Source: a bacterium (lineage in GTDB: Bacteria > SAR324 > NAC60-12). From it: a stretch of DNA of 64,000 nt. Made by a program: the position numbers and the translations under genes. The notes below the pieces were generated by a model. It was not told the origin of the DNA and ran no database searches. It saw nothing but the letters and a program-made list of their open reading frames with translations. Location of the stretch: positions 192,001 through 256,000 of the forward strand of contig CBDDTI010000747.1 of the NCBI GenBank assembly GCA_965233585.1, written 5' to 3'. Below are positions 1 to 64,000 of the stretch, piece after piece; position 1 is the first letter of the stretch; every line of letters starts with the position of its first letter.

Positions 1-24
1 GCTCTACCACTGAGCTACCCAGGC
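1..24 (-). tRNA. 5' portion of a tRNA, truncated by window edge (probably tRNA-Thr; anticodon not visible)
   Basis: Reverse complement reads GCCTGGGTAGCTCAGTGGTAGAGC (acceptor strand plus D-arm); follows tRNA-Thr and tRNA-Tyr on the same strand. Confidence 0.8.
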
Positions 25-39
25 ATCATACGTCTTTAA

Positions 40-124
40 TGGTGGGGAGAGAAGGATTCGAACCTTCGAAGGCTGAGCCGTCAGATTTACAGTCTGATCC
101 CTTTGACCGCTCGGGAATCTCCCC
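40..124 (-). tRNA. tRNA-Tyr(GUA)
   Basis: GGGGAGA acceptor, anticodon arm TCAGA-CTGTAAA-TCTGA, long variable arm, GGTTCGAATCC T-loop, CCA end. Confidence 0.97.
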
Positions 125-136
125 CTTCAAACGACA

Positions 137-212
137 TGGAGCTGGCAATGGGACTCGAACCCGCAACCTGCTGATTACAAATCAGCTGCTCTACCAATTG
201 AGCTATGCCAGC
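137..212 (-). tRNA. tRNA-Thr(UGU)
   Basis: GCTGGCA acceptor, anticodon arm CTGAT-TTGTAA-TCAG, GGTTCGAGTCC, CCA end; 76 nt. Confidence 0.97.
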
Positions 213-341
213 GATAAGTAAAACCCGCCATTCTATCTTGGTTACTTGAATGAGTCAAGTGAAGAAGCAAAAAAATCTTTATAAAACACTTAAAATGAAT
301 GTTTAAGAGTGAAAAATATTGAAACAATTTGAATAGACATT

Positions 342-2012
342 TTAAAACTGCAAAGCATACTGAAGTTTTGCAGGAAGCCTTTGATTGGCAGAGACTGCAA
401 ATGCCGTACTTTCGTGAATAGTCCCAAATTGCGGACAACGCCATGTCGGTTCTTGTGAGAGGTGTTTGGACGTCAAAAGCACTCTGGCTTGCTTTCCTTG
501 GATGACTGCTTGATTTTCATTTTTTTGAAAAATGGTCAGTTCATGTTGAAAGTGAATCATACTTTCCACCAAAAATGTCCCTGTGCCTTCAAAAGTATCG
601 GTCACCTCAAAAGTCTTGTCTTTCACAGAACAATGAATTTGACGTTTACACTTGAGATGACCACCAATCAGTTGAGAATATCCCCAAAATTCTCCTGCAA
701 ATCGGAAGCCTTCTTTGTCAGCCTTCCAAATGACATTTTTTGGGGGGTAACGTCTTGCGACGCGGAAAGATGCCCAGCATTCTGCCTGATTGGTTTGGTT
801 CACACAAAAAGTGTTGTGCGAACGGGTTGCTCGTACGTAATCCCTCATCTGTCCTGCCTGATACTCAAAAACACCTGCATCAACGACAATCTGCTCACCT
901 GCCACAGACAGCTCATAGCTGAATAAATCAGCATGGGCATGAGCAGGAATGTGATTAGGCGCAATCTGCCCTGCTTTGATGACAAAATAAAAGTCATCAT
1001 GGCGATACGTCCAAAATCCTGTTTCTTCAAAACAATCTTGAGAAGGAAACGACCCAATGAGACGCAAGGCATAAGCCAAAAGGTTTTTGGTAGGTGGTGC
1101 AACCTCGTGTGTAGAATCATTAAACAGAGCAATTAATCCGTTTGGGTGAGTGAGTGCCTGCAAAAAAGTACTCATCTGTTTGGCAGTTGCAATGAAATCA
1201 TCAGCTTGGTCTTTCAAGAGATTGATAATGTCCAAATAGGCTTCCAACATCAAAGCATGATACATGGGACTCCGTTCAAAATAACCTCCATCACTTAACA
1301 CTTGTTTAGGAGTTTCTTGCCTTAAAATGTCTAATCCTCTTCTTAACCAAAGTTTGCCGTGTGCAGACCTTTTAAAAAAAACACCTGCAAAAATCAAGGC
1401 TTTGGCATTTTCTAGCAAATGGTTGGCAGGGTGGTAAGTTTCTAGGTGGTGGAACAAAAAATCTGCTTGCACAAACAAACTTTCAAGACACTTTGGGTCA
1501 GTCAAGTTTGCCTTGCACCAGTTGACAATTCTCAAAGAAAGCGGATAGGAATGCCAACCTAATGTGCCGACTGGATTGGCATCAATCCAACTTTGAGCAA
1601 TTTGTCTCTGTCCTTCAGGTTCTAACAAATGCAAAAAATGGAAATAGTGCAAATGAAATCTCCAAAGCAAAGACTGCTCTGCTGTATTCCAACAAACAGG
1701 AAGACCCAAATCAACTGTTCGGTTCAGGAAGCAAAACTTCCCTTCTTTCAGCTTTTCTGCCTCATTCCAAAACTCATGATGTAAAAAAGGAGTTTGAGGA
1801 AAGATGCCAACGTCTGCAAAATCTGCTTGGCTAAAGGCAAGGGGTGAATAGCTTAAAAAACGTGTTTGAATCAGTGCAAAAAGACGTTTATAGATTTGGA
1901 AGGGATAGACAAATTTGAGGGTGTGAAAATAAAGACGTATCTTTTGCAAAAAACTTGTCTTTTTCAAGATGTTGGTTGTAGGTGGCGTGAATGGTGTTGG
2001 TGTTCCTTGCAT
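342..2012 (-). CDS. Heparinase II/III family protein
   Basis: 556 aa; NHLLEN, DGGYFERSPMYH, HAHADLFSYELS, VDAG, RATRSHNT motifs. Confidence 0.85.
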   Translation of the reverse strand: MQGTPTPFTPPTTNILKKTSFLQKIRLYFHTLKFVYPFQIYKRLFALIQTRFLSYSPLAFSQADFADVGIFPQTPFLHHEFWNEAEKLKEGKFCFLNRTVDLGLPVCWNTAEQSLLWRFHLHYFHFLHLLEPEGQRQIAQSWIDANPVGTLGWHSYPLSLRIVNWCKANLTDPKCLESLFVQADFLFHHLETYHPANHLLENAKALIFAGVFFKRSAHGKLWLRRGLDILRQETPKQVLSDGGYFERSPMYHALMLEAYLDIINLLKDQADDFIATAKQMSTFLQALTHPNGLIALFNDSTHEVAPPTKNLLAYALRLIGSFPSQDCFEETGFWTYRHDDFYFVIKAGQIAPNHIPAHAHADLFSYELSVAGEQIVVDAGVFEYQAGQMRDYVRATRSHNTFCVNQTNQAECWASFRVARRYPPKNVIWKADKEGFRFAGEFWGYSQLIGGHLKCKRQIHCSVKDKTFEVTDTFEGTGTFLVESMIHFQHELTIFQKNENQAVIQGKQARVLLTSKHLSQEPTWRCPQFGTIHESTAFAVSANQRLPAKLQYALQF

Positions 2013-2113
2013 GTTTGGAAACTCATGTTTGGCAAAGTAGGAATCATCATAGGCATTTTGAATAAAATCACAAGGAAAGATACAATAGTTGCATTGGTTT
2101 GATTGATTGAAAA

Positions 2114-3271
2114 ATGATTGAGAGGTTCACTATGCAACAGATGAATTTGACTTCAGGCACAGAACGAATCCAGCAAATTTGCAAAAGAGATGAGCGATTG
2201 AATCGTATCTTGCAAAAGCTCATTGAGCAAGCTCCTCTTTCTGCAGAAGACGGATTAGCCCTTTATGAACATTACCCCCTAGAAACCTTAAAGGTTTTGG
2301 CAAATTGGAAGAAGCAAACTTTGCATCAAAACAAGGTGTTCTACAACCGTAATATCCACTTAGAACCGACCAATCGCTGTGTGTATTCATGTAAATTCTG
2401 CTCCTTTTACAGACCTGCCAAGCAACCTCATGCTGACGGAGCATGGGATTATTCTATTGAGGACATAGACCAGCTTTTAGAAGCCTATCGCCTTGACCAA
2501 ATTACAGAAATCCACATCACAGGGGGTGTCCACCCTGACCATGATTTAGATTGGCACATTCAGCTGATTCAACATTTGAAGGCAAAAGCTCCACATATTC
2601 ACTTGAAGGCATACACAGCAGTTGAGGTGATGTTCATGGCTCGTAAATCACGCAAAAGCTTTGTAGAAACTTTGCTTGCTCTCAAATCCGCAGGGGTTGC
2701 TTCGTTGCCCGGTGGCGGTGCTGAAATCTTTAATCCTGTCGTCAGACGCAAAATTGCAGGGGGCAAAGCACCTGCTCATTGTTGGCTGGAGATTCACAAA
2801 GAAGCTCATCAAATCGGGTTGTCTTCCAATGCCACCATGCTTTACGGGCATGTAGAGTCATTTGAAGACCGCCTTGACCACATTCTCCAAATCCGTAATT
2901 TACAGGAAGAAACAGGCGGGTTTCACTCCTTCATTCCCCTCAAGTATCGTCATGCAAACAATGAACTTTCTTACCTAGAAGAGCTTGATGAAACTGATGA
3001 CTTAAGAAACTATGCTGTCTGCCGACTGATGCTTCACAATGTCAAACATCTCAAAACATACTGGGTCATGTTAGGAATGGAAACAGCAGAAAAGTCATTG
3101 CATTATGGGGTTGATGATTTTGACGGCACTGTCAGCGACACAACAAAAATTTATTCTATGGCAGGGTCTATCAAAACACCCACCTTGTCCGTGCAAGACA
3201 TTTGTGCTTTGATAGAACGCAACCAACTCCTTCCCGTAGAAAGAAACTCTGTTTATCAACAACTCTCTTAA
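2114..3271 (+). CDS. mqnE: Aminofutalosine synthase (radical SAM, CofH/MqnE family)
   Basis: CVYSCKFC radical-SAM motif; HLKAYTAVE, PGGGAEIF, NATMLYGH, KTYWVMLG; adjacent to mqnD. Confidence 0.88.
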   Translation: MIERFTMQQMNLTSGTERIQQICKRDERLNRILQKLIEQAPLSAEDGLALYEHYPLETLKVLANWKKQTLHQNKVFYNRNIHLEPTNRCVYSCKFCSFYRPAKQPHADGAWDYSIEDIDQLLEAYRLDQITEIHITGGVHPDHDLDWHIQLIQHLKAKAPHIHLKAYTAVEVMFMARKSRKSFVETLLALKSAGVASLPGGGAEIFNPVVRRKIAGGKAPAHCWLEIHKEAHQIGLSSNATMLYGHVESFEDRLDHILQIRNLQEETGGFHSFIPLKYRHANNELSYLEELDETDDLRNYAVCRLMLHNVKHLKTYWVMLGMETAEKSLHYGVDDFDGTVSDTTKIYSMAGSIKTPTLSVQDICALIERNQLLPVERNSVYQQLS

Positions 3272-3309
3272 ATCCAAAAACGATTTAATGCTTAAAGACA
3301 ACTCTTAAA

Positions 3310-3936
3310 ATGTTTTCAGGAATTGTACAAAAATTGTGCCGTGTGTCCCAACTTCAAAAAGAAGCCAACATCTTGAAGTTGGAAGTTGACCTTGAGGAAC
3401 TGGCAGAAAACCTTCAATTAGGTGCGAGCGTTGCCATCAATGGCATCTGCCTGACTGTCGTGTCTATCCAAAACACTAAAGCCACTTTTGACGTCATTCA
3501 CGAGACCTTGCAACTGACCAATCTGCAAAGTTTAGAAGTGCATGACTTCGTCAATGTAGAAAGGTCATTGCGTGTTGGTGATGAAATTGGGGGTCATCAG
3601 GTGCAAGGGCATGTTGACGGTACGGGGGTCATTACAGAAGTCATCAATGATGGCATTCAGTACAAGGTTTGGGTGTCGTTTCAACCTCAATTCCGATGCT
3701 ACCTTGTGCCGAAGGGGTGGGTATGTGTTGATGGCGTCAGCTTGACTCTGGTGGACATCAAAGAAGACACATTTGCAATTTGCTTGATTCCTGAAACTCT
3801 GAAACGCACCACACTTGGATTGAAAAAAGAACAATCGCTTGTCAATCTGGAATTTGATGCTTTTGTCAAAACGGTAGTTGCTGTGATGAACGAACAACAG
3901 GCAAACACGTGGCTAACAAATGAAAAGCAAGGCTGA
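3310..3936 (+). CDS. ribE: Riboflavin synthase alpha chain
   Basis: MFSGIV start, GASVAINGICLTV, GGHQVQGHVDG, DGVSLT, LIPETL. Confidence 0.95.
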   Translation: MFSGIVQKLCRVSQLQKEANILKLEVDLEELAENLQLGASVAINGICLTVVSIQNTKATFDVIHETLQLTNLQSLEVHDFVNVERSLRVGDEIGGHQVQGHVDGTGVITEVINDGIQYKVWVSFQPQFRCYLVPKGWVCVDGVSLTLVDIKEDTFAICLIPETLKRTTLGLKKEQSLVNLEFDAFVKTVVAVMNEQQANTWLTNEKQG

Positions 3937-3960
3937 ATCTGAAACGTCAAGTCTTCAACG

Positions 3961-4758
3961 ATGAATCTCTCCTTTGCTTATTCTCCTTGCCCCAACGACT
4001 CTTTTGCTTTTTATGCACTAGAAAAAGGATTGGTCTCCTCCCCCAATTTTCAAATCACTACCAAACGTTTTGCTCTGCACCAGCTAAATCAAATGCAGGT
4101 GGACTTGATGAAAGTCTCGGCTGTGCAATCGTTTGCTCTTGCCGAAAGCTACCAAATCCTTCAAACGGGTGCATCATTTGGAATGGGCTACGGTCCTTTG
4201 GTTGTCTCAAAAAATCCAGCTCTCTCAAAGCCTAATTCTGTTGCCATCGCAGGTCAGCATACAACATCGCATCTTTTGTGGGAACTTTGGAATCCAAACT
4301 CAGCGATTCATCAGGTGTTCATGCCCTTTCATCAAATCCTTTCTGCTGTCTCCAGCCAACAAGTTGACGCAGGTGTCATTGTCCATGAATCAAGGTTTTG
4401 TCTGGAACGAGACGGACTGGTTGCTTGTCAAGATTTAGGAAAGTTTTGGCATGAGCAATTTCAACTCCCGTTGCCTTTGGGGGTGTTGGTTGCCAAAAAA
4501 AGTTTAGGACAAAAGACAATCCAAGAAGTGGAAGAGCTGATTCAAAAAAGCATCTTGTATGCACAATCTCACCGTTTGGATTTGGCACAGCATGCCATGC
4601 TGCATGCACAAGAAAAAGACATCCATGCTGTCCTGCAACACATTGATTTGTATGTCAATGACATGTCTCTCAAGTTTTCAGAAAAAGGACATCAGGCATT
4701 GCAACTTTTAAAAAAACAACTTTTAAAAAAGCAATGTTTTGAAAAAACGTCTTCTTGA
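3961..4758 (+). CDS. mqnD: 1,4-dihydroxy-6-naphthoate synthase
   Basis: SPCPNDSF, GYGP, VIVHESRF, DLG..W, LPLPLG, HIDLYVN motifs. Confidence 0.92.
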   Translation: MNLSFAYSPCPNDSFAFYALEKGLVSSPNFQITTKRFALHQLNQMQVDLMKVSAVQSFALAESYQILQTGASFGMGYGPLVVSKNPALSKPNSVAIAGQHTTSHLLWELWNPNSAIHQVFMPFHQILSAVSSQQVDAGVIVHESRFCLERDGLVACQDLGKFWHEQFQLPLPLGVLVAKKSLGQKTIQEVEELIQKSILYAQSHRLDLAQHAMLHAQEKDIHAVLQHIDLYVNDMSLKFSEKGHQALQLLKKQLLKKQCFEKTSS

Positions 4759-4861
4759 AAAAGCATCTTGATTTTTGACTGCCAAGTCATTTTGAGAAAT
4801 CAAGAATTTTTAAAAAAGCAGAAGTTTTTAAAAAGCAGAAATTTTTTAAGAAAATAAGATT

Positions 4862-5836
4862 TTATGCCTTATTCAAAGACAGATTTTGCATCAAACCTAA
4901 ATGCTTAAATAAGTCTTGTAAGTCTTGGGGCAGTGGAGCAAGGCATTGGATTGTTTGATGTGTCAATGGGTGCGTGAAGGTCAATTCTTTGGCATGAAGT
5001 GCTTGCCTTGAAAAAGAAGAGATGCAAAGCCTCTGTTGCAATGAGGGCATTTTGGGAAGTTTGAAGTGCTTTTTGCCGTAAAGCTGGTCTCCTAAAATGG
5101 GCAGACCTTGAGACTTCAGATGCACCCGCACTTGATGCGTCCTGCCTGTTTCAAGAGTGCATTCTAACAGCGTCAAAAATGAATGCCACCGTTCTAAAAT
5201 CTTCCAGTGTGTGATGGCATCTTTTCCTGTGTCGGTGATTGCCATGGTTTTACGTTTTTTGGAATGCCTGCCTAGCGGTGCATGGATTGTCCCTTTAGGG
5301 GCTGATGGTTCTCCGATGACGAGGGCAAGGTAACGTCTGGTGATGGTGTGATGAAAGAATTGATTTGCTAAGTGTTGATGTGCTTCATTGGTTTTGGCAA
5401 CGACCAATGCCCCTGACGTCCCCTGATCCAAACGATGCACAATTCCCGGACGCATCGGATCAAGGTCAGAAAGACTCTTGCAATGGCTCAAAAGGAAGTT
5501 CACCAACGTTCCTGCTGAATGTCCTGCTGAGTGATGAACAACAAGATTCGGTGCTTTATTGACCACAAGCAAAGCCTCATCTTCATACAAAATTTCAAGT
5601 TCCCCTTGTTGTGCTTCAAAACTCATTGTTTCTGCTTCTGGCAAGGCAAGGCTGATCTCATCGCCTGTTTGGACTTGATGGGAACATTTGACGACAGATT
5701 GATTGACTTGAGCCAAACCTTGATCAATCAATTTCTTAGAATGAGAACGGGATTTGACAGAGGCATGTTGCATCAGCACAAGGTCAAATCGTTGCAAATG
5801 TTGGTCAGGTTTGACACAAAAAGACTCATACCTCAT
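4862..5836 (-). CDS. rluD: RluA/RluD family 23S rRNA pseudouridine synthase
   Basis: N-terminal S4-like domain, RPGIVHRLDQGTSG, LETGRTHQVRVH, RQALHA. Confidence 0.93.
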   Translation of the reverse strand: MRYESFCVKPDQHLQRFDLVLMQHASVKSRSHSKKLIDQGLAQVNQSVVKCSHQVQTGDEISLALPEAETMSFEAQQGELEILYEDEALLVVNKAPNLVVHHSAGHSAGTLVNFLLSHCKSLSDLDPMRPGIVHRLDQGTSGALVVAKTNEAHQHLANQFFHHTITRRYLALVIGEPSAPKGTIHAPLGRHSKKRKTMAITDTGKDAITHWKILERWHSFLTLLECTLETGRTHQVRVHLKSQGLPILGDQLYGKKHFKLPKMPSLQQRLCISSFSRQALHAKELTFTHPLTHQTIQCLAPLPQDLQDLFKHLGLMQNLSLNKA

Positions 5837-5839
5837 GGC

Positions 5840-7177
5840 TTAAAACGTCTTCTGGTAAGTGATGTTGCCACCGTCCCAAAAGTTGTCTAAGAGTTCATCA
5901 AGATTGTAAGTGGTTGTCCAAAGCAAGCTCCCTGTGTCTGCTTCATGCAAAATCTCAAAACTGATGCGCAGTTTGGCTTGAAAAGAAGACTCTTGGTCTG
6001 GTGGCTTGTCAAATGCTGGATAGTCAATAGTTCTTTCTACCCAACCTGCATACAATCCATATTCCCAAGCATACTGGGGCTTCCAGTGATGTTTGAAGAC
6101 GTTGTAAACTTGTGTAGAAACCAGTTGAAACTCCTCACTTTTTTTAGGACTCTGCTTGACCTCAAAATCATTGCCAAATTCATCATAACGCACTCCCAAC
6201 GTCCCAGACCACTGACGAGACCATAACTTCTCCAAAAAGGAATGTACCATCAAATAACTAATCACTTGATGACGTTCATCATTGAACAGTAATGCAGTGT
6301 TTGGTTCTTCATTGCTTTGAGCCTCATCAACTTCATCAGATTTGTCAGGCTCTAAAAACTCACGTGATTTTTCAAGACGGAAAGTGCGGGACTCTATCGC
6401 CCAAAACGCATCGTCAGAAAACTCTTGTTCTATCAAAAATTGACCTTGTTGGCTTTGATGCTGAAAACGTCTTGAGGAAGACTCTAACTTCATCGGCGAG
6501 CTTTGTTGTATGGCAAAAAAAACTTCCCACGCGCCAACAAGCCAAGCCATTTGCAAGCCATCTTCTACCGCATGGGGGTTCATCTCAGAGTCATCTTGAG
6601 AGTTTTTTTCGTTGTAAAACAAATCCTGCCTTAAATGAGTTGCCATGATGTAAGAGTTTTGCAAATCACCCCACCGCAACATGCCTCCATAATCTGCACG
6701 CCTCTTGTCATATTGGGGCATTCCCAAAAATCCAAAAGACCAATCCCTCCAAAACTCCCATTCTACCCCCACATGATAACGGAGCGGCTTAATCTCATAA
6801 AATTCTTCATGGTTAAGGACAAAATGAGTTGTCATCTCATCTGTAACGACGTATTGATGTTTCACTTGAAAATGAAGGTAAAGATGGTCCATGCCCAGAC
6901 TGCCACCCGTCATGCGCCAGCCACTTGCAGACCGACGCCATTTGCGATTTTGCTCGGGAGCAAAGCTATAAGATTGAATGTCTAAAAAGTTCTCAGGGTT
7001 CAAAGCCGCTGGCGAAATGTCTATCGCTCCATCAAAAGCAGATAACGAAGAAACCATCGTCAAGGAAGCGAAAGAAAAGATGAGCTTTTTAAAAATCAAT
7101 CGCTTAAAACGTCTTTTAAGACACACGGCAGAGGTGTCTATATTCATTGGCTCATTCCTTTGAAAATTAAAAATCAA
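5840..7177 (-). CDS. Hypothetical protein, probable outer-membrane beta-barrel (start uncertain)
   Basis: 445-aa ORF; signal-peptide-like segment ending SLSA, aromatic alternating strands, C-terminal YQKTF. Confidence 0.55.
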   Translation of the reverse strand: MIFNFQRNEPMNIDTSAVCLKRRFKRLIFKKLIFSFASLTMVSSLSAFDGAIDISPAALNPENFLDIQSYSFAPEQNRKWRRSASGWRMTGGSLGMDHLYLHFQVKHQYVVTDEMTTHFVLNHEEFYEIKPLRYHVGVEWEFWRDWSFGFLGMPQYDKRRADYGGMLRWGDLQNSYIMATHLRQDLFYNEKNSQDDSEMNPHAVEDGLQMAWLVGAWEVFFAIQQSSPMKLESSSRRFQHQSQQGQFLIEQEFSDDAFWAIESRTFRLEKSREFLEPDKSDEVDEAQSNEEPNTALLFNDERHQVISYLMVHSFLEKLWSRQWSGTLGVRYDEFGNDFEVKQSPKKSEEFQLVSTQVYNVFKHHWKPQYAWEYGLYAGWVERTIDYPAFDKPPDQESSFQAKLRISFEILHEADTGSLLWTTTYNLDELLDNFWDGGNITYQKTF

Positions 7178-7455
7178 GCAAACCTTGTCAGTTTTGGATA
7201 GTTTTTTGCGGTTTATTTTTTTTGCAGTTTAAAACGGATTAGTCATTGTAACACCTGATGCCGAATCTATCATCTCACGCAACCATCTTACACAGTATCT
7301 CATCAAAAAATCATACATTCCTGTTCTCAAACCCCAATCAAGGAAAATATTTTTTATGTTGCTTGTTGCCATGCTTCAAAGATTCAAGTATCATCTATCA
7401 ATCCTAACTGGTCATTTATCTAAACTAACAATTCACCATACTAAAAAAAGAGGTC

Positions 7456-8934
7456 ATGATGAAAATGAGAATTTGGTTACTAGCATCGTTGACAATTTTG
7501 TCTGCATGCAATCCCTCCAAAGATTCAGAGGACGAAGACAACAAACTGGCTACCGTGGGTTGTGAGATTGAAGGCTCTACAACACAGGTGGTCAAAGGCG
7601 AACAAATCACGGCAAACCTTGCTTGCAATCTGGAAAGCATTGAGGAAGATTTGGAGCTGACTTTGAAGTATGATGCCAATCTCATCAACTTGTCAGCATC
7701 AGGACAGGCACAAGCCCAAGCAGGTTCTGTCAAAATCACATTGCCCAAAGACGGCTCCTTCAAAAGCACGTTGAACATTCAAGGATTGAAAATTGGCAAA
7801 AGTCAAATTGACCTGAAAGTCAAAGACATTGCTAAAAAATGGGATTTTAAAGTCGTGTTACCCAACATAGATTTTGGAGATTCGCCATATCCTCTTGCGA
7901 CAGGAAACTCTCATACCGCTTTTGTCAAAGCAGACGAGACACTCTGGGCTTGGGGAGAAAATACTCAAGGTCAACTTGGAGATGGCACAACGACTAACAG
8001 AAATGCTCCTGTCAAAATTGGCTCTGACCAATGGACATCTATCTCTGCAGGATCGGCACACACTCTTGGCTTGAAAACAGACGGGACACTCTGGGCTTGG
8101 GGAGAAAATGGTAGCAGACAACTTGGAGACGGTAGCACCACTAACAGAAGCACTCCTGTCAAAATTGGCTCTGACCAGTGGAAGTCTATTTCTGGAGGAG
8201 GGTACCACAGTCTTGGCTTGAAAACAGACGGGACACTCTGGGCTTGGGGAGAAAATGGTAGCAGACAACTTGGAGATGGTAGCACCACTGACAGAAGCAC
8301 TCCTGTCAAAATTGGCTCTGACCAGTGGAAGTCTGTTTCTGGAGGACACGAACACAGTCTTGGCTTAAAGGCAGACGGAACACTCTGGGCTTGGGGTGAT
8401 AATGGTTATGGACAACTTGGAGATGGTAGCACCACTGACAGAAGCACTCCTGTCAAAATTGGTTCTGACAATGATTGGAAAAAAATCAGCACACGACGTC
8501 ACAGCTCTTTTGGCATCAAGAAAAACGGGACGCTCTGGGCTTGGGGTGATAATAGTGACGGACAACTTGGAGACGGTAGCACTAATGACAGACATGCTCC
8601 TGTCCAGATTACAGGAATCTGGAAGTCTGTCTCTTCAGGAGGTGAGCAAAATGACGAACATTACCATAGTCTTGGAATCAAGAGTGATGGGACTCTATGG
8701 GTTTGGGGGACAGACAGAGACAATCAACTTGGTTTAGGAGCAGGAAACCAAAGAACAGCTCGCCCTGTGCAACTGGGGTCTGACACCGATTGGGTTGCTG
8801 TGAAGGTAGGAGATTTTTATAGCATTGCAGTCAAATCAAATGGAGAAGTCTGGACATGGGGTTATAATGGTTCTGGACAACTTGGAGATGGTAGCACTAC
8901 TAACAGAAATGCTCCTGTTAAATTGAGTTTTTAG
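7456..8934 (+). CDS. RCC1/BLIP-II repeat beta-propeller lipoprotein (copy 1)
   Basis: Lipobox LSAC; about 7 repeats of GTLWAWGxNxxGQLGDG..R.TPVKIG. Confidence 0.9.
   Translation: MMKMRIWLLASLTILSACNPSKDSEDEDNKLATVGCEIEGSTTQVVKGEQITANLACNLESIEEDLELTLKYDANLINLSASGQAQAQAGSVKITLPKDGSFKSTLNIQGLKIGKSQIDLKVKDIAKKWDFKVVLPNIDFGDSPYPLATGNSHTAFVKADETLWAWGENTQGQLGDGTTTNRNAPVKIGSDQWTSISAGSAHTLGLKTDGTLWAWGENGSRQLGDGSTTNRSTPVKIGSDQWKSISGGGYHSLGLKTDGTLWAWGENGSRQLGDGSTTDRSTPVKIGSDQWKSVSGGHEHSLGLKADGTLWAWGDNGYGQLGDGSTTDRSTPVKIGSDNDWKKISTRRHSSFGIKKNGTLWAWGDNSDGQLGDGSTNDRHAPVQITGIWKSVSSGGEQNDEHYHSLGIKSDGTLWVWGTDRDNQLGLGAGNQRTARPVQLGSDTDWVAVKVGDFYSIAVKSNGEVWTWGYNGSGQLGDGSTTNRNAPVKLSF
7940..8610 (+). repeat. About 147-150 bp intragenic tandem repeats (RCC1 blades), some nearly identical in DNA
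   Basis: ctctgggcttggggagaaaatggtagcagacaacttggaga recurs at ~8089 and ~8236. Confidence 0.9.
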
Positions 8935-8976
8935 CTTCAGCCCTGTTTTTTCTTCACTTCCGCATTCACAGTCAAT

Positions 8977-9001
8977 GCTCCCGCCTCCAGCGGGGGTTTT
9001 G
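8977..9001 (+). terminator. Probable intrinsic terminator after RCC1 copy 1
   Basis: ctcccgc-ctcca-gcggggg stem followed by tttt. Confidence 0.55.
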
Positions 9002-9100
9002 AATCCAGCCTTGTTTTTTCTTCATTCCACCAAAGGCAGGTGACTGACAGAAATGCTCTTGGCAAACAGTGTTGAAGTTAGATTTTAAATTTTCTTTAAA

Positions 9101-9637
9101 TCAAGAGTTTTGAGAGGGTTTTTCAGTATTTTTAGCAATCATTTGAAGCACTTCGTGCATGTCAGTCACCTGACCTTGCATGTCAGTCATCTGACCTTGC
9201 ATGTCAGTCATCTGTCCTTTCACTTCAATCATATCAGACTTTAAAACTGAAACGTCAGATTTTAACTCTGATACATCAGACTTTAACTCTGAAACGTCAG
9301 ATTTTAACTCTGAAACGTCAGACTTTAAAACTGACACATCAGACTTTAATTCTGACACATCAGACTTTAGCTCTGAAACGTCGGACTTTAAAACTGACAC
9401 GTCAGATTCTAAGCCTTCAAATCTCTCATTGGTTTCTTTTCTGAATTTTGACAAATCAGATTCCAAGGTATCAAAACGTTCGTGAACAGCACGAAACTCC
9501 TTGGCGAACCTACGACCATTTTCTCTGTTGGCTTCCACAGATTCGTCCATTGCCTTCTTGATCTTACGTAGACTCTCACGAGTCCCTTCTTGATCACTTC
9601 TAGCATATGTCTCGTTTTCTAAAAATTCTTGATCCAT
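9101..9637 (-). CDS. Heptad-repeat coiled-coil protein
   Basis: 178 aa; about 8-9 copies of SDVS(E/V)LK then about 3 copies of MTDMQGQ; 21-bp DNA tandem repeats. Confidence 0.8.
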   Translation of the reverse strand: MDQEFLENETYARSDQEGTRESLRKIKKAMDESVEANRENGRRFAKEFRAVHERFDTLESDLSKFRKETNERFEGLESDVSVLKSDVSELKSDVSELKSDVSVLKSDVSELKSDVSELKSDVSELKSDVSVLKSDMIEVKGQMTDMQGQMTDMQGQVTDMHEVLQMIAKNTEKPSQNS

Positions 9638-10140
9638 ATATTTCCCATTTCACAAAGTTTAAAATAAATGCAAACTCTCTCTGGACAAAAGTCAATCCAC
9701 AAATTTAATGACTTCAATCTCATCAAATGGGTTCAATTTTAACCAAATCCTCAAACAAGAGTCAATCTTATCAAATCAACGTGTCAATGTTTTTTTAATT
9801 TCTGTGTTGTTCTGAAGAATTGGAGTCAAAAATCCGTTCTTCATTCAAAAAACCCATTCCTTACAAAACACCAAACACTCAGATCTTGTTTTTGCCTCGC
9901 TCCCGCATCAAAGCAAGAGTTTTGAGTCCAGCTCCGTTTTTTCTTCACTCCATCAAAGGTCAATCACAAAGGTAAAAACTTCAATAAAATAATTATTTTT
10001 TGTTTTGCTTGTTGCTATCTGTTGGGGTTTTAAATATAATTTTAAACATGTTTTTATTTTATTTGTTGCTATCTCTTTAATCTTCAAATATCATGTATTT
10101 ATATTAAATGAAAATTCACTATGTTAAAAAGGAGAACATC

Positions 10141-11619
10141 ATGAAAACAAGAATTTGGTTACTGGCATCGTTAGCGGCTTTGTCTGCGTGCAATCCTTCT
10201 GCCACAGACTCAGAGGAGGAAGAAAGCAATCTGGCAAAATTGAGTTGTGAGATTGGAGGCTTGACAACACAACTGGCTCAAGGGGAACAGACCACAGCAA
10301 ACCTTGCTTGTGATTTGACAGGTATTCATCAACAGTTGCAGTTGGTTGTAGGATATGACGCTAGTGTCATCAATCTTTCTGCATCAGGAGAGTCTCAAGC
10401 CCAAGCAGGTTCTATCAAGATTACCTTGCCAAGAAATAGCCCTTTCAAAAGCACATTGAGCCTTCAGGGACTCAAAACAGGCAAAAGTCAAATTGAACTC
10501 AAGGTCAAAGACTTTTCTAAAACGTGGGATTTTGCAGTCATACCCTCCATTGATTTTAGAAGTGCGGGATACAAACTTGCATCAGGTATCAGTCACAGCC
10601 TTTTAATCAAAGAAGACGGCACACTTTGGGCGTGGGGGGTGAATAATGATGGGCAACTTGGTGATGGCACCAATGCTGACAGACTGGCTCCTGTTCAAAT
10701 TGGTTCTGACAACAACTGGAAAATTTTGGCAAGTAATGGTGCATTTAGTCTTGCCATCAAAAAAGAGGGGAGCCTTTGGGCTTGGGGACGCAACCGTTTT
10801 AGACAACTTGGTGATGGCACCAACACTGACAGATTCGCTCCCGTTCAAATTGCTGGAAGCTGGAAGCTCGTCTCTGCAGGATATTTTCATACACTGGCTT
10901 TGAAGGGAGATAACACACTCTGGGCTTGGGGAGACAACCGTGTTGGACAACTTGGAGACGGCACTACCACCATCAGAACCACTCCTACAAAAATTGGTTC
11001 TGACCAATGGACGTCTGTCTCTTCAGGCTATGGACACACTCTGGGACTGAAGACAGATGGCACACTCTGGGCTTGGGGTTTTAATAGAGTTGGACAACTT
11101 GGTGATGGAACCAACACCAATAGAACCACCCCTACGAAAATTGGCTCTGGCAATGACTGGCAAGAAATTCATACAAAAAGTGTCAGCTCTTTTGCCATCA
11201 AAAAAGATGGAAGTCTTTGGGCATGGGGGTCTAACATAGATGGACAACTTGGAGACGGCACCAACACTGACAGACTTGCTCCTGTTCAAATTTCTGGTCA
11301 CTGGAAGGCTGTTTCTTCAGGAGGAGATGCTGATGACTCACAAGGTTTTCATACACTCGGAATCAAGAGTGGAGGGTCTCTGTGGGCTTGGGGGAGTGAT
11401 TCTGACGGGCGTCTCGGACTAGGAGCAGGAGATCAAAGTAGTAACCGTCCTATTCAGTTGGGATCAGACACTGATTGGGTTGCTGTGGAGGCAGGAGATT
11501 CGTATAGTGTCGCAGTCAAATCCAATGGAGAAGTCTGGGCATGGGGAGGCAATAATTTTGGACGTCTTGGAGACGGCACCAACATTAACAGAGATACTCC
11601 CGTTAAAGTGAGGTTTTAA
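10141..11619 (+). CDS. RCC1/BLIP-II repeat beta-propeller lipoprotein (copy 2)
   Basis: RBS aaggag before ATG 10141; lipobox LSAC; same N-terminal domain and about 7 RCC1 repeats as 7456..8934. Confidence 0.9.
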   Translation: MKTRIWLLASLAALSACNPSATDSEEEESNLAKLSCEIGGLTTQLAQGEQTTANLACDLTGIHQQLQLVVGYDASVINLSASGESQAQAGSIKITLPRNSPFKSTLSLQGLKTGKSQIELKVKDFSKTWDFAVIPSIDFRSAGYKLASGISHSLLIKEDGTLWAWGVNNDGQLGDGTNADRLAPVQIGSDNNWKILASNGAFSLAIKKEGSLWAWGRNRFRQLGDGTNTDRFAPVQIAGSWKLVSAGYFHTLALKGDNTLWAWGDNRVGQLGDGTTTIRTTPTKIGSDQWTSVSSGYGHTLGLKTDGTLWAWGFNRVGQLGDGTNTNRTTPTKIGSGNDWQEIHTKSVSSFAIKKDGSLWAWGSNIDGQLGDGTNTDRLAPVQISGHWKAVSSGGDADDSQGFHTLGIKSGGSLWAWGSDSDGRLGLGAGDQSSNRPIQLGSDTDWVAVEAGDSYSVAVKSNGEVWAWGGNNFGRLGDGTNINRDTPVKVRF

Positions 11620-11647
11620 TTCCATTCTTCTTTCTCTTTTCTCCTTA

Positions 11648-11673
11648 GCAGGGAGTCAGCTCTGCTCCCTGTT
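11648..11673. terminator. Hairpin between convergent genes
   Basis: gcagggag-N9-ctccctgt inverted repeat. Confidence 0.5.
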
Positions 11674-11744
11674 GTTTCCTCTCCTTGCTCTGTCAATCCT
11701 CTTTTACCTTTCAGCTGATTCCCTCCTTAGTTGATTCAAAGAGA

Positions 11745-12194
11745 CTAAGCTGCAGTCAACACATCTTTGATAAAAGCCAGCATTGCAAAGAGTGCTGCCA
11801 TCTGCGCCAGAGTTAAACCCACCATCCATTGTATCAATGAAATTTTAGTGTCCTTGATTTGTCCTTCAAGGTCGCTTTTGACCTCTTGCAAATCAGTCTT
11901 GACATCATTGATTTTTCCTTCAAGGTCGCTTTTGACCTCTTGCAAATCATTCTTGACGTCATTGATTTTTCCTTCAAGGTCGCTTTTGACCTCTTGCAAA
12001 TCATTCTTGACGTCATTGATTTTTCCTTCAAGGTCACTTTTAACTTCTTGCAAATCTTGTTTGGTGCAAACTGTGGTTTTGAGTTCTTCACTGAAAATAT
12101 CTCTTAAACATTCAGCTTGAGCCTCCGCCTGTTCAGAAGTAAAACCTACTGCTATCAGTCGCTTGGAATATTGCAACGTATCTATCGCATACAT
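11745..12194 (-). CDS. DUF1640/CCDC90-like coiled-coil membrane-anchored protein
   Basis: IDTLQYSKRL..VGFTSEQAEA head, TKQDL neck, about 4 copies of 18-aa DLQEVKSDLEGKINDVKN (54-bp repeats), C-terminal WMVG TM helix. Confidence 0.85.
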   Translation of the reverse strand: MYAIDTLQYSKRLIAVGFTSEQAEAQAECLRDIFSEELKTTVCTKQDLQEVKSDLEGKINDVKNDLQEVKSDLEGKINDVKNDLQEVKSDLEGKINDVKTDLQEVKSDLEGQIKDTKISLIQWMVGLTLAQMAALFAMLAFIKDVLTAA

Positions 12195-12295
12195 AAAAGC
12201 CTTTTTTTAAAAATGATTTTTTAAGTCAACCAATCAATGAAAGTCATCTTCATCTTTGTCATAGCAGATGACAAACTCTGTTCTTTTTAAAGAAT

Positions 12296-13960
12296 TTAGC
12301 TTGGTTCAGTCCACATGTTTTTAGACTGAATCAGTTCCACCAACTTTTCTACGGCTTGTGATTGATGAATGCCTGACTGAACTCGTGTTTGTCCATAATA
12401 AAGGTCTATTTTTTCCTGACCTGCCCCAACGTACCCAAAGTCTGCATCTGCCATCTCACCAGGTCCATTGACGATACAGCCCATGATCCCAATTTTCACA
12501 CCCTTGAGATGCTTCGTTCGGTCTTGAATTTGTTTGGTGGTCGTTTGTAAATCAAAAAAAGTTCTTCCACATGAGGGGCAAGAAATAAAATCAGCACGGG
12601 ACATTCTGACACGGGTTGCTTGCAAAAGCGTCTCACAAAAGACAAAGAGTTGGTGTTCTGGAGGCAGATGTGGACAAATCAGAGCCTGCAAAAGACCTTC
12701 AATGATGGCACTTCCCAACTCTGAAGCACCTTGTTCCCATTGACAAAAATCTAAATGCAATCGTACTGCCACAGGGAATGCTATTTGTGCATCATACAGG
12801 ATTTTTGCCAAATGGCGAAGTGGAAATAAAAATGACTGCCCTGACAACACCAAAAGTTGAGGGGTTTGAAAAAGTTTTAATCTTTCCACAAATTGTAGTT
12901 CGTTTACTAAATCTTCAGGAGACACATGGATAATAGAAAGTTTGTCAATTTGAGATTCGTTGATGAGTTCGTCCACATATTCAGGTTTGGTGTGAGCAAT
13001 GCGAAAAGGTGTGATTGCTAGCAGGCGAAATGCCTCACCTACTTTGGTTTGACCGATTTGCACAGCCTGTCTTGAAGGCAATGGTTTGGTTAAAGGTGGC
13101 ACATATTGTGTTTGATGGACTCCGTCTAAAATCGCTTGTGCCGCAGGGATTTCGTATTTTGAGGCTTCTGTCAAAGACACACGTACGGTGTCGCCAATCC
13201 CATCTATCAATAAACCCCCAATCCCCACAGCACTTTTGATCCTGCCATCTAGTCCAGCCCCTGCTTCGGTGACTCCAAGATGCAATGGATAATCAAAACA
13301 CTCTTTTGCCAGTTGTTTACTCAATTCACGGTATGCACGCATCATTACGGAAGGAATTGAAGACTTCATAGAAATGATGATGTCATGGAAGTTATATTTT
13401 GCAAAAATCCGCACATATTCCATTGCACACTCTACCATTCCCTCCGGGGTGTCTCCATAGTGGTTCAAAATCCTGTCGGATAAAGAACCATGATTCACAC
13501 CCAATCTTAGAGAACGTTTGTATTTTTGCAAATTCGCAATCAAGGGCTTGAGCCTCTCTTCAATCCTTTCCAATTCTTCATTGTATTGGTCTTGAGTGTA
13601 AACTTTGACTTCAAAACGTTTGGTGTCTGCAAAGTTACCGGGGTTGATTCTCACTTTTTCAAACAGTTCACAAGCATCTACTGCAATTTTAGGGCTGAAG
13701 TGGACGTCAGCAATCAAGGGCTGTGTGATGCCATACTCTGACATCTTCTTTCGCATTTGAGAGACGGCTTCCAGTGCTTGGCGATTAGGCAAAGTGAGTC
13801 GGATCATCTCTGCATCATGCAACGTTTGCATCTCTTGCAGACAAGCCTCCGCATCGCGGGTGTCTGATGTCAGCATCGTTTGAATCCTCACAGGATTTGC
13901 CCCACCTACTGCTACATTGCCAATATAAACCGTCCGTGTTTTTCTCCTCAAATCATTCAT
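12296..13960 (-). CDS. ispG: HMBPP synthase IspG, long form
   Basis: ADVHF, RINPGN, GVNHGSL, LHLGVTEAG, GIGDTVRVSL, SCPSCGR, MGCIVNGPGE; central insertion; ATG at 13960. Confidence 0.95.
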   Translation of the reverse strand: MNDLRRKTRTVYIGNVAVGGANPVRIQTMLTSDTRDAEACLQEMQTLHDAEMIRLTLPNRQALEAVSQMRKKMSEYGITQPLIADVHFSPKIAVDACELFEKVRINPGNFADTKRFEVKVYTQDQYNEELERIEERLKPLIANLQKYKRSLRLGVNHGSLSDRILNHYGDTPEGMVECAMEYVRIFAKYNFHDIIISMKSSIPSVMMRAYRELSKQLAKECFDYPLHLGVTEAGAGLDGRIKSAVGIGGLLIDGIGDTVRVSLTEASKYEIPAAQAILDGVHQTQYVPPLTKPLPSRQAVQIGQTKVGEAFRLLAITPFRIAHTKPEYVDELINESQIDKLSIIHVSPEDLVNELQFVERLKLFQTPQLLVLSGQSFLFPLRHLAKILYDAQIAFPVAVRLHLDFCQWEQGASELGSAIIEGLLQALICPHLPPEHQLFVFCETLLQATRVRMSRADFISCPSCGRTFFDLQTTTKQIQDRTKHLKGVKIGIMGCIVNGPGEMADADFGYVGAGQEKIDLYYGQTRVQSGIHQSQAVEKLVELIQSKNMWTEPS

Positions 13961-13968
13961 GTTTTGTC

Positions 13969-14349
13969 TCACTTGTGCTTTTTCAATCTGACTGCAATGA
14001 CGTGATAAATGAAAATGACTAAAAGCCCCCACGTCCAATGAAAATGAAGGCTTTGCACCCAATCCAGTTGGTTATCTTCGTAGAGGAAAAGCAAAACCCC
14101 TGTCATAATCAAGACTCCCCCAGCCATGCACTGTAACATCCCCGAACTAGCAATGGTGAAATACCTCAAAAATGCTCGCCGTTCTTTGATATGCTCCCAA
14201 GCGTACACAGGAAATACGAGGATAAAAAAGAACCCTGCCCAAAGATGAAAAATCAAGGGCAGTGAAAAACCTGGTTTGGGAGGCTTCCAAGCCAGCCAAA
14301 ACCCAGAAATGACTAAACAAAATGTTAAAATCAGTACGAGGCGCCTCAT
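13969..14349 (-). CDS. Small 4-TM membrane protein with His residues (DUF4405/cytochrome b-like, uncertain)
   Basis: MRRLVLILTF start overlaps nth stop; four hydrophobic segments with His in FHLW, WEH, LHFH, YH. Confidence 0.6.
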   Translation of the reverse strand: MRRLVLILTFCLVISGFWLAWKPPKPGFSLPLIFHLWAGFFFILVFPVYAWEHIKERRAFLRYFTIASSGMLQCMAGGVLIMTGVLLFLYEDNQLDWVQSLHFHWTWGLLVIFIYHVIAVRLKKHK

Positions 14350-14978
14350 AGCAATTTTTCTGAATAGGCACATTCTTCGGAAACGACGCAGTCTGCGCAT
14401 TTGGGACGACTTGCACGGCAAGTGTAACGTCCATGAAGAATCAACAAATGATGAGCATCCTGCTTCCATGAATCTGGCACAACTTTTAAAAGTTTGTTTT
14501 CTACATCAAGTGGGGTTTTGCCAGTGGCTAACCCTGTGCGATTTGAGACACGAAAGACATGGGTATCAACAGCAATAGTTGGGTGTCCAAAAGCGACATT
14601 GAGCAACACATTTGCAGTCTTGCGTCCCACACCAGGCAAGGCTTCCAGCTCTTTGCGAGTTTCAGGAACTTGACCTTGATACTCTTGCACCAAAATTTGG
14701 GAAGTTTTGAGAATATTCTTAGCCTTGGTGTTTGCCAAACCGATTTTGCGAATCAACTCCTTGATGTCTTGCCAGTCTGCCTCTGCCATCTCAAAAGCAG
14801 ATGGATAGGTTGCAAATAATTGGGGAGTGGCAAGATTCACAGATTTATCAGTGGCTTGGGCGCTTAACATGACTGCAATCAAAAGCTCAAAATGATTGGC
14901 ATACAGCAGTTCTGTTTTAGGCACAATACCACCTGTTCCTAACTTTTCAAAAAAACACAAGGCATCTTTGGGTGTCAT
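14346..14978 (-). CDS. nth: Endonuclease III
   Basis: LSAQATD, HhH LPGVGRKTANV, VDTHVFR, C-terminal 4-Cys FeS motif. Confidence 0.96.
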   Translation of the reverse strand: MTPKDALCFFEKLGTGGIVPKTELLYANHFELLIAVMLSAQATDKSVNLATPQLFATYPSAFEMAEADWQDIKELIRKIGLANTKAKNILKTSQILVQEYQGQVPETRKELEALPGVGRKTANVLLNVAFGHPTIAVDTHVFRVSNRTGLATGKTPLDVENKLLKVVPDSWKQDAHHLLILHGRYTCRASRPKCADCVVSEECAYSEKLL

Positions 14979-15116
14979 CACTTTTTTTTGAGCAAAGTTT
15001 GGCAAAAATTAACTTTTTGAGTCTAGCATCTTCTTACAAAATAAGAAATTGAGGAGAAAGGAGGTGAAAGCATGATTTTTCAAATTTTTTTTGAAACGAT
15101 TTTTGAAATAATGACA

Positions 15117-16481
15117 TCACTTGCCAATGCAAAAGTGGGCAAAAATTTGTTCAAGAATATCGTCTGCGGTCGTTTGTCCCACAATGTCCCCAAGCAATTT
15201 TAAAGCAGATGCTGTCTCTACCGCTACACACTCTTCGCCAACCCCTGCATGAATGGCATCAATGGCATTTTGCAGTCTTTGAGATGTGGCTTGTGCGATT
15301 TGAGCTTGCCTTAAATTCGTCATCAATACAGATTCTTGGGGTGCAGAAGTGCCAAGTGCTTTTTGAAAAATTGCAGTCTTCAGTCCTTCTATTCCTTCAC
15401 CTGACAAAGCGGACACATGCAAAGCATTTTTTGATAAAGCGTCTTGTTTTGACTTTGACAAGGCGTCTTGCTGCAAGTCTTTCTTATTCCAAACAATCAA
15501 ATCTTTTTCTGGTTTGAGAAATTTTAAAACGTCTGCTGTCGGTTTTTGGTCATGGGCAAAAATGATTAAGCATAAATCCGCACGTTTGAGTTCTTCCAAA
15601 CTCAACTGGACACCAGCAGACTCCGTTCGGTTTTCTGTTTGGCGCACTCCTGCGGTGTCCACAAGGCAGACAGACAGACCACAAAAAGAAGTCCACTCTT
15701 CAATGAAATCACGTGTTGTTCCTGCAACAGCATCTACCAGTGCACGCTTGCGGCTGGTCAAAACATTCAAAAGACTGGATTTTCCAACATTCGGCTCACC
15801 AATCAATGCAACACGAAAGCCTTCGCGAATCGTCTGACCGTGTTTTGCAGTGGCTTGTAGTTTGTCAAGTTCTGTCTTGGCATCTAGCAAACATTGCAGA
15901 CATTCTTTTCTGCTGGGGAAGTCTTCGTCTTGGTCGGCAAAATCAATAGAGAACTCTAAAAAGGAAGAAGCGCGTTTGATTTGGTTGCTGATGGATTCAA
16001 TACATTGAGAAAGCCGTCCCCGCATCTGATTGACTGCTGTTTGCATGCTTAAACTTGACCTTGCATGCAACAGATCGCCCACTGCCTCCACTTGTAACAA
16101 ATCCATTTTACCATTAAAAAAAGCACGCCTCGTGAACTCTCCTGCTTCTGCAAGCCTTGCCCCACGACTCACGCATGCCTCAAGCAAAGCATTCAGCACT
16201 GCTTGAGAGCCATGTGTGTAGAACTCTGCCGTATCCTCACCTGTGTAAGAATGAGGTGCAGACATCAGGCAAAGCATTCCTTCGTCAAGCACTTGGTCTT
16301 GGTCTTTCACCCAGCCATGAACCATCATGCGGGGTTGAAGAGGGAAGTTTTGTTTGGAAGGAGTAAAAAGACTTTCTGCTAAAGTTTTGGCATGTTGACC
16401 ACTGATGCGAATGATGCCAATCGCTCCTACTCCTGTTGCTGTGGCAATGGCAACGATGGTGTCTTGGCTCTTCAAAGACAT
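15117..16481 (-). CDS. mnmE: tRNA modification GTPase MnmE
   Basis: DTIVAIAT, SYTGED, GEFTRRAF, GEPNVGKSS, GTTRD, DTAG, C-terminal FCIGK. Confidence 0.97.
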   Translation of the reverse strand: MSLKSQDTIVAIATATGVGAIGIIRISGQHAKTLAESLFTPSKQNFPLQPRMMVHGWVKDQDQVLDEGMLCLMSAPHSYTGEDTAEFYTHGSQAVLNALLEACVSRGARLAEAGEFTRRAFFNGKMDLLQVEAVGDLLHARSSLSMQTAVNQMRGRLSQCIESISNQIKRASSFLEFSIDFADQDEDFPSRKECLQCLLDAKTELDKLQATAKHGQTIREGFRVALIGEPNVGKSSLLNVLTSRKRALVDAVAGTTRDFIEEWTSFCGLSVCLVDTAGVRQTENRTESAGVQLSLEELKRADLCLIIFAHDQKPTADVLKFLKPEKDLIVWNKKDLQQDALSKSKQDALSKNALHVSALSGEGIEGLKTAIFQKALGTSAPQESVLMTNLRQAQIAQATSQRLQNAIDAIHAGVGEECVAVETASALKLLGDIVGQTTADDILEQIFAHFCIGK

Positions 16482-16744
16482 CTTGGCTGATTAGGCAGAT
16501 TTTGAGCAAATAAAAATTGCCTGATTTTTTTGACTAATGGAGTGGTGTCAAAACTCTTTGTCATTGGGATTTAAAAAAGGATTCAAAAGAAGATCTTTTT
16601 TTGAGATTATCAAAATTTTTGGGGTTCACAGGGCATTGATTGTAGCGTTCATTCTCGTTTTTGTAAAGATGACCTGCAAAGCAGAAGTATCCCAAAAAAT
16701 TTCTTAAATACCTCCTACTATGATATGATTCAGGGATTTAAATC

Positions 16745-17644
16745 ATGGTCAAGTCAACATTAGTCATCTTAGCTGCTGGCATGGGCAGTCGCTATGGAGG
16801 ACATAAACAAACAGAGGGCATCGGTCCAAACCACGAAACGATTCTTGAATATTCCATTTATGATGCCATTCAGTCGGGCTTTCAAAAAGTCGTTTTAGTC
16901 ATCAAAAAAGAACAATACAGCAAGTTTCAGGACTTGCTTCGTGCAAAACTAGAGGGACAAATAGCAGTCTACTACGCATTTCAAGAAGTTCTGACCCAAG
17001 TTGGTCACATCAGCATTGAAGGAAGGACCAAACCTTGGGGGACAGCTCAAGCCATTTTAACTGCAAAAGAGGTGGTGAATGACCCATTCACTGTCATTAA
17101 TGCTGATGATTTCTATGGGCGGGAGTCCTTTCGCGTGATGAATCAGTTTCTACAAACTCAATGTCAAGAGACGCATTATGCCATGGTGGGATATATCCTT
17201 GAAAATACGCTTTCTGCCAATGGTGCTGTTTCCAGAGGACTTTGCCAAGTGCATGAAGGCAGGTTGGTTGATGTGAGGGAAGCAACGCAAATTACTAGAC
17301 AAGGTAATGAAATCATTTGCCAAGGACGGAATCACTTGCAAAAGTTAGATGCAGGGACTTATGTTTCTATGAATTTTTGGGGATTCCACCCTTTCATTTT
17401 TGAAAAGTTAGAAAGAGGATTTAGCCAGTTTGTCAAATCTCATGCTCACGATTTGAAGGCAGAGTATTTCATTTCATCAGAAGTCGGGCATCTTTTGCAA
17501 AAAAATGAAGTGGAGATTTCTGTTTTAGAAAGTCGTGCCAAGTGGTTTGGCATGACCTACCAAGAAGACAGGCAAGTTGCCAAAACGCAAATCAAAACTT
17601 TGATAGAACAAGGGCTGTATCCTGAATCTCTTTGGAAGCCATGA
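16745..17644 (+). CDS. Sugar-phosphate nucleotidyltransferase
   Basis: LAAGMGSRYGG, KPWGT, VINADDFYG, SMNFWGF. Confidence 0.88.
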   Translation: MVKSTLVILAAGMGSRYGGHKQTEGIGPNHETILEYSIYDAIQSGFQKVVLVIKKEQYSKFQDLLRAKLEGQIAVYYAFQEVLTQVGHISIEGRTKPWGTAQAILTAKEVVNDPFTVINADDFYGRESFRVMNQFLQTQCQETHYAMVGYILENTLSANGAVSRGLCQVHEGRLVDVREATQITRQGNEIICQGRNHLQKLDAGTYVSMNFWGFHPFIFEKLERGFSQFVKSHAHDLKAEYFISSEVGHLLQKNEVEISVLESRAKWFGMTYQEDRQVAKTQIKTLIEQGLYPESLWKP

Positions 17645-18723
17645 CCAAGTTAAGCTCCATTCTCAAAAAATTCTACCCAGAGGCTCAACTGCTTTCATAC
17701 CAACCCCTTGGCAACGGACATATCAATCAAACTCTGCTCATACAATTCCAGAACCATCACCAGACTGAACGGATTGTCTTGCAACAAATTAATACTCATG
17801 TCTTTAAGAAACCTGAGGCAATTATGAGCAACATTGCATTAGTTAGCAAACACCTCCAATCTACAAATTATCCATACCAAATTTTGATGCCTCTTTTGAC
17901 TACTCAAAAAGAGTTTGGATTTTGGCATGATGGCGGATACTGGCGGGCATATCCTTATTTGTCAAATGCCATAGAAATTGAAAAAGCTCAAACTGAAAAA
18001 CAAGCCTATGACATTGCCAAGTGCTATGGACATTTCACACGCTATCTTGAAAACATAGATTTGCAACCAATTCAAACCACTATCCTAGATTTTCATAATG
18101 GAATCGTGCGATGGCAACAATTTGAAGAGGCACTCAAGAATGACCAAGCCTCAAGAAAAGCAAGACAAAAGCATTTAATAGAAAACGTTTTAGCACTCCA
18201 AAACATCATTGAGGAAGCAAATGAAGTCATTCAAACACTACCGATCAGGCTTATTCACTACGATACAAAAATTAACAACGTGTTGGTGAACGAAAAAACG
18301 ATGCAACCGATGGCTGTTGTGGACTTGGATACTTTGATGAAAGGTTGCATCTTGTCAGACTTTGGAGACATGGTGAGAACCTTTACCAATTCCACTGATG
18401 AAGATTGCAATCAAGCAGAGAAAATCACGATGAGAATGCCTATTTTTCAAGCATTAACAAAGGGTTTTTTAGAAGGTTGCGGAACCATGTTAACCCCTTC
18501 AGAAAAAAAATATTTGGTACTAGGATCTTTGAACCTTGTTTTCATGCAAGTCATCAGATTTTTGACAGACTACCTTAATGGTGATGTGTATTACAACACT
18601 CAATATGCAGAACACAATTTAGACAGAACCCTCAATCAATGGACACTGTTGCAATCCATGCTACAACAACAAAAAACAATGGAAGATGCCATTAAACAAG
18701 CATCATTCTATGACCTTAAATAA
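17641..18723 (+). CDS. APH/choline kinase-like phosphotransferase (NahK-like sugar kinase)
   Basis: GNGHINQT, LQQINT.VF, HYDTKINN, DLDT, DFGD, RFLTDYLNGD; ATGA overlap with upstream gene. Confidence 0.85.
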   Translation: MTKLSSILKKFYPEAQLLSYQPLGNGHINQTLLIQFQNHHQTERIVLQQINTHVFKKPEAIMSNIALVSKHLQSTNYPYQILMPLLTTQKEFGFWHDGGYWRAYPYLSNAIEIEKAQTEKQAYDIAKCYGHFTRYLENIDLQPIQTTILDFHNGIVRWQQFEEALKNDQASRKARQKHLIENVLALQNIIEEANEVIQTLPIRLIHYDTKINNVLVNEKTMQPMAVVDLDTLMKGCILSDFGDMVRTFTNSTDEDCNQAEKITMRMPIFQALTKGFLEGCGTMLTPSEKKYLVLGSLNLVFMQVIRFLTDYLNGDVYYNTQYAEHNLDRTLNQWTLLQSMLQQQKTMEDAIKQASFYDLK

Positions 18724-18822
18724 GGTTTAACTTCCCTATCCAAATCAAATCTTCCTGCCAAAATCAAATTCCGTGGTCTAAGACAATCTCCAAAAAAAAT
18801 CAATTTATCATAAAAATAATTC

Positions 18823-18851
18823 TTGACAGCCAATTTTTCTCTGGATAGAAT
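18823..18851 (+). promoter_or_regulatory. Near-consensus sigma70 promoter
   Basis: TTGACA-17 nt-TAGAAT about 180 nt upstream of ATG 19032. Confidence 0.7.
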
Positions 18852-19031
18852 GCTTTTATGATTTATAAAATAAAGCAAACTCTAAACTATATGTTAGGCA
18901 ATAATAGGGATTTAGTCTAAATAAATGTCTTGATAAAATGTTTATTATGTCAGACTGAACCTTATTTGTCTATGAGGATATGAGAACAGCTTTATTTGGA
19001 TTGATTAATTTTTTTTGAATGGAGTAGTCAA

Positions 19032-21572
19032 ATGCTTAAAAAATCGTTGTTAGGTGCTGTTGTTGTTTCAATGGCAGCGTTCGTGTCTTCTTGTGCAGTA
19101 GAAACCACGACTGAAGAAAAAACTGCTGGGAAATTAAACTTTTCAGAATTAAGCGAAACATTTGAGGATGAGGGAAGTTTCACAGCTTTAGAAATCCTTG
19201 CCAACGTTTCAGGAGAAAAAACAGGTTATAGCCTGAAAGAAATCAAAGACATTTCAAACACTTCTGTTGCCACTCTTGGGCAAAATCAGACCAGTATTGA
19301 CTTTGAAACAACAGGTGCATTTACTGCAAGTTTGGTTTTTGAGCATGCCACGAAAGATGATGCAGTCATTGATAAAGCTCCATTTAAAATTCTGGAAACA
19401 AGTGAAAACATACTTTCTGAAAAATTTAATTTTTCGGAACTAAGCAAAAGATTTACCAGCGGTGGAAGTTTCACAGCTTTAGAAATTCTTGCCAATGTTG
19501 TAGGAGAAAAAACAGGTTACAGCTTGAAAGAAATCAAAGACATTTCAGATACTTCTGTCGCAAGAATTTCAGGGAACAAAAAAAGGATTAACTTCATTCA
19601 GGCTGGAACTTTTACAGCAACCTTGATTCTTGAGCATACCACTAAAGAAGACGTCACCATTCCAAATGCAACATTCCAGATTTTGAGAACAAACGCATTG
19701 GCATTTAACCTTTTAAGCGAAACCTTTACCAGCCTTGGAAGTTTCACTGCATCAGAAATCCTTGCCAATGTTGTAGGAGAAAAAACAGGTTACAGCCTGA
19801 AAGAAATCAAAGACCTTTCAGATACTTCTGTTGCTCAACTTGCGGCAAACAAAAAAAACATTGACTTCATTCAAGCGGGCATTTTTACAGCCACCTTGAT
19901 TCTTGAACATGCCACTAAAGCAGACATCACCATTCCAAATGCAACATTCCGAATTTTAAAAGGGCAAACAGTGGGTTTTACTAAACTCAAGAAAATCAAT
20001 AGCCCCTTCTCCTCTTTTGAAGAAAAAGAGATACTGGGAGCAGTGACTGGGATTCCACAATGGAGCAACTCTGAAGATAATAGAGGAGGCTGGAAGTTGA
20101 AAGAAGTCAAAGACATTTCAGACACTGCCATTGCAAGACTCAAATACAAATCTTTTGGTGTCGTCAATAAAAAAGCGATACGTGCCTCACGGATAGGTGA
20201 ATTTACTGCAACCATTGTTTTGGAAAAAGACAATCAAGCAGACCTTGTGATTCCAAATGCTGAATTTGAAACGGAGTTTATTTTTGCTGGATTGAGCAAG
20301 ACCTTTGTGAGTGGGGGCAGTTTTTCAGAAGCAGACATTTTGAGCAAGTTAGTAGGAGGAGATTTCAATTCAGGAGGTGGTAACAGCAGTCTCTATTCTT
20401 TCAAAGAAATCAAAGACATTTCAGATACTTCTGTTGCAAAAGTTGGAAGTGATGGAAAGAGTCTTGACTTCATTCAAGCAGGCTCTTTGACTGCCACTTT
20501 AGTGATTGAAAAAACTTATCCCCAAGGAGGACCAGAAGACGTTGTCATCCAAAATGCCAAGTTTGAAATCACTCAAACTCCCAAATGGGAAAAAGGCTTT
20601 GCCAATACTTCTGCATTCTTCTTTTACTACCCAAAAGACCACCAACTCTATTTTGCCTCCACTGGCAACAGCATTTACAAAATGAATGTAGATGGCTCTA
20701 GCGTCCAAAAGATATACACCAATACAGTTGCATCGGTTACTAAACCTTATGTCTATGTGCATCAAGATTGGATTTATTACAATGACAGCACCACTAAAAA
20801 AATCTACAAAGTGAAAACTGATGGGTCTTCTCATAGCGAGTTTATCAGCAATGGTCATGGAGACATGCGGGTTTATGGTGATGATTTGTATTATTTTAAA
20901 GACAACACAGACCCAAACAATAGATATTTCAGCAGAAAGTTTGATTTGATGCGAGTACCATTAGACAAAAGCAGTTCTGCAGAAGTTGTAGTTGAGATGT
21001 GTGAATGTTTAGGAGACCCTCATAATTTTCATGTCAAAAACAATCAAGTGTATTATAGCAAATGGGATACATTGCGCAAAATGGATTTAACGACCAAAAA
21101 AGTGACCACACTTTCACGTGGAATGCACGATGGTTTTATCCTTACAGAAGATTACATCTATTTCAGAAATCACTCACTTTTGACTGACTATGGAATTGGA
21201 CGTGCCAACTATGACTTTTCTAGCGTGACTGTAGTCCACGAGACTTTGTATCAGGTCAATTCGGACGACATCAATTTTAATGTTTCACCTTCTTTTATCA
21301 CCTACATCAATAGGGAATCAAGCGGGGACTCAAAGCACATCTCTGACAAAAATTTATACTACCTTGATTTGAATGCCAAAACAGAAAATTTGTTGAGGAG
21401 TTCAGTCAGCAAATCTGGTAGCTTTTTTGACCCACCTCAAGTAGAAGGGAATCTTAAAATTATTGGAGATTGGATTTATTATTTGCGTGAGTTTTCCACT
21501 AGCAAATTTGAGATTCGCAGAGTCAAAAAAGATGGAAGTTCTGCAGAATTAATACATCAATTTCAATTTTAG
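19032..21572 (+). CDS. Lipoprotein with five ~90-100 aa repeat domains and C-terminal DUF5050-like beta-propeller
   Basis: Lipobox VSSC; repeats GSFTAxEILANVxGEKTGYSLKEIKDISDTSVA...FTATL; C-terminal WIYY, IYKVKTDGS, RRVKKDGS motifs. Confidence 0.75.
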   Translation: MLKKSLLGAVVVSMAAFVSSCAVETTTEEKTAGKLNFSELSETFEDEGSFTALEILANVSGEKTGYSLKEIKDISNTSVATLGQNQTSIDFETTGAFTASLVFEHATKDDAVIDKAPFKILETSENILSEKFNFSELSKRFTSGGSFTALEILANVVGEKTGYSLKEIKDISDTSVARISGNKKRINFIQAGTFTATLILEHTTKEDVTIPNATFQILRTNALAFNLLSETFTSLGSFTASEILANVVGEKTGYSLKEIKDLSDTSVAQLAANKKNIDFIQAGIFTATLILEHATKADITIPNATFRILKGQTVGFTKLKKINSPFSSFEEKEILGAVTGIPQWSNSEDNRGGWKLKEVKDISDTAIARLKYKSFGVVNKKAIRASRIGEFTATIVLEKDNQADLVIPNAEFETEFIFAGLSKTFVSGGSFSEADILSKLVGGDFNSGGGNSSLYSFKEIKDISDTSVAKVGSDGKSLDFIQAGSLTATLVIEKTYPQGGPEDVVIQNAKFEITQTPKWEKGFANTSAFFFYYPKDHQLYFASTGNSIYKMNVDGSSVQKIYTNTVASVTKPYVYVHQDWIYYNDSTTKKIYKVKTDGSSHSEFISNGHGDMRVYGDDLYYFKDNTDPNNRYFSRKFDLMRVPLDKSSSAEVVVEMCECLGDPHNFHVKNNQVYYSKWDTLRKMDLTTKKVTTLSRGMHDGFILTEDYIYFRNHSLLTDYGIGRANYDFSSVTVVHETLYQVNSDDINFNVSPSFITYINRESSGDSKHISDKNLYYLDLNAKTENLLRSSVSKSGSFFDPPQVEGNLKIIGDWIYYLREFSTSKFEIRRVKKDGSSAELIHQFQF

Positions 21573-21928
21573 AATCAGGCTTCACTTTTAAAAGCCCCTC
21601 TTAGTTGTGTATATTTTGTTTATGATAAATCTTATTTTTTAGTCATTAAGTGCATTCTATCCCATAACAGAAAGGTCTTGGTGGCTGGCTTTTGAAAGGT
21701 AGTGATTTGAAGAGTCGTTCATTTTTTCTTTAAAAACTGTCTTTTTAGAAAATTGACTGCCCTGAAAATAGCTATCTTTTGAAAGAACAACTCTTTTTCT
21801 GTTCTGAGTAGAAAAAGAGTGATTGGTGTCTTTTGTTGAAGTAGTGCCTGAAGAATGGATGAGTTTTTTTGAAGTTCTGAAAGGGACTACTTTTTAATTT
21901 TATTAATTTTAATCATGGAGTAAATGAA

Positions 21929-22930
21929 ATGCGTCAAAAATCGGTCTTAGGTTCTGTCATTACTTTGGTGGCAGTGTTCGCATCGTCTTGTGCGATTGAG
22001 GAAAAACCCCCCAAAGAAGATTCTGAGAAACTGAGTTTTTCAGAATTAAGCGAAACATTTGAAGAGGAAGGGAACTTTACAGCTTCAGAAATCCTTGAAA
22101 ATGTTTTTGGAGAAAAGGAAGGTTACAGCATTAAGGAGATTAAAAATGTCTCGGATACTTCTGTTGCCACTCTTGGTCAAGGTCAAGTCAGTATCAACTT
22201 TGAGAAATCGGGTGAATTTACTGCAAATCTGATTCTTGAGCATGATACAAAAGCTGATTCAGTCATTGATGGTGCAAAGTTTAAAATTTTGGGAGACAAC
22301 GAATGGTCTTTCAATGTTTTAAGGAAACGGTTTGTTAGTGGTGGAAGTTTCACTGCAAGAGAAATCATTGCCAATGTTTCTGGAAAGAACAAAGCAAGCT
22401 ATTCTTTGAAACAAATCAAGGACATTTCAGACACTTCTGTTGCAAGGCTTAGCGAGGACAAAAGAAGCATTCAATTTGTGAAAGCAGGCTTTTTCACAGC
22501 AACTCTGGTGCTTGAAAATGAAGATGAAGTAGAAATCTCCATCAAAAAAGCTAGGTTTAAAATTGCTGCAATCAGTCCAAAGCGAAGGGATCCCATCAAT
22601 CCTTACAGAGACCCGTACCCGAACAAAGGTCTTCAGACATTAACTAAAACTTATGTTCCGGGTGGATATTTTAGCGAGGTAGAGATACAAAGCAAATTTG
22701 GCAATGCACGGTCAATCCCTCCATTTGTCTTGCTAGAAGTCAAAAATATCTCTGATACTTCTGTCGCAAGGTTAGGATACAACAAGCGGTCTGTTCATTT
22801 TGTCCAACCGGGTTCGTTCACTGCAGATGTTGTGTTCTCAAATTCCATCTTCACACAAACGGTCAAGGTCAAATTTGTCATCAAACGGCAAAGAGGCTAT
22901 CACTGGTGGATCACCCCTAGAGACTACTAA
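21929..22930 (+). CDS. Paralogous lipoprotein with three copies of the same repeat domain
   Basis: Lipobox ASSC; FSELSETFEEEG, KEIKNVSDTSVA and KQIKDISDTSVA repeats. Confidence 0.75.
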   Translation: MRQKSVLGSVITLVAVFASSCAIEEKPPKEDSEKLSFSELSETFEEEGNFTASEILENVFGEKEGYSIKEIKNVSDTSVATLGQGQVSINFEKSGEFTANLILEHDTKADSVIDGAKFKILGDNEWSFNVLRKRFVSGGSFTAREIIANVSGKNKASYSLKQIKDISDTSVARLSEDKRSIQFVKAGFFTATLVLENEDEVEISIKKARFKIAAISPKRRDPINPYRDPYPNKGLQTLTKTYVPGGYFSEVEIQSKFGNARSIPPFVLLEVKNISDTSVARLGYNKRSVHFVQPGSFTADVVFSNSIFTQTVKVKFVIKRQRGYHWWITPRDY

Positions 22931-22989
22931 CCAACCTTATCCTGTCTCTTCCTCTTCAAGAAGAGACAGCTTTACTAAGTTCCCCTGAC

Positions 22990-24294
22990 TTAGTAAACTT
23001 CCTCATACATCTGGCAAAGTTGCTGTCCTGCTTTTCCTTCCAAAAAAGCAAGCTCCCCTAATTTATGCTGACGATAGACTTCTACAAAATTTGGAGAAAA
23101 CCAACTTTTGACCTGTTCGCAAGCAAGCATCGTGTCTAAGGCTTCTTGCAGAGATTGAGGAAGACGAGAAAAGCCTTGTTGTTGCAAAGTTTCTTTGTCT
23201 AAAAGTGACAAATCTTCTTGAGTCACGCTAGGGCTTGAAAGACGTTCTTCAATCCCTTGACAACCTGCATGCACAATCGCTGCTAATGCTAAATGAGGAG
23301 AAGCAGCTGCATCAGCCGCACGAAACTCAAAATGATATTGTTTAGACACATCATCAGAGGAAAATTCAACAACAGGGCAAATTCTCACAGCCGCTTCACG
23401 GTCGCGAAAACCTAAATTGTTGTAAGATGCACTCCAACGGTGAGGAGTGAGACGAAAGTAAGAAATGGCAGAAGGGGCGGTAAAAGCTACAATTTGCGGC
23501 AGATACTTCAACACACCTGCGATGAAATGTGAGGTTAAATCTGACATGCCATAACTGCCTTGCTTACAATAAGTCAAAGGAATCCCCTCTTGGTCTAAAA
23601 AACTCAAGTGAATATGGACGCCATTGCCTACCCCCGAAAGGTCACGAATGGGGGTCAACGTTGCCTCCGTATTCAAAGAAGAGGCAGTGCTATAAATCAA
23701 CTCTCTCAAAAAAGCAGAACCATCAGCAATTTTGACGCCTTGTTCAGGAGCAAGCGTGACTTCATACTGATTGGCTCCATACTCCTTTAAAAAAGTGTCA
23801 GGTTGCAAGCCTGCCTGTTCTATTGCCCAAATCAGCTTTTCTCCCATCAGCTGCTGGTCTCTAAACCCTTTGTAAGTAAACCCTCCATGAGACTTTGTTA
23901 ACCCTTTAAGCTGAAACTCATGTTCAAAAGCACCACATAACACTGCACCAGAAAGTTGAAACAACCGCTCCAACGCAGACTGCAAAAGACCCCTTGTGCA
24001 ACATTCCCAAGCACTGCCATCTAAATTTAAAATGTTTCCCAACATCAAATGCTGTTCGCCATCTTCCAGATAGACATGGACTTCTGTTTGTAAATCAGGC
24101 ACTAATGCCAAATCTCCCAAAGACCCATACGGGCTTTCAGCAATACTATTGAAGCAAGTGATTTGAACATTGGTTGGAGTCCACCCTACGCCACGTTGCG
24201 AACGTTGCTGGAGTTGTCTGGTTGGGAATGCTTTACCCCTCATCAAACCTGACACGTCAGAGGTGGCTACAAAAGTAAGAGGTTGTTGAGACAT
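22990..24294 (-). CDS. Glutamine synthetase-like (gamma-glutamyl ligase) protein
   Basis: MRGK, FEHEF, EYGANQYE, GNGVHIHLS, REAAVR, FEFRAAD..ASPHLAL. Confidence 0.88.
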   Translation of the reverse strand: MSQQPLTFVATSDVSGLMRGKAFPTRQLQQRSQRGVGWTPTNVQITCFNSIAESPYGSLGDLALVPDLQTEVHVYLEDGEQHLMLGNILNLDGSAWECCTRGLLQSALERLFQLSGAVLCGAFEHEFQLKGLTKSHGGFTYKGFRDQQLMGEKLIWAIEQAGLQPDTFLKEYGANQYEVTLAPEQGVKIADGSAFLRELIYSTASSLNTEATLTPIRDLSGVGNGVHIHLSFLDQEGIPLTYCKQGSYGMSDLTSHFIAGVLKYLPQIVAFTAPSAISYFRLTPHRWSASYNNLGFRDREAAVRICPVVEFSSDDVSKQYHFEFRAADAAASPHLALAAIVHAGCQGIEERLSSPSVTQEDLSLLDKETLQQQGFSRLPQSLQEALDTMLACEQVKSWFSPNFVEVYRQHKLGELAFLEGKAGQQLCQMYEEVY

Positions 24295-24323
24295 TGCACA
24301 GATAGATTTGAGGTTTGAAAAAT

Positions 24324-25166
24324 TTAAGAAGTCCTAACTGAATCCCACATTTCAATCCGCTTTTTTGTCAACTCCCAGTCTCGTTCTGCAATCCAAGAAT
24401 ACAAAATTTCCACAAAGACTAATGCCCCTGCATAGCTGTCCCATGCAGTATTGGTGTCAATGGGAATAGAGATGACTTCGCGGGCATATTGAGCAACAGG
24501 AGATGACCATTTGTCAGTGAGTAAAATGATGGAGGATTTACGTTGGGAAGAGACAATTTTAGCCAATTTGAACAGATGTTGTTGGTACCTTCTAAAGTCA
24601 ATCATAAAACAAACGTCAGAGGGACGCATCTGTAAAATGTAATCAGGCAAAGCTTCTTGGTCTGATGGCAAATGGACAACTCCGTCACGCAAAAGACTCA
24701 AATGCTTCCCAAAAAATTGGGCAATGGGGTCGCTAAACCGACCTCCAATCACATAAATTTTACGTTTCCTGTCAGACAAATATTCGCAAATTTCTTCAAA
24801 TCTGCTGGCAGAGATCATTCCTGACATCTGTTCAATCATTTGCGCCCTTAATGCCAAATTCTTATGAAAATAATCTTCCTCAAGTTCCTGCGACTGGTGT
24901 AAATCCAGCGGAGAGCCTTTTCTCTGATTCAACTCTTTTTCTTTCAATTCATGGATTAGGCAATATTGAAAGTCTTGATAGCCTTGATAGCCAAGTTTGT
25001 AGGTAAAACGAGTGATAGAAGGCGGGGACACTTGCGTTTTGCTTGCAAAAGATTGAATGGTTTCAAGTCCTGCAAAAGGATAATCTGATAACAACGCAGA
25101 CGCAATTTTACGTTCAGCGATTGTTAGGTTTTTGTAAGATTGTTCAATGATTTTTTTAACGTCCAT
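24324..25166 (-). CDS. RpiR/MurR family transcriptional regulator
   Basis: LTIAERKIA, VSPPSITRF.KLGY.GY.DFQ HTH; SIS domain with DFRRY, LLTD. Confidence 0.9.
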   Translation of the reverse strand: MDVKKIIEQSYKNLTIAERKIASALLSDYPFAGLETIQSFASKTQVSPPSITRFTYKLGYQGYQDFQYCLIHELKEKELNQRKGSPLDLHQSQELEEDYFHKNLALRAQMIEQMSGMISASRFEEICEYLSDRKRKIYVIGGRFSDPIAQFFGKHLSLLRDGVVHLPSDQEALPDYILQMRPSDVCFMIDFRRYQQHLFKLAKIVSSQRKSSIILLTDKWSSPVAQYAREVISIPIDTNTAWDSYAGALVFVEILYSWIAERDWELTKKRIEMWDSVRTS

Positions 25167-25297
25167 ATCTAAAAATAATGATTAAAAAAGGTTAGGTGAA
25201 AGCCGAATTATTGTAATCTCATTAAAAATAATACGTCAAACCTAAAAAAAGAATTGACTTTGAAAAGTGTTTTTCATATTGTATTTGGGAAATCTTT

Positions 25298-27109
25298 TTG
25301 ACTGGCGTATCCGTGTTTACCATCTCCTACCAAAAGTTTGCTGTGATCTTCCTTTTTATGTTGGCTGCAATCGCATTGACAGCAACAGGAGCCGTCCTTT
25401 CAGGTTCAGCAGCAGAGCGAATCATCACAGTGTTTTTTATCTCTTTAATTGCTGTGGTCGGCATGGGCATTTACAGTGGCAATAGTGGAATTTTGAGCTT
25501 TGGACATTTGGCATTTATGGGCATTGGGGCATACGCTTCGGCATTGCTCACTGTGCCAACCCGACTCAAAATTGCCACTCTACCACATCTTCCCTCATGG
25601 CTTCAACAAACACAGCTAAGCCTTGAAATAGCATTGCTCATTGGCATTGTTTTGACTATGATTGTTGCCCTCGTCATTGGGCTTGCCTTGAGTCAGTTAT
25701 CTGGGGCATCTGCCACTATTGCAACATTAGGGGTCTTGATTATTGTGCATGGCATTTTGATAGGTTGGAGAGACTTCACCAGAGGCTCACAATCTTTTTT
25801 TGGGGTACCTCGTGAGACAACCGTTTGGATTGCAGCAGCAGGTTGTTTGATGGCTTTAGTCGTTGCATCTCTTTACCGTGAATCTGCATCAGGCTTGAGG
25901 CTTCGGGCGTGTCGTGAGAATGCGGTTGCTTCCCGCTCTGTCGGTGTCAACATCTACCGTGAATCCTTGATTGCGTGGGTCATCAGTGCTGGAATCATGG
26001 CATTAGCTGGTGGGTTGTTAGCCCATTTTTTGGGAGCATTCAGTCCCAAGAAATTTTACTTTGTAGATACTTTTTTCTTGCTGTCTATGCTGATTGTTGG
26101 TGGAATGAACACCGTCACTGGTGCTGTGATTGGCAGTGTTTTGATCACTTTCATCAGTGAATTATTAAGAAGGCTAGAAAGTGGTTTTGAACTCTTTGGT
26201 ATAGAAATCCCTGCTGTTTTTGGAACGACTCAAATTGGAATCAGCTTGCTCATTTTATTTGTGATGTTTCGTAAATCTGATGGAGTGGCAGGCTATCAAG
26301 AGTGGTATGAACTCCTGTTTAAAAAATTTTCTCTTGACCAGTTGAACGCTCCTTCTTCTGCTGTTGAAGTGAAAAAGCATCAGCAAGCTCACAAGTTGCA
26401 AGTAGAAAAAATCAGCAAGCATTTTGGGGGTGTGAAAGCCGTCAATGACATCAGTATGACTTTAAAATCTGGGCAAATGACAGGATTGATTGGTCCTAAT
26501 GGTTCTGGCAAAACCACCTTGCTTAATCTCTTGTCAGGAGTTCTTCCTCCCACTTCTGGACAAATGCACGTCGGTCAAAGTTCTTTAGCTAAACTACCCT
26601 TGCATCAATTTTTCCGATACGGCATTGCCCGCACCTTCCAAAATATTCATCTTTTCAATCACTTGACTGTCATGCAAAATGTGATGGTCTCTGTTTTAAA
26701 TCAAAATAAATCTACCCATGCAAAAGTCTTGCAACAAGAATGTCTCACACTGCTCAAACGTCTGGGACTTTTGGAAAAGGCAGATGTTTTTGCAGGGACA
26801 CTTTCTTATGGGGATCAACGAAGAGTTGAAATTGCACGGGCTTTGGCTCTAAAGCCTTCTCTTTTGTTACTAGATGAACCTGCCGCAGGCATGAATCATT
26901 TGGAGACACAAGAGTTAACTCAGACTCTCCAAGAACTTTGCCAGCAAGAACAAATTGGTCTTTTGCTTGTAGATCACGATTTGAAATTGATCCACTCGTT
27001 GTGCCATGAGGTGTATGTCATGAATGAAGGACATCTGATTGCACACGGAACACCTGATGAGGTTATACGGTCTCAGCAGGTCATTCATGCTTATTTAGGG
27101 CAGTCTTAA
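25298..27109 (+). CDS. Branched-chain amino acid-type ABC permease fused to ATPase (LivM-LivG-like)
   Basis: SFGHLAFMGIGAY permease; GPNGSGKTT, GIARTFQ, LSYGDQRR, LLLDEPAAG. Confidence 0.9.
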   Translation: MTGVSVFTISYQKFAVIFLFMLAAIALTATGAVLSGSAAERIITVFFISLIAVVGMGIYSGNSGILSFGHLAFMGIGAYASALLTVPTRLKIATLPHLPSWLQQTQLSLEIALLIGIVLTMIVALVIGLALSQLSGASATIATLGVLIIVHGILIGWRDFTRGSQSFFGVPRETTVWIAAAGCLMALVVASLYRESASGLRLRACRENAVASRSVGVNIYRESLIAWVISAGIMALAGGLLAHFLGAFSPKKFYFVDTFFLLSMLIVGGMNTVTGAVIGSVLITFISELLRRLESGFELFGIEIPAVFGTTQIGISLLILFVMFRKSDGVAGYQEWYELLFKKFSLDQLNAPSSAVEVKKHQQAHKLQVEKISKHFGGVKAVNDISMTLKSGQMTGLIGPNGSGKTTLLNLLSGVLPPTSGQMHVGQSSLAKLPLHQFFRYGIARTFQNIHLFNHLTVMQNVMVSVLNQNKSTHAKVLQQECLTLLKRLGLLEKADVFAGTLSYGDQRRVEIARALALKPSLLLLDEPAAGMNHLETQELTQTLQELCQQEQIGLLLVDHDLKLIHSLCHEVYVMNEGHLIAHGTPDEVIRSQQVIHAYLGQS

Positions 27110-27145
27110 ATAGGCTTTGATTAACCTTATTTTCATAACTTAAAA

Positions 27146-28318
27146 ATGAATAAATTACGTATCAAATTGGCTGGGGCAACTTCAACAGCCGTCTTTTTGG
27201 CTTCTTCTCTGTTCACATTGGGGGCTGAAACACTTCACATTGGTCTTGCTGTCTCCAAAACAGGTGGACTTGCACCCTACGATACCCCTGTGGTGGAGGG
27301 AATCCGAATTGCTGTGGAAGAATTGAACAAGAAAGGTGGGGTGATGGGAAAAATCAAGATTCAACTCAAGGAGAAGGACGTGCGTTCTGATGCCGCACAA
27401 ACTTCTATTGCAGTGCAAGAACTTGTAGATGATGGAGTCTCTGTGATGGTGCTACCTTGTGATGCTGACCCTGCCTTGGCAGCTGCAGACATCTTAGACC
27501 GTGCTCAAATCCCCGGCATCTCCACTTGTGCCTCTTCTCCTACTTTGCCTCTCATCGGTGGGGATTATATCTTTGCCAACATGCCCGGGGATAATATTCA
27601 AGCCACAGTTCTAGCAGAATGGGCATACAAGCAAGGGCATCGCCAAGCCTACATCTTGTATTCTCCTGACAGCCAATATACTTCCATGCCTCTTTATTTT
27701 GGAGACGTCTTTGAAAAACTAGGTGGAAAGCTCATTGGCAAAGATGTCTATTCACTTGGACAGCAAGACTTTTCTGCCATCGTCACCAAAATTCAAGCAC
27801 TTTCTCCACAGCCTGATGTGATTATGACCTCTGCTTACGAGCCAGATTTTCCCTCTTTCATCAAAGCATTAAGGTCTGCAGGAGTGGAAGCCCAAGTTTT
27901 AGGGTCTGACGGAATTGACAGCCCGACAACTTTTTCTTTAGGGAAAGCAGGAGAAGGTGTTGTTTTCTCCACTGCAGGACATGCCACATCAGGCAGCCGT
28001 TTAGAAAAATTCAACAAACTCTACAAAAAACAGACAGGCAAGGCATCTGAAACTGTCTTTAATGCCGTTGGCTATGATTTAATCACCGTCGTCAAAGAAG
28101 CCGTGATTCAGTCAGGTGGAAGCACCGACTCTAAAAAAATTCGCAACGCCCTTGCTAATTTGGAAGATGTCAAAGGAAGCACCAGCACCATCACTTACAA
28201 AGGCACGACAGGAATGCCAATACGTCAGGTGTCCTTGATTCGTGTCAAAAAAAGCGAGCGAGAACTGGTTGGACAAATTGCTCCCACTCCTTCATTAGTC
28301 CCTGCACCACGCTTGTAG
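27146..28318 (+). CDS. ABC substrate-binding protein (LivJ/LivK-like)
   Basis: Signal peptide; TGGLAPYD, AVEELN.KGG, QQDFSAIVTKI. Confidence 0.88.
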   Translation: MNKLRIKLAGATSTAVFLASSLFTLGAETLHIGLAVSKTGGLAPYDTPVVEGIRIAVEELNKKGGVMGKIKIQLKEKDVRSDAAQTSIAVQELVDDGVSVMVLPCDADPALAAADILDRAQIPGISTCASSPTLPLIGGDYIFANMPGDNIQATVLAEWAYKQGHRQAYILYSPDSQYTSMPLYFGDVFEKLGGKLIGKDVYSLGQQDFSAIVTKIQALSPQPDVIMTSAYEPDFPSFIKALRSAGVEAQVLGSDGIDSPTTFSLGKAGEGVVFSTAGHATSGSRLEKFNKLYKKQTGKASETVFNAVGYDLITVVKEAVIQSGGSTDSKKIRNALANLEDVKGSTSTITYKGTTGMPIRQVSLIRVKKSERELVGQIAPTPSLVPAPRL

Positions 28319-28332
28319 GCATTTTTTACTTT

Positions 28333-28361
28333 TGACCTGTTTCTCCAACAAAAACAGGTCA
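28333..28361 (+). terminator. Stem-loop after substrate-binding protein gene
   Basis: tgacctgttt-N9-aaacaggtca perfect 10-bp stem. Confidence 0.6.
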
Positions 28362-28471
28362 GAGGCTTTTAGGAATTTTCAGTGACCCAAAGAACATGCA
28401 GGCTTTTAAAATGTAGATTCGCAAATGGCAAGCACACTAGAATGCTAATTTTCAAATTGATATAAATCACA

Positions 28472-29416
28472 ATGAATATTGTAAAAAAACTAGAGGAATT
28501 TGTATCAAGGGTATTCAAAACAACATTGGAGGTATTTTTTGAATCTTTGAAATTAAGCCCTAATGCACAGGGTTACATTAGTGGCTCTATTACAGAGCTG
28601 TTATTGAAAAAAAAGTTGGAGCAACAAGGTCTCATCGTGAAGCGAATTAAAGAAAAATGGCAAGGACAAAAACATCATCGTCACTGCGGAGATTTTTATA
28701 TAAAACACAAAGAAAGTTGGTTCGTTTTAGAATCCAAAGGAATCAAATCTAACTCAGAAAAATGGCATAAACTTTATAATTATGAGAAGCTTAAATCTTT
28801 TCTTTTTACTTACAGAGATAAGATTCATTGGATTGACCAAAGTGAGGTAGCTGAACAACAAATAGATCAGTGGATTAAAGCTTATCTTCCAAAGTTTTTC
28901 AATGATTATCAAGAAACTCTTTACGATTACGAAGAAATTATCAAATATAAGGTTTCTCAAAAAAAGACAAAAAAATCTGAAGCAATAGAAAAACTAAAAG
29001 GTTATTCAAGAGAAGAAATGGCACAAATCATTGACGAAAGGCTTGAATATCTAACAAATCAAATTCAAGTTTTAGAAACTCATTTAGTTTCAGGGACAGG
29101 AGGTTCAAATAAACGAACCCAAGCTACACCAAGAAAAGATGAATTTAACCTTCTTTCAGTGGATATATTCTTGAAGTATCAAGAACATAAGTTTTTATTT
29201 GCAAACCCTCAAAATCTGGAATCATCTGGAGTTGATTCCAATCATTTACAACAAAACTATGTGATAGGATTTGTTTTTCAAGGCAATAACCTTTGCTTAT
29301 TTGATGAATGGAGTGGAAACTTTGATGAGGTATTAGATACCGTTCAACTAAGTGATGCTATCAAAGAAGAAGATATGCAGATAGATACCAGAAACGTTGT
29401 TTACGAAAATGAATGA
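28472..29416 (+). CDS. Putative PD-(D/E)xK restriction endonuclease
   Basis: GDFY...LESKG catalytic-like motif with upstream ITELLL helix; low GC; overlaps methyltransferase. Confidence 0.65.
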   Translation: MNIVKKLEEFVSRVFKTTLEVFFESLKLSPNAQGYISGSITELLLKKKLEQQGLIVKRIKEKWQGQKHHRHCGDFYIKHKESWFVLESKGIKSNSEKWHKLYNYEKLKSFLFTYRDKIHWIDQSEVAEQQIDQWIKAYLPKFFNDYQETLYDYEEIIKYKVSQKKTKKSEAIEKLKGYSREEMAQIIDERLEYLTNQIQVLETHLVSGTGGSNKRTQATPRKDEFNLLSVDIFLKYQEHKFLFANPQNLESSGVDSNHLQQNYVIGFVFQGNNLCLFDEWSGNFDEVLDTVQLSDAIKEEDMQIDTRNVVYENE

Positions 29417-31400
29417 GGCTATGTATCAAAATGTATTATTTAAAAATCATTTAGATAATCTCTTGCATAGATTTGAAGAAATACATAACTTTATCTATGC
29501 AAACGATGGATTGTCAGAACAACAAGTCTTAGAAGAAATAGTCAAGATACTATTTACTAAGTACTATGATGAACAACATGCAGAGACTCTATTTTATGCA
29601 AGGATCAATGAATCTAGTCATCATTCTAGTTTTATAGACAGAATTTACAATCTATTTGAGCAAACTAAGCAAAAGTATCAACCTTATTTTGATAGTAAAG
29701 AAAATTTAAAACTAAGTCACCAATCTTTGTTCTTTGTAATTAATAGTTTACAAGATATTCATTTTTCAAAATCAACGAAGGATGTCGGAGGTCTTGCGTT
29801 TCAGAAATTTTTGGGAAGACATGCAAAATGCGGAAGAGGTCAGTTTTTTACTCCTGATCCAGTTGTTGACTTCTGTGTAAAAATGATCAAACCCAGGCCA
29901 AATGAAAAAATTATTGACCCCGCATGTGGGACAGGAAGTTTTTTGTTTTCCTCCTTAAACTACATCAAAGAATTATACAAAGATGAAAGTATACACGATT
30001 ACGTCAAAAACAACTTGTTTGGAATAGAAATCAATAAAAGAGTCTCACAAATTGCCAAAATCAAATTCTTGATAGAAACTAATTCTGACCCCAATATCAT
30101 CTGTCATAATGCACTAAAATCTCTAAATAGTATCAGTTTTTTAAACATCAAATGCACTAGTCATTTTTACGATGTTGTACTGACCAATCCACCATTCGGG
30201 ACACAAGGAAAAGTTTTTGAAAAAGAAATTTTATCAAACTACGATTTAGGTCATAAATGGAACGAACTAGACAGTATTTACTACAAGTCAGACAAACTGC
30301 TAAAAGGCCAAATACCAGATGTTTTATTTATTGAACAGTGTCTAAATCTTTTAAAACCTAGTGGTAGATTAGGGATCGTTTTACCAAATGGACATTTTGA
30401 AAACGCTTCTATGCAATATTTGAGAGACTACATAAAAGAAAAAGCATTTGTTATAGCTATTGTCTCTCTTCCTCAAGAAACGTTTATACCTTATGGTACA
30501 GGGGTGAAGTCTTCTTTGCTTTTTTTACAAAAAAAACAAGACATGGTAACAAGACATCGTCAAATATTTTTCAGTAAAATCAATAAAATAGGATATACTG
30601 GAAACAAAAATGGGACTCCCGTTTACAAAAAAAATACAGCAGGTGAAATAGATGAAGATTTGACAGAATCCATCAATGATTATCATCATTTTTTAAAAAA
30701 TCAATCAATCAAAAATAGTAGATCTTTTTCCATTTCATCTCAAGAGCTAAACAATCGCTTCGATTATGATTACTATTCACCTGAAAATAGAAATTTGATT
30801 ACTATCTTAAAAAAATTAGACGCAGTAAAAATTGAAGACATTGCAAACATAGTAAAAGTTAAATCTTCTAGGATAAAATTAGACAATATTGTTCAATACA
30901 TAGAATTATCTGATATTTATGTCAAGTATTTTGAAATTGTGAACAGCTCATCTTTGTTAGCAAGTGAATTACCAAGTAGAGCCAGTTATGAAGTAAGGAA
31001 CGGTGATATTATTACTGCTGTAGCAGGGAACTCCATCGGTACCAAAAAACATGCTACAGCCTATGTGACTCAAGAGTACGACAAATCTATTTGTACAAAT
31101 GGATTTAGAGTTTTAAGAGATAGTCAAATCAGTCACTACTACTTGCTATACTATTTTCAAAGCGATTTATTTTTGCAACAAATATTGATGTATAGAACAG
31201 GTGCTGCGATTCCAGCAATATCTGATAAAGATTTTTCAAAAATATTAGTTTATTTACCAGCTAAAGAAAAAATGGATAAGATCATCTTCCAAATGAAAAA
31301 TTTTTTTAAATTGAGAGATGATGCTAATTGTGTACTTTCAAAAATAGACAAAGAAGACGATACGAATTCTATTCTGGTCCATCACGTATCTTTCAGATAG
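29409..31400 (+). CDS. N6-adenine DNA methyltransferase (HsdM-like) fused to a C-terminal specificity (TRD/HsdS-like) domain
   Basis: GQFFTP, IIDPACGTGSF, VLTNPPFG; C-terminal ELPSRASY...GDII...CTNGFRVL...TGAAIPAI. Confidence 0.9.
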   Translation: MNEAMYQNVLFKNHLDNLLHRFEEIHNFIYANDGLSEQQVLEEIVKILFTKYYDEQHAETLFYARINESSHHSSFIDRIYNLFEQTKQKYQPYFDSKENLKLSHQSLFFVINSLQDIHFSKSTKDVGGLAFQKFLGRHAKCGRGQFFTPDPVVDFCVKMIKPRPNEKIIDPACGTGSFLFSSLNYIKELYKDESIHDYVKNNLFGIEINKRVSQIAKIKFLIETNSDPNIICHNALKSLNSISFLNIKCTSHFYDVVLTNPPFGTQGKVFEKEILSNYDLGHKWNELDSIYYKSDKLLKGQIPDVLFIEQCLNLLKPSGRLGIVLPNGHFENASMQYLRDYIKEKAFVIAIVSLPQETFIPYGTGVKSSLLFLQKKQDMVTRHRQIFFSKINKIGYTGNKNGTPVYKKNTAGEIDEDLTESINDYHHFLKNQSIKNSRSFSISSQELNNRFDYDYYSPENRNLITILKKLDAVKIEDIANIVKVKSSRIKLDNIVQYIELSDIYVKYFEIVNSSSLLASELPSRASYEVRNGDIITAVAGNSIGTKKHATAYVTQEYDKSICTNGFRVLRDSQISHYYLLYYFQSDLFLQQILMYRTGAAIPAISDKDFSKILVYLPAKEKMDKIIFQMKNFFKLRDDANCVLSKIDKEDDTNSILVHHVSFR

Positions 31401-31405
31401 ACACC

Positions 31406-32122
31406 ATGCCCCTTTTAAAAACCAAAAATCTGCACGTGCGTTATGGAAGTATTCAAGCAGTGCGGGGAGTGGATTTTGAAGTCCACGAAGGCGAAGTGGT
31501 CGTCTTGCTTGGTGCAAATGGAGCAGGCAAGTCTTCCACACTCAATGCCATGATGGGATTAGTGCCAACAGCTCAAGGACAAGTGCTTTTAAATGGGCAA
31601 GACATCACTAACCAAGCAACTGAAAAGTTAGCCAAGCAGGGAATCACTTTGTGTCCTGAAGGCAGAAGGGTTTTTGGGACTTTGTCTGTTGCAGAAAATC
31701 TGTTGTTGGGTGCTTATACTGTTCAAAAGAAGGAACAGATGCAGGAAAGCCTTGAGTTTGTTTATTCACTCTTTCCCATTTTGTATGAAAGGCAACAACA
31801 ATACGCAGGGACGCTTTCAGGCGGACAACAACAAATGCTTGCAGTAGCTCGTGCCTTGATGTGCCAGCCACGCCTGTTGCTGTTAGATGAACCCTCTCTT
31901 GGATTAGCTCCTAAAATTGTTGATGAGATGTTTCAGCTCCTGCTCAAGCTCAAAAGTCAAGGTATCACTTTAACACTGGTAGAGCAAAACGTGCATCAAG
32001 CGCTAGAGATTGCAGACCGTGGCTATGTGTTGTCTGAAGGACAAATCAGCTTATCAGGAACAGCAAAAGAGTTGTCAAAACTCTCAGACTTGAAAGAAAT
32101 TTATTTGAGTGTCAAGCCATGA
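31406..32122 (+). CDS. ABC ATP-binding protein (LivF-like)
   Basis: GANGAGKSS, PEGRRVF, LSGGQQQML, LLLDEPSLGLAP, VEQN. Confidence 0.93.
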   Translation: MPLLKTKNLHVRYGSIQAVRGVDFEVHEGEVVVLLGANGAGKSSTLNAMMGLVPTAQGQVLLNGQDITNQATEKLAKQGITLCPEGRRVFGTLSVAENLLLGAYTVQKKEQMQESLEFVYSLFPILYERQQQYAGTLSGGQQQMLAVARALMCQPRLLLLDEPSLGLAPKIVDEMFQLLLKLKSQGITLTLVEQNVHQALEIADRGYVLSEGQISLSGTAKELSKLSDLKEIYLSVKP

Positions 32123-33012
32123 ACTTTTTCATACAGCAAACAGTCAATGCCTTTGCTTTAGGTGGGACTTATGCCTTGTTAGCATTGGGGTTGGCAGTGA
32201 TTTTCTCTGTGATGGGAATGATCAATTTTGCTCATGGTGAGCTGATGACGATTGCAGGTTATGCTCTGATGTATGGGGGCTTGTGGCTCTTGCCTTTTCC
32301 TGTGGCTGTCATCTTTGCTATTCTTTCAAGTGTTGCGGCTGCAATGTTGATGGAAAAGGTGGCGTTCCGTCCTGTCAGAAGCTCATCGGGTGCGACGATG
32401 CTGGTGACCAGTTTTGCCGTTGCTATGATCTTGCAAGTGTTGTTTCAAAATCTCATTTCCACAAGGTCTCAAGCAGTGAAGTTACCAGAGTTCCTTTCTG
32501 AAAGTGTCTCTGTTTGGGGATTAGTGATTGGTGTGAACAAACTGATTGCGATTGCAACGACACTGGTCATGCTCTTGTTTTTAGAATGGTTTATGCGGAA
32601 GCACAAGATGGGAATTGCCATGCGTGCTGCTGCAGAAGACTTTGCCATTGCACGGCTGATGGGGATTCGTGCCAATGCCGTCATCTCATGTGCCTTTGCA
32701 TTGTCAGGGTTGTTAGCTGGGGTGGCATCAGTCATTTGGGTTTCGCAACGAGCCTCTGTTGACCCGCTGATGGGCTTCGTCCCTGTTCTCAAAGCCTTCA
32801 TTGCCTCCATTTTAGGCGGTTTAGGAGTGTTGCGCGGTGCTGTGATTGGGGGGTTTTTGTTGGGTTTTATTGAAATTTACCTTGCCGCTTATCTTCCTGA
32901 AGGCTGGCAAGACTTCCGTGAATCGCTCGCATTGTCTCTTGTTGTGCTTGTCTTGTTATTCAGACCACACGGCTTGCTTACAGGGGCATCAGTCAAATCA
33001 CAGAAGGTCTAA
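32119..33012 (+). CDS. ABC permease (LivH-like)
   Basis: YALLALGL, INFAHGE, G.AMRA, KAFIASILGGLG. Confidence 0.92.
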   Translation: MNFFIQQTVNAFALGGTYALLALGLAVIFSVMGMINFAHGELMTIAGYALMYGGLWLLPFPVAVIFAILSSVAAAMLMEKVAFRPVRSSSGATMLVTSFAVAMILQVLFQNLISTRSQAVKLPEFLSESVSVWGLVIGVNKLIAIATTLVMLLFLEWFMRKHKMGIAMRAAAEDFAIARLMGIRANAVISCAFALSGLLAGVASVIWVSQRASVDPLMGFVPVLKAFIASILGGLGVLRGAVIGGFLLGFIEIYLAAYLPEGWQDFRESLALSLVVLVLLFRPHGLLTGASVKSQKV

Positions 33013-33783
33013 ATGTTATCATTACTCACCTCTGATGACCCAAATCCCGTAGAAATTGCCAATGCACAAGGCAAATCAGAAATTGTCTTGACTTGCGAGC
33101 ATGCAGGCAATGCCGTCCCGTACAGGCTGAACAATTTAGGTTTGTCCGCAGAAAACCTCCAAAAACACATCGCATGGGACATTGGAGCAAAAGAGATCGC
33201 TTGCCTTTTATCTGAAAAACTAAATGCCCCTTTGATCTTGCAAAATTACAGCCGTCTGGTCATTGACTGCAACCGTCCGACTCATGCACCCGATTCTATG
33301 GCACCAGTCAGCGACCACATTTCTATCCCTGCCAACTACAATATCTCTCAAGCAGAAAAACAGTGGCGGATTGATGAAATCTTTCAACCCTATCAAAACA
33401 CCATCTCCACCTTTTTAGACCAACATGAAAGAAAAATCGCCATCTCTATTCACAGCTTTACTCCTGTGATGAACGGCTTCAGGCGACCTTGGGACATTGG
33501 CTTTTTGGGAAGAAAGGAACTTCAAACTTCTACTCTTTTGATGGAATCTGTCAAACAACATGTCCCAGATTTGAACGTCACACTCAACCAACCTTACAAA
33601 GTCAGTGATATTGGAGATTGGTTTGTCCCGCAACACGGAGAAAAACGGGGGATTCCACACACTTTGATTGAAGTCAGAAACGACCACTTACGTTCTGCTG
33701 ACCATTGTGCCAAATTTGCAGACATCTTATCTTTCACAATTCACACTAATTTAAAAAAAATTCTCAATGTCTCTTTCTCGTGA
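33013..33783 (+). CDS. N-formylglutamate amidohydrolase family protein
   Basis: CEHAGN, HIAWDIGA, SRLVIDCNR, SIHSFTP, NQPY, IEVRND. Confidence 0.9.
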   Translation: MLSLLTSDDPNPVEIANAQGKSEIVLTCEHAGNAVPYRLNNLGLSAENLQKHIAWDIGAKEIACLLSEKLNAPLILQNYSRLVIDCNRPTHAPDSMAPVSDHISIPANYNISQAEKQWRIDEIFQPYQNTISTFLDQHERKIAISIHSFTPVMNGFRRPWDIGFLGRKELQTSTLLMESVKQHVPDLNVTLNQPYKVSDIGDWFVPQHGEKRGIPHTLIEVRNDHLRSADHCAKFADILSFTIHTNLKKILNVSFS

Positions 33784-34414
33784 AGTCCCACTAAACCCCG
33801 AACAATCTGCCTTGTTATTGATTGACATGCAAAACTTTAGTTGTCATCGTCAAGGCTCTGAATTTAAAGAACTTTCTCAAAACACATTTGACCAAAAATA
33901 TTCATATTTTTTCAATCAACTCAAAACAGAAGTCATTCCCAACATACAAAAGTTACAAAGGGCATTCCGCCTAAAAAAAATGGAGGTGCTTTACACCACC
34001 ATTGAAAGCCTGACATTAGATGGAAGAGACCGCAGTTTAGATTACAAAATCACAGGCTTTCATGTCCCCAAAGGCTCGTGGGACGCCAAGGTGATTGACG
34101 AACTTGCCATACAAGGAGACGAAATTTGCCTGCCCAAATCCTCTTCTTCTGTTTTTATCTCTACTCATCTTGACTACATTCTACGCAATTTGGGAATGAA
34201 ACAACTGGTCATTTGTGGATGTTTGACAGACCAGTGTGTAGAAAGTGCCATCCGCGACGCCTGCGACTTAGGATATTTGGTCACACAAATCACTGATGCT
34301 TGTGCCACGTATTCCCCACAAAGACACGACCATTCTCTCCAGACCATTCAGGGCTATTGCCGTCAACGCACCACTCAACAACTTCTAACCGAATTGACCA
34401 CTCTTCAAGATTAA
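33767..34414 (+). CDS. Isochorismatase/cysteine hydrolase family protein
   Basis: ALLLIDMQN, KSSSSVF, TDQCVESAIRDACDLGY. Confidence 0.9.
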   Translation: MSLSREVPLNPEQSALLLIDMQNFSCHRQGSEFKELSQNTFDQKYSYFFNQLKTEVIPNIQKLQRAFRLKKMEVLYTTIESLTLDGRDRSLDYKITGFHVPKGSWDAKVIDELAIQGDEICLPKSSSSVFISTHLDYILRNLGMKQLVICGCLTDQCVESAIRDACDLGYLVTQITDACATYSPQRHDHSLQTIQGYCRQRTTQQLLTELTTLQD

Positions 34415-34461
34415 GTTTCAGATTTTCTCTTCTGCCAGCTCTCGCTTTTTTCAATTTCTTA

Positions 34462-34927
34462 GTCATTGCGGACTTGTTCCGTAATCTCATCTTGTTTTTT
34501 CCCAACAACTCCATTTTTTGAGATTGCGGGTCAAGTCCCGCAATGACGGAGGACGTTTAAGATTGTGGGTCAAGCACTCAAATGACTACGACTGTCATTC
34601 GGAGCGAAAGCAGGAATCCATGCGATGTTGACGATAGATGACGTGTCAGGCACTCAAGTGACAGAAAAAAGAGAGGAGAATTGAAACACTTTGCCTTTTC
34701 GTCATGTCTCACTTTGAAAACCATCATTGCGGTCTTGTTCCGCAATCTCTCTTTTCTCAATCTTCCCTTTTTCTTTTCTTCGTTGTAGGCTTGTTTTTTT
34801 GCCATTCCTGCGGAAGCAGGAATCTATCCTCCAACTGCTGATGGGTTCTGTGTCAAGTACGGAATGACGGTTGAATAGTGATTGCCACCTTGAGTTTGGT
34901 CATGGCTCACCTTGACCCGCAATCTCA
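34462..34927. repeat. Cluster of REP/RPE-like palindromes
   Basis: GTCATTGCGGACTTGTTCCG(T/C)AATCTC-type units at 34462 and 34723, inverted at 34520; GTCATTCC.GCG.AAGCAGGAATC-type units at 34594 and 34801; degenerate copies at 34559 and 34899. Confidence 0.8.
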
Positions 34928-35022
34928 CTTTTTTCAGAATTCTCGCTCTCCTGAACTTTCTTTTTCCATTTTGTCTTTGAATTTGTTATGATTCTGGATT
35001 TGGCATTCTCACGAATAGGCTG

Positions 35023-35923
35023 ATGGAAACCGCATTACTTTTTGACACACTCAAGACTTCCAAACACTTGCCAGCTGCAGGCTTTGAGCAAGAGCAAGCA
35101 GAGGCATTGACAGAAGAATTTAAATTTGTTGTAGAAAGCAACTTTGCAAAACTTTCCACCAAAGACCAAGTCTCTGGTTTAGAGGCAAACCTTAATGAAA
35201 GACTGGAGCAAAAAGCAACTAAAGACCAAGTTTCTAATTTAGAAACCAATCTTAATGAAAGACTGGAGCAAAAAGCTACCAAAGAGCAAGTCTTTTACTT
35301 GCAAGAATAGCTGGAGCAAAAAGCAACTAAAGACCAAGTTTCTAATTTAGAAACCAATCTTAATGGGAAAATCTCTAGTTTAGAGGAAGAACTGAAGCAA
35401 AAAGCGACTAAAGATCAGGTATCTCACTTACAAGAACAGCTGGAGCAAAAGGCTACCAAAGAGCAAGTTTCTGGTTTAGAGGCAAACCTTAATGGGAAAA
35501 TCTCTAGTTTAGAGGAAGAACTGAAGCAAAAAGCGACTAAAGATCAGGTATCTCACTTACAAGAACAGCTGGAGCAAAAGGCTACCAAAGAGCAAGTTTC
35601 TGGTTTAGAGGCAAACCTTAATGGGAAAATCTCTAGTTTAGAGGAAGAACTGAAGCAGAAAGCGACTAAAGAGCAGGTGTCTCACTTACAAGAACAGCTG
35701 GAGCAAAAAGCCACCAAAGAACAGTTTGTTTACTTGCAAGAGCAACTGGAGCAAAAAGCCACCAAAGAGCAAGTTTCTAATTTAGAAACCAATCTTAAAT
35801 GAGAAGATTGACAGCAAATTTAAACTCTTGTCATGGATGTCCGGTTTTGGCATTTCTCTGAATCTGGTAATGCTTGGAGTCATGTTAGCCTTTTTATTTT
35901 CTTTTTTTCTTCCATCCAAATAA
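35023..35923 (+). pseudogene. DUF1640/CCDC90-like coiled-coil gene with premature TAG and +1 frameshift
   Basis: FDTLK..AGFEQEQAEA head; TAG at 35308 where sibling repeats have CAG; frame continues with 129-bp repeats; extra A near 35798 separates the WMSGFG..VMLAFLF TM tail ending TAA 35923. Confidence 0.8.
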
Positions 35924-36030
35924 AACGCCCTGTTTTGAAAGGGTACACTTGTTTTTTGAGGTTCCGTGTCAATCGCTCAAATGACCAAAAGCCAAGCCAA
36001 CGTTTCAACCGTCATAGCGGGCGTGTCTTT

Positions 36031-36138
36031 GTCATTCTTGCGTAAGCAGGAATCTATCCTCTAACTGCTGATGGATTCCGCATCAAGTTCTGCAATGACG
36101 GAGGGCGTTTGAGACTCTGAATCAAGTTCTGCAATGAC
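36031..36138. repeat. REP-like palindromic unit, direct copy of 34801-34870
   Basis: gtcattcttgcgtaagcaggaatctatcctctaactgctgatgg matches gccattcctgcggaagcaggaatctatcctccaactgctgatgg. Confidence 0.8.
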
Positions 36139-36161
36139 TTTTGAAAGTGTTCAGAAGGGCG

Positions 36162-37133
36162 TTAAAAAATGCCAGCACGTAGAATGTGGTAAATTTGAAT
36201 GATGCCAATGGGAACGTTCGTGTTTGATGTGACCACAAGGCAGGTAATGGAGTGAGTTTCCATCAGATGCAACGCACGTGCGGCGAGAGAGTCTGCCTCA
36301 ATCGTTTTGGGATTGGGGGAAAGGAATTGAGCAAGCGGCTGGTGATGAAAGATGATGTTTTGGTTGACAAGCCTCATCAGGTCTCCGACGCTGAAGACCC
36401 CGCTTAGTTGATTGTTTTCATTGACTCCAATCAGCAATCCCAGCATTTTCTCTGACAAGAGTTGCACAGCATCTTGCATCAAAGTTTGTTCTGGAATCAA
36501 AGGAAGTTGTTCGCCAGAAATCATGACATCTTTGACACGAAGCGTGAGCTTTTTGCCAAGACTTCCGCCTGGGTGAAAGATTGCAAAGTCTTCTTGGCTG
36601 AAATGCCTTAATTCCAGCAAACACATCGCTAAGGCATCACCCATCGCCAAAGTGGCAATGGAGCTGGTGGTTGGTGCTAGTCCTAGAGGGCAGGCTTCTT
36701 TGGGAATGGAGACATCAAGCACGACATGGCAACTTTTGGCAAGGGTTGTCTGTTGTCCGCTGCAAATGCCAATCAATGGGATTCCCATGTTTTGAACAGG
36801 TGCAAGGAGTTGTAGGACTTCTTCAGTTTCTCCACTGAATGAAAGGGCAATCAAGACATCATTTTGGGAAATGACGCCCAAGTCTCCATGTACTGCCTCC
36901 CCTGCATGCAAGAACAAAGCAGGAGTCCCTGTGCTGGAAAAGGTTGCTGCCATTTTTTGACCAATGATGCCACTTTTACCAACTCCTGTCACAATGACCT
37001 TGCCTGTGCATTTCAGTAAGCATGAGGTGGCTTTTTCAAAAGATTGGTCTAACCTTTGAGCCATCGCACGCAGTCCTTCTATTTCTGTCTCTAACGTTTC
37101 TCTTGCACGTTTTAAAATCTGAGATTCACTCAT
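36162..37133 (-). CDS. kdsD: Arabinose-5-phosphate isomerase (KpsF/GutQ family, SIS plus CBS)
   Basis: GVGKSG, STGTP, EAVHGDLG, EACPLGLAPT, FHPGGSLG, CBS pair. Confidence 0.93.
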   Translation of the reverse strand: MSESQILKRARETLETEIEGLRAMAQRLDQSFEKATSCLLKCTGKVIVTGVGKSGIIGQKMAATFSSTGTPALFLHAGEAVHGDLGVISQNDVLIALSFSGETEEVLQLLAPVQNMGIPLIGICSGQQTTLAKSCHVVLDVSIPKEACPLGLAPTTSSIATLAMGDALAMCLLELRHFSQEDFAIFHPGGSLGKKLTLRVKDVMISGEQLPLIPEQTLMQDAVQLLSEKMLGLLIGVNENNQLSGVFSVGDLMRLVNQNIIFHHQPLAQFLSPNPKTIEADSLAARALHLMETHSITCLVVTSNTNVPIGIIQIYHILRAGIF

Positions 37134-37777
37134 AAGGAGTCCATTCCAGCCATTTTTTGAATCCTCTGGGTTGGACAAATGATGCTGACAATGCGGATTC
37201 CAAACTTTTCATTGACGACCACCACTTCACCTTTGGCAATTAAATGTCCACTGACAAACAAATCTAAATCTTCCCCAACCAAACGATGTAATTCAATCAC
37301 AGAACCCTGCCCAAGCGAAAGTAAGTCATTGATTTTCATTTTAGAACGTCCCACTTCAAAAGACAGGGTCAGCTCCATGTCTAGCAGAAAGTCTATGCTG
37401 ACTTGGGTAGAGTCTTCAGGTTTTTCTGTGAACGCTGTTGCTCCTTGTAACATGACATTCATTTCTGACTGACTCAACACATTGCCTGCCAGTGCATCAG
37501 CATCATAATCTTCTGTGTCCACTTCCTTCAGCTCATCAGCACTTGATGAAGGTTCTTCTTCTTTGACTTGAGGAATGTCAGCTAAGAGTTCCGACAACTC
37601 TGATGCTTCTTCTTCAGCACTTGCCTCTGGTGTTGGCTCAGCAGGTAAGTCAAACACAGAATCATCTTCTGGTTGGATTTCTGCTTGTCGTTCAGGGTTT
37701 TGAGCAACAGGCTCGCCGGTAATTTCTGCTGCTTCTGCCAAAAGTTTGTCTATGTCTTCTTGGTCCATGTCTGCCAT
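37130..37777 (-). CDS. fliN: Flagellar motor switch protein FliN with long acidic N-terminus
   Basis: C-terminal SpoA domain EVGRSKM...GSVIEL...LIAKGEVVVVNEKFGIRI. Confidence 0.9.
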   Translation of the reverse strand: MADMDQEDIDKLLAEAAEITGEPVAQNPERQAEIQPEDDSVFDLPAEPTPEASAEEEASELSELLADIPQVKEEEPSSSADELKEVDTEDYDADALAGNVLSQSEMNVMLQGATAFTEKPEDSTQVSIDFLLDMELTLSFEVGRSKMKINDLLSLGQGSVIELHRLVGEDLDLFVSGHLIAKGEVVVVNEKFGIRIVSIICPTQRIQKMAGMDSL

Positions 37778-37821
37778 ACTTTTCCTTTGGTCTGTGTTTT
37801 GGTTTTGATTTTTTGGTTTTT

Positions 37822-39057
37822 TCAGTCTCCAAATGAGTTAGAAGAATCCCAGTTGCACAATGCAAGGAGGTCTTGATAAGTTTCTCGTCTTCTGATGAGC
37901 TTGGTCTCTTGCCCGTCAACTAAGACTTCTGCAGGTCTGCCTCTCATGTTGTATGAAGAACTCATGCTGTATCCATAAGCTCCACAATCTTTGATGGCAA
38001 TGAGGTCTCCTTGCTTTAGGAGGGGCAAGAGAATTGGAGCATGTCCTTGGTCGTTTTGATTGAGGACGTCGCCTGTTTCGCAAATATTTCCAGCAATCAC
38101 CACTGCTTGAGCCTCTCGCCCAGAGTCATTGGAGTCAGTAACTGCTTCTATTTGGTGATAAGCACCATACATGGCAGGTCTGATTAAGTGATTCATGCCT
38201 GTATCTACCCCTACAAATTGATAATCGGGTGTGTGTTTGACGCCATTGACTGTGGCTAACAATGTTCCAGAACTGCCAACCAGATAGCGTCCCGGCTCCA
38301 TTTTCAACTCCAAATGCTCAAATCCTTGCATTTCGTGTTGGATTTGTTTGCTCAAAGACTGCACGTCAAATTCTTGTGTTCCTTCTTGGTATGGGATTCC
38401 AAAGCCACCCCCTATGTCCACAAACTTCAAATGAGGACAAGATTGACTTATTTGCAATAATTTTTGCAATGACTGGATAAAAGGCTGGCTTTCTGTAATT
38501 CCTGCCCCGATATGGACATGAAGCCCGATTAACGTTAGATTGTAAGTTTTGACCAGTTTCAAAGCGTCTGTCAGTTGGTCGTGGTAGATTCCAAATTTGG
38601 ATTGAGACCCTGACGTGATGCAATGTGTGTGATGTCCTGCACCAATGTCAAGGTTGAGGCGCAAAGAGATTTTCCCACAAGTCTTGAATTGACCATAAGT
38701 TTTAATGTTATGCAAAGATTCTGCATTAAAAATCCACCCCTGTTCTACCACCTTTTGAATCTCGTCTGTTGTGATATTATTGCCAGAAAAGAGAATTTGG
38801 TGGCTTTGAAAACCGACCTTTTTGGCAAGGAAGGCTTCGTTAAAAGAGACTGCATCAATCCCTGCCCCTTCCTGTAAAAGAATATTGAGAAGATGCGGAT
38901 TGGAGTTCGCTTTCATGGCGTAATGAATTTGATGCCTCAAACCAAAAAAAGCCTTGCTTAATTTTTGATATTGGGAACGGATTTGAGAGGCATCATAAAA
39001 GTAGAGAGGAGAGCCAAAGCGTTCAATTAAATTTTGCAGAAAAATTTTTTTAAACAT
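37822..39057 (-). CDS. lysA: Diaminopimelate decarboxylase
   Basis: YAMKAN, SKFG, HVHIG, DIGGGFG, MEPGRYLV, GNICETGD, GAYGYSMSSSYN. Confidence 0.95.
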   Translation of the reverse strand: MFKKIFLQNLIERFGSPLYFYDASQIRSQYQKLSKAFFGLRHQIHYAMKANSNPHLLNILLQEGAGIDAVSFNEAFLAKKVGFQSHQILFSGNNITTDEIQKVVEQGWIFNAESLHNIKTYGQFKTCGKISLRLNLDIGAGHHTHCITSGSQSKFGIYHDQLTDALKLVKTYNLTLIGLHVHIGAGITESQPFIQSLQKLLQISQSCPHLKFVDIGGGFGIPYQEGTQEFDVQSLSKQIQHEMQGFEHLELKMEPGRYLVGSSGTLLATVNGVKHTPDYQFVGVDTGMNHLIRPAMYGAYHQIEAVTDSNDSGREAQAVVIAGNICETGDVLNQNDQGHAPILLPLLKQGDLIAIKDCGAYGYSMSSSYNMRGRPAEVLVDGQETKLIRRRETYQDLLALCNWDSSNSFGD

Positions 39058-39175
39058 TTTCTTTTTCTTTTGGAATGATTTATAATGCTGGGTTTGCTTT
39101 TTAAGCAAGGTTAGGCTAATAGGCTAATCTTTCATGTTCTCTTTATCAATTCAAAAGTGAAGTGGGTCAAAATTT

Positions 39176-40306
39176 ATGGCAAAGAAATCCAAAGGAAAAT
39201 CCGTTACTATTCTCGTTGCAGTCATCTTAATTTTGTCTGCAGTTGGCATCTTTTATTACATCAGTAAGAAACCTTTCGCTCCTGCACCAACCAGTCTGAA
39301 TGTGGAAACACCAATGGGGTTTGAACCTGAGCCGCTGGAGCTTCCTCCTGCGGAACTTCAAGAACAACCTGAAGAAGTCCTGACAGACTCAACACCTTTA
39401 CCTCTGCCGCAAGAGCCTCTCCCCGAACCCCAAGAACAGCCTGCAACTGAACCGCTTGCACAAGTGCAAGCCCAACCTGTTTCTGGCGAGAACAAACCAC
39501 CTTTCCGCTTTGGAAATTTCGCCTCCATTTTTGAATCAGACACAGAATATTGGCAACTCACCCCCGCACAAATGGAAGCATTCCCTACAGGTGTCTCTGA
39601 AGTGGTTTTGGTGCAAAACCAGACTAAATTGGACTACACCATCGTCCCTGAAAAACCAGCTGACTGGGTCTTAGCAAGGCAAGGAGACCGATTGCGTGTT
39701 GTGTTTCATACTGAAAAGGAGGCACAAAATGACATTCTTTCAAGAAAGAAACAAGGTAAATTTGCAGTGCAGATCATTTCTGTTGAGTCTTGGCGTATCC
39801 GTGATGCCATTAGCTTACTAGAAAGACTCGTCAGTGATGGCTACTATGCTTACATCCACAGAACCAGTGAAACCTACAAGGGGCAACATTGGTATCGGGT
39901 GCGTGTAGGAACGTTCGTTACAGAAGAAGATGCTCATATCAAAGGCAAGGAGATTTATTACCGCTATCGTGATTCATTACCTTTTGAGTCAGATTATTGG
40001 GTCGTTTTGCCAACAGACCAGGAGCTGGCTAATGTCATTGTTGACCTCAAAACAGTCAGGCACAATTCTTGGGTCGTCCAAATTCCTGCTTATTCAGATT
40101 GGAAAGAAGTGCTGACAGACTTTGATAAACTAAATCAAGAATTTGAGTTTATCTACATTTCAAGAACTGTTCAGAAGCAAACCCCCTTGTTTCAAATCAA
40201 CTTAGGGCTGTATGAAACCCAAGAGGAGGCAAGGAGTCAAGCACGGGTGCTGAAAAATATTGACCCCAAGTTCACAGAATTACGGTTCAAGAATTTATCC
40301 ATGTGA
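39176..40306 (+). CDS. Membrane-anchored SPOR-domain protein
   Basis: N-terminal TM, Pro/Glu-rich linker, FAVQI...WYRVRVGTF SPOR motif and a second degenerate SPOR. Confidence 0.75.
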   Translation: MAKKSKGKSVTILVAVILILSAVGIFYYISKKPFAPAPTSLNVETPMGFEPEPLELPPAELQEQPEEVLTDSTPLPLPQEPLPEPQEQPATEPLAQVQAQPVSGENKPPFRFGNFASIFESDTEYWQLTPAQMEAFPTGVSEVVLVQNQTKLDYTIVPEKPADWVLARQGDRLRVVFHTEKEAQNDILSRKKQGKFAVQIISVESWRIRDAISLLERLVSDGYYAYIHRTSETYKGQHWYRVRVGTFVTEEDAHIKGKEIYYRYRDSLPFESDYWVVLPTDQELANVIVDLKTVRHNSWVVQIPAYSDWKEVLTDFDKLNQEFEFIYISRTVQKQTPLFQINLGLYETQEEARSQARVLKNIDPKFTELRFKNLSM

Positions 40307-40414
40307 TTCTATTCTCAAAGGGGTGTCAAATTTTAGAAAATGCAAAATAAGGGTTGCCTTTTTCTTTTAAAAAATAGAAACTGGTGGGTTTTGTGATTGA
40401 AGTAAAGGAATTTT

Positions 40415-40579
40415 ATGGCTAAGAAAAAAGGGAATCGTGTTTTTGTGAAGATGAAGAGTTCAGAAAGTGGGCATTGTTATTACACAACCAAAAATCGTAA
40501 TATCAACCCCAATCGCTTGGAACTCAGAAAGTATGACCCGCATGTCAGAAGGCATGTGATGTACAAAGAAACAAAATAA
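40415..40579 (+). CDS. rpmG: 50S ribosomal protein L33 (no zinc ribbon); missed by ORF track
   Basis: My translation: [54 protein letters not shown]; aaagga RBS. Confidence 0.95.
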
Positions 40580-40593
40580 CATCAGGTTGATTT

Positions 40594-40833
40594 ATGTCTA
40601 AAAAGTGTCAGTTGACTGGTAAGAAGCCGTTGGTTGGAAACCATGTCTCTCATGCAAATAATAAGGTGAAGCGCAGGCAGTTACCTAATTTGCAATATAA
40701 GAAAATTTTTGTGGCAGAGCTGAAGCGTTCGGTTCGTTTGAGGCTTTCAACACGTGCCATACGGACGATTGATAAACACGGTTTAATCCCCTATCTCAAA
40801 AAACAAGGGAAGACCTTGAAGGATATTTTATAG
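40594..40833 (+). CDS. rpmB: 50S ribosomal protein L28
   Basis: [29 protein letters not shown]. Confidence 0.96.
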
Positions 40834-40842
40834 AAGATTGTT

Positions 40843-41448
40843 ATGAGTAAAAAAATGCAAATGAGCTGCAAGATTTGCAGACGTTTAGGAGTGTCGTTGT
40901 GTGGTTCAAGGAGTTGTGCATTTATCAAACGACCGCAACCACCCGGACAGCATGGAGGAGGAAGACGAAGCAAAGACACCCCTTATGGTATCCAGCTCAA
41001 AGAAAGCCAAAAGTTGCGGTTCTATTATGGTGTCTCTGCCAAACAGTTCAGACGTTACTATGAGTCTGCCTCTAAATCCAGACGCCAAACTAACGTCTAT
41101 CTTGTCCAAATGCTAGAAACCCGACTAGATAACATGGTGTATCGCTTGGGATTCACAGGGACTCTTGCAGCAGCAAGACAGATGGTGTCTCATCGTCATA
41201 TTCTAGTCAATGGCAAGAATGTCAACAAACCTTCTTACTGCGTGAACGTTGGTGATGTCATTGAATTGAGAGAAAAAAGCAAAAAAATTGAACGTTACCA
41301 AGAGTGGTTCAACTTCTTTAAAAACGAGCTTGCATATATTGAACGCAACGAAAGCAATTTTTCTGGTCAATTAACCAGACTCCCTGACAGACATGAAATT
41401 CCCATTCAAGTAGAAGACCAACTTGTTGTAGAGTTCATGGCTAGGTAA
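40843..41448 (+). CDS. rpsD: 30S ribosomal protein S4
   Basis: PGQHG, YGIQLKESQKLR, LETRLDNMVYRLGF, ARQMVSH.H..VNG. Confidence 0.95.
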   Translation: MSKKMQMSCKICRRLGVSLCGSRSCAFIKRPQPPGQHGGGRRSKDTPYGIQLKESQKLRFYYGVSAKQFRRYYESASKSRRQTNVYLVQMLETRLDNMVYRLGFTGTLAAARQMVSHRHILVNGKNVNKPSYCVNVGDVIELREKSKKIERYQEWFNFFKNELAYIERNESNFSGQLTRLPDRHEIPIQVEDQLVVEFMAR

Positions 41449-41499
41449 TACTTTCCTTCTTTGAAATCTCCAATCTCCAAGCCTCTTTTTTTCAAGGAT

Positions 41500-43032
41500 T
41501 TACTCCAGCATTCTGTATTGAATCGCCTCACTCAAGTGAACAGATTCAATAGTAGGGCTTTGGTCAAGGTCTGCGATGGTGCGTGAAACTTTCAAAATAC
41601 GGTAATACGCCCTGGCGCTCAACCCAAATCTTTTGACTGCTGATTCTAGCAAATCTTGGGTCTTTTGTTCCAAAAGAATAAATTGATCCACCTCCCTTGA
41701 ATCCATATCTCCATTGAAGAGGACACGGCTGTTTTGAAAACGTTGCATCTGAATTTCATGGGCAGATTGCACACGTTTTTGAATGTCTTTTGAGCTTTCC
41801 CCAGTAGAACGTGCAGACAAGGTTTCATAGTCAATCGCCGCAATTTTAAGCTGAAGGTCAAAGCGGTCCATCAAAGGTCCTGAAATTTTGGAGCGATACT
41901 TCAAAACCTGTTCTGCTGAACAAGTGCATGTTTTGGGGCTTGAAGGCAAAGCTCCTGCGTATCCGCAGGGGCAAGGATTCATTGCCGCTATCATTAAAAA
42001 ATCACAAGGCAGGTCAACACTAAAATTGGCACGTGCAATTCGCACATGGCGATCTTCCCAAGGCTGCCTGAGTGCCTCAAGGGCATCTCTTCTAAATTCA
42101 GGGAGTTCATCAAGGAACAAAATGCCACGATGAGCCAGAGAAATCTCTCCGGGTTGTGGAATCGTGCGACCTCCCCCAACTAAACCTACTGTGGAAATGG
42201 TATGATTTGGAGAACGGAAAGGACGTTGAGTGATTAAAGATGACCCTTGTAGCTCCCCAACTGCACTGAAAATCCGTGTTACATCAAGAGCCTCTTGCAA
42301 ACGCATAGGGGGTAAAATGGCAGGCATACGGCGTGCCAGCATCGTTTTGCCTGAACCCGGAACCCCGACCATCAAGACATGATGCCGACCTGCCGCTGAA
42401 ACTTCCAATGCTCTTTTGGCTTGTGATTGCCCCTTCACGTCTTGAAAATCTCCGCATGTTTGGGAATGTTCTGCAAGTTCTAACAAATTTTCAATTTGAG
42501 GTGTGACAGTGAGTCGTGTTTGGTCTTGAAAGTGTGCAATGACTTCCAAAAGCGTGTTTGCTCCAAAGACTTCAATGTTAGGAATGATGGTGGCTTCTTT
42601 GGCATTGGAACTTGGCAGAATCATCTTTTTCAAAGCAACTTGTTGCATCATCATTGCAGAACTCAAAGCTCCACACACGTGACGGATTGAGCCGTCAAGT
42701 GCCAGCTCACCCAACATCAGATAATCTTGCAAAGACTCTGGGGGAATCATTTCAAAGCCTCCCAAGATTGCCATCGCAATAGGCAGGTCAAAGCCTGAAC
42801 CCACTTTTTTTAAATTGGCAGGTGCTAAGTTCACTACAATTTTACGAACAGGCAACTTGATTCCACTTTGTTCAAGTGCGGCAAAAATCCGATTTTCACT
42901 TTCACGAACAGCGCTATCAGGCAAACCAACAAGGCTAAATTTGCTCAATCCCCTAGAGACGTGAGCTTCTACTTCAATACGTTCAGCATCTACTCCTACC
43001 AAAGATGCTGAAAAAACACGAGAAACTGTCAT
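41500..43032 (-). CDS. comM: YifB/ComM Mg-chelatase-like AAA+ ATPase
   Basis: VGLPD..VRES, NLAPA, GVPGSGKTMLA, PGEISLAHRG.LFLDELPEF, AMNPCPCG. Confidence 0.93.
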   Translation of the reverse strand: MTVSRVFSASLVGVDAERIEVEAHVSRGLSKFSLVGLPDSAVRESENRIFAALEQSGIKLPVRKIVVNLAPANLKKVGSGFDLPIAMAILGGFEMIPPESLQDYLMLGELALDGSIRHVCGALSSAMMMQQVALKKMILPSSNAKEATIIPNIEVFGANTLLEVIAHFQDQTRLTVTPQIENLLELAEHSQTCGDFQDVKGQSQAKRALEVSAAGRHHVLMVGVPGSGKTMLARRMPAILPPMRLQEALDVTRIFSAVGELQGSSLITQRPFRSPNHTISTVGLVGGGRTIPQPGEISLAHRGILFLDELPEFRRDALEALRQPWEDRHVRIARANFSVDLPCDFLMIAAMNPCPCGYAGALPSSPKTCTCSAEQVLKYRSKISGPLMDRFDLQLKIAAIDYETLSARSTGESSKDIQKRVQSAHEIQMQRFQNSRVLFNGDMDSREVDQFILLEQKTQDLLESAVKRFGLSARAYYRILKVSRTIADLDQSPTIESVHLSEAIQYRMLE

Positions 43033-43136
43033 GGGCTTAACAACATGGACTTAAAATTGAGAACCAGAAAGGAGATGTTACCCTAAAGTAGAGTCAATGA
43101 AAAAAGACGTTGAACATTTTGGTTGAGTTGATTAGC

Positions 43137-43227
43137 TGGCGGAGAGAGAGGGATTCGAACCCTCGGTACCCAGAACAGGTACAACAGATTAGCAATCTGC
43201 CACTTTCGGCCTCTCAGTCATCTCTCC
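43137..43227 (-). tRNA. tRNA-Ser(GCU)
   Basis: GGAGAGA acceptor, CAGAT-TGCTAA-TCTG anticodon arm, long variable arm, CCA. Confidence 0.95.
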
Positions 43228-43238
43228 AGCTTTGGAAA

Positions 43239-43324
43239 TGGCGGGGGGAGAGGGATTCGAACCCCCGGAACTCGCGTTCAACGGTTTTCAAGACCGCCGG
43301 TTTCAACCACTCACCCATCCCCCC
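43239..43324 (-). tRNA. tRNA-Ser(UGA)
   Basis: GGGGGGA acceptor, CGGTC-TTGAAA-ACCG anticodon arm, variable arm, CCA. Confidence 0.95.
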
Positions 43325-43409
43325 GAAAAATACAGCCTGCCATTGTATAACAACATTTGGGTCTGTGTCAAATACCTCTGTTGCAAATCAAATGTGTCAA
43401 TCTCATGCT

Positions 43410-44597
43410 TCATTCTTTTTTGGCAACAATTACAAATAACTGTCCCGTGCTTTTTTGATGTCCTGCATGAAGTTCTGCATCTGTGCCTCTGCCCCAGAAC
43501 AGGTCAATGCGTCCATGCCCTCTGATGACTCCCCCTGTGTCTTGCGGGGTTGCAAATCTGCTCATTTTTTTGCTTCCAACCTGCTGTCCTTGTTCAAAGA
43601 TACCTTGTTGGGTCTGTATCCATGCAACACTCCCCATTGGGATTAAGCGATAATCTACGGCGATAGAACGTTTAGCCGTCAAAGGCTCGCCCATGTAGCC
43701 TATTGGACCAGAGCCGACTTCGTTTTCTCTAAAAAAAACATAGCTTGGATTATAGAATAAAATTTCATCTATTTCTTCAGGGTGTTCGTAAAGATATTTT
43801 TTTAAGGACTGCATTGAGACTTCTTCACGTTTCATTTTTCCTTGTTGAATCAAAAGTCTTCCAATGGAGCGGTAAGGTAGCCCGTTCTTTCCTGCATAAT
43901 TGAGTTGCATCAATGACCTATCTGGCAGTTGCATGAGACCAGAACCTTGAATTTGCAAGAAAAATAACTCAATGTGATGTGTGGTGTAGGCAAGGACTTC
44001 TACACGATTTTGCAAAGAAAACTGACCAACAATTTCTTTGCGAGAGTCATAAGGTACTAATTGATGACCTTGCACTTTTCCCAAGATGGTTTGCTTGGGA
44101 AGTTTTGAACCGAATTGCGACAAATTGACACGGATTAAGTCTTGGGGTTTAGCATAAATCGGCACAGGGTATTGCTGACTTGGTTCTTTTGAACCTTGAA
44201 TGATTGGCTCATAGTATCCCGTAAAAAAGGCTTGTTGCTTCTTGTTCCTGCTTTCAAAAACAAAAAATTCTTCTGCAATCAATTCTGCACGTTCTTTCCC
44301 TTGAGTGTTCTTGAGAATCTCTAACAACCTTGCGTTTGATGCAATCAGCTCTTTGGCAGAATAGCTTTTTTCTCCAAAAGAAAAACGTTTCCCATCAGGC
44401 ATACGTTTGTAAAAATTTTCAGAGTGTTGCAACGCTTCTTCAAGCGAGCTTAAAGGCAAGTCGTCTTCCCACCTCATGCTTTTGACCTCATGGCTGGAAA
44501 GCAACTTAAATGGAATTTGTGCAGATTGACAGGCATTTAAAATTGCCAAAAGACACAATAATTTAAAAAGATTTTTGAGCTGTCTTTGTAGATTCAC
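43410..44597 (-). CDS. mltA: Membrane-bound lytic murein transglycosylase A
   Basis: Lipobox LNAC; FTGYYEP, FFLQIQGSG, NPSYVFF, QDTGG, RIDLFWG. Confidence 0.93.
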   Translation of the reverse strand: MNLQRQLKNLFKLLCLLAILNACQSAQIPFKLLSSHEVKSMRWEDDLPLSSLEEALQHSENFYKRMPDGKRFSFGEKSYSAKELIASNARLLEILKNTQGKERAELIAEEFFVFESRNKKQQAFFTGYYEPIIQGSKEPSQQYPVPIYAKPQDLIRVNLSQFGSKLPKQTILGKVQGHQLVPYDSRKEIVGQFSLQNRVEVLAYTTHHIELFFLQIQGSGLMQLPDRSLMQLNYAGKNGLPYRSIGRLLIQQGKMKREEVSMQSLKKYLYEHPEEIDEILFYNPSYVFFRENEVGSGPIGYMGEPLTAKRSIAVDYRLIPMGSVAWIQTQQGIFEQGQQVGSKKMSRFATPQDTGGVIRGHGRIDLFWGRGTDAELHAGHQKSTGQLFVIVAKKE

Positions 44598-44612
44598 TTT
44601 TTTAGGGAAAAA

Positions 44613-45797
44613 TTAAGATGAGGTTGAAAATTCTTGTTTCAGTGCATCAAGCCCTTGTTTAAGAAAGGATTGAGAAGTTGCAATATTCAATCTAAAAAAA
44701 CCCCTGCCAATTTGGGGGTTTCTAAAAAATTCTCCACCCCCAAAGTCTGTGCCACTATTGAGAGCTAATTTAGCATTGTCAATCAACCGTTTTTGAATTT
44801 GTGCATGCGACTGCCCTAGCAGATTAAAATCAATCCAAATCAAATAGGTTGCCTCTGGAGTGATGGGTTTTAAAACAGGAATTTGATTTTTAATGTAATT
44901 GATAGCAAAGTCTCTGTTTTTCTGTAAGTGAACCATCAAAGCCTCTAACCAATCTTGGCATTCATTGTATGCAGCAATCGTGGCATAAGTGCCTAAAAGA
45001 TTTGGGAAAATGTGATACTTTTCCAGAATGGGGGCAAGTTTTTGAAGTAAACGATGGTTGCGTGAGACAATGTAGGCGGTTGAAAGACCTGCAATGTTAT
45101 AGGCTTTGCTGGCAGAATCCAATATGATTGCGATGTCGTGAGCTTTGTCAAAGCTCAAAACAGAATGGAATTGATGGGGTTGATACACAATCTCACTGTG
45201 GACTTCATCACTCACTAAAATGACCTGATGTTCAAGGCACAAATCAATGATCTTTGAAAGTTCATCTTGGTTAAACAAACGTCCTGACGGATTGTGAGGG
45301 TGGCAAAGCAGAAGTAGCCCCACTTGTTTTAACTTCTGTTCTAAATCGTCAAAATCAATTTCGTAGCGCTGTCCTTGTAAAATCAATATATTTTCTAAAA
45401 CAAGGCGGCGATTTTCTAAAACAACCCTATAAAAAGGGTGATACACCGGGGGTTGAAACAAAACCAATTCTTGTTCTTTAGAAAATGCTTGCACACATGC
45501 ACTCAAAGCAGGCACAACACCATGAGTCAGCAAGATTTGTTCTTTCTGTAAGGTGATGTTTTGACGTTGATAGCGATTGATGATGCTTGTGAAGAAGTCA
45601 GGTGGTGTGGTCGTGTATCCGTAAATGTGATGACTCATTCTGTCCTGTAATGCCTTGACGATTGGCTCTGCTGCAACAAAGTCCATATCTGCCACCCAAA
45701 ACGGCATCAAGTCCACCGCACCAAATTTTTGGTTTAATGTGTCATATTTGTAACAATCGCTATTTTTTCTTAAAACGCTATTTTCAAAATCCATCAC
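44613..45797 (-). CDS. MalY/PatB family PLP-dependent C-S lyase
   Basis: WVADMDF, PPVYHPF, PHNPSG, SDEVH, SKAYNIAGL, EATYL.W.D. Confidence 0.92.
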   Translation of the reverse strand: MMDFENSVLRKNSDCYKYDTLNQKFGAVDLMPFWVADMDFVAAEPIVKALQDRMSHHIYGYTTTPPDFFTSIINRYQRQNITLQKEQILLTHGVVPALSACVQAFSKEQELVLFQPPVYHPFYRVVLENRRLVLENILILQGQRYEIDFDDLEQKLKQVGLLLLCHPHNPSGRLFNQDELSKIIDLCLEHQVILVSDEVHSEIVYQPHQFHSVLSFDKAHDIAIILDSASKAYNIAGLSTAYIVSRNHRLLQKLAPILEKYHIFPNLLGTYATIAAYNECQDWLEALMVHLQKNRDFAINYIKNQIPVLKPITPEATYLIWIDFNLLGQSHAQIQKRLIDNAKLALNSGTDFGGGEFFRNPQIGRGFFRLNIATSQSFLKQGLDALKQEFSTSS

Positions 45798-46063
45798 GCA
45801 CCTTCATTCCAAAACAAATTCATAGTTATCTCATCAAATGGCTGTTTTTGCAAACATCAGCAGGATTTTTTTTGATTCTCTTTTCAATCAAAAATGATTT
45901 GTTTGATAAGTTAGTGATTTTTGTTATAAAAAATGATTTTAGGGAGGTTGAAAAAGACTAGACTCTTTTATTTGCTTTTGGTAGCATGCTCCACTTTTAA
46001 ACATTGTGTTTAAGGGTATTTTTTGACCAAAAGAGCAAAAAACTCCTCCTTAAATAAATTTTT

Positions 46064-46978
46064 ATGAAAAATTCAGATTGGATATTGGTGGTTTCGTTGG
46101 GAGTGATTTGGGGGGCAAGTTTCTTTTTTAATGAAGTTCTGCTCAAGACATTTAGCCCCTTTATGATTGTCTATTTGCGGGTGGCTATTGCGGCTTTGTT
46201 CTTGTTGGCAGTTGTTTTAACAAAAAAACAACATTTTAAATTAACAATGGAGAATATTTTGAACCTGTCTGTCATGGCGCTGCTGAACAATGTGATTCCT
46301 TTTTCGTTGATTACCTATGGTCAAGAGAGCATCACAGGGGGTTTAGCATCTATTTTAAATGCCAACACAGCTTTTGCGACGATTATTTTGGCATCGTTGA
46401 TGCTGCCAAACGAAAGGCTTGTTGCTCATAGATTAGTGGGGGTGGTTATTGGCATCTTCGGGGTGATTTGTGCGGTTGGGTATGAAAATATCTTACAATT
46501 TGGTCATGATGGCATCGGTAAGTATTTGGTGATTTGTGCAAGTATTTCCTACGCTTTTGCTAGTGTTTGGGGTAAAAAACGTTTGCATCATTTGTCTCCT
46601 ATGATCTCAGCAACAGGTATGTTAACGATGAGTACTCTGATTTTATCGCCTTATGTCTTGACTGTGCATGGTGAGGAATTGTTATTACTTGATTTTGTCA
46701 CATCATACTATGCTGTTGGTTTGGGAGTTCTGTGTTCTGGCATTGCTTATCTTTTGTTCTTTAGAATTTTAGAAAGTTCAGGAGCAGGAAATGTGATGAT
46801 TAGCACTTTGATTATTCCCCCAGCTGCTATTTTCTTAAATTCTATGATGTTAGAACAAACGGTAACTATGGTAGAATTTTACGGTTTGATGATTATTTCT
46901 GTGGGGCTTCTCATCATAGATGGACGTATGGCTATACACCTCAAGAGTCTTTTCAAGCTAACTCGTTGGAAAATTTAA
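46064..46978 (+). CDS. DMT/EamA family transporter
   Basis: IWGASF, NNVIPF, GLASILNA, about 10 TM segments. Confidence 0.9.
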   Translation: MKNSDWILVVSLGVIWGASFFFNEVLLKTFSPFMIVYLRVAIAALFLLAVVLTKKQHFKLTMENILNLSVMALLNNVIPFSLITYGQESITGGLASILNANTAFATIILASLMLPNERLVAHRLVGVVIGIFGVICAVGYENILQFGHDGIGKYLVICASISYAFASVWGKKRLHHLSPMISATGMLTMSTLILSPYVLTVHGEELLLLDFVTSYYAVGLGVLCSGIAYLLFFRILESSGAGNVMISTLIIPPAAIFLNSMMLEQTVTMVEFYGLMIISVGLLIIDGRMAIHLKSLFKLTRWKI

Positions 46979-48957
46979 AAAACTCACTTCAACACTTTGC
47001 CATCGGTTTATTGTGGTCTGGTACTGCTGTTTTTCATTACTGGAGCATCAACGGCAAGCTGCACCACATCAGCAGTTTTTTCCTTGAAATCCCTCTTTTC
47101 ATTGTCATAGGTGCTTTACTTTATTGGGGAATTGCCTTTGCTTTGGTTTGCAAAAAAACCAAAACTCAAAATTCCCTTTTGTCAGTTCAACTTGCTTTGT
47201 CGGTTTTTTTCCTTTTCATAGGACCCCATAGACAGCTCAATCAGGTCATTCATGGTGCAGTATTTATTGCCTACATCAGTTGTCTTGGTGTGTTCATTTC
47301 ATGGTTATTTTGGAAGTTTCACCGTAAGGCAAAGCCTACCATTTTAGTTTTTCTTGTGGTCTTTGGTGTGTCTCGTGCTTATGAGAGCCTTGTTATTCTC
47401 AATCAACAATTTCAAGAATATCAACACCTTCAACAATCTTTTTCTCAAGACTCTATCCAGAAGTTTCTTGGTCAATTTCAAGATGACAGTTTTAAGCACC
47501 CTTTCAACATCTATCAGCTCTCCATTGACTCTTATCCTAATTTGGTAGGTTACCAACGTTTTGGAATAGACAATTCTGCATTTTATCAATGGCTTGAAGA
47601 CAAAAATTTTAAGACCTATCCTCATGCGGCATCAAATGGCTATGACACCTTCAGAACATTGACAATGATGTGGATTATGAAGTTGATTTATCCCAAACCT
47701 CATCAAAAAGAATTACTTACCTATGATGCGTATTTTGGGAAAAATGAGGTCTTTGCACGTTTGACAAATCAAAATTACATGATCTATTGCCATTACCCTT
47801 GCACAACACATGAAAAATCGCCAAAACCTGCTGTGTTGAGTAATTTGAAGTCAACAGATGACGCCATCATTTATTCTTTTTTCACTCGCTACCTTTTGGC
47901 TTATTATTTTTCAAATGAGGTGGTGGAGTGGTTTGTAGGTCAGAGAGATGCTTTGCCTAAAGGGACAGCAACGCATATACAACATTACTACAATGCCATA
48001 GCAGACCTTGAAATTGCTAAAAAACAAACAGCTTACAAGCAAGGCTACATTTTTTTACATGACAACTGGCAAAGAACCAGAACTCAAGAAGGCTTAGAAG
48101 AGGTGAATTTTGAAGTCAAAACCATCATTGATGATATTTTAAAACGTGACCCGCAGAGCATTATCATAGTCAGTAGCGATCATGGTAGCCGCCCAGAATG
48201 GACAACGCCTTACACTGATTTACCAATTCATAATTTTGGGGTCATGCAAGCGATTCGTTGGCCCAAAGTTTGTGAACGTTTTAAAAGCGTGGAACAAATC
48301 ACAGGAGTCAATTTTTTCCGTTACATTTTTGCTTGTCTCAATGACTGGGAAGTCCCTCGTCATCTTGAACCAGACGATGGCTACATGGAGAGTCTTTCAA
48401 GAAATGACAACAAATATTTTGGTCTTTTTCTCAATGTGAAAGATGGCAAGTTTCTTGACTTGCCACAAGATGTCAGTGGTGCCATGAGTCATCAAGAAAT
48501 CAAGACAATCTTTGCAAATGTCAAGCAACAAAATCAATTTCATCAAAAACTTTACTCTGCCAAAGGAGAGGCGATAATCAATTCCACAACGAAAAGATAC
48601 TTTTGCCGTGCAAATAGGTTATGTATCAATGCACCCTCGCAAATTCTTTATCCATTGACGGGCAAAGAATCTCTTTTGACATTTAAATATGGACTTGAAA
48701 AAGAGCTTGCTGGTCAGCATAAGGGAGTCTGCTTTCAGGTTGATTTGAAAAATCAGCAAAAAACCCTTAATGTCTGGCAAGACTGCATCTTAAATCAAGA
48801 CCAATCTCAAAAAATTGGAAAGAAGGCAGCCATTCAAATTCCAACAGGTCAATACCAATCTATCCTTTTCAAAAGCTATTGCTTAAATGGTGAATGTGTG
48901 GAGGCAAAAGCATCTTGGGGAGGGGATTTATTTTATGAAGATTTTCAAATTCGCTAA
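46966..48957 (+). CDS. Membrane protein with alkaline phosphatase/sulfatase-like domain
   Basis: About 5 N-terminal TMs; NIYQLSIDSY and IIVSSDHG motifs; TTG start uncertain. Confidence 0.6.
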   Translation: MENLKNSLQHFAIGLLWSGTAVFHYWSINGKLHHISSFFLEIPLFIVIGALLYWGIAFALVCKKTKTQNSLLSVQLALSVFFLFIGPHRQLNQVIHGAVFIAYISCLGVFISWLFWKFHRKAKPTILVFLVVFGVSRAYESLVILNQQFQEYQHLQQSFSQDSIQKFLGQFQDDSFKHPFNIYQLSIDSYPNLVGYQRFGIDNSAFYQWLEDKNFKTYPHAASNGYDTFRTLTMMWIMKLIYPKPHQKELLTYDAYFGKNEVFARLTNQNYMIYCHYPCTTHEKSPKPAVLSNLKSTDDAIIYSFFTRYLLAYYFSNEVVEWFVGQRDALPKGTATHIQHYYNAIADLEIAKKQTAYKQGYIFLHDNWQRTRTQEGLEEVNFEVKTIIDDILKRDPQSIIIVSSDHGSRPEWTTPYTDLPIHNFGVMQAIRWPKVCERFKSVEQITGVNFFRYIFACLNDWEVPRHLEPDDGYMESLSRNDNKYFGLFLNVKDGKFLDLPQDVSGAMSHQEIKTIFANVKQQNQFHQKLYSAKGEAIINSTTKRYFCRANRLCINAPSQILYPLTGKESLLTFKYGLEKELAGQHKGVCFQVDLKNQQKTLNVWQDCILNQDQSQKIGKKAAIQIPTGQYQSILFKSYCLNGECVEAKASWGGDLFYEDFQIR

Positions 48958-49093
48958 ACTGTTCTCAAATTTAGAATTTGCCTTAAATTTATTAGCAACT
49001 TTTTGAAATAAGACTTAGAATAACCCCTTTCGTATTCATCTGGTTGCAATGTCCACCGTTTCAATGATGTGATGAAGCCAACTTTTCTCAATC

Positions 49094-50410
49094 ATGTCCA
49101 ATTCTTTTAACTTAAAATCATCAATCCAGTCCTTTCTTTATTTGGCATTAAATTTACCAATCGTTTGCCATTATGACAGGCTGTTCCGATTTTTACCTTC
49201 ATTCTTACAAAAATACGTCCTTCGTTTGCTGAGGTATGAAGGTGAGTTGTTTTCTGTCAAAGGTGGGGTCATCAAAGGTTGGGCGTGGTGTGCTTATAAA
49301 CCAAACTTGCCAATCCAAGTTGATGTTTACAATGGCAACATTCGTTTAATGACTATCAATGCCAATTTGTCAGATGTTTCAAAAAATGGTGGAGGCACGC
49401 ATGGCTTTCTGTGTCAACTTCCAACAAATTCAAACTTTCCTATTTCTGTCATCAGAATCAAATATGCAGGCACTTCAATTGAATTGAAACATCACAGTCC
49501 CAAGCTAGTAGGTCAGCACTCTGAAGACATGATTTTAACTGACGTGCCTTGGGTGCATTCTCCCTTCTTTAAAAAATTGCTAGATAGCAAGTGTCAAAAT
49601 GATGAACAAAAACAGCTGGCAACTCAATTCCACCAAGAAGGCTATGCGATTATTGAAGATGTTATCAATGACCAGAACGTTGCAGAACTCATTGATGCCG
49701 TACAACCGCTTTTTAATGCTGAAGTCCAAGAAGGACCACGAAGCTATTACAGAGTTCAAGATGCTTGGCAAGAAGCCCCAATCGTCCGCCACTTAGCAGC
49801 CAATCCCAAAATCTATGAAATCTTGAGGTTTTTGTATGGTAGAGAACCCCTACCCTTCCAAACACTAAACTTTAAGTATGGATCGCAACAAAGAAATCAT
49901 TCTGACATGATCCATTTTAGCTCTTTACCAAGTCAATATATGTGTGGAATATGGGTTGCATTAGAAGATTTGCACAGTCACAACGGACCCTTGTTTTACT
50001 ATGCAGGTTCTCACCATGAAAGAGACTACACTTATTACGACATGATTCTTTCTGCCCAGAGTCAAAAACGAAGTTATGAAGATTTTATAGAACAGCTGAT
50101 GCAAGCCAAAAACTACCAAAAGAAAGAACTCCATGTGAAGAAAGGGAGTGCTTTAATTTGGGCGGCAAACTTGGTTCATGGGGGCATGCCCATTTTAGAA
50201 AAAGGAAGCACTCGTTGGTCTCAAGTGACTCATTATTTTTTTGAGAATTGTTTGTATTACTCTCCACGTGATTCCAACCCAATCACAGGTGATTATTGCT
50301 TGCTTCATTTAAAAGATATTACAACAGGCAAGCCACTCCAACACACATATCATGGACTGCCAGTTCGTTTGAAAAATATTGGCAACCATCGTTATAAAAT
50401 TTCTTTTTAA
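49094..50410 (+). CDS. Phytanoyl-CoA dioxygenase (PhyH) family 2OG-Fe(II) oxygenase with N-terminal extension
   Basis: GSQQRNHSD, GIWVALED, NGPLFYYAGSH, NLVHGG, RWSQVTHY. Confidence 0.85.
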   Translation: MSNSFNLKSSIQSFLYLALNLPIVCHYDRLFRFLPSFLQKYVLRLLRYEGELFSVKGGVIKGWAWCAYKPNLPIQVDVYNGNIRLMTINANLSDVSKNGGGTHGFLCQLPTNSNFPISVIRIKYAGTSIELKHHSPKLVGQHSEDMILTDVPWVHSPFFKKLLDSKCQNDEQKQLATQFHQEGYAIIEDVINDQNVAELIDAVQPLFNAEVQEGPRSYYRVQDAWQEAPIVRHLAANPKIYEILRFLYGREPLPFQTLNFKYGSQQRNHSDMIHFSSLPSQYMCGIWVALEDLHSHNGPLFYYAGSHHERDYTYYDMILSAQSQKRSYEDFIEQLMQAKNYQKKELHVKKGSALIWAANLVHGGMPILEKGSTRWSQVTHYFFENCLYYSPRDSNPITGDYCLLHLKDITTGKPLQHTYHGLPVRLKNIGNHRYKISF

Positions 50411-50544
50411 AGTCCATTTTTGGGGCAAGATGTTGTCAAACTAGCAAAGTCTTTGCAGTGTCTATTTGAAGCTACGATTTGGTAGCACTTGAATATGTCT
50501 TTTCACTAAGGCATTGTTTAACTTAATTTTAATTGGATCAATCT

Positions 50545-52530
50545 ATGAAAAAATTATCTTCCTTCCTTGCTTCCCTTTTGTTTTTGGGAACAACTGTTTG
50601 GGCAGCTGGAACAACAACCAAAACCCAAACATACATCATCACCCCCAATGTTCTGGAGGCGTTAAGAACAGACTTGCAACAGGCGAAGTTCAGCAATATT
50701 GAAGGACTATTGGGCAAACTTGCTAACATTCAAAGTCAAGAGTTTCATAGCCGATTTGCGATGAGCAATGAAGTCCAAAATCTGTTACCTGAGGCAGAAG
50801 AGAATCTTGTCAATCTTGTCATTTATCGTTCGCAAGACAAAGCCTCTTTTCCTAGACCTGTTTCCACCTACATCGGAGAGAAAGAACGTGGAATCGGTGA
50901 GTTGCTTCAAGCAAGAATCGCAGTTGACCCATTCAATTTGATTGCATCGTTGATTTTTTTGTGTGCCATTCTTCACACGTTTTTTGCAGGAAGGATTACT
51001 GCCAAGGCGCATCATTACCACCATGAATACGAACACTCTGTTGAAGAAAAAAAACCAAAGGAATCCAAACGTGTGCTTTCTGTGATTTACCATTTTTTGG
51101 GTGAAGTAGAGGCAGTTTTTGGGATTTGGGCAGTGGTCTTAGCTGTTGTTTTTTCCACCTTTAAAGGAATGGGGGCGATGAAGGAATACTTTGTCAATGT
51201 CAATTACACCGAACCGATGTTTGTTGTGATCATCATGACTTTGGCTTCTACACGACCCGTGATTCAACTTGCAGAATTGTTAATGTCCAAAGTAGCCAAT
51301 ATGCTAGGAGGCACTTTGACTGCATGGTGGTTGACCATTATGACATTAGGACCTATTCTAGGCTCATTCATTACAGAACCTGCTGCCATGACGATTTCTG
51401 CACTGCTGTTGGCAAATAAATTTTATTCTCTCAAACCAAGCCATATTTTATCTTATGCAACGTTAGGGTTGCTTTTTGTCAATATCTCGGTAGGCGGGAC
51501 ACTTTCCCATTTTGCCGCACCTCCTGTTTTGATGGTTGCTGCGCCTTGGGGCTGGGATTTTCTCTTCATGCTCACGCATTTTGGCTGGAAAGCCGTGATT
51601 GGGATTGTCATTGCAACAGGGCTGTATTGGGCATTTTTCAAAAAAGAATTTGCAAAATTAGAGGAACAGTATGCAGATTTATTAGAATTGAAGTCGTTGC
51701 AAGATTCTGAGTTGGATACTGCAAAAATCAAAACAGACACAGAAAATGCTGTGGAGACCTTCCGAGAAGAATTAGGATTCTTGGAACGTGCCATGGCTCA
51801 ATTCAATGAAGTCAGAGCCAAGCTCAAACAACATTTTGCATCAGGCTTTCAAAAGTCTCCTAGATTAGAGGGAGTTTTTGACCAAATTTTTGACCAAACC
51901 TGTCAACGTGAAATTGAAAAAAGCATGCCTGCCTTGATTGAGCCTAAAAAACGTCCTGCATATCTTGACCCCAGATGGGATCAACGTGAAGACCCTACTC
52001 CTGCATGGGTGATGGTCGTCCATGTTTTGTTTATGGTTTGGACAGTGTTTTATGCACATTATCCCCCAATGTTTATTGGAGGATTTTTGTTTTTTCTTGG
52101 CTTTGCAAAAATTACTGAACCTTGCCAAAACAGAGTGGACCTCAAACCTGCATTGTTGGTTGGGTTTTTCCTTGCGGGGCTAGTCATTCATGGTGGTTTA
52201 CAAGCATGGTGGATTCAGCCTGTTCTTGGGTCATTGTCTGAAGTCCCCTTGATGCTTGGTGCAACTGTGTTAACTGCATTCAATGATAATGCGGCAATCA
52301 CTTATTTAAGCACTCTTGTCCCAGGATTTACTGACAGCTTAAAATATGCAGTGGTGGCAGGAGCGGTGACAGGTGGTGGTTTGACTGTGATTGCCAATGC
52401 TCCAAATCCTGCAGGGCAGTCCATACTTTCCAGATTTTTTCAAGGGGGCATTTCACCTGCTAACTTGGCTCTTTCGGCATTAATTCCAACAATCATTATG
52501 GGACTCGCTTTTATGCTTCTGCCTCATTAA
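50545..52530 (+). CDS. Putative Na+/H+ antiporter (DUF1504-like) with soluble insertions
   Basis: FLGEVEAVFG, NYTEP, LGSFITEPAAMT, NISVGGTL.HFAAPP, DNAAITYL, IANAPNPAG. Confidence 0.82.
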   Translation: MKKLSSFLASLLFLGTTVWAAGTTTKTQTYIITPNVLEALRTDLQQAKFSNIEGLLGKLANIQSQEFHSRFAMSNEVQNLLPEAEENLVNLVIYRSQDKASFPRPVSTYIGEKERGIGELLQARIAVDPFNLIASLIFLCAILHTFFAGRITAKAHHYHHEYEHSVEEKKPKESKRVLSVIYHFLGEVEAVFGIWAVVLAVVFSTFKGMGAMKEYFVNVNYTEPMFVVIIMTLASTRPVIQLAELLMSKVANMLGGTLTAWWLTIMTLGPILGSFITEPAAMTISALLLANKFYSLKPSHILSYATLGLLFVNISVGGTLSHFAAPPVLMVAAPWGWDFLFMLTHFGWKAVIGIVIATGLYWAFFKKEFAKLEEQYADLLELKSLQDSELDTAKIKTDTENAVETFREELGFLERAMAQFNEVRAKLKQHFASGFQKSPRLEGVFDQIFDQTCQREIEKSMPALIEPKKRPAYLDPRWDQREDPTPAWVMVVHVLFMVWTVFYAHYPPMFIGGFLFFLGFAKITEPCQNRVDLKPALLVGFFLAGLVIHGGLQAWWIQPVLGSLSEVPLMLGATVLTAFNDNAAITYLSTLVPGFTDSLKYAVVAGAVTGGGLTVIANAPNPAGQSILSRFFQGGISPANLALSALIPTIIMGLAFMLLPH

Positions 52531-52557
52531 TTTTTTACCCACTCTATAAATCAAGAA

Positions 52558-52851
52558 ATGATAAAAAAATGTATTGGTTTCATGCTTTTGGTGTTGTTCA
52601 TTTCTTCTTGTACAGAAGAGACACGCAATCAATGGTTCCGCCAAGCAGATAACATTTTGGGAAAGGACTTGCGTGTGTCTTATGTGGACAATGGTGTCAT
52701 TGTCAAAACATGGATTGTACGAGACAGCAAAATCACAACGGGCAAAGATGAACAAGGTCAGGTGCTTGGATACTACTATTTTTGGGACGAAAAAATAGGC
52801 TATGTCCAAACTCCCATTGTCAGAACGATTATTGAGGAATTAAGAGACTAA
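52558..52851 (+). CDS. Small hypothetical lipoprotein
   Basis: Lipobox ISSC; 97 aa. Confidence 0.65.
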   Translation: MIKKCIGFMLLVLFISSCTEETRNQWFRQADNILGKDLRVSYVDNGVIVKTWIVRDSKITTGKDEQGQVLGYYYFWDEKIGYVQTPIVRTIIEELRD

Positions 52852-52951
52852 GTCTCATCAGTCTTGTCATGCGCTGTAAGTGAGTGATTGAAAAACTGAT
52901 AAAGACTATGATAGAATAGGCGGTTTACTTTCATTCGGAGACAAGATTTCA

Positions 52952-54634
52952 ATGTCATTGCTGCACACCACTGCCTATCATTTACTAATTTTCTTCTATA
53001 GATACAGATCTTTTGGTATTTTTTCACTCATCACGCTGGGAGTCATTGCATTAGACATTCTTTTTGAAAAATTAGTTTACCAGAGCTACACCCGTTTTCT
53101 TACAAATACTTTTGACAAGATTGAGGTGTTATCAGAGCTGGATTTGTCCTTTGCTCCTGAAGTGTGGCTCAGTTTGCTCGGCATGGTGTTGGGGACGCTC
53201 ATCATTGTCATCTCTATCGCATCTCAGAGCATTCCCAAGCTGATTGATTTGTATATGGAAGACATATACAGCTTATGCTACGTCTGGCTTTTGATTGTCT
53301 CCAGCGCCCATGTCGTGATTATCAAGTTGTATGGTGAAATTGACGTCGTCAGGGAGTCAAGCCGTGTCTTTAATATCCATATTCTGTTGCCCATCTGCAT
53401 TGCACTTGCGTTTCCTTACATTTACTACATTCTCAAATATACCAAACCAGACAACGTCATTAGCAAAATCTTTCACAGTTGCCGAAAAAATATTGACAAT
53501 TTAACTCATGCAACTGTCCAACAACGTCTCAGCTCTCCTACTTACCTAGAAAATTTTCAATACTATCTATTTGACGCACTCAATCAACTGGACGACCTCC
53601 TTGAGTATGTCTCTTTCAAAGAACCCAAAGCAGATATTGTCTATCGCATTAGCGAATTGACACGTGAATATATCAAGACCAAGCCAGACATTCCTAAAGT
53701 TTTTTTCAAAATCTCTCCCCGTGTCCAGCTTGATATTTCTTTCCGCACTATGACAGGACAGTTTTTGGAAATGGAGAAGCAAAATAATTTTTATGAACAA
53801 AAATGTTTGAGTGTTTTGGGCAACATTTACATCAATTTTCTTGAAGAAAAATACTTTGACCTTGCCTCTTTGTGTGCCTCTGAACATGTAGAAATTGCTA
53901 AAGTGGCGATTGAAATGGAAGACCATCATGTCATTGACACATTGATCGTTCGTTTCAATACACTTCTGCGGTTTGGAATCAAACATGGCTTAAAAAACAG
54001 CGAACCAAGAAACTTGTATAACGCTATTTTTTACTATGGAAGTTTTGTAGAGTGGCTTGCAAGGGCAGGAATGGTGGACTCTGTCAAAAAAGCGTTTACA
54101 TACTTTAGGATTTATGGCAATGAAGTCTATAAACATGGGTCCATTGTGCCAACAATGTACTTCATCGTTGATGTCTTTGCAGTAGAGATGAAGAAGACTC
54201 TCATTTTTGCCCATGAAAATTCGTGGTCTCCTGAAGTTCAAAGTCAATTATTGAAAGAATTTTTGATGATTGACATGCCCCCAGACTTAGGAAAAAAAGA
54301 CATCAACATCAAAGTTCTTGCCAACAGTGGAACAAGAATTTTGCAGATTGCTCTGTCTCTTCATTTTCTGAAGCATGGACAAAACGAATTTGCAGGTAAA
54401 ATTTTTGATGATTTACTTGATGACCTTGAGATTATGGGCGAGGCTCTCTTTCGCCAAACCATCACTAATTCGTGCAATCGCTTGCAATTTTCTGGTCCCA
54501 CATTTTGGGAATATACCGACCGTGGTAACATGAACATGTATTACACACCAGACCAAGACCAAATTGAAAAATTTCGTGCCTTGATGAACGCCAAAGCAGA
54601 TTTTAAGTTGAAAAAGAAAGCCCAATCTGCATGA
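52952..54634 (+). CDS. DUF2254-like membrane protein
   Basis: 4 N-terminal TMs, IVISIASQSIPKLI motif, helical C-terminal domain. Confidence 0.6.
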   Translation: MSLLHTTAYHLLIFFYRYRSFGIFSLITLGVIALDILFEKLVYQSYTRFLTNTFDKIEVLSELDLSFAPEVWLSLLGMVLGTLIIVISIASQSIPKLIDLYMEDIYSLCYVWLLIVSSAHVVIIKLYGEIDVVRESSRVFNIHILLPICIALAFPYIYYILKYTKPDNVISKIFHSCRKNIDNLTHATVQQRLSSPTYLENFQYYLFDALNQLDDLLEYVSFKEPKADIVYRISELTREYIKTKPDIPKVFFKISPRVQLDISFRTMTGQFLEMEKQNNFYEQKCLSVLGNIYINFLEEKYFDLASLCASEHVEIAKVAIEMEDHHVIDTLIVRFNTLLRFGIKHGLKNSEPRNLYNAIFYYGSFVEWLARAGMVDSVKKAFTYFRIYGNEVYKHGSIVPTMYFIVDVFAVEMKKTLIFAHENSWSPEVQSQLLKEFLMIDMPPDLGKKDINIKVLANSGTRILQIALSLHFLKHGQNEFAGKIFDDLLDDLEIMGEALFRQTITNSCNRLQFSGPTFWEYTDRGNMNMYYTPDQDQIEKFRALMNAKADFKLKKKAQSA

Positions 54635-54869
54635 AATGAAACTCTACTTTCAACTCTCTAAATCCAAATCTCATCTTCATCTGACAATTCCCTCCTCTTT
54701 TCAAACACCTCTCTTTTTTTCCTCACTCTTGAGTCCCAAGCCATGAGTCATCTCCCCATGGTTCATCAAAAAATCCTCTTCAACTCAAAAACTCAAAATC
54801 AAACATTCTCACCTCGTGAGAATGCGACTTCAGCATCATGTCCTTGCATGTTTCAGTTTGGCATACACT

Positions 54870-54885
54870 TGGCATAATGGTTGCT
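54870..54885 (+). promoter_or_regulatory. Putative sigma54 (-24/-12) promoter
   Basis: TGGCATAATGGTTGCT matches GG-N10-GC consensus; overlapping second match TGGCATACACTTGGC at 54859. Confidence 0.65.
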
Positions 54886-54911
54886 TATTTACAATTCAAT
54901 CAAACCAAACT

Positions 54912-55130
54912 ATGAAACTTTCTTTAAGCAAACTAGTTATCATTTTCATTTTAGTCATCGTTGCCATTCTTGCCCTGCACCCAGAATTGACAGAAGAAAG
55001 CCAGATGCTGCAACTCGGTTTAAGTCAGTTATGGGTCAGCCTTCAAGAAGTGGGTCAAGTACTTTGGGAAATGGGAGAATCTGTTGCAGAAATTTTTAAG
55101 TTTTTGTGGAATAAATATATTTCTAATTAA
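54912..55130 (+). CDS. Small single-TM hypothetical protein
   Basis: MKLSLSKLVIIFILVIVAILALHP; 72 aa. Confidence 0.6.
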   Translation: MKLSLSKLVIIFILVIVAILALHPELTEESQMLQLGLSQLWVSLQEVGQVLWEMGESVAEIFKFLWNKYISN

Positions 55131-55150
55131 TTATAAGTAATGAGGTCAAT

Positions 55151-55558
55151 ATGAATCCAGTTAAACGCTCATATCAGTTTCGGATACTGGTGAATTTTCG
55201 GGTGAGCCCTAATATCAATCTTCCAATTTTAGTTGATAGAATCCGTTGGGAAGAGATGATGAGTGTTGCAGATTCTGCATGTATGGAGGCACAGTGCCGA
55301 TTTTTAGATTTAGCACACCATGAGAATCAGCTGACATTGTTGATTGCCTTAAAAAAATCAGACTTACACTCTACTTTAGATCAGCTGGAGGTAGAGTTTA
55401 ACAGGAAAATGAAATCGGTGATCCAGCCCCTAGAAGAACATTTCATGGGTGGAAGCTTTTTTGAGGAAATTGCTTGTTCTAGTGCTGATGCAGACGGTGC
55501 CACATCTTTGCCCAAAAAAGCATCATACCAAAAACAAAAAGAAGCAGTCCCTAGCTGA
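55151..55558 (+). CDS. Hypothetical protein resembling an inactivated IS200/IS605 TnpA (Y1 HUH) fold
   Basis: gagg RBS; by-eye alignment to IS200 TnpA with DHVHLL replaced by NQLTLL; ends at TGA in frame with next ORF. Confidence 0.5.
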   Translation: MNPVKRSYQFRILVNFRVSPNINLPILVDRIRWEEMMSVADSACMEAQCRFLDLAHHENQLTLLIALKKSDLHSTLDQLEVEFNRKMKSVIQPLEEHFMGGSFFEEIACSSADADGATSLPKKASYQKQKEAVPS

Positions 55559-55600
55559 AGAGAAACCAATCCCCAACAGCAGTGGTATGCTCTCATTGGT

Positions 55601-55981
55601 TTGATTTCGTCATACGCATTCCATCACGACCAAGCAGACACTGTTGCAGGAATCAACCAAGACTGGTGTCATCAAACTCTCCAAACACTGCTGAACATCT
55701 GTTCTGAAAACCACAAGTCTTTGTTAGATACCATTTCAGAACTACTAGAATTTAATACTCTTGTCAAAACAGGAATGATCTCTCCAGAAGGAAACCCCCC
55801 TCCTGATTTAGAAGATATTGCAAAACACATCTGGCGTGAATGCCAAGACAAATCTTTTGTTGAAACTCTCCAATTTCTCATCAATCAAAGAAAAATGATG
55901 CTGCAAGAGTTATCGGACTCTGTCAACGTTCTAAGCCAGAAAACACAAGCCATTTCCATTGAAAATCTTTGTCAAATTTAA
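55601..55981 (+). CDS. Hypothetical helical protein, in frame with 55151..55558 (possibly one gene)
   Basis: Only a TTG start with no evident RBS; the frame is open from 55559. Confidence 0.5.
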   Translation: MISSYAFHHDQADTVAGINQDWCHQTLQTLLNICSENHKSLLDTISELLEFNTLVKTGMISPEGNPPPDLEDIAKHIWRECQDKSFVETLQFLINQRKMMLQELSDSVNVLSQKTQAISIENLCQI

Positions 55982-56100
55982 TTGATTTATTTGATAAATT
56001 TCAAAATAAATTTGAATTTATGTGTTGCACTTTTTTTCAATATTCTTTTTAATATCCGTTTTCGTTTTAAAAATCCTATCCTTTTAAAGCAGTTAGATTT

Positions 56101-56868
56101 ATGAAGAGAAAAGCGTATTGGCTCTTTTTTATTTCATTCTCACTTTTGCTGGGAGCATTATCCAGTGTTCATGCACAAGAGATGTCTGCTCAACCACAAG
56201 CTGTACCAGCACATGCCGTTGAACAGCCCATCGCATTTAGTCATCAGTTGCATGCCACAGAAAATCAGACTCCCTGTCAATATTGCCATATTTACGCAAG
56301 ACGTTCTTCGTCTTCTGGTGTTCCATCGGTGAACATTTGTATTGGTTGTCATGGAACGAAGCAAATGCCCATCATCGCACCCGATTCTGCTGAAGTTGCT
56401 AAACTTCGTGATTATTGGGACAAGCAAGAGCCAATTCCTTGGCAAAAAGTGCATGACGTGCCTGACTTCGTGAGGTTTCCTCATAAATCCCATATCAACG
56501 CCAGTCCAACACGTTTTGTTGAAGGAGCAGAAAGTGCTTGCGACCCCAATCAAGATTCACGTTCCACAGCGTGTATGATTAAACTGTTCAAGCAAGGTGG
56601 AGACACGAGATGTCAAGCCTGCCACGGAAACATTGCAAGTATGCCTGTTGTCTATCAAGTAGATGAGAATTTTGCTGACATGGGGTGGTGTCTGAATTGT
56701 CATTTACAAGTCAAAGGAGCTAAAGCCCGCAAATCATTGACAAGCACTATGGGGGCTTGGTTTAACTTCCAAGAAGAAGAAAAACAAAGGCTCAAGAACA
56801 TGGCTTTGCTCAACCCCAAAGGGTATCACAACCCCAACATTTCTGACTGTGCTGCTTGTCATTACTAG
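56101..56868 (+). CDS. actA: Alternative complex III pentaheme cytochrome c subunit
   Basis: QPIAFSH..H; five CxxCH motifs (CQYCH, CIGCH, CQACH, CLNCH, CAACH); PDFVRFPH. Confidence 0.9.
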   Translation: MKRKAYWLFFISFSLLLGALSSVHAQEMSAQPQAVPAHAVEQPIAFSHQLHATENQTPCQYCHIYARRSSSSGVPSVNICIGCHGTKQMPIIAPDSAEVAKLRDYWDKQEPIPWQKVHDVPDFVRFPHKSHINASPTRFVEGAESACDPNQDSRSTACMIKLFKQGGDTRCQACHGNIASMPVVYQVDENFADMGWCLNCHLQVKGAKARKSLTSTMGAWFNFQEEEKQRLKNMALLNPKGYHNPNISDCAACHY

Positions 56869-56879
56869 GAGTTAAATTG

Positions 56880-59819
56880 ATGAAAAGAGGATTAAGCAGA
56901 AGAAATTTATTAAAGTATGCAGGTTTAAGCGGGGCGTCTGCTGTTGCGGCAGGTTGTCAAAATGAACCTGAAAAGATTATTCCTTTACTTATTCCACCCA
57001 ACGAGTTTGAGTATGTTCCCCAACAAGCATACCAATACATGACCACTTGTCATGAATGTTCTGCAGGTTGTGGAATGATGGTCACCGTGCGTGAAGGTCG
57101 TGCGCAGAAAGCAGAGGGTAACCCTCTTCACCCCATTAACAAAGGTGCATTGTGTTCTCACGGGCAAGCATCTATGCAGGCTCTCTACAACCCTGAACGG
57201 CTACCTTTGCCTTTGAAAAAAGGAGGTGAGCAAACAGATTGGGACACTGCACTCAAGTTGTTCCAAGAGAAAGTCAAAGCATCTCAAGGGAAAATTGCTT
57301 ATGTCAGCTCCAATTTGACTGCCACCAAAAAGAAGTTTGTGAGCCAGTGGCTTACAGAAGTTGGAGGTCGGCATGTCGTTTTTGAACTCTTTCAGCCTGA
57401 TAGTCTGAAGCAGGCTAATGAAATTGCCTTCGGTCAAGCTCAAGTGCCTGTTTTTGCCTTTGAAGAGGCAGAGTATCTTTTGAACTTTGGTGCAGACTTC
57501 GTTGAAAGTTGGGGGTCCTCAAGCGAGCATTCCAGACGCTTTGCACAAATGAGACTTCACACCAAAGAACATCATAAAGTCAAATATGTTCATGCCAGCC
57601 CCCATGTCTCTTTGACTGGTGCGCAGTCTGACGAGTGGGTGCCGATTAAGCCCGGAACTGAAGGCTTGATGGCATTAGCTCTTGCCTATGAAGTGCGTCA
57701 AGCCAAAGGAGGTTATGAATTTTTGCAGGAATATCTTGAACGATACACACCAGACAAAGTTGCCTCAAAGATAGGAATTGACGCCAAACGCATTCGTGAA
57801 ATTGCCCAAGAAATTATCAAAGCATCTCCCAGTTTGATTCTTGGCGGGGGTAATTTAGTGGCATCAGAACATGGTGTCTCAACATTAGTAGCAGTGAATA
57901 TCTTGAACGCAGTCGCTGGCAATCTAGGTAGAACCGTCAGATTCACTGACAACGTTTCAGAAGACGATAATTCATACAAAATTCAAAACTTAATTCAAGA
58001 TTTAGAACAATCTCAAATAGATTTGGTCATCTTTGATGAGGTCAATCCCGTTTATGCCTTGCCCAAATCTGCTAACTTTGAAGCGCTGCTCAAAAAAACT
58101 TTCACTGTCAGCCTCTGTTCTGCAAAATCAGAGACTGCACATGTTTCGGATTTAGTACTTGCGACGTTGACACCTTATGAGACGTGGGGCGATGCAGAAG
58201 TCCGTGATGGAGTACGCAGCATCTCTCAGCCTGTCATGGCGCCAGTTGATGTTTTCAATGCAAAAGCAACAGAAGAAATTTTACTTTCAACAGCCAAGAC
58301 GATAGGACTGGAATCGTTTGTCAATATTCCAACTTACTTGGCATACCTACAAAGCGAATGGAAAGCACTCAGCCCTGACCAAACTGATGCAGGATTCAGA
58401 AGTTTTTGGATTTCTGTTTTAGAAAATGGAGGAATCTTCAGAGAAACCAGAGAGAGTGATGTAGAACTGCTTGAAAATGTTCTCTCATTTCAGCCTCAAG
58501 AAGTGTCTTTAGAAGGCGACGGCTTTGCATTTTTACCTCTGCCTTCACCCATGTTAGGAGACGGAAGCGGTGCAAACAAACCTTGGCTTCAAGAGGTGCC
58601 AGACCCAATGAGTCAGATTGTTTGGGACTCTTGGCTAGAAATCAACCCTGACACTGCAAAAAGCCTCAAGATAGGTGATCGTGATGTTGTGGAAGTTTCA
58701 ACACCTTATGGCGCTTTGACTTTAACTGCATATTACCATTTTGGCATTCATCGGGAGGCTGTTGGTATTCAAATTGGTCAAGGTCATACTAACTCCGGTG
58801 TAGTTGCAGACGGGTTTGGTGTCAATGCCCTAGATTTACTGCCTTATCAGCATGACAAAGTTTCTGGTGGCTTTTCATTTTTGTCGGTGAAAGCTCAAGT
58901 CAAGAAAATCCCCAAAAAATCATACACTGTGAACATGGACGGCAATGCCCGTCAATTAGGGAGAGAGATTGCTGTCTCCATCACTTTAGAAGAACTGAAA
59001 AAAGGAAAGACTTATAAGAAGGGACACAAACGACCTGTTGAATTTTACCCCGAACGTGCTAAGACTGCGGGGTATTACAAGCCGTATCGCTGGGGAATGG
59101 TCATTGATTTAGACCGTTGTGATGGTTGTTCTGCCTGTGTTGTTGCCTGTTATGCAGAAAATAATATTCCCGTCGTCGGTAAGGAAAGAATGGCACTAGG
59201 ACGAGAAATGTCTTGGTTGAGAATGGAACGTTACATTGAAGGCTTTGGAGACAATTTTGAAGTCCGCTTCATTCCAATGGGTTGCCAGCATTGCGAAAAT
59301 GCAGGTTGTGAAACCGTCTGTCCTGTCTATGCCACATATCACAACCCAGAAGGATTGAATATCCAAGTTTACAATCGCTGTGTTGGGACACGTTATTGTT
59401 CTAACAACTGTGCATACAAAGTCAGACGATTTAATTGGTTTCAATATGATTTTCCTGCTCCCTTAGACCAACAACTCAATAGTTCCATCACCACACGTGA
59501 CATGGGAGTCATGGAAAAATGCACATGGTGTGTGCAAAGAATCAAAGAGGCTCAATATCAAGCGAAAAAACTCAATAGAGATGTGCTAGATGGAGAAGTT
59601 GTTACAGCATGCCAACAAACCTGTGCCACCAATGCTATTACTTTTGGAAACTTGGCAGACCCTGAAAGCCGTGTCTCACAACTAGCCAAACGTAGAAAAC
59701 ATGAGGTAGATTCAAGAGACCGTCAATATGAAGTGTTGTCTGAACTCAACTTCAAGCCTGCTGTGACTTATTTGAAAAAAATTAGATTTCGTGAAACAGA
59801 ACCGTTTGGAACACACTAG
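56880..59819 (+). CDS. actB: Alternative complex III subunit B (molybdopterin-oxidoreductase-like plus FeS domain)
   Basis: Tat motif SRRNLLK; WLQEVPDP; DLDRCDGCSACVVAC, CQHCENAGCETVCP, RCVGTRYCSNNC, EKCTWC. Confidence 0.92.
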   Translation: MKRGLSRRNLLKYAGLSGASAVAAGCQNEPEKIIPLLIPPNEFEYVPQQAYQYMTTCHECSAGCGMMVTVREGRAQKAEGNPLHPINKGALCSHGQASMQALYNPERLPLPLKKGGEQTDWDTALKLFQEKVKASQGKIAYVSSNLTATKKKFVSQWLTEVGGRHVVFELFQPDSLKQANEIAFGQAQVPVFAFEEAEYLLNFGADFVESWGSSSEHSRRFAQMRLHTKEHHKVKYVHASPHVSLTGAQSDEWVPIKPGTEGLMALALAYEVRQAKGGYEFLQEYLERYTPDKVASKIGIDAKRIREIAQEIIKASPSLILGGGNLVASEHGVSTLVAVNILNAVAGNLGRTVRFTDNVSEDDNSYKIQNLIQDLEQSQIDLVIFDEVNPVYALPKSANFEALLKKTFTVSLCSAKSETAHVSDLVLATLTPYETWGDAEVRDGVRSISQPVMAPVDVFNAKATEEILLSTAKTIGLESFVNIPTYLAYLQSEWKALSPDQTDAGFRSFWISVLENGGIFRETRESDVELLENVLSFQPQEVSLEGDGFAFLPLPSPMLGDGSGANKPWLQEVPDPMSQIVWDSWLEINPDTAKSLKIGDRDVVEVSTPYGALTLTAYYHFGIHREAVGIQIGQGHTNSGVVADGFGVNALDLLPYQHDKVSGGFSFLSVKAQVKKIPKKSYTVNMDGNARQLGREIAVSITLEELKKGKTYKKGHKRPVEFYPERAKTAGYYKPYRWGMVIDLDRCDGCSACVVACYAENNIPVVGKERMALGREMSWLRMERYIEGFGDNFEVRFIPMGCQHCENAGCETVCPVYATYHNPEGLNIQVYNRCVGTRYCSNNCAYKVRRFNWFQYDFPAPLDQQLNSSITTRDMGVMEKCTWCVQRIKEAQYQAKKLNRDVLDGEVVTACQQTCATNAITFGNLADPESRVSQLAKRRKHEVDSRDRQYEVLSELNFKPAVTYLKKIRFRETEPFGTH

Positions 59820-59837
59820 CCCGAGAGGAAACGCCTT

Positions 59838-61223
59838 ATGAGCATGGTACATTTTTCATATGCCAAAATTAATGATGATTTGCTGGACATGCTGGAACGT
59901 CCAAAGCCTTCCTATTTTTTGCTGGTTCTTGGATTCTTAGCAGCGTTGATGCTTGGCGTTTTAAGTTTAGCAATTCAAGTGGATGTTGGAATTGGCTACA
60001 GTGGGATTAGTCACCCAATCAACTGGGGTGTTTACATCACAAATTTTGTGTTCTGGATTGGGATTGGTCATGCTGGTACATTGATTTCTGCAGTGTTTTA
60101 TTTAACACGCGCCCCGTGGAGAACTGCGATTTATAGAGGAGCAGAAGCCATGACTGTTTTTGCTGTGATGACTGCTGGTATGTTTCCACTTCTACACACA
60201 GGACGCCCTTGGTTGACATATTGGCTTATTCCATACCCTAATCAACGCATGTTGTGGGTGAACTTTAAGTCTCCTCTTGCATGGGACGTGTTTGCAGTTT
60301 CTACATACATGACAGTGTCCATGCTTTTTTTCTTGCTGGGATTGATTCCAGACCTTGCTATCTTGAGAGATGAAGCCATTTTAAGAGGTAAAAAACTGAA
60401 GGCAGCGCTTTATGCACCTTTGGCTCTTGCATGGCGTGGAACAAATCATCAATGGATTCACTACATGCGTGGCTATCTCATTTTTGCTGCGATTGCGACC
60501 CCTCTGGTGTTTTCTGTTCACTCCATTGTGTCTTGGGACTTTGCCATGTCTTCTGTTCCCGGTTGGCACACTACCATTTTTGCACCCTACTTTGTAGCAG
60601 GAGCTATTTTTTCAGGTATGGCAATGGTGATGACTGTTTTGATTCCTGTCCGTGTTGTTTTTGGGTTGGAACATTACATCACAGACCATGTAGTCCAAAG
60701 TGTCTGCCGCGTGATTGTCTTCACCTCTGTCATTGTAGGATACGCTTACGCAACAGAGTTTTTTATTGCATTTTACAGTGGTTCTACCTTTGAAAGAGCC
60801 ATCTTTTACTTCAGACCTTTTGGCGTGATGGCAGGCTGGACTTTGCTGGGAGAACAAGGCATCGGTTTCCCACAGGTTGCATTTTATTTGATGGTTTTTT
60901 GCAATGTCATTGCCCCAATTCCTTTGTGGCGTTGGAAGGTTCGCAACAATCTGATTGCCGTTTGGATTATCTGCGGTTTGATCAATGTTGGCATGTGGTT
61001 TGAGCGATTTAACATTGTCGGCAGTTCGCTACAACGTGAGTTTCTACCTCATTCTTGGGGTTCTTACTGGCCTACCATCGTAGAATTTGGAATCACTGTT
61101 GGCAGTTTTGGACTCTTTTTTACACTCTTTAGTTTATTTGTCAAGGCATTGCCACCTATGGCGATTATGGAATTGAAAGAGGCGGCACACCCACCAATGA
61201 AAAATAAGGAAGCTCATGAATAA
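59838..61223 (+). CDS. actC: Alternative complex III subunit C (NrfD family)
   Basis: NFVFWIGIGHAGTLISA, HTGRPW, SPLAWDVFAVSTY, VHSIVSWDFA, GMWFERF. Confidence 0.95.
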   Translation: MSMVHFSYAKINDDLLDMLERPKPSYFLLVLGFLAALMLGVLSLAIQVDVGIGYSGISHPINWGVYITNFVFWIGIGHAGTLISAVFYLTRAPWRTAIYRGAEAMTVFAVMTAGMFPLLHTGRPWLTYWLIPYPNQRMLWVNFKSPLAWDVFAVSTYMTVSMLFFLLGLIPDLAILRDEAILRGKKLKAALYAPLALAWRGTNHQWIHYMRGYLIFAAIATPLVFSVHSIVSWDFAMSSVPGWHTTIFAPYFVAGAIFSGMAMVMTVLIPVRVVFGLEHYITDHVVQSVCRVIVFTSVIVGYAYATEFFIAFYSGSTFERAIFYFRPFGVMAGWTLLGEQGIGFPQVAFYLMVFCNVIAPIPLWRWKVRNNLIAVWIICGLINVGMWFERFNIVGSSLQREFLPHSWGSYWPTIVEFGITVGSFGLFFTLFSLFVKALPPMAIMELKEAAHPPMKNKEAHE

Positions 61224-61731
61224 ATTTATTTGGGCAGTTTTTGAAAATTTAGATGAAACTTGCCAAGCCGTCAAAGAAATTCGTAAAGAAGGGAATACAC
61301 CGACTGTCATTTCTCCATGCCCCAGACATGAGATAGATCACGCTTTGGGTGACCCCCAAAGCAGACTGCCTTTCATCTCTTTGTTTTTCGGAGCGTTGGG
61401 CTGTTTTACGGGTTACAGCTTTGTAGCATGGACAGCAGCTGATTGGGTACTGCCCGTCAGTGGCAAGCCGATTATTACCATTCCTCCTTTTACCATTGTC
61501 GGTTTTGAGTTGACCATCTTATTCACAGCATTGTTCACACTTGCAGGTATGGTGATTTTAGGCATCATTGATTCTGTCAAACACCCATTACCAAAAGGGG
61601 CTAAGTTTTATCCTCGTTTTCAAAGAGACCGCTTTGGTGTCGTCATTTCTTGTGAAGAAAGTAGCGTTCCCAAATTTCAACAGACGCTTGAAAAAAATGG
61701 AGCAGAGGAGGTACATGTTGAAAGTCAATAG
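61216..61731 (+). CDS. actD: Alternative complex III subunit D (DUF3341)
   Basis: SPCP.H, DWVLPVSGKP, FELTILF, PRF..DRF, GAEEV. Confidence 0.9.
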   Translation: MNKFIWAVFENLDETCQAVKEIRKEGNTPTVISPCPRHEIDHALGDPQSRLPFISLFFGALGCFTGYSFVAWTAADWVLPVSGKPIITIPPFTIVGFELTILFTALFTLAGMVILGIIDSVKHPLPKGAKFYPRFQRDRFGVVISCEESSVPKFQQTLEKNGAEEVHVESQ

Positions 61732-62395
61732 TTTGAAATTAGTTTTAATTTTCTGCTCATTTGTAATCTTTTCTGTCAGTTGGGCAGACCCTAAAAATAA
61801 TCCTTACAATGACCCCAACAAAGGGTCAAAAGATGGCAAAGGATATGGATTTAAAGATGATGCTCGCCCTTGGTTTGATGGCAAAGACTACCCCTTTTAC
61901 AGAGACATGTACGATGGTAAAAGCATCAAAGCTCAGGAAGAAGGGACTTATCAGAATTTTCCTACTCAATCTGTCCCTGTCAGTTTTCAGCTTGGAAAGA
62001 TTAAAAAAATCTATGAGCCTCTCGTGCCCATAGCAGAACGTTCAGTCAGTCCTGTCAACCCTCACCCTGCAACCCCAGAGTCTATTGCTAGAGGTCAAGT
62101 TCTATATGAGACCTATTGTGCTGTTTGTCATGGCAAGACAGGGAATGCGGAGTCACCTGTTGCAGAAAAAGCAAAAAAATATAGCTGGATCATTACACCC
62201 ATTTCAGCCTTGCTACCTGTGCTTTCTGAATCTCATCTTTATAATAAAATTCGTTATGGAAGTGCATATAATTTGGGGGATACCTATCAGCTTATACCTA
62301 GAACCATGCCCGCTTATGGAATGCAAACTTCTTCCAAAGATCGTTGGGACATAGTTAATTACATGAAAAGTCAAAGATTTGGAAAAAAGGATTGA
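61715..62395 (+). CDS. actE: Alternative complex III monoheme cytochrome c subunit E
   Basis: DMYD, RGQVLYETYCAVCHG, MPAYG, DRWDIVNY. Confidence 0.88.
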   Translation: MLKVNSLKLVLIFCSFVIFSVSWADPKNNPYNDPNKGSKDGKGYGFKDDARPWFDGKDYPFYRDMYDGKSIKAQEEGTYQNFPTQSVPVSFQLGKIKKIYEPLVPIAERSVSPVNPHPATPESIARGQVLYETYCAVCHGKTGNAESPVAEKAKKYSWIITPISALLPVLSESHLYNKIRYGSAYNLGDTYQLIPRTMPAYGMQTSSKDRWDIVNYMKSQRFGKKD

Positions 62396-62398
62396 TTG

Positions 62399-63676
62399 AT
62401 GAAGTCTATCGTAGAAAAGTCGGGATTTGAAATTAACCCAACATCTAAAACGGTGTTGGTTTCGTTTATGGTTCTTGCAGGAGTTGCCTTCACGGGTAGC
62501 TTAATTTTTGGAGGACAAGAGCTTGTTCGTAGGTCATGGCAGATTTTGTTGATTAACACTGTCTTTTGGGGGGGACTTTCTCAAGCTGGGGTGATTTGGG
62601 CAGTCGCATGGCAAATCACAGATGCCAAATGGGCAAGACCGTTCAAGAGAATAGGAGAGGCATTTGGTGCATTCTTGCCAGTCTCTTTTGTGATGTTTAT
62701 TTTGATCTTTTTTGGCATGAGCATTCTCTATGAGTGGACGCATACGCCTTTCTTCCATCACGGAGTCGCAGTCAAAGTTGGTTGGTTAAACATGCCTTTT
62801 TTTGTGAGTCGTAACATTTTTTGGCTTCTTCTAATGTATGGTGTCTCCTTTTTCTTTTTGTATGCTTCATGGCGTCCTGACTTTGGGTTAGCAAACAAAT
62901 TGACTCCAAATTGGGGGGGCAGTTTTGCCAAAAAATTCCTTAAAAATTACCCCCAAAATCATGAAAATGAAGTCATTAGACTGGAAGCATTGTCTAGGAA
63001 AATTGCCCCAACGCTAGCAATCATCTATGGAATTGGTGGGTCTTTTCTGGCATGGGATTACATTATGACACTGGATCAAGAATGGTTTAGCACCCTTTTT
63101 GGGGTCTTTATCTTAATTGGTAGCATGCAAGCGGCATTGGGAATTATGATTGCGGTGGCTGTGACTATCAGAGACAAATTTCAGTTGCAAGATTACATCA
63201 CCATCAATCGCCTGCATGATTTAGCCAAGTTGATCTTTGCCTTCTCTTTGCTTTGGACTTACATGGCATTTTCACAATATTTAGTCATCTGGTATGCGGA
63301 TTTGGCAGAAGAAACTCCTTTTGTCATCATTCGTTCCACAGAACAACCTTGGCAAACGATGTTTGTGATGCTTTTTGTCTGGTTGTTTGTTTCCGTCTTC
63401 TTGCTGTTACTTCCAAAAACTTTTTGTAGGAATCCAAATTTTATCCGCATCATGGGAGTTTATGTTGCAGTTGGGCAATGGCTTTCAATCTATCTTTTAG
63501 TTGTGCCATCAATTCAGGAATACGGTCATTATCAAATTGATTTTGGTTTGACTGAAATCATTGTGACATTAGGGTTTGTTGGGGCATTTTTCCTTTGCTT
63601 CCTAAATTGTCTCCGAAAACTTCCTCTCCTCCCCATCTCAGACAAGCATCTTTGCAAAACATGGCACGGTCATTGA
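62399..63676 (+). CDS. actF: Alternative complex III subunit F
   Basis: AKWARPFKRIGEA, WLN.PFF, WFSTLFG, HDLAKL, SQYLVIWYADL.EE. Confidence 0.9.
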   Translation: MKSIVEKSGFEINPTSKTVLVSFMVLAGVAFTGSLIFGGQELVRRSWQILLINTVFWGGLSQAGVIWAVAWQITDAKWARPFKRIGEAFGAFLPVSFVMFILIFFGMSILYEWTHTPFFHHGVAVKVGWLNMPFFVSRNIFWLLLMYGVSFFFLYASWRPDFGLANKLTPNWGGSFAKKFLKNYPQNHENEVIRLEALSRKIAPTLAIIYGIGGSFLAWDYIMTLDQEWFSTLFGVFILIGSMQAALGIMIAVAVTIRDKFQLQDYITINRLHDLAKLIFAFSLLWTYMAFSQYLVIWYADLAEETPFVIIRSTEQPWQTMFVMLFVWLFVSVFLLLLPKTFCRNPNFIRIMGVYVAVGQWLSIYLLVVPSIQEYGHYQIDFGLTEIIVTLGFVGAFFLCFLNCLRKLPLLPISDKHLCKTWHGH

Positions 63677-63802
63677 TGCTTTATCGGTCTTCAATCTCTT
63701 GATTTCTGCCTTCCATTTAATCCCACTGTTATTGTTGGTTTAGAATTTGTCGTGTCTCAGTTAGAATGTGACAGACAAATTTACGGCACTTAATGTAAAA
63801 AT

Positions 63803-63819
63803 CTGGAACTTATTTTGCA
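63803..63819 (+). promoter_or_regulatory. Putative sigma54 promoter upstream of fliF-like gene
   Basis: CTGGAACTTATTTTGCA, GG-N10-GC, about 42 nt before ATG. Confidence 0.6.
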
Positions 63820-63860
63820 TTGATTTTTGCAATTTCTTTGACCTCAACCAGTTTTAAAAA

Positions 63861-64000
63861 ATGGCAGAAAAAGTAAGCGCGATTCAGGACGTTCGTTCTC
63901 AATTCACCCAGTTTTTCAACTCTTTAAGTTTAGGCAAACGCATTGGTCTGGTTGCTTCATTAGGCACCATCTTTGTTGGAATGCTGATCTTCGTGGTCTT
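63861..64000 (+). CDS. fliF: 5' end of probable flagellar M-ring protein FliF (truncated)
   Basis: MAEKVSAIQDVRSQFTQFFNSLSLGKRIGLVASLGTIFVGMLIFVV: amphipathic helix plus TM typical of FliF N-termini. Confidence 0.55.
   Translation, partial: MAEKVSAIQDVRSQFTQFFNSLSLGKRIGLVASLGTIFVGMLIFVV

Follow-up and report, generated by a model that had tools for sequence, protein, structure and literature searches.

The window, by which we mean the whole stretch of 64,000 nucleotides of SAR324 DNA analysed here, contains a small gene module on the forward strand. In this module one reading frame extends over 55151-55981 (+), consisting of 135 codons, a TGA at 55556-58, a further 140 codons and a TAA. The two parts are here named ORF1 and ORF2. 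The original prediction was that they share one frame and are split by a single TGA, and both its coordinates and its frame are borne out. The in-frame start codons 3' of the TGA are a TTG at codon 14 (55601), a TTG at codon 54, and the first ATG at codon 72. Gene callers give two proteins at the locus, both in the genome of the window (G000) and in the one other SAR324 genome in which the gene was found (G008, discussed below). The features are as follows.

54912..55130, + strand: gene of 72 residues with a hydrophobic N-terminus, first member of the module; its homologue lies directly upstream in G008.
55138..55150, + strand: Shine-Dalgarno-like GAGG before the ATG of ORF1 (-6.8 kcal/mol here, -10.2 kcal/mol in G008).
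55151..55558, + strand: ORF1, 135 residues; predicted IS200/IS605 TnpA (Y1) fold at approximately residues 10-111, with a disordered linker from there to the TGA.
55556..55567, + strand: in-frame TGA and nine conserved bases (TGA AGA GAA ACC; TGA AGA GCA ACC in G008), a candidate readthrough site.
55559..55981, + strand: ORF2 frame, 140 codons; predicted helical domain with a conserved C-terminal AISIENLC; first possible start TTG 55601.
55563..55602, + strand: the hairpin of the original prediction, which can form; not significant and not conserved.
55587..55604, + strand: ATG mini-ORF of five codons in the +1 frame; its TGA overlaps TTG 55601, and it has no Shine-Dalgarno sequence (0.0 kcal/mol).

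The TGA at 55556-58 is in frame and genuine. It is present in contigs from four out of four sequencing runs: the region is found whole in X1-X3 and as two overlapping pieces in X4, with zero letter differences, the runs being from one study with at most two samples and possibly the source of the present assembly. Read support had been named beforehand as a point to check; these contigs agree throughout, and a sequencing error as the origin of the TGA was rejected. A search for RNA runs containing the region returned none, which weighs neither for nor against expression.

A shared frame is not in itself unusual. There are 242 in-frame neighbouring frames of at least 110 codons per 2.9 Mb, of which 40 have TGA between them, and an ATG is absent from the first 30 codons in 22 of the 242. 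Taken alone, the shared frame and the hairpin are within chance; it is the conservation of the junction that is above chance. The original prediction also noted that the downstream frame has only a TTG start with no evident ribosome-binding site. There is indeed none at TTG 55601 (-2.9 kcal/mol, a background value), but this counts for little as evidence, because true ATG starts in this genome have a median of only -1.8 kcal/mol, Shine-Dalgarno signals being weak genome-wide. A search for internal promoters gave three sites against 3.7 expected, none of them close to the junction. A frameshift at the UGA was considered and rejected: judging from the P-site codons AGC and GAT there should be no slippery re-pairing, and the peptides of the +1 and -1 frames are unconserved.

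The proteins encoded by the module are named by no family library. Pfam, NCBIfam and PADLOC gave nothing above cut-off for the 72-residue gene, ORF1 or ORF2. The 72-residue protein is 31% identical to its G008 counterpart over 67 residues (E 1e-11), and was found only in these two of 88 genomes; we infer that this small membrane gene is in the same operon as ORF1 and ORF2. Upstream of it, the intergenic region 54635-54910 is pyrimidine-rich, and at 54803-54825 there is a hairpin of 10 pairs followed by a run of T on the minus strand.

The joined product was modelled from a two-sequence alignment, with a mean pLDDT of 52. The domain of ORF1, residues 10-111, is predicted confidently (pLDDT 70-87 over residues 11-90), and is predicted to have the order strand-helix-helix-strand-strand-helix-strand. 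It is followed by a predicted disordered linker around the stop, and the helices predicted for ORF2 have pLDDT under 50. The best Foldseek match of the ORF1 model is ISDra2 TnpA (E 7.7e-5, rmsd 3.0 over 110 columns). VIA-align superimposes it on two TnpA structures with Z of 10.5 (rmsd 3.2, 109 residues aligned) and 9.1, and these are the only chains with Z of at least 8 among 48,161. The Pfam family Y1_Tnp is below cut-off (E 0.2 and 0.12), and Atlas assigns ORF1 a score of 0.85 for Y1_Tnp, which is to be read as a lead only. For ORF2, Atlas gives unnamed clusters with low recognition, and the best match from a sequence search of the PDB has an E of 0.27.

In its size and predicted fold, ORF1 therefore resembles the Y1 HUH transposases IS200/IS605 TnpA and TnpA-REP. 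TnpA requires an HUH motif and a catalytic tyrosine, and binds subterminal hairpins (PMC3597680). Unlike in TnpA, no His-x-His lies on the predicted strands in any of the four homologues, and in the same four there is no invariant His or Tyr column, the placement of these residues being judged from predicted secondary structure and not from structural alignment. Further differences are that the gene is single-copy in the assembly (tblastn and blastn), that no tnpB-sized ORF adjoins it, and that it is paired with a conserved membrane gene and a helical ORF2. Because the HUH motif and an invariant tyrosine are absent and the gene is single-copy, it is likely to encode a non-cutting binder derived from TnpA, and is not annotated here as TnpA. 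On the basis of the predicted fold, the short product of ORF1 is likely to be a nucleic-acid-hairpin-binding or regulatory protein and not a transposase.

The gene occurs in one of the 87 other SAR324 genomes, G008, which is from the same family and another genus. The layout is the same: a small membrane gene, ORF1 (161 residues), an in-frame TGA and an ORF2 frame of 155 codons. The linker before the stop is approximately 26 residues longer than in the window and the stretch after it five codons longer, with the frame kept. ORF1 is about 40% identical over 122 residues, and ORF2 is 30% identical over residues 31-140 (E 3e-13), where the median for orthologues of the two genomes is 43%. Identity of ORF2 by codon position is 0.40/0.62/0.24, and the C-terminal AISIENLC is invariant.

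The junction itself is conserved more strongly. The TGA and the nine bases after it are identical at 11 of 12 positions, while the maximum over the 255 codon-aligned 12-nt windows of both halves is 10. The same stop codon followed by a match at eight of nine bases ranks first among 199 reciprocal-best orthologue pairs, these being drawn from the five big contigs of G000 and 854 kb of the approximately 9.7 Mb of G008, and the 9-nt window having been picked after the match had been seen. The next best are three pairs at six of nine, each with differing stop codons. At the other TGA ends of long frames, TGAAGAG occurs at 0 of 610 and 1 of 212. Two further ORF1 proteins, from closer relatives (P0006 and P0007, with identities of 74% and 78%), terminate at this same residue, ...PS. 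The original prediction had proposed to look at the state of this position in relatives: it is TGA in both of the loci compared at the DNA level (G000 and G008), and the same terminal residue in P0006 and P0007, which were compared as proteins. No ORF2 product was found from the contigs of P0006 and P0007, where ORF2 may be uncalled or absent.

Searches for other forms of the gene were negative. Among the four ORF1 homologues, a small sample, none has Cys at the UGA site. A fused homologue with a sense codon was found in none of 585 candidates of 151-483 residues in the protein database, a search of limited sensitivity because it also missed the 161-residue G008 protein. A search of 1.84 billion representatives gave four matches, all already known, and no fused form. 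When ORF2 alone was sought among proteins of 77-245 residues, the only true one of seven candidates was that of the window itself. JGI metagenomes gave 0 of 101 and 0 of 434 candidate stretches, and there was no match in plasmids and phages. A scan of GTDB genomes gave one positive in 140 (locus L023); this is the same stretch as L020 and is therefore not an independent genome. A viral match of 30 residues (L059) and a match in genome G037 (E 0.004, to an ORF of 631 residues) were both spurious.

The original prediction proposed a SECIS-like stem-loop as the signal at this stop. The hairpin is positioned as it described: arms AAACCAAT (55563-70) and ATTGGTTT (55595-602) enclose AGCA-GTGGTA-TGCT, with a G-first loop 23 nt after the UGA. 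It matches a published consensus model of bacterial SECIS elements, having a G-first loop, then U, at 23 nt (PMC13188914). Nevertheless, it is no more stable than shuffled sequences (z = 0.12 for 76 nt and -0.73 for 60 nt), and its pair probability, 0.87-0.94 in a 50-nt fragment, is 0.0 in contexts of 105 and 160 nt. The bSECIS rule used here, a G in the first two loop positions at 16-37 nt from the UGA, is a loose one: such hairpins follow 105 of 610 TGA ends of long frames in G000, or 22 of 610 at -9 kcal/mol or below. In G008 the preferred hairpin 3' of the UGA closes a UUC loop; its pair probability is 0.90, and that of the G-loop alternative is 0.03. The two regions have no conserved structure in common (consensus -0.75 kcal/mol), and an Rfam search of the module gave no match. 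The stem-loop thus fits a loose model, but is no better than shuffles and unconserved in G008.

In SAR324, selD genes (three of the three seen; L032-L034) have a UGA, an 8-bp stem and a GGUC loop at 17 nt, and Rdx/SelW-like genes with UGA occur in 36 of 44 genomes of the family, with G-first loops at approximately 21-22 nt (L137-L156). Loops are G-first in 21 of 21 correctly parsed SAR324 SECIS folds, a comparison that leaves out two of the 20 Rdx loci, which were mis-parsed. The energy of the window hairpin, -9.2 kcal/mol, falls within the span of real SAR324 Rdx elements (-5.3 to -15.6).

The machinery for selenocysteine is missing from this organism. A profile search of the G000 assembly, which is 92% complete, found no selA, selB or selD above cut-off, and ARAGORN found no tRNA with a UCA anticodon. 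The candidates that did appear were rejected: two matches above cut-off to the tRNA-Sec model are tRNA-Ser with a TGA anticodon on a small contig (C418), the best selB match is EF-Tu-like, and a weak SelA match is another PLP enzyme, as judged from its sequence. No Rdx selenoprotein was found in G000 either. By contrast, of 88 SAR324 genomes 73 score above cut-off for selA. G008 is among these and has selD and tRNA-Sec as well; one genome (G005) has selA and an Rdx gene with UGA and no selD match. In G008 the gene order is rne-selA-rfbD, while in G000 the stop of rne overlaps the start of rfbD (C747:574340-574350, outside the window; L157). This junction is bridged by contigs from four of the four runs, and selA was therefore deleted rather than missed. 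There has been a lineage-specific loss of the selenocysteine trait in G000. The original prediction of a possible selenoprotein had itself named the selenocysteine genes as a check, and with selA, selB, selD and tRNA-Sec (selC) all unfound, and selA deleted at the syntenic site, that reading fails for this organism. As there are no selenocysteine genes in the assembly, the UGA is likely to be read through occasionally, which would add a second domain.

UGA is an ordinary stop codon in G000, ending 496 of 1581 frames of at least 250 codons. Both G000 and G008 have prfB, encoding RF2, each with a CTTTGA frameshift site. Genome-wide reassignment of UGA (codes 4 and 25) is excluded by this use of TGA and the retention of prfB.

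Several features of the stretch between the TGA and TTG 55601 suggest coding sequence. The residues QWYALIG, upstream of the TTG, align with QFLMLLG in G008 with a BLOSUM score of 16, where the next best of 30 registers scores 1; a score of 16 is attained by 0.0008 of random protein 7-mers, and by two of 518 stretches before true ATGs. Over residues 6-14 after the TGA (nine codons), identity by codon position is 0.56/0.56/0.00. By codon use, the first 14 codons of the ORF2 frame reach the coding median and outscore 94% of 447 open spacers downstream of stops. A helix is predicted at residues 141-157, with low confidence, spanning the TTG. From these alignments, similarity appears to begin upstream of TTG 55601, and in the protein alignment the candidate starts of ORF2 fall at non-homologous residues in the two genomes.

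These observations bear on the possibility that ORF1 and ORF2 are two separate, translationally coupled genes. ORF2 would then start from TTG 55601 (TTG or ATG in G008), maybe by re-initiation or by way of the +1 mini-ORF; the 12 bases would serve as a signal for coupling or as a binding site, and chance would account for part of the shared frame. We consider this the main alternative, though rather unlikely. Codons 14-16 after the stop in G008 are TTG-ATG-TTG, preceded by a GAGG Shine-Dalgarno sequence (-6.8 and -6.4 kcal/mol, spacing 11-14 nt); on its sequence this is a workable independent start, and it is counted against readthrough. Among the seven matching residues discussed above, only the pairs Q/Q and W/F are upstream of G008's own start, and the BLAST alignment of ORF2 stops at residue 31, residues 15-30 being just 6% identical. 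The distance from the TGA to the first TTG is exactly 14 codons in G000 as in G008, and at this point TTGAT also closes the +1 frame with an overlapping TGA, an arrangement that would suit coupling and is unexplained by readthrough. It may be added that two proteins are called in both genomes, that in-frame neighbours are as common as noted above, that Shine-Dalgarno signals are in any case weak across G000, and that for seven more of the 199 pairs a long next frame follows in phase in both genomes. In each of those seven, however, an ATG occurs within 20 codons, whereas the first one here is at codon 72. With a start at 55601, moreover, the seven residues that match G008 would be lost, and the candidate starts are not homologous. 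Apparent dependence on a TTG start is seen in at most eight of the 199 orthologues (18 have no start at all by a crude rule), no start codon lies at Shine-Dalgarno distance from the conserved bases, and the peptides of the -1 and +1 frames are unconserved.

It is also conceivable that the UGA encoded selenocysteine in an ancestor and still does so in G008, and that the lineage of the window, having lost the machinery, retained the UGA together with a SECIS element in decay. Like the selD and Rdx genes of SAR324, the present gene has an in-frame UGA and a downstream hairpin that fits the loose consensus (PMC13188914) with an energy in the range of real Rdx elements, and the trait is widespread in SAR324 and present in G008. 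Unlike them, it is in a genome without SelA, SelB, SelD or tRNA-Sec, from which selA has been cleanly deleted; the hairpin is unconserved, G008 favouring a UUC loop in place of the G-first loop of true elements. The UGA is at the end of a linker that is variable and disordered, and no homologue has Cys there. Nor is there a redox motif, a caveat already made in the original prediction and upheld here. A selenocysteine gene or its relic is accordingly improbable. The remaining explanation is an old nonsense mutation or gene fission that split a formerly continuous gene and left ORF2 to decay. In its favour, conservation is lower in ORF2 (30%) than in ORF1 (40%), and no ORF2 product was found for P0006 or P0007. 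Against it, the ORF2 frame stays open over 140 codons in one genus and 155 in the other, at a median orthologue identity of 43% between the two, and it retains a coding substitution pattern and the invariant AISIENLC. We find such decay very improbable indeed. A nonsense mutation had been allowed for in the original prediction; a plain recent one is likewise unlikely.

With moderate confidence, we favour context-driven readthrough of the UGA, probably as tryptophan, yielding a short and a long isoform. Two isoforms had been suggested in the original prediction, and the conserved stop, frame and 3' bases give this comparative support; the case is built from comparison, and the hairpin that was to provide the signal is unlikely to do so. 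From the alignment of the two loci, the signal is likely to be the bases just after the stop. Ribosomes would mostly terminate at the UGA by means of RF2, to give the product of 135 residues. A near-cognate tRNA-Trp would read a fraction through, tryptophan being suggested by E. coli data, and the conserved AGA GNA ACC, which is T-free and purine-rich, would set the rate of leakage. The long product of 276 residues would be a minor two-domain form, in which a flexible linker would lead to the helical ORF2 domain. The leakiest stop in E. coli is reported to be TGA, mostly read as Trp, and a 3' sequence low in T and high in G favours readthrough (PMC11126739); an unpinned tRNA-Trp is reported to be able to raise UGA readthrough (PMC13092985).

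The gene for tRNA-Trp(CCA) of G000 (C747:191824-191899; L060/L061) is just before the window, and has a wobble pair at the top of the anticodon stem. Among 26 of 30 loci that could be parsed, this U27-G43 pair is found in G000 only, the 25 other SAR324 tRNA-Trp genes, including that of G008, having U-A at 27-43; both G000 and G008 have G24. The wobble might raise UGA leakage in G000. A suppressor tRNA as the shared cause in both genomes was rejected, the wobble being confined to G000.

A close parallel in organisation, and the textbook functional case, is the coat/A1 gene of coliphage Qbeta, in which an N-terminal domain and an in-frame C-terminal extension likewise share a start and are parted by one UGA, with Trp inserted at the UGA at a low level, 1/15 (PMC8067240). 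It differs in being an RNA-phage capsid gene and not a bacterial chromosomal one; there is no sequence relation, and readthrough at the present locus is proposed from comparison. Belinky et al. (2021, PMC7918605) reported in-frame stops that are orthologous between bacteria and under purifying selection; these also share the place of the stop and a coding type of conservation downstream, and were interpreted as readthrough. In the cases described there, dN and dS are approximately 0.002-0.004 around the stops, and orthologues with a sense codon define the gene. The present stop, by contrast, is kept between genera at 30-40% identity with its 3' context conserved, and the searches gave no form with a sense codon.

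Viruses and animals provide well-known examples of functional stop-codon readthrough, and conserved in-frame UGAs of bacterial chromosomes are mostly explained by selenocysteine. If real, a case that is conserved across genera, independent of selenocysteine and conserved in its context, in a gene of a bacterial chromosome whose predicted TnpA fold is disarmed, would be new, even though readthrough itself is known. The literature search found no paper on the present gene or motif, as far as the portions of text available to it extend. We tentatively put forward a more specific proposal: that in SAR324 a chromosomal gene whose product has a disarmed fold of IS200 type has kept, across two genera, a programmed and selenium-independent readthrough at UGA AGA GNA ACC, in which the activity of RF2 would set the ratio of the short hairpin-binder to the long form, and the short form may regulate itself by binding its own mRNA behind the stop. 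If true, both the bacterial readthrough motif and the family of domesticated TnpA would be new. The best-conserved nine post-stop bases of 199 pairs, in a lineage that has deleted selA, make a short motif that can be tested with a reporter, and the locus also draws attention to a small module with a predicted TnpA fold that has been disarmed catalytically. Should the coupled genes prove correct, what remains is an unexplained, conserved junction between two hypothetical genes.

Some observations on the surroundings are worth recording. The assembly is 12 Mb in size, and the bacterial set of tRNAs is on five large contigs totalling 2.9 Mb. The small contigs, approximately 9 Mb (for example C4, C182, C380, C418 and C740), carry tandem arrays of tRNA-like sequences, called as 66 Thr-GGT, 32 Arg-TCT and 16 Lys-CTT, and have serine tRNAs that we take to be of eukaryotic type. 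The assembly is thus likely to mix eukaryotic DNA with a bacterial genome of approximately 3 Mb, despite a contamination figure of 2%. On the large contig of the window, three in-frame TGA pairs of identical context and without ATG (G000:C747:1061259, 1061739 and 1067493) are probably antisense shadows of a minus-strand gene for a repeat protein. Repeated shadow frames also revealed near-identical repeats of about 61 codons in the C-terminal part of RNase E (G000:C747:571687-574350). Within the window, the operon at 56101-63676 has Pfam matches to cytochromes, including a multiheme cytochrome c, and with a molybdopterin-family/Fe-S subunit and NrfD-like membrane subunits it presumably encodes an alternative complex III.
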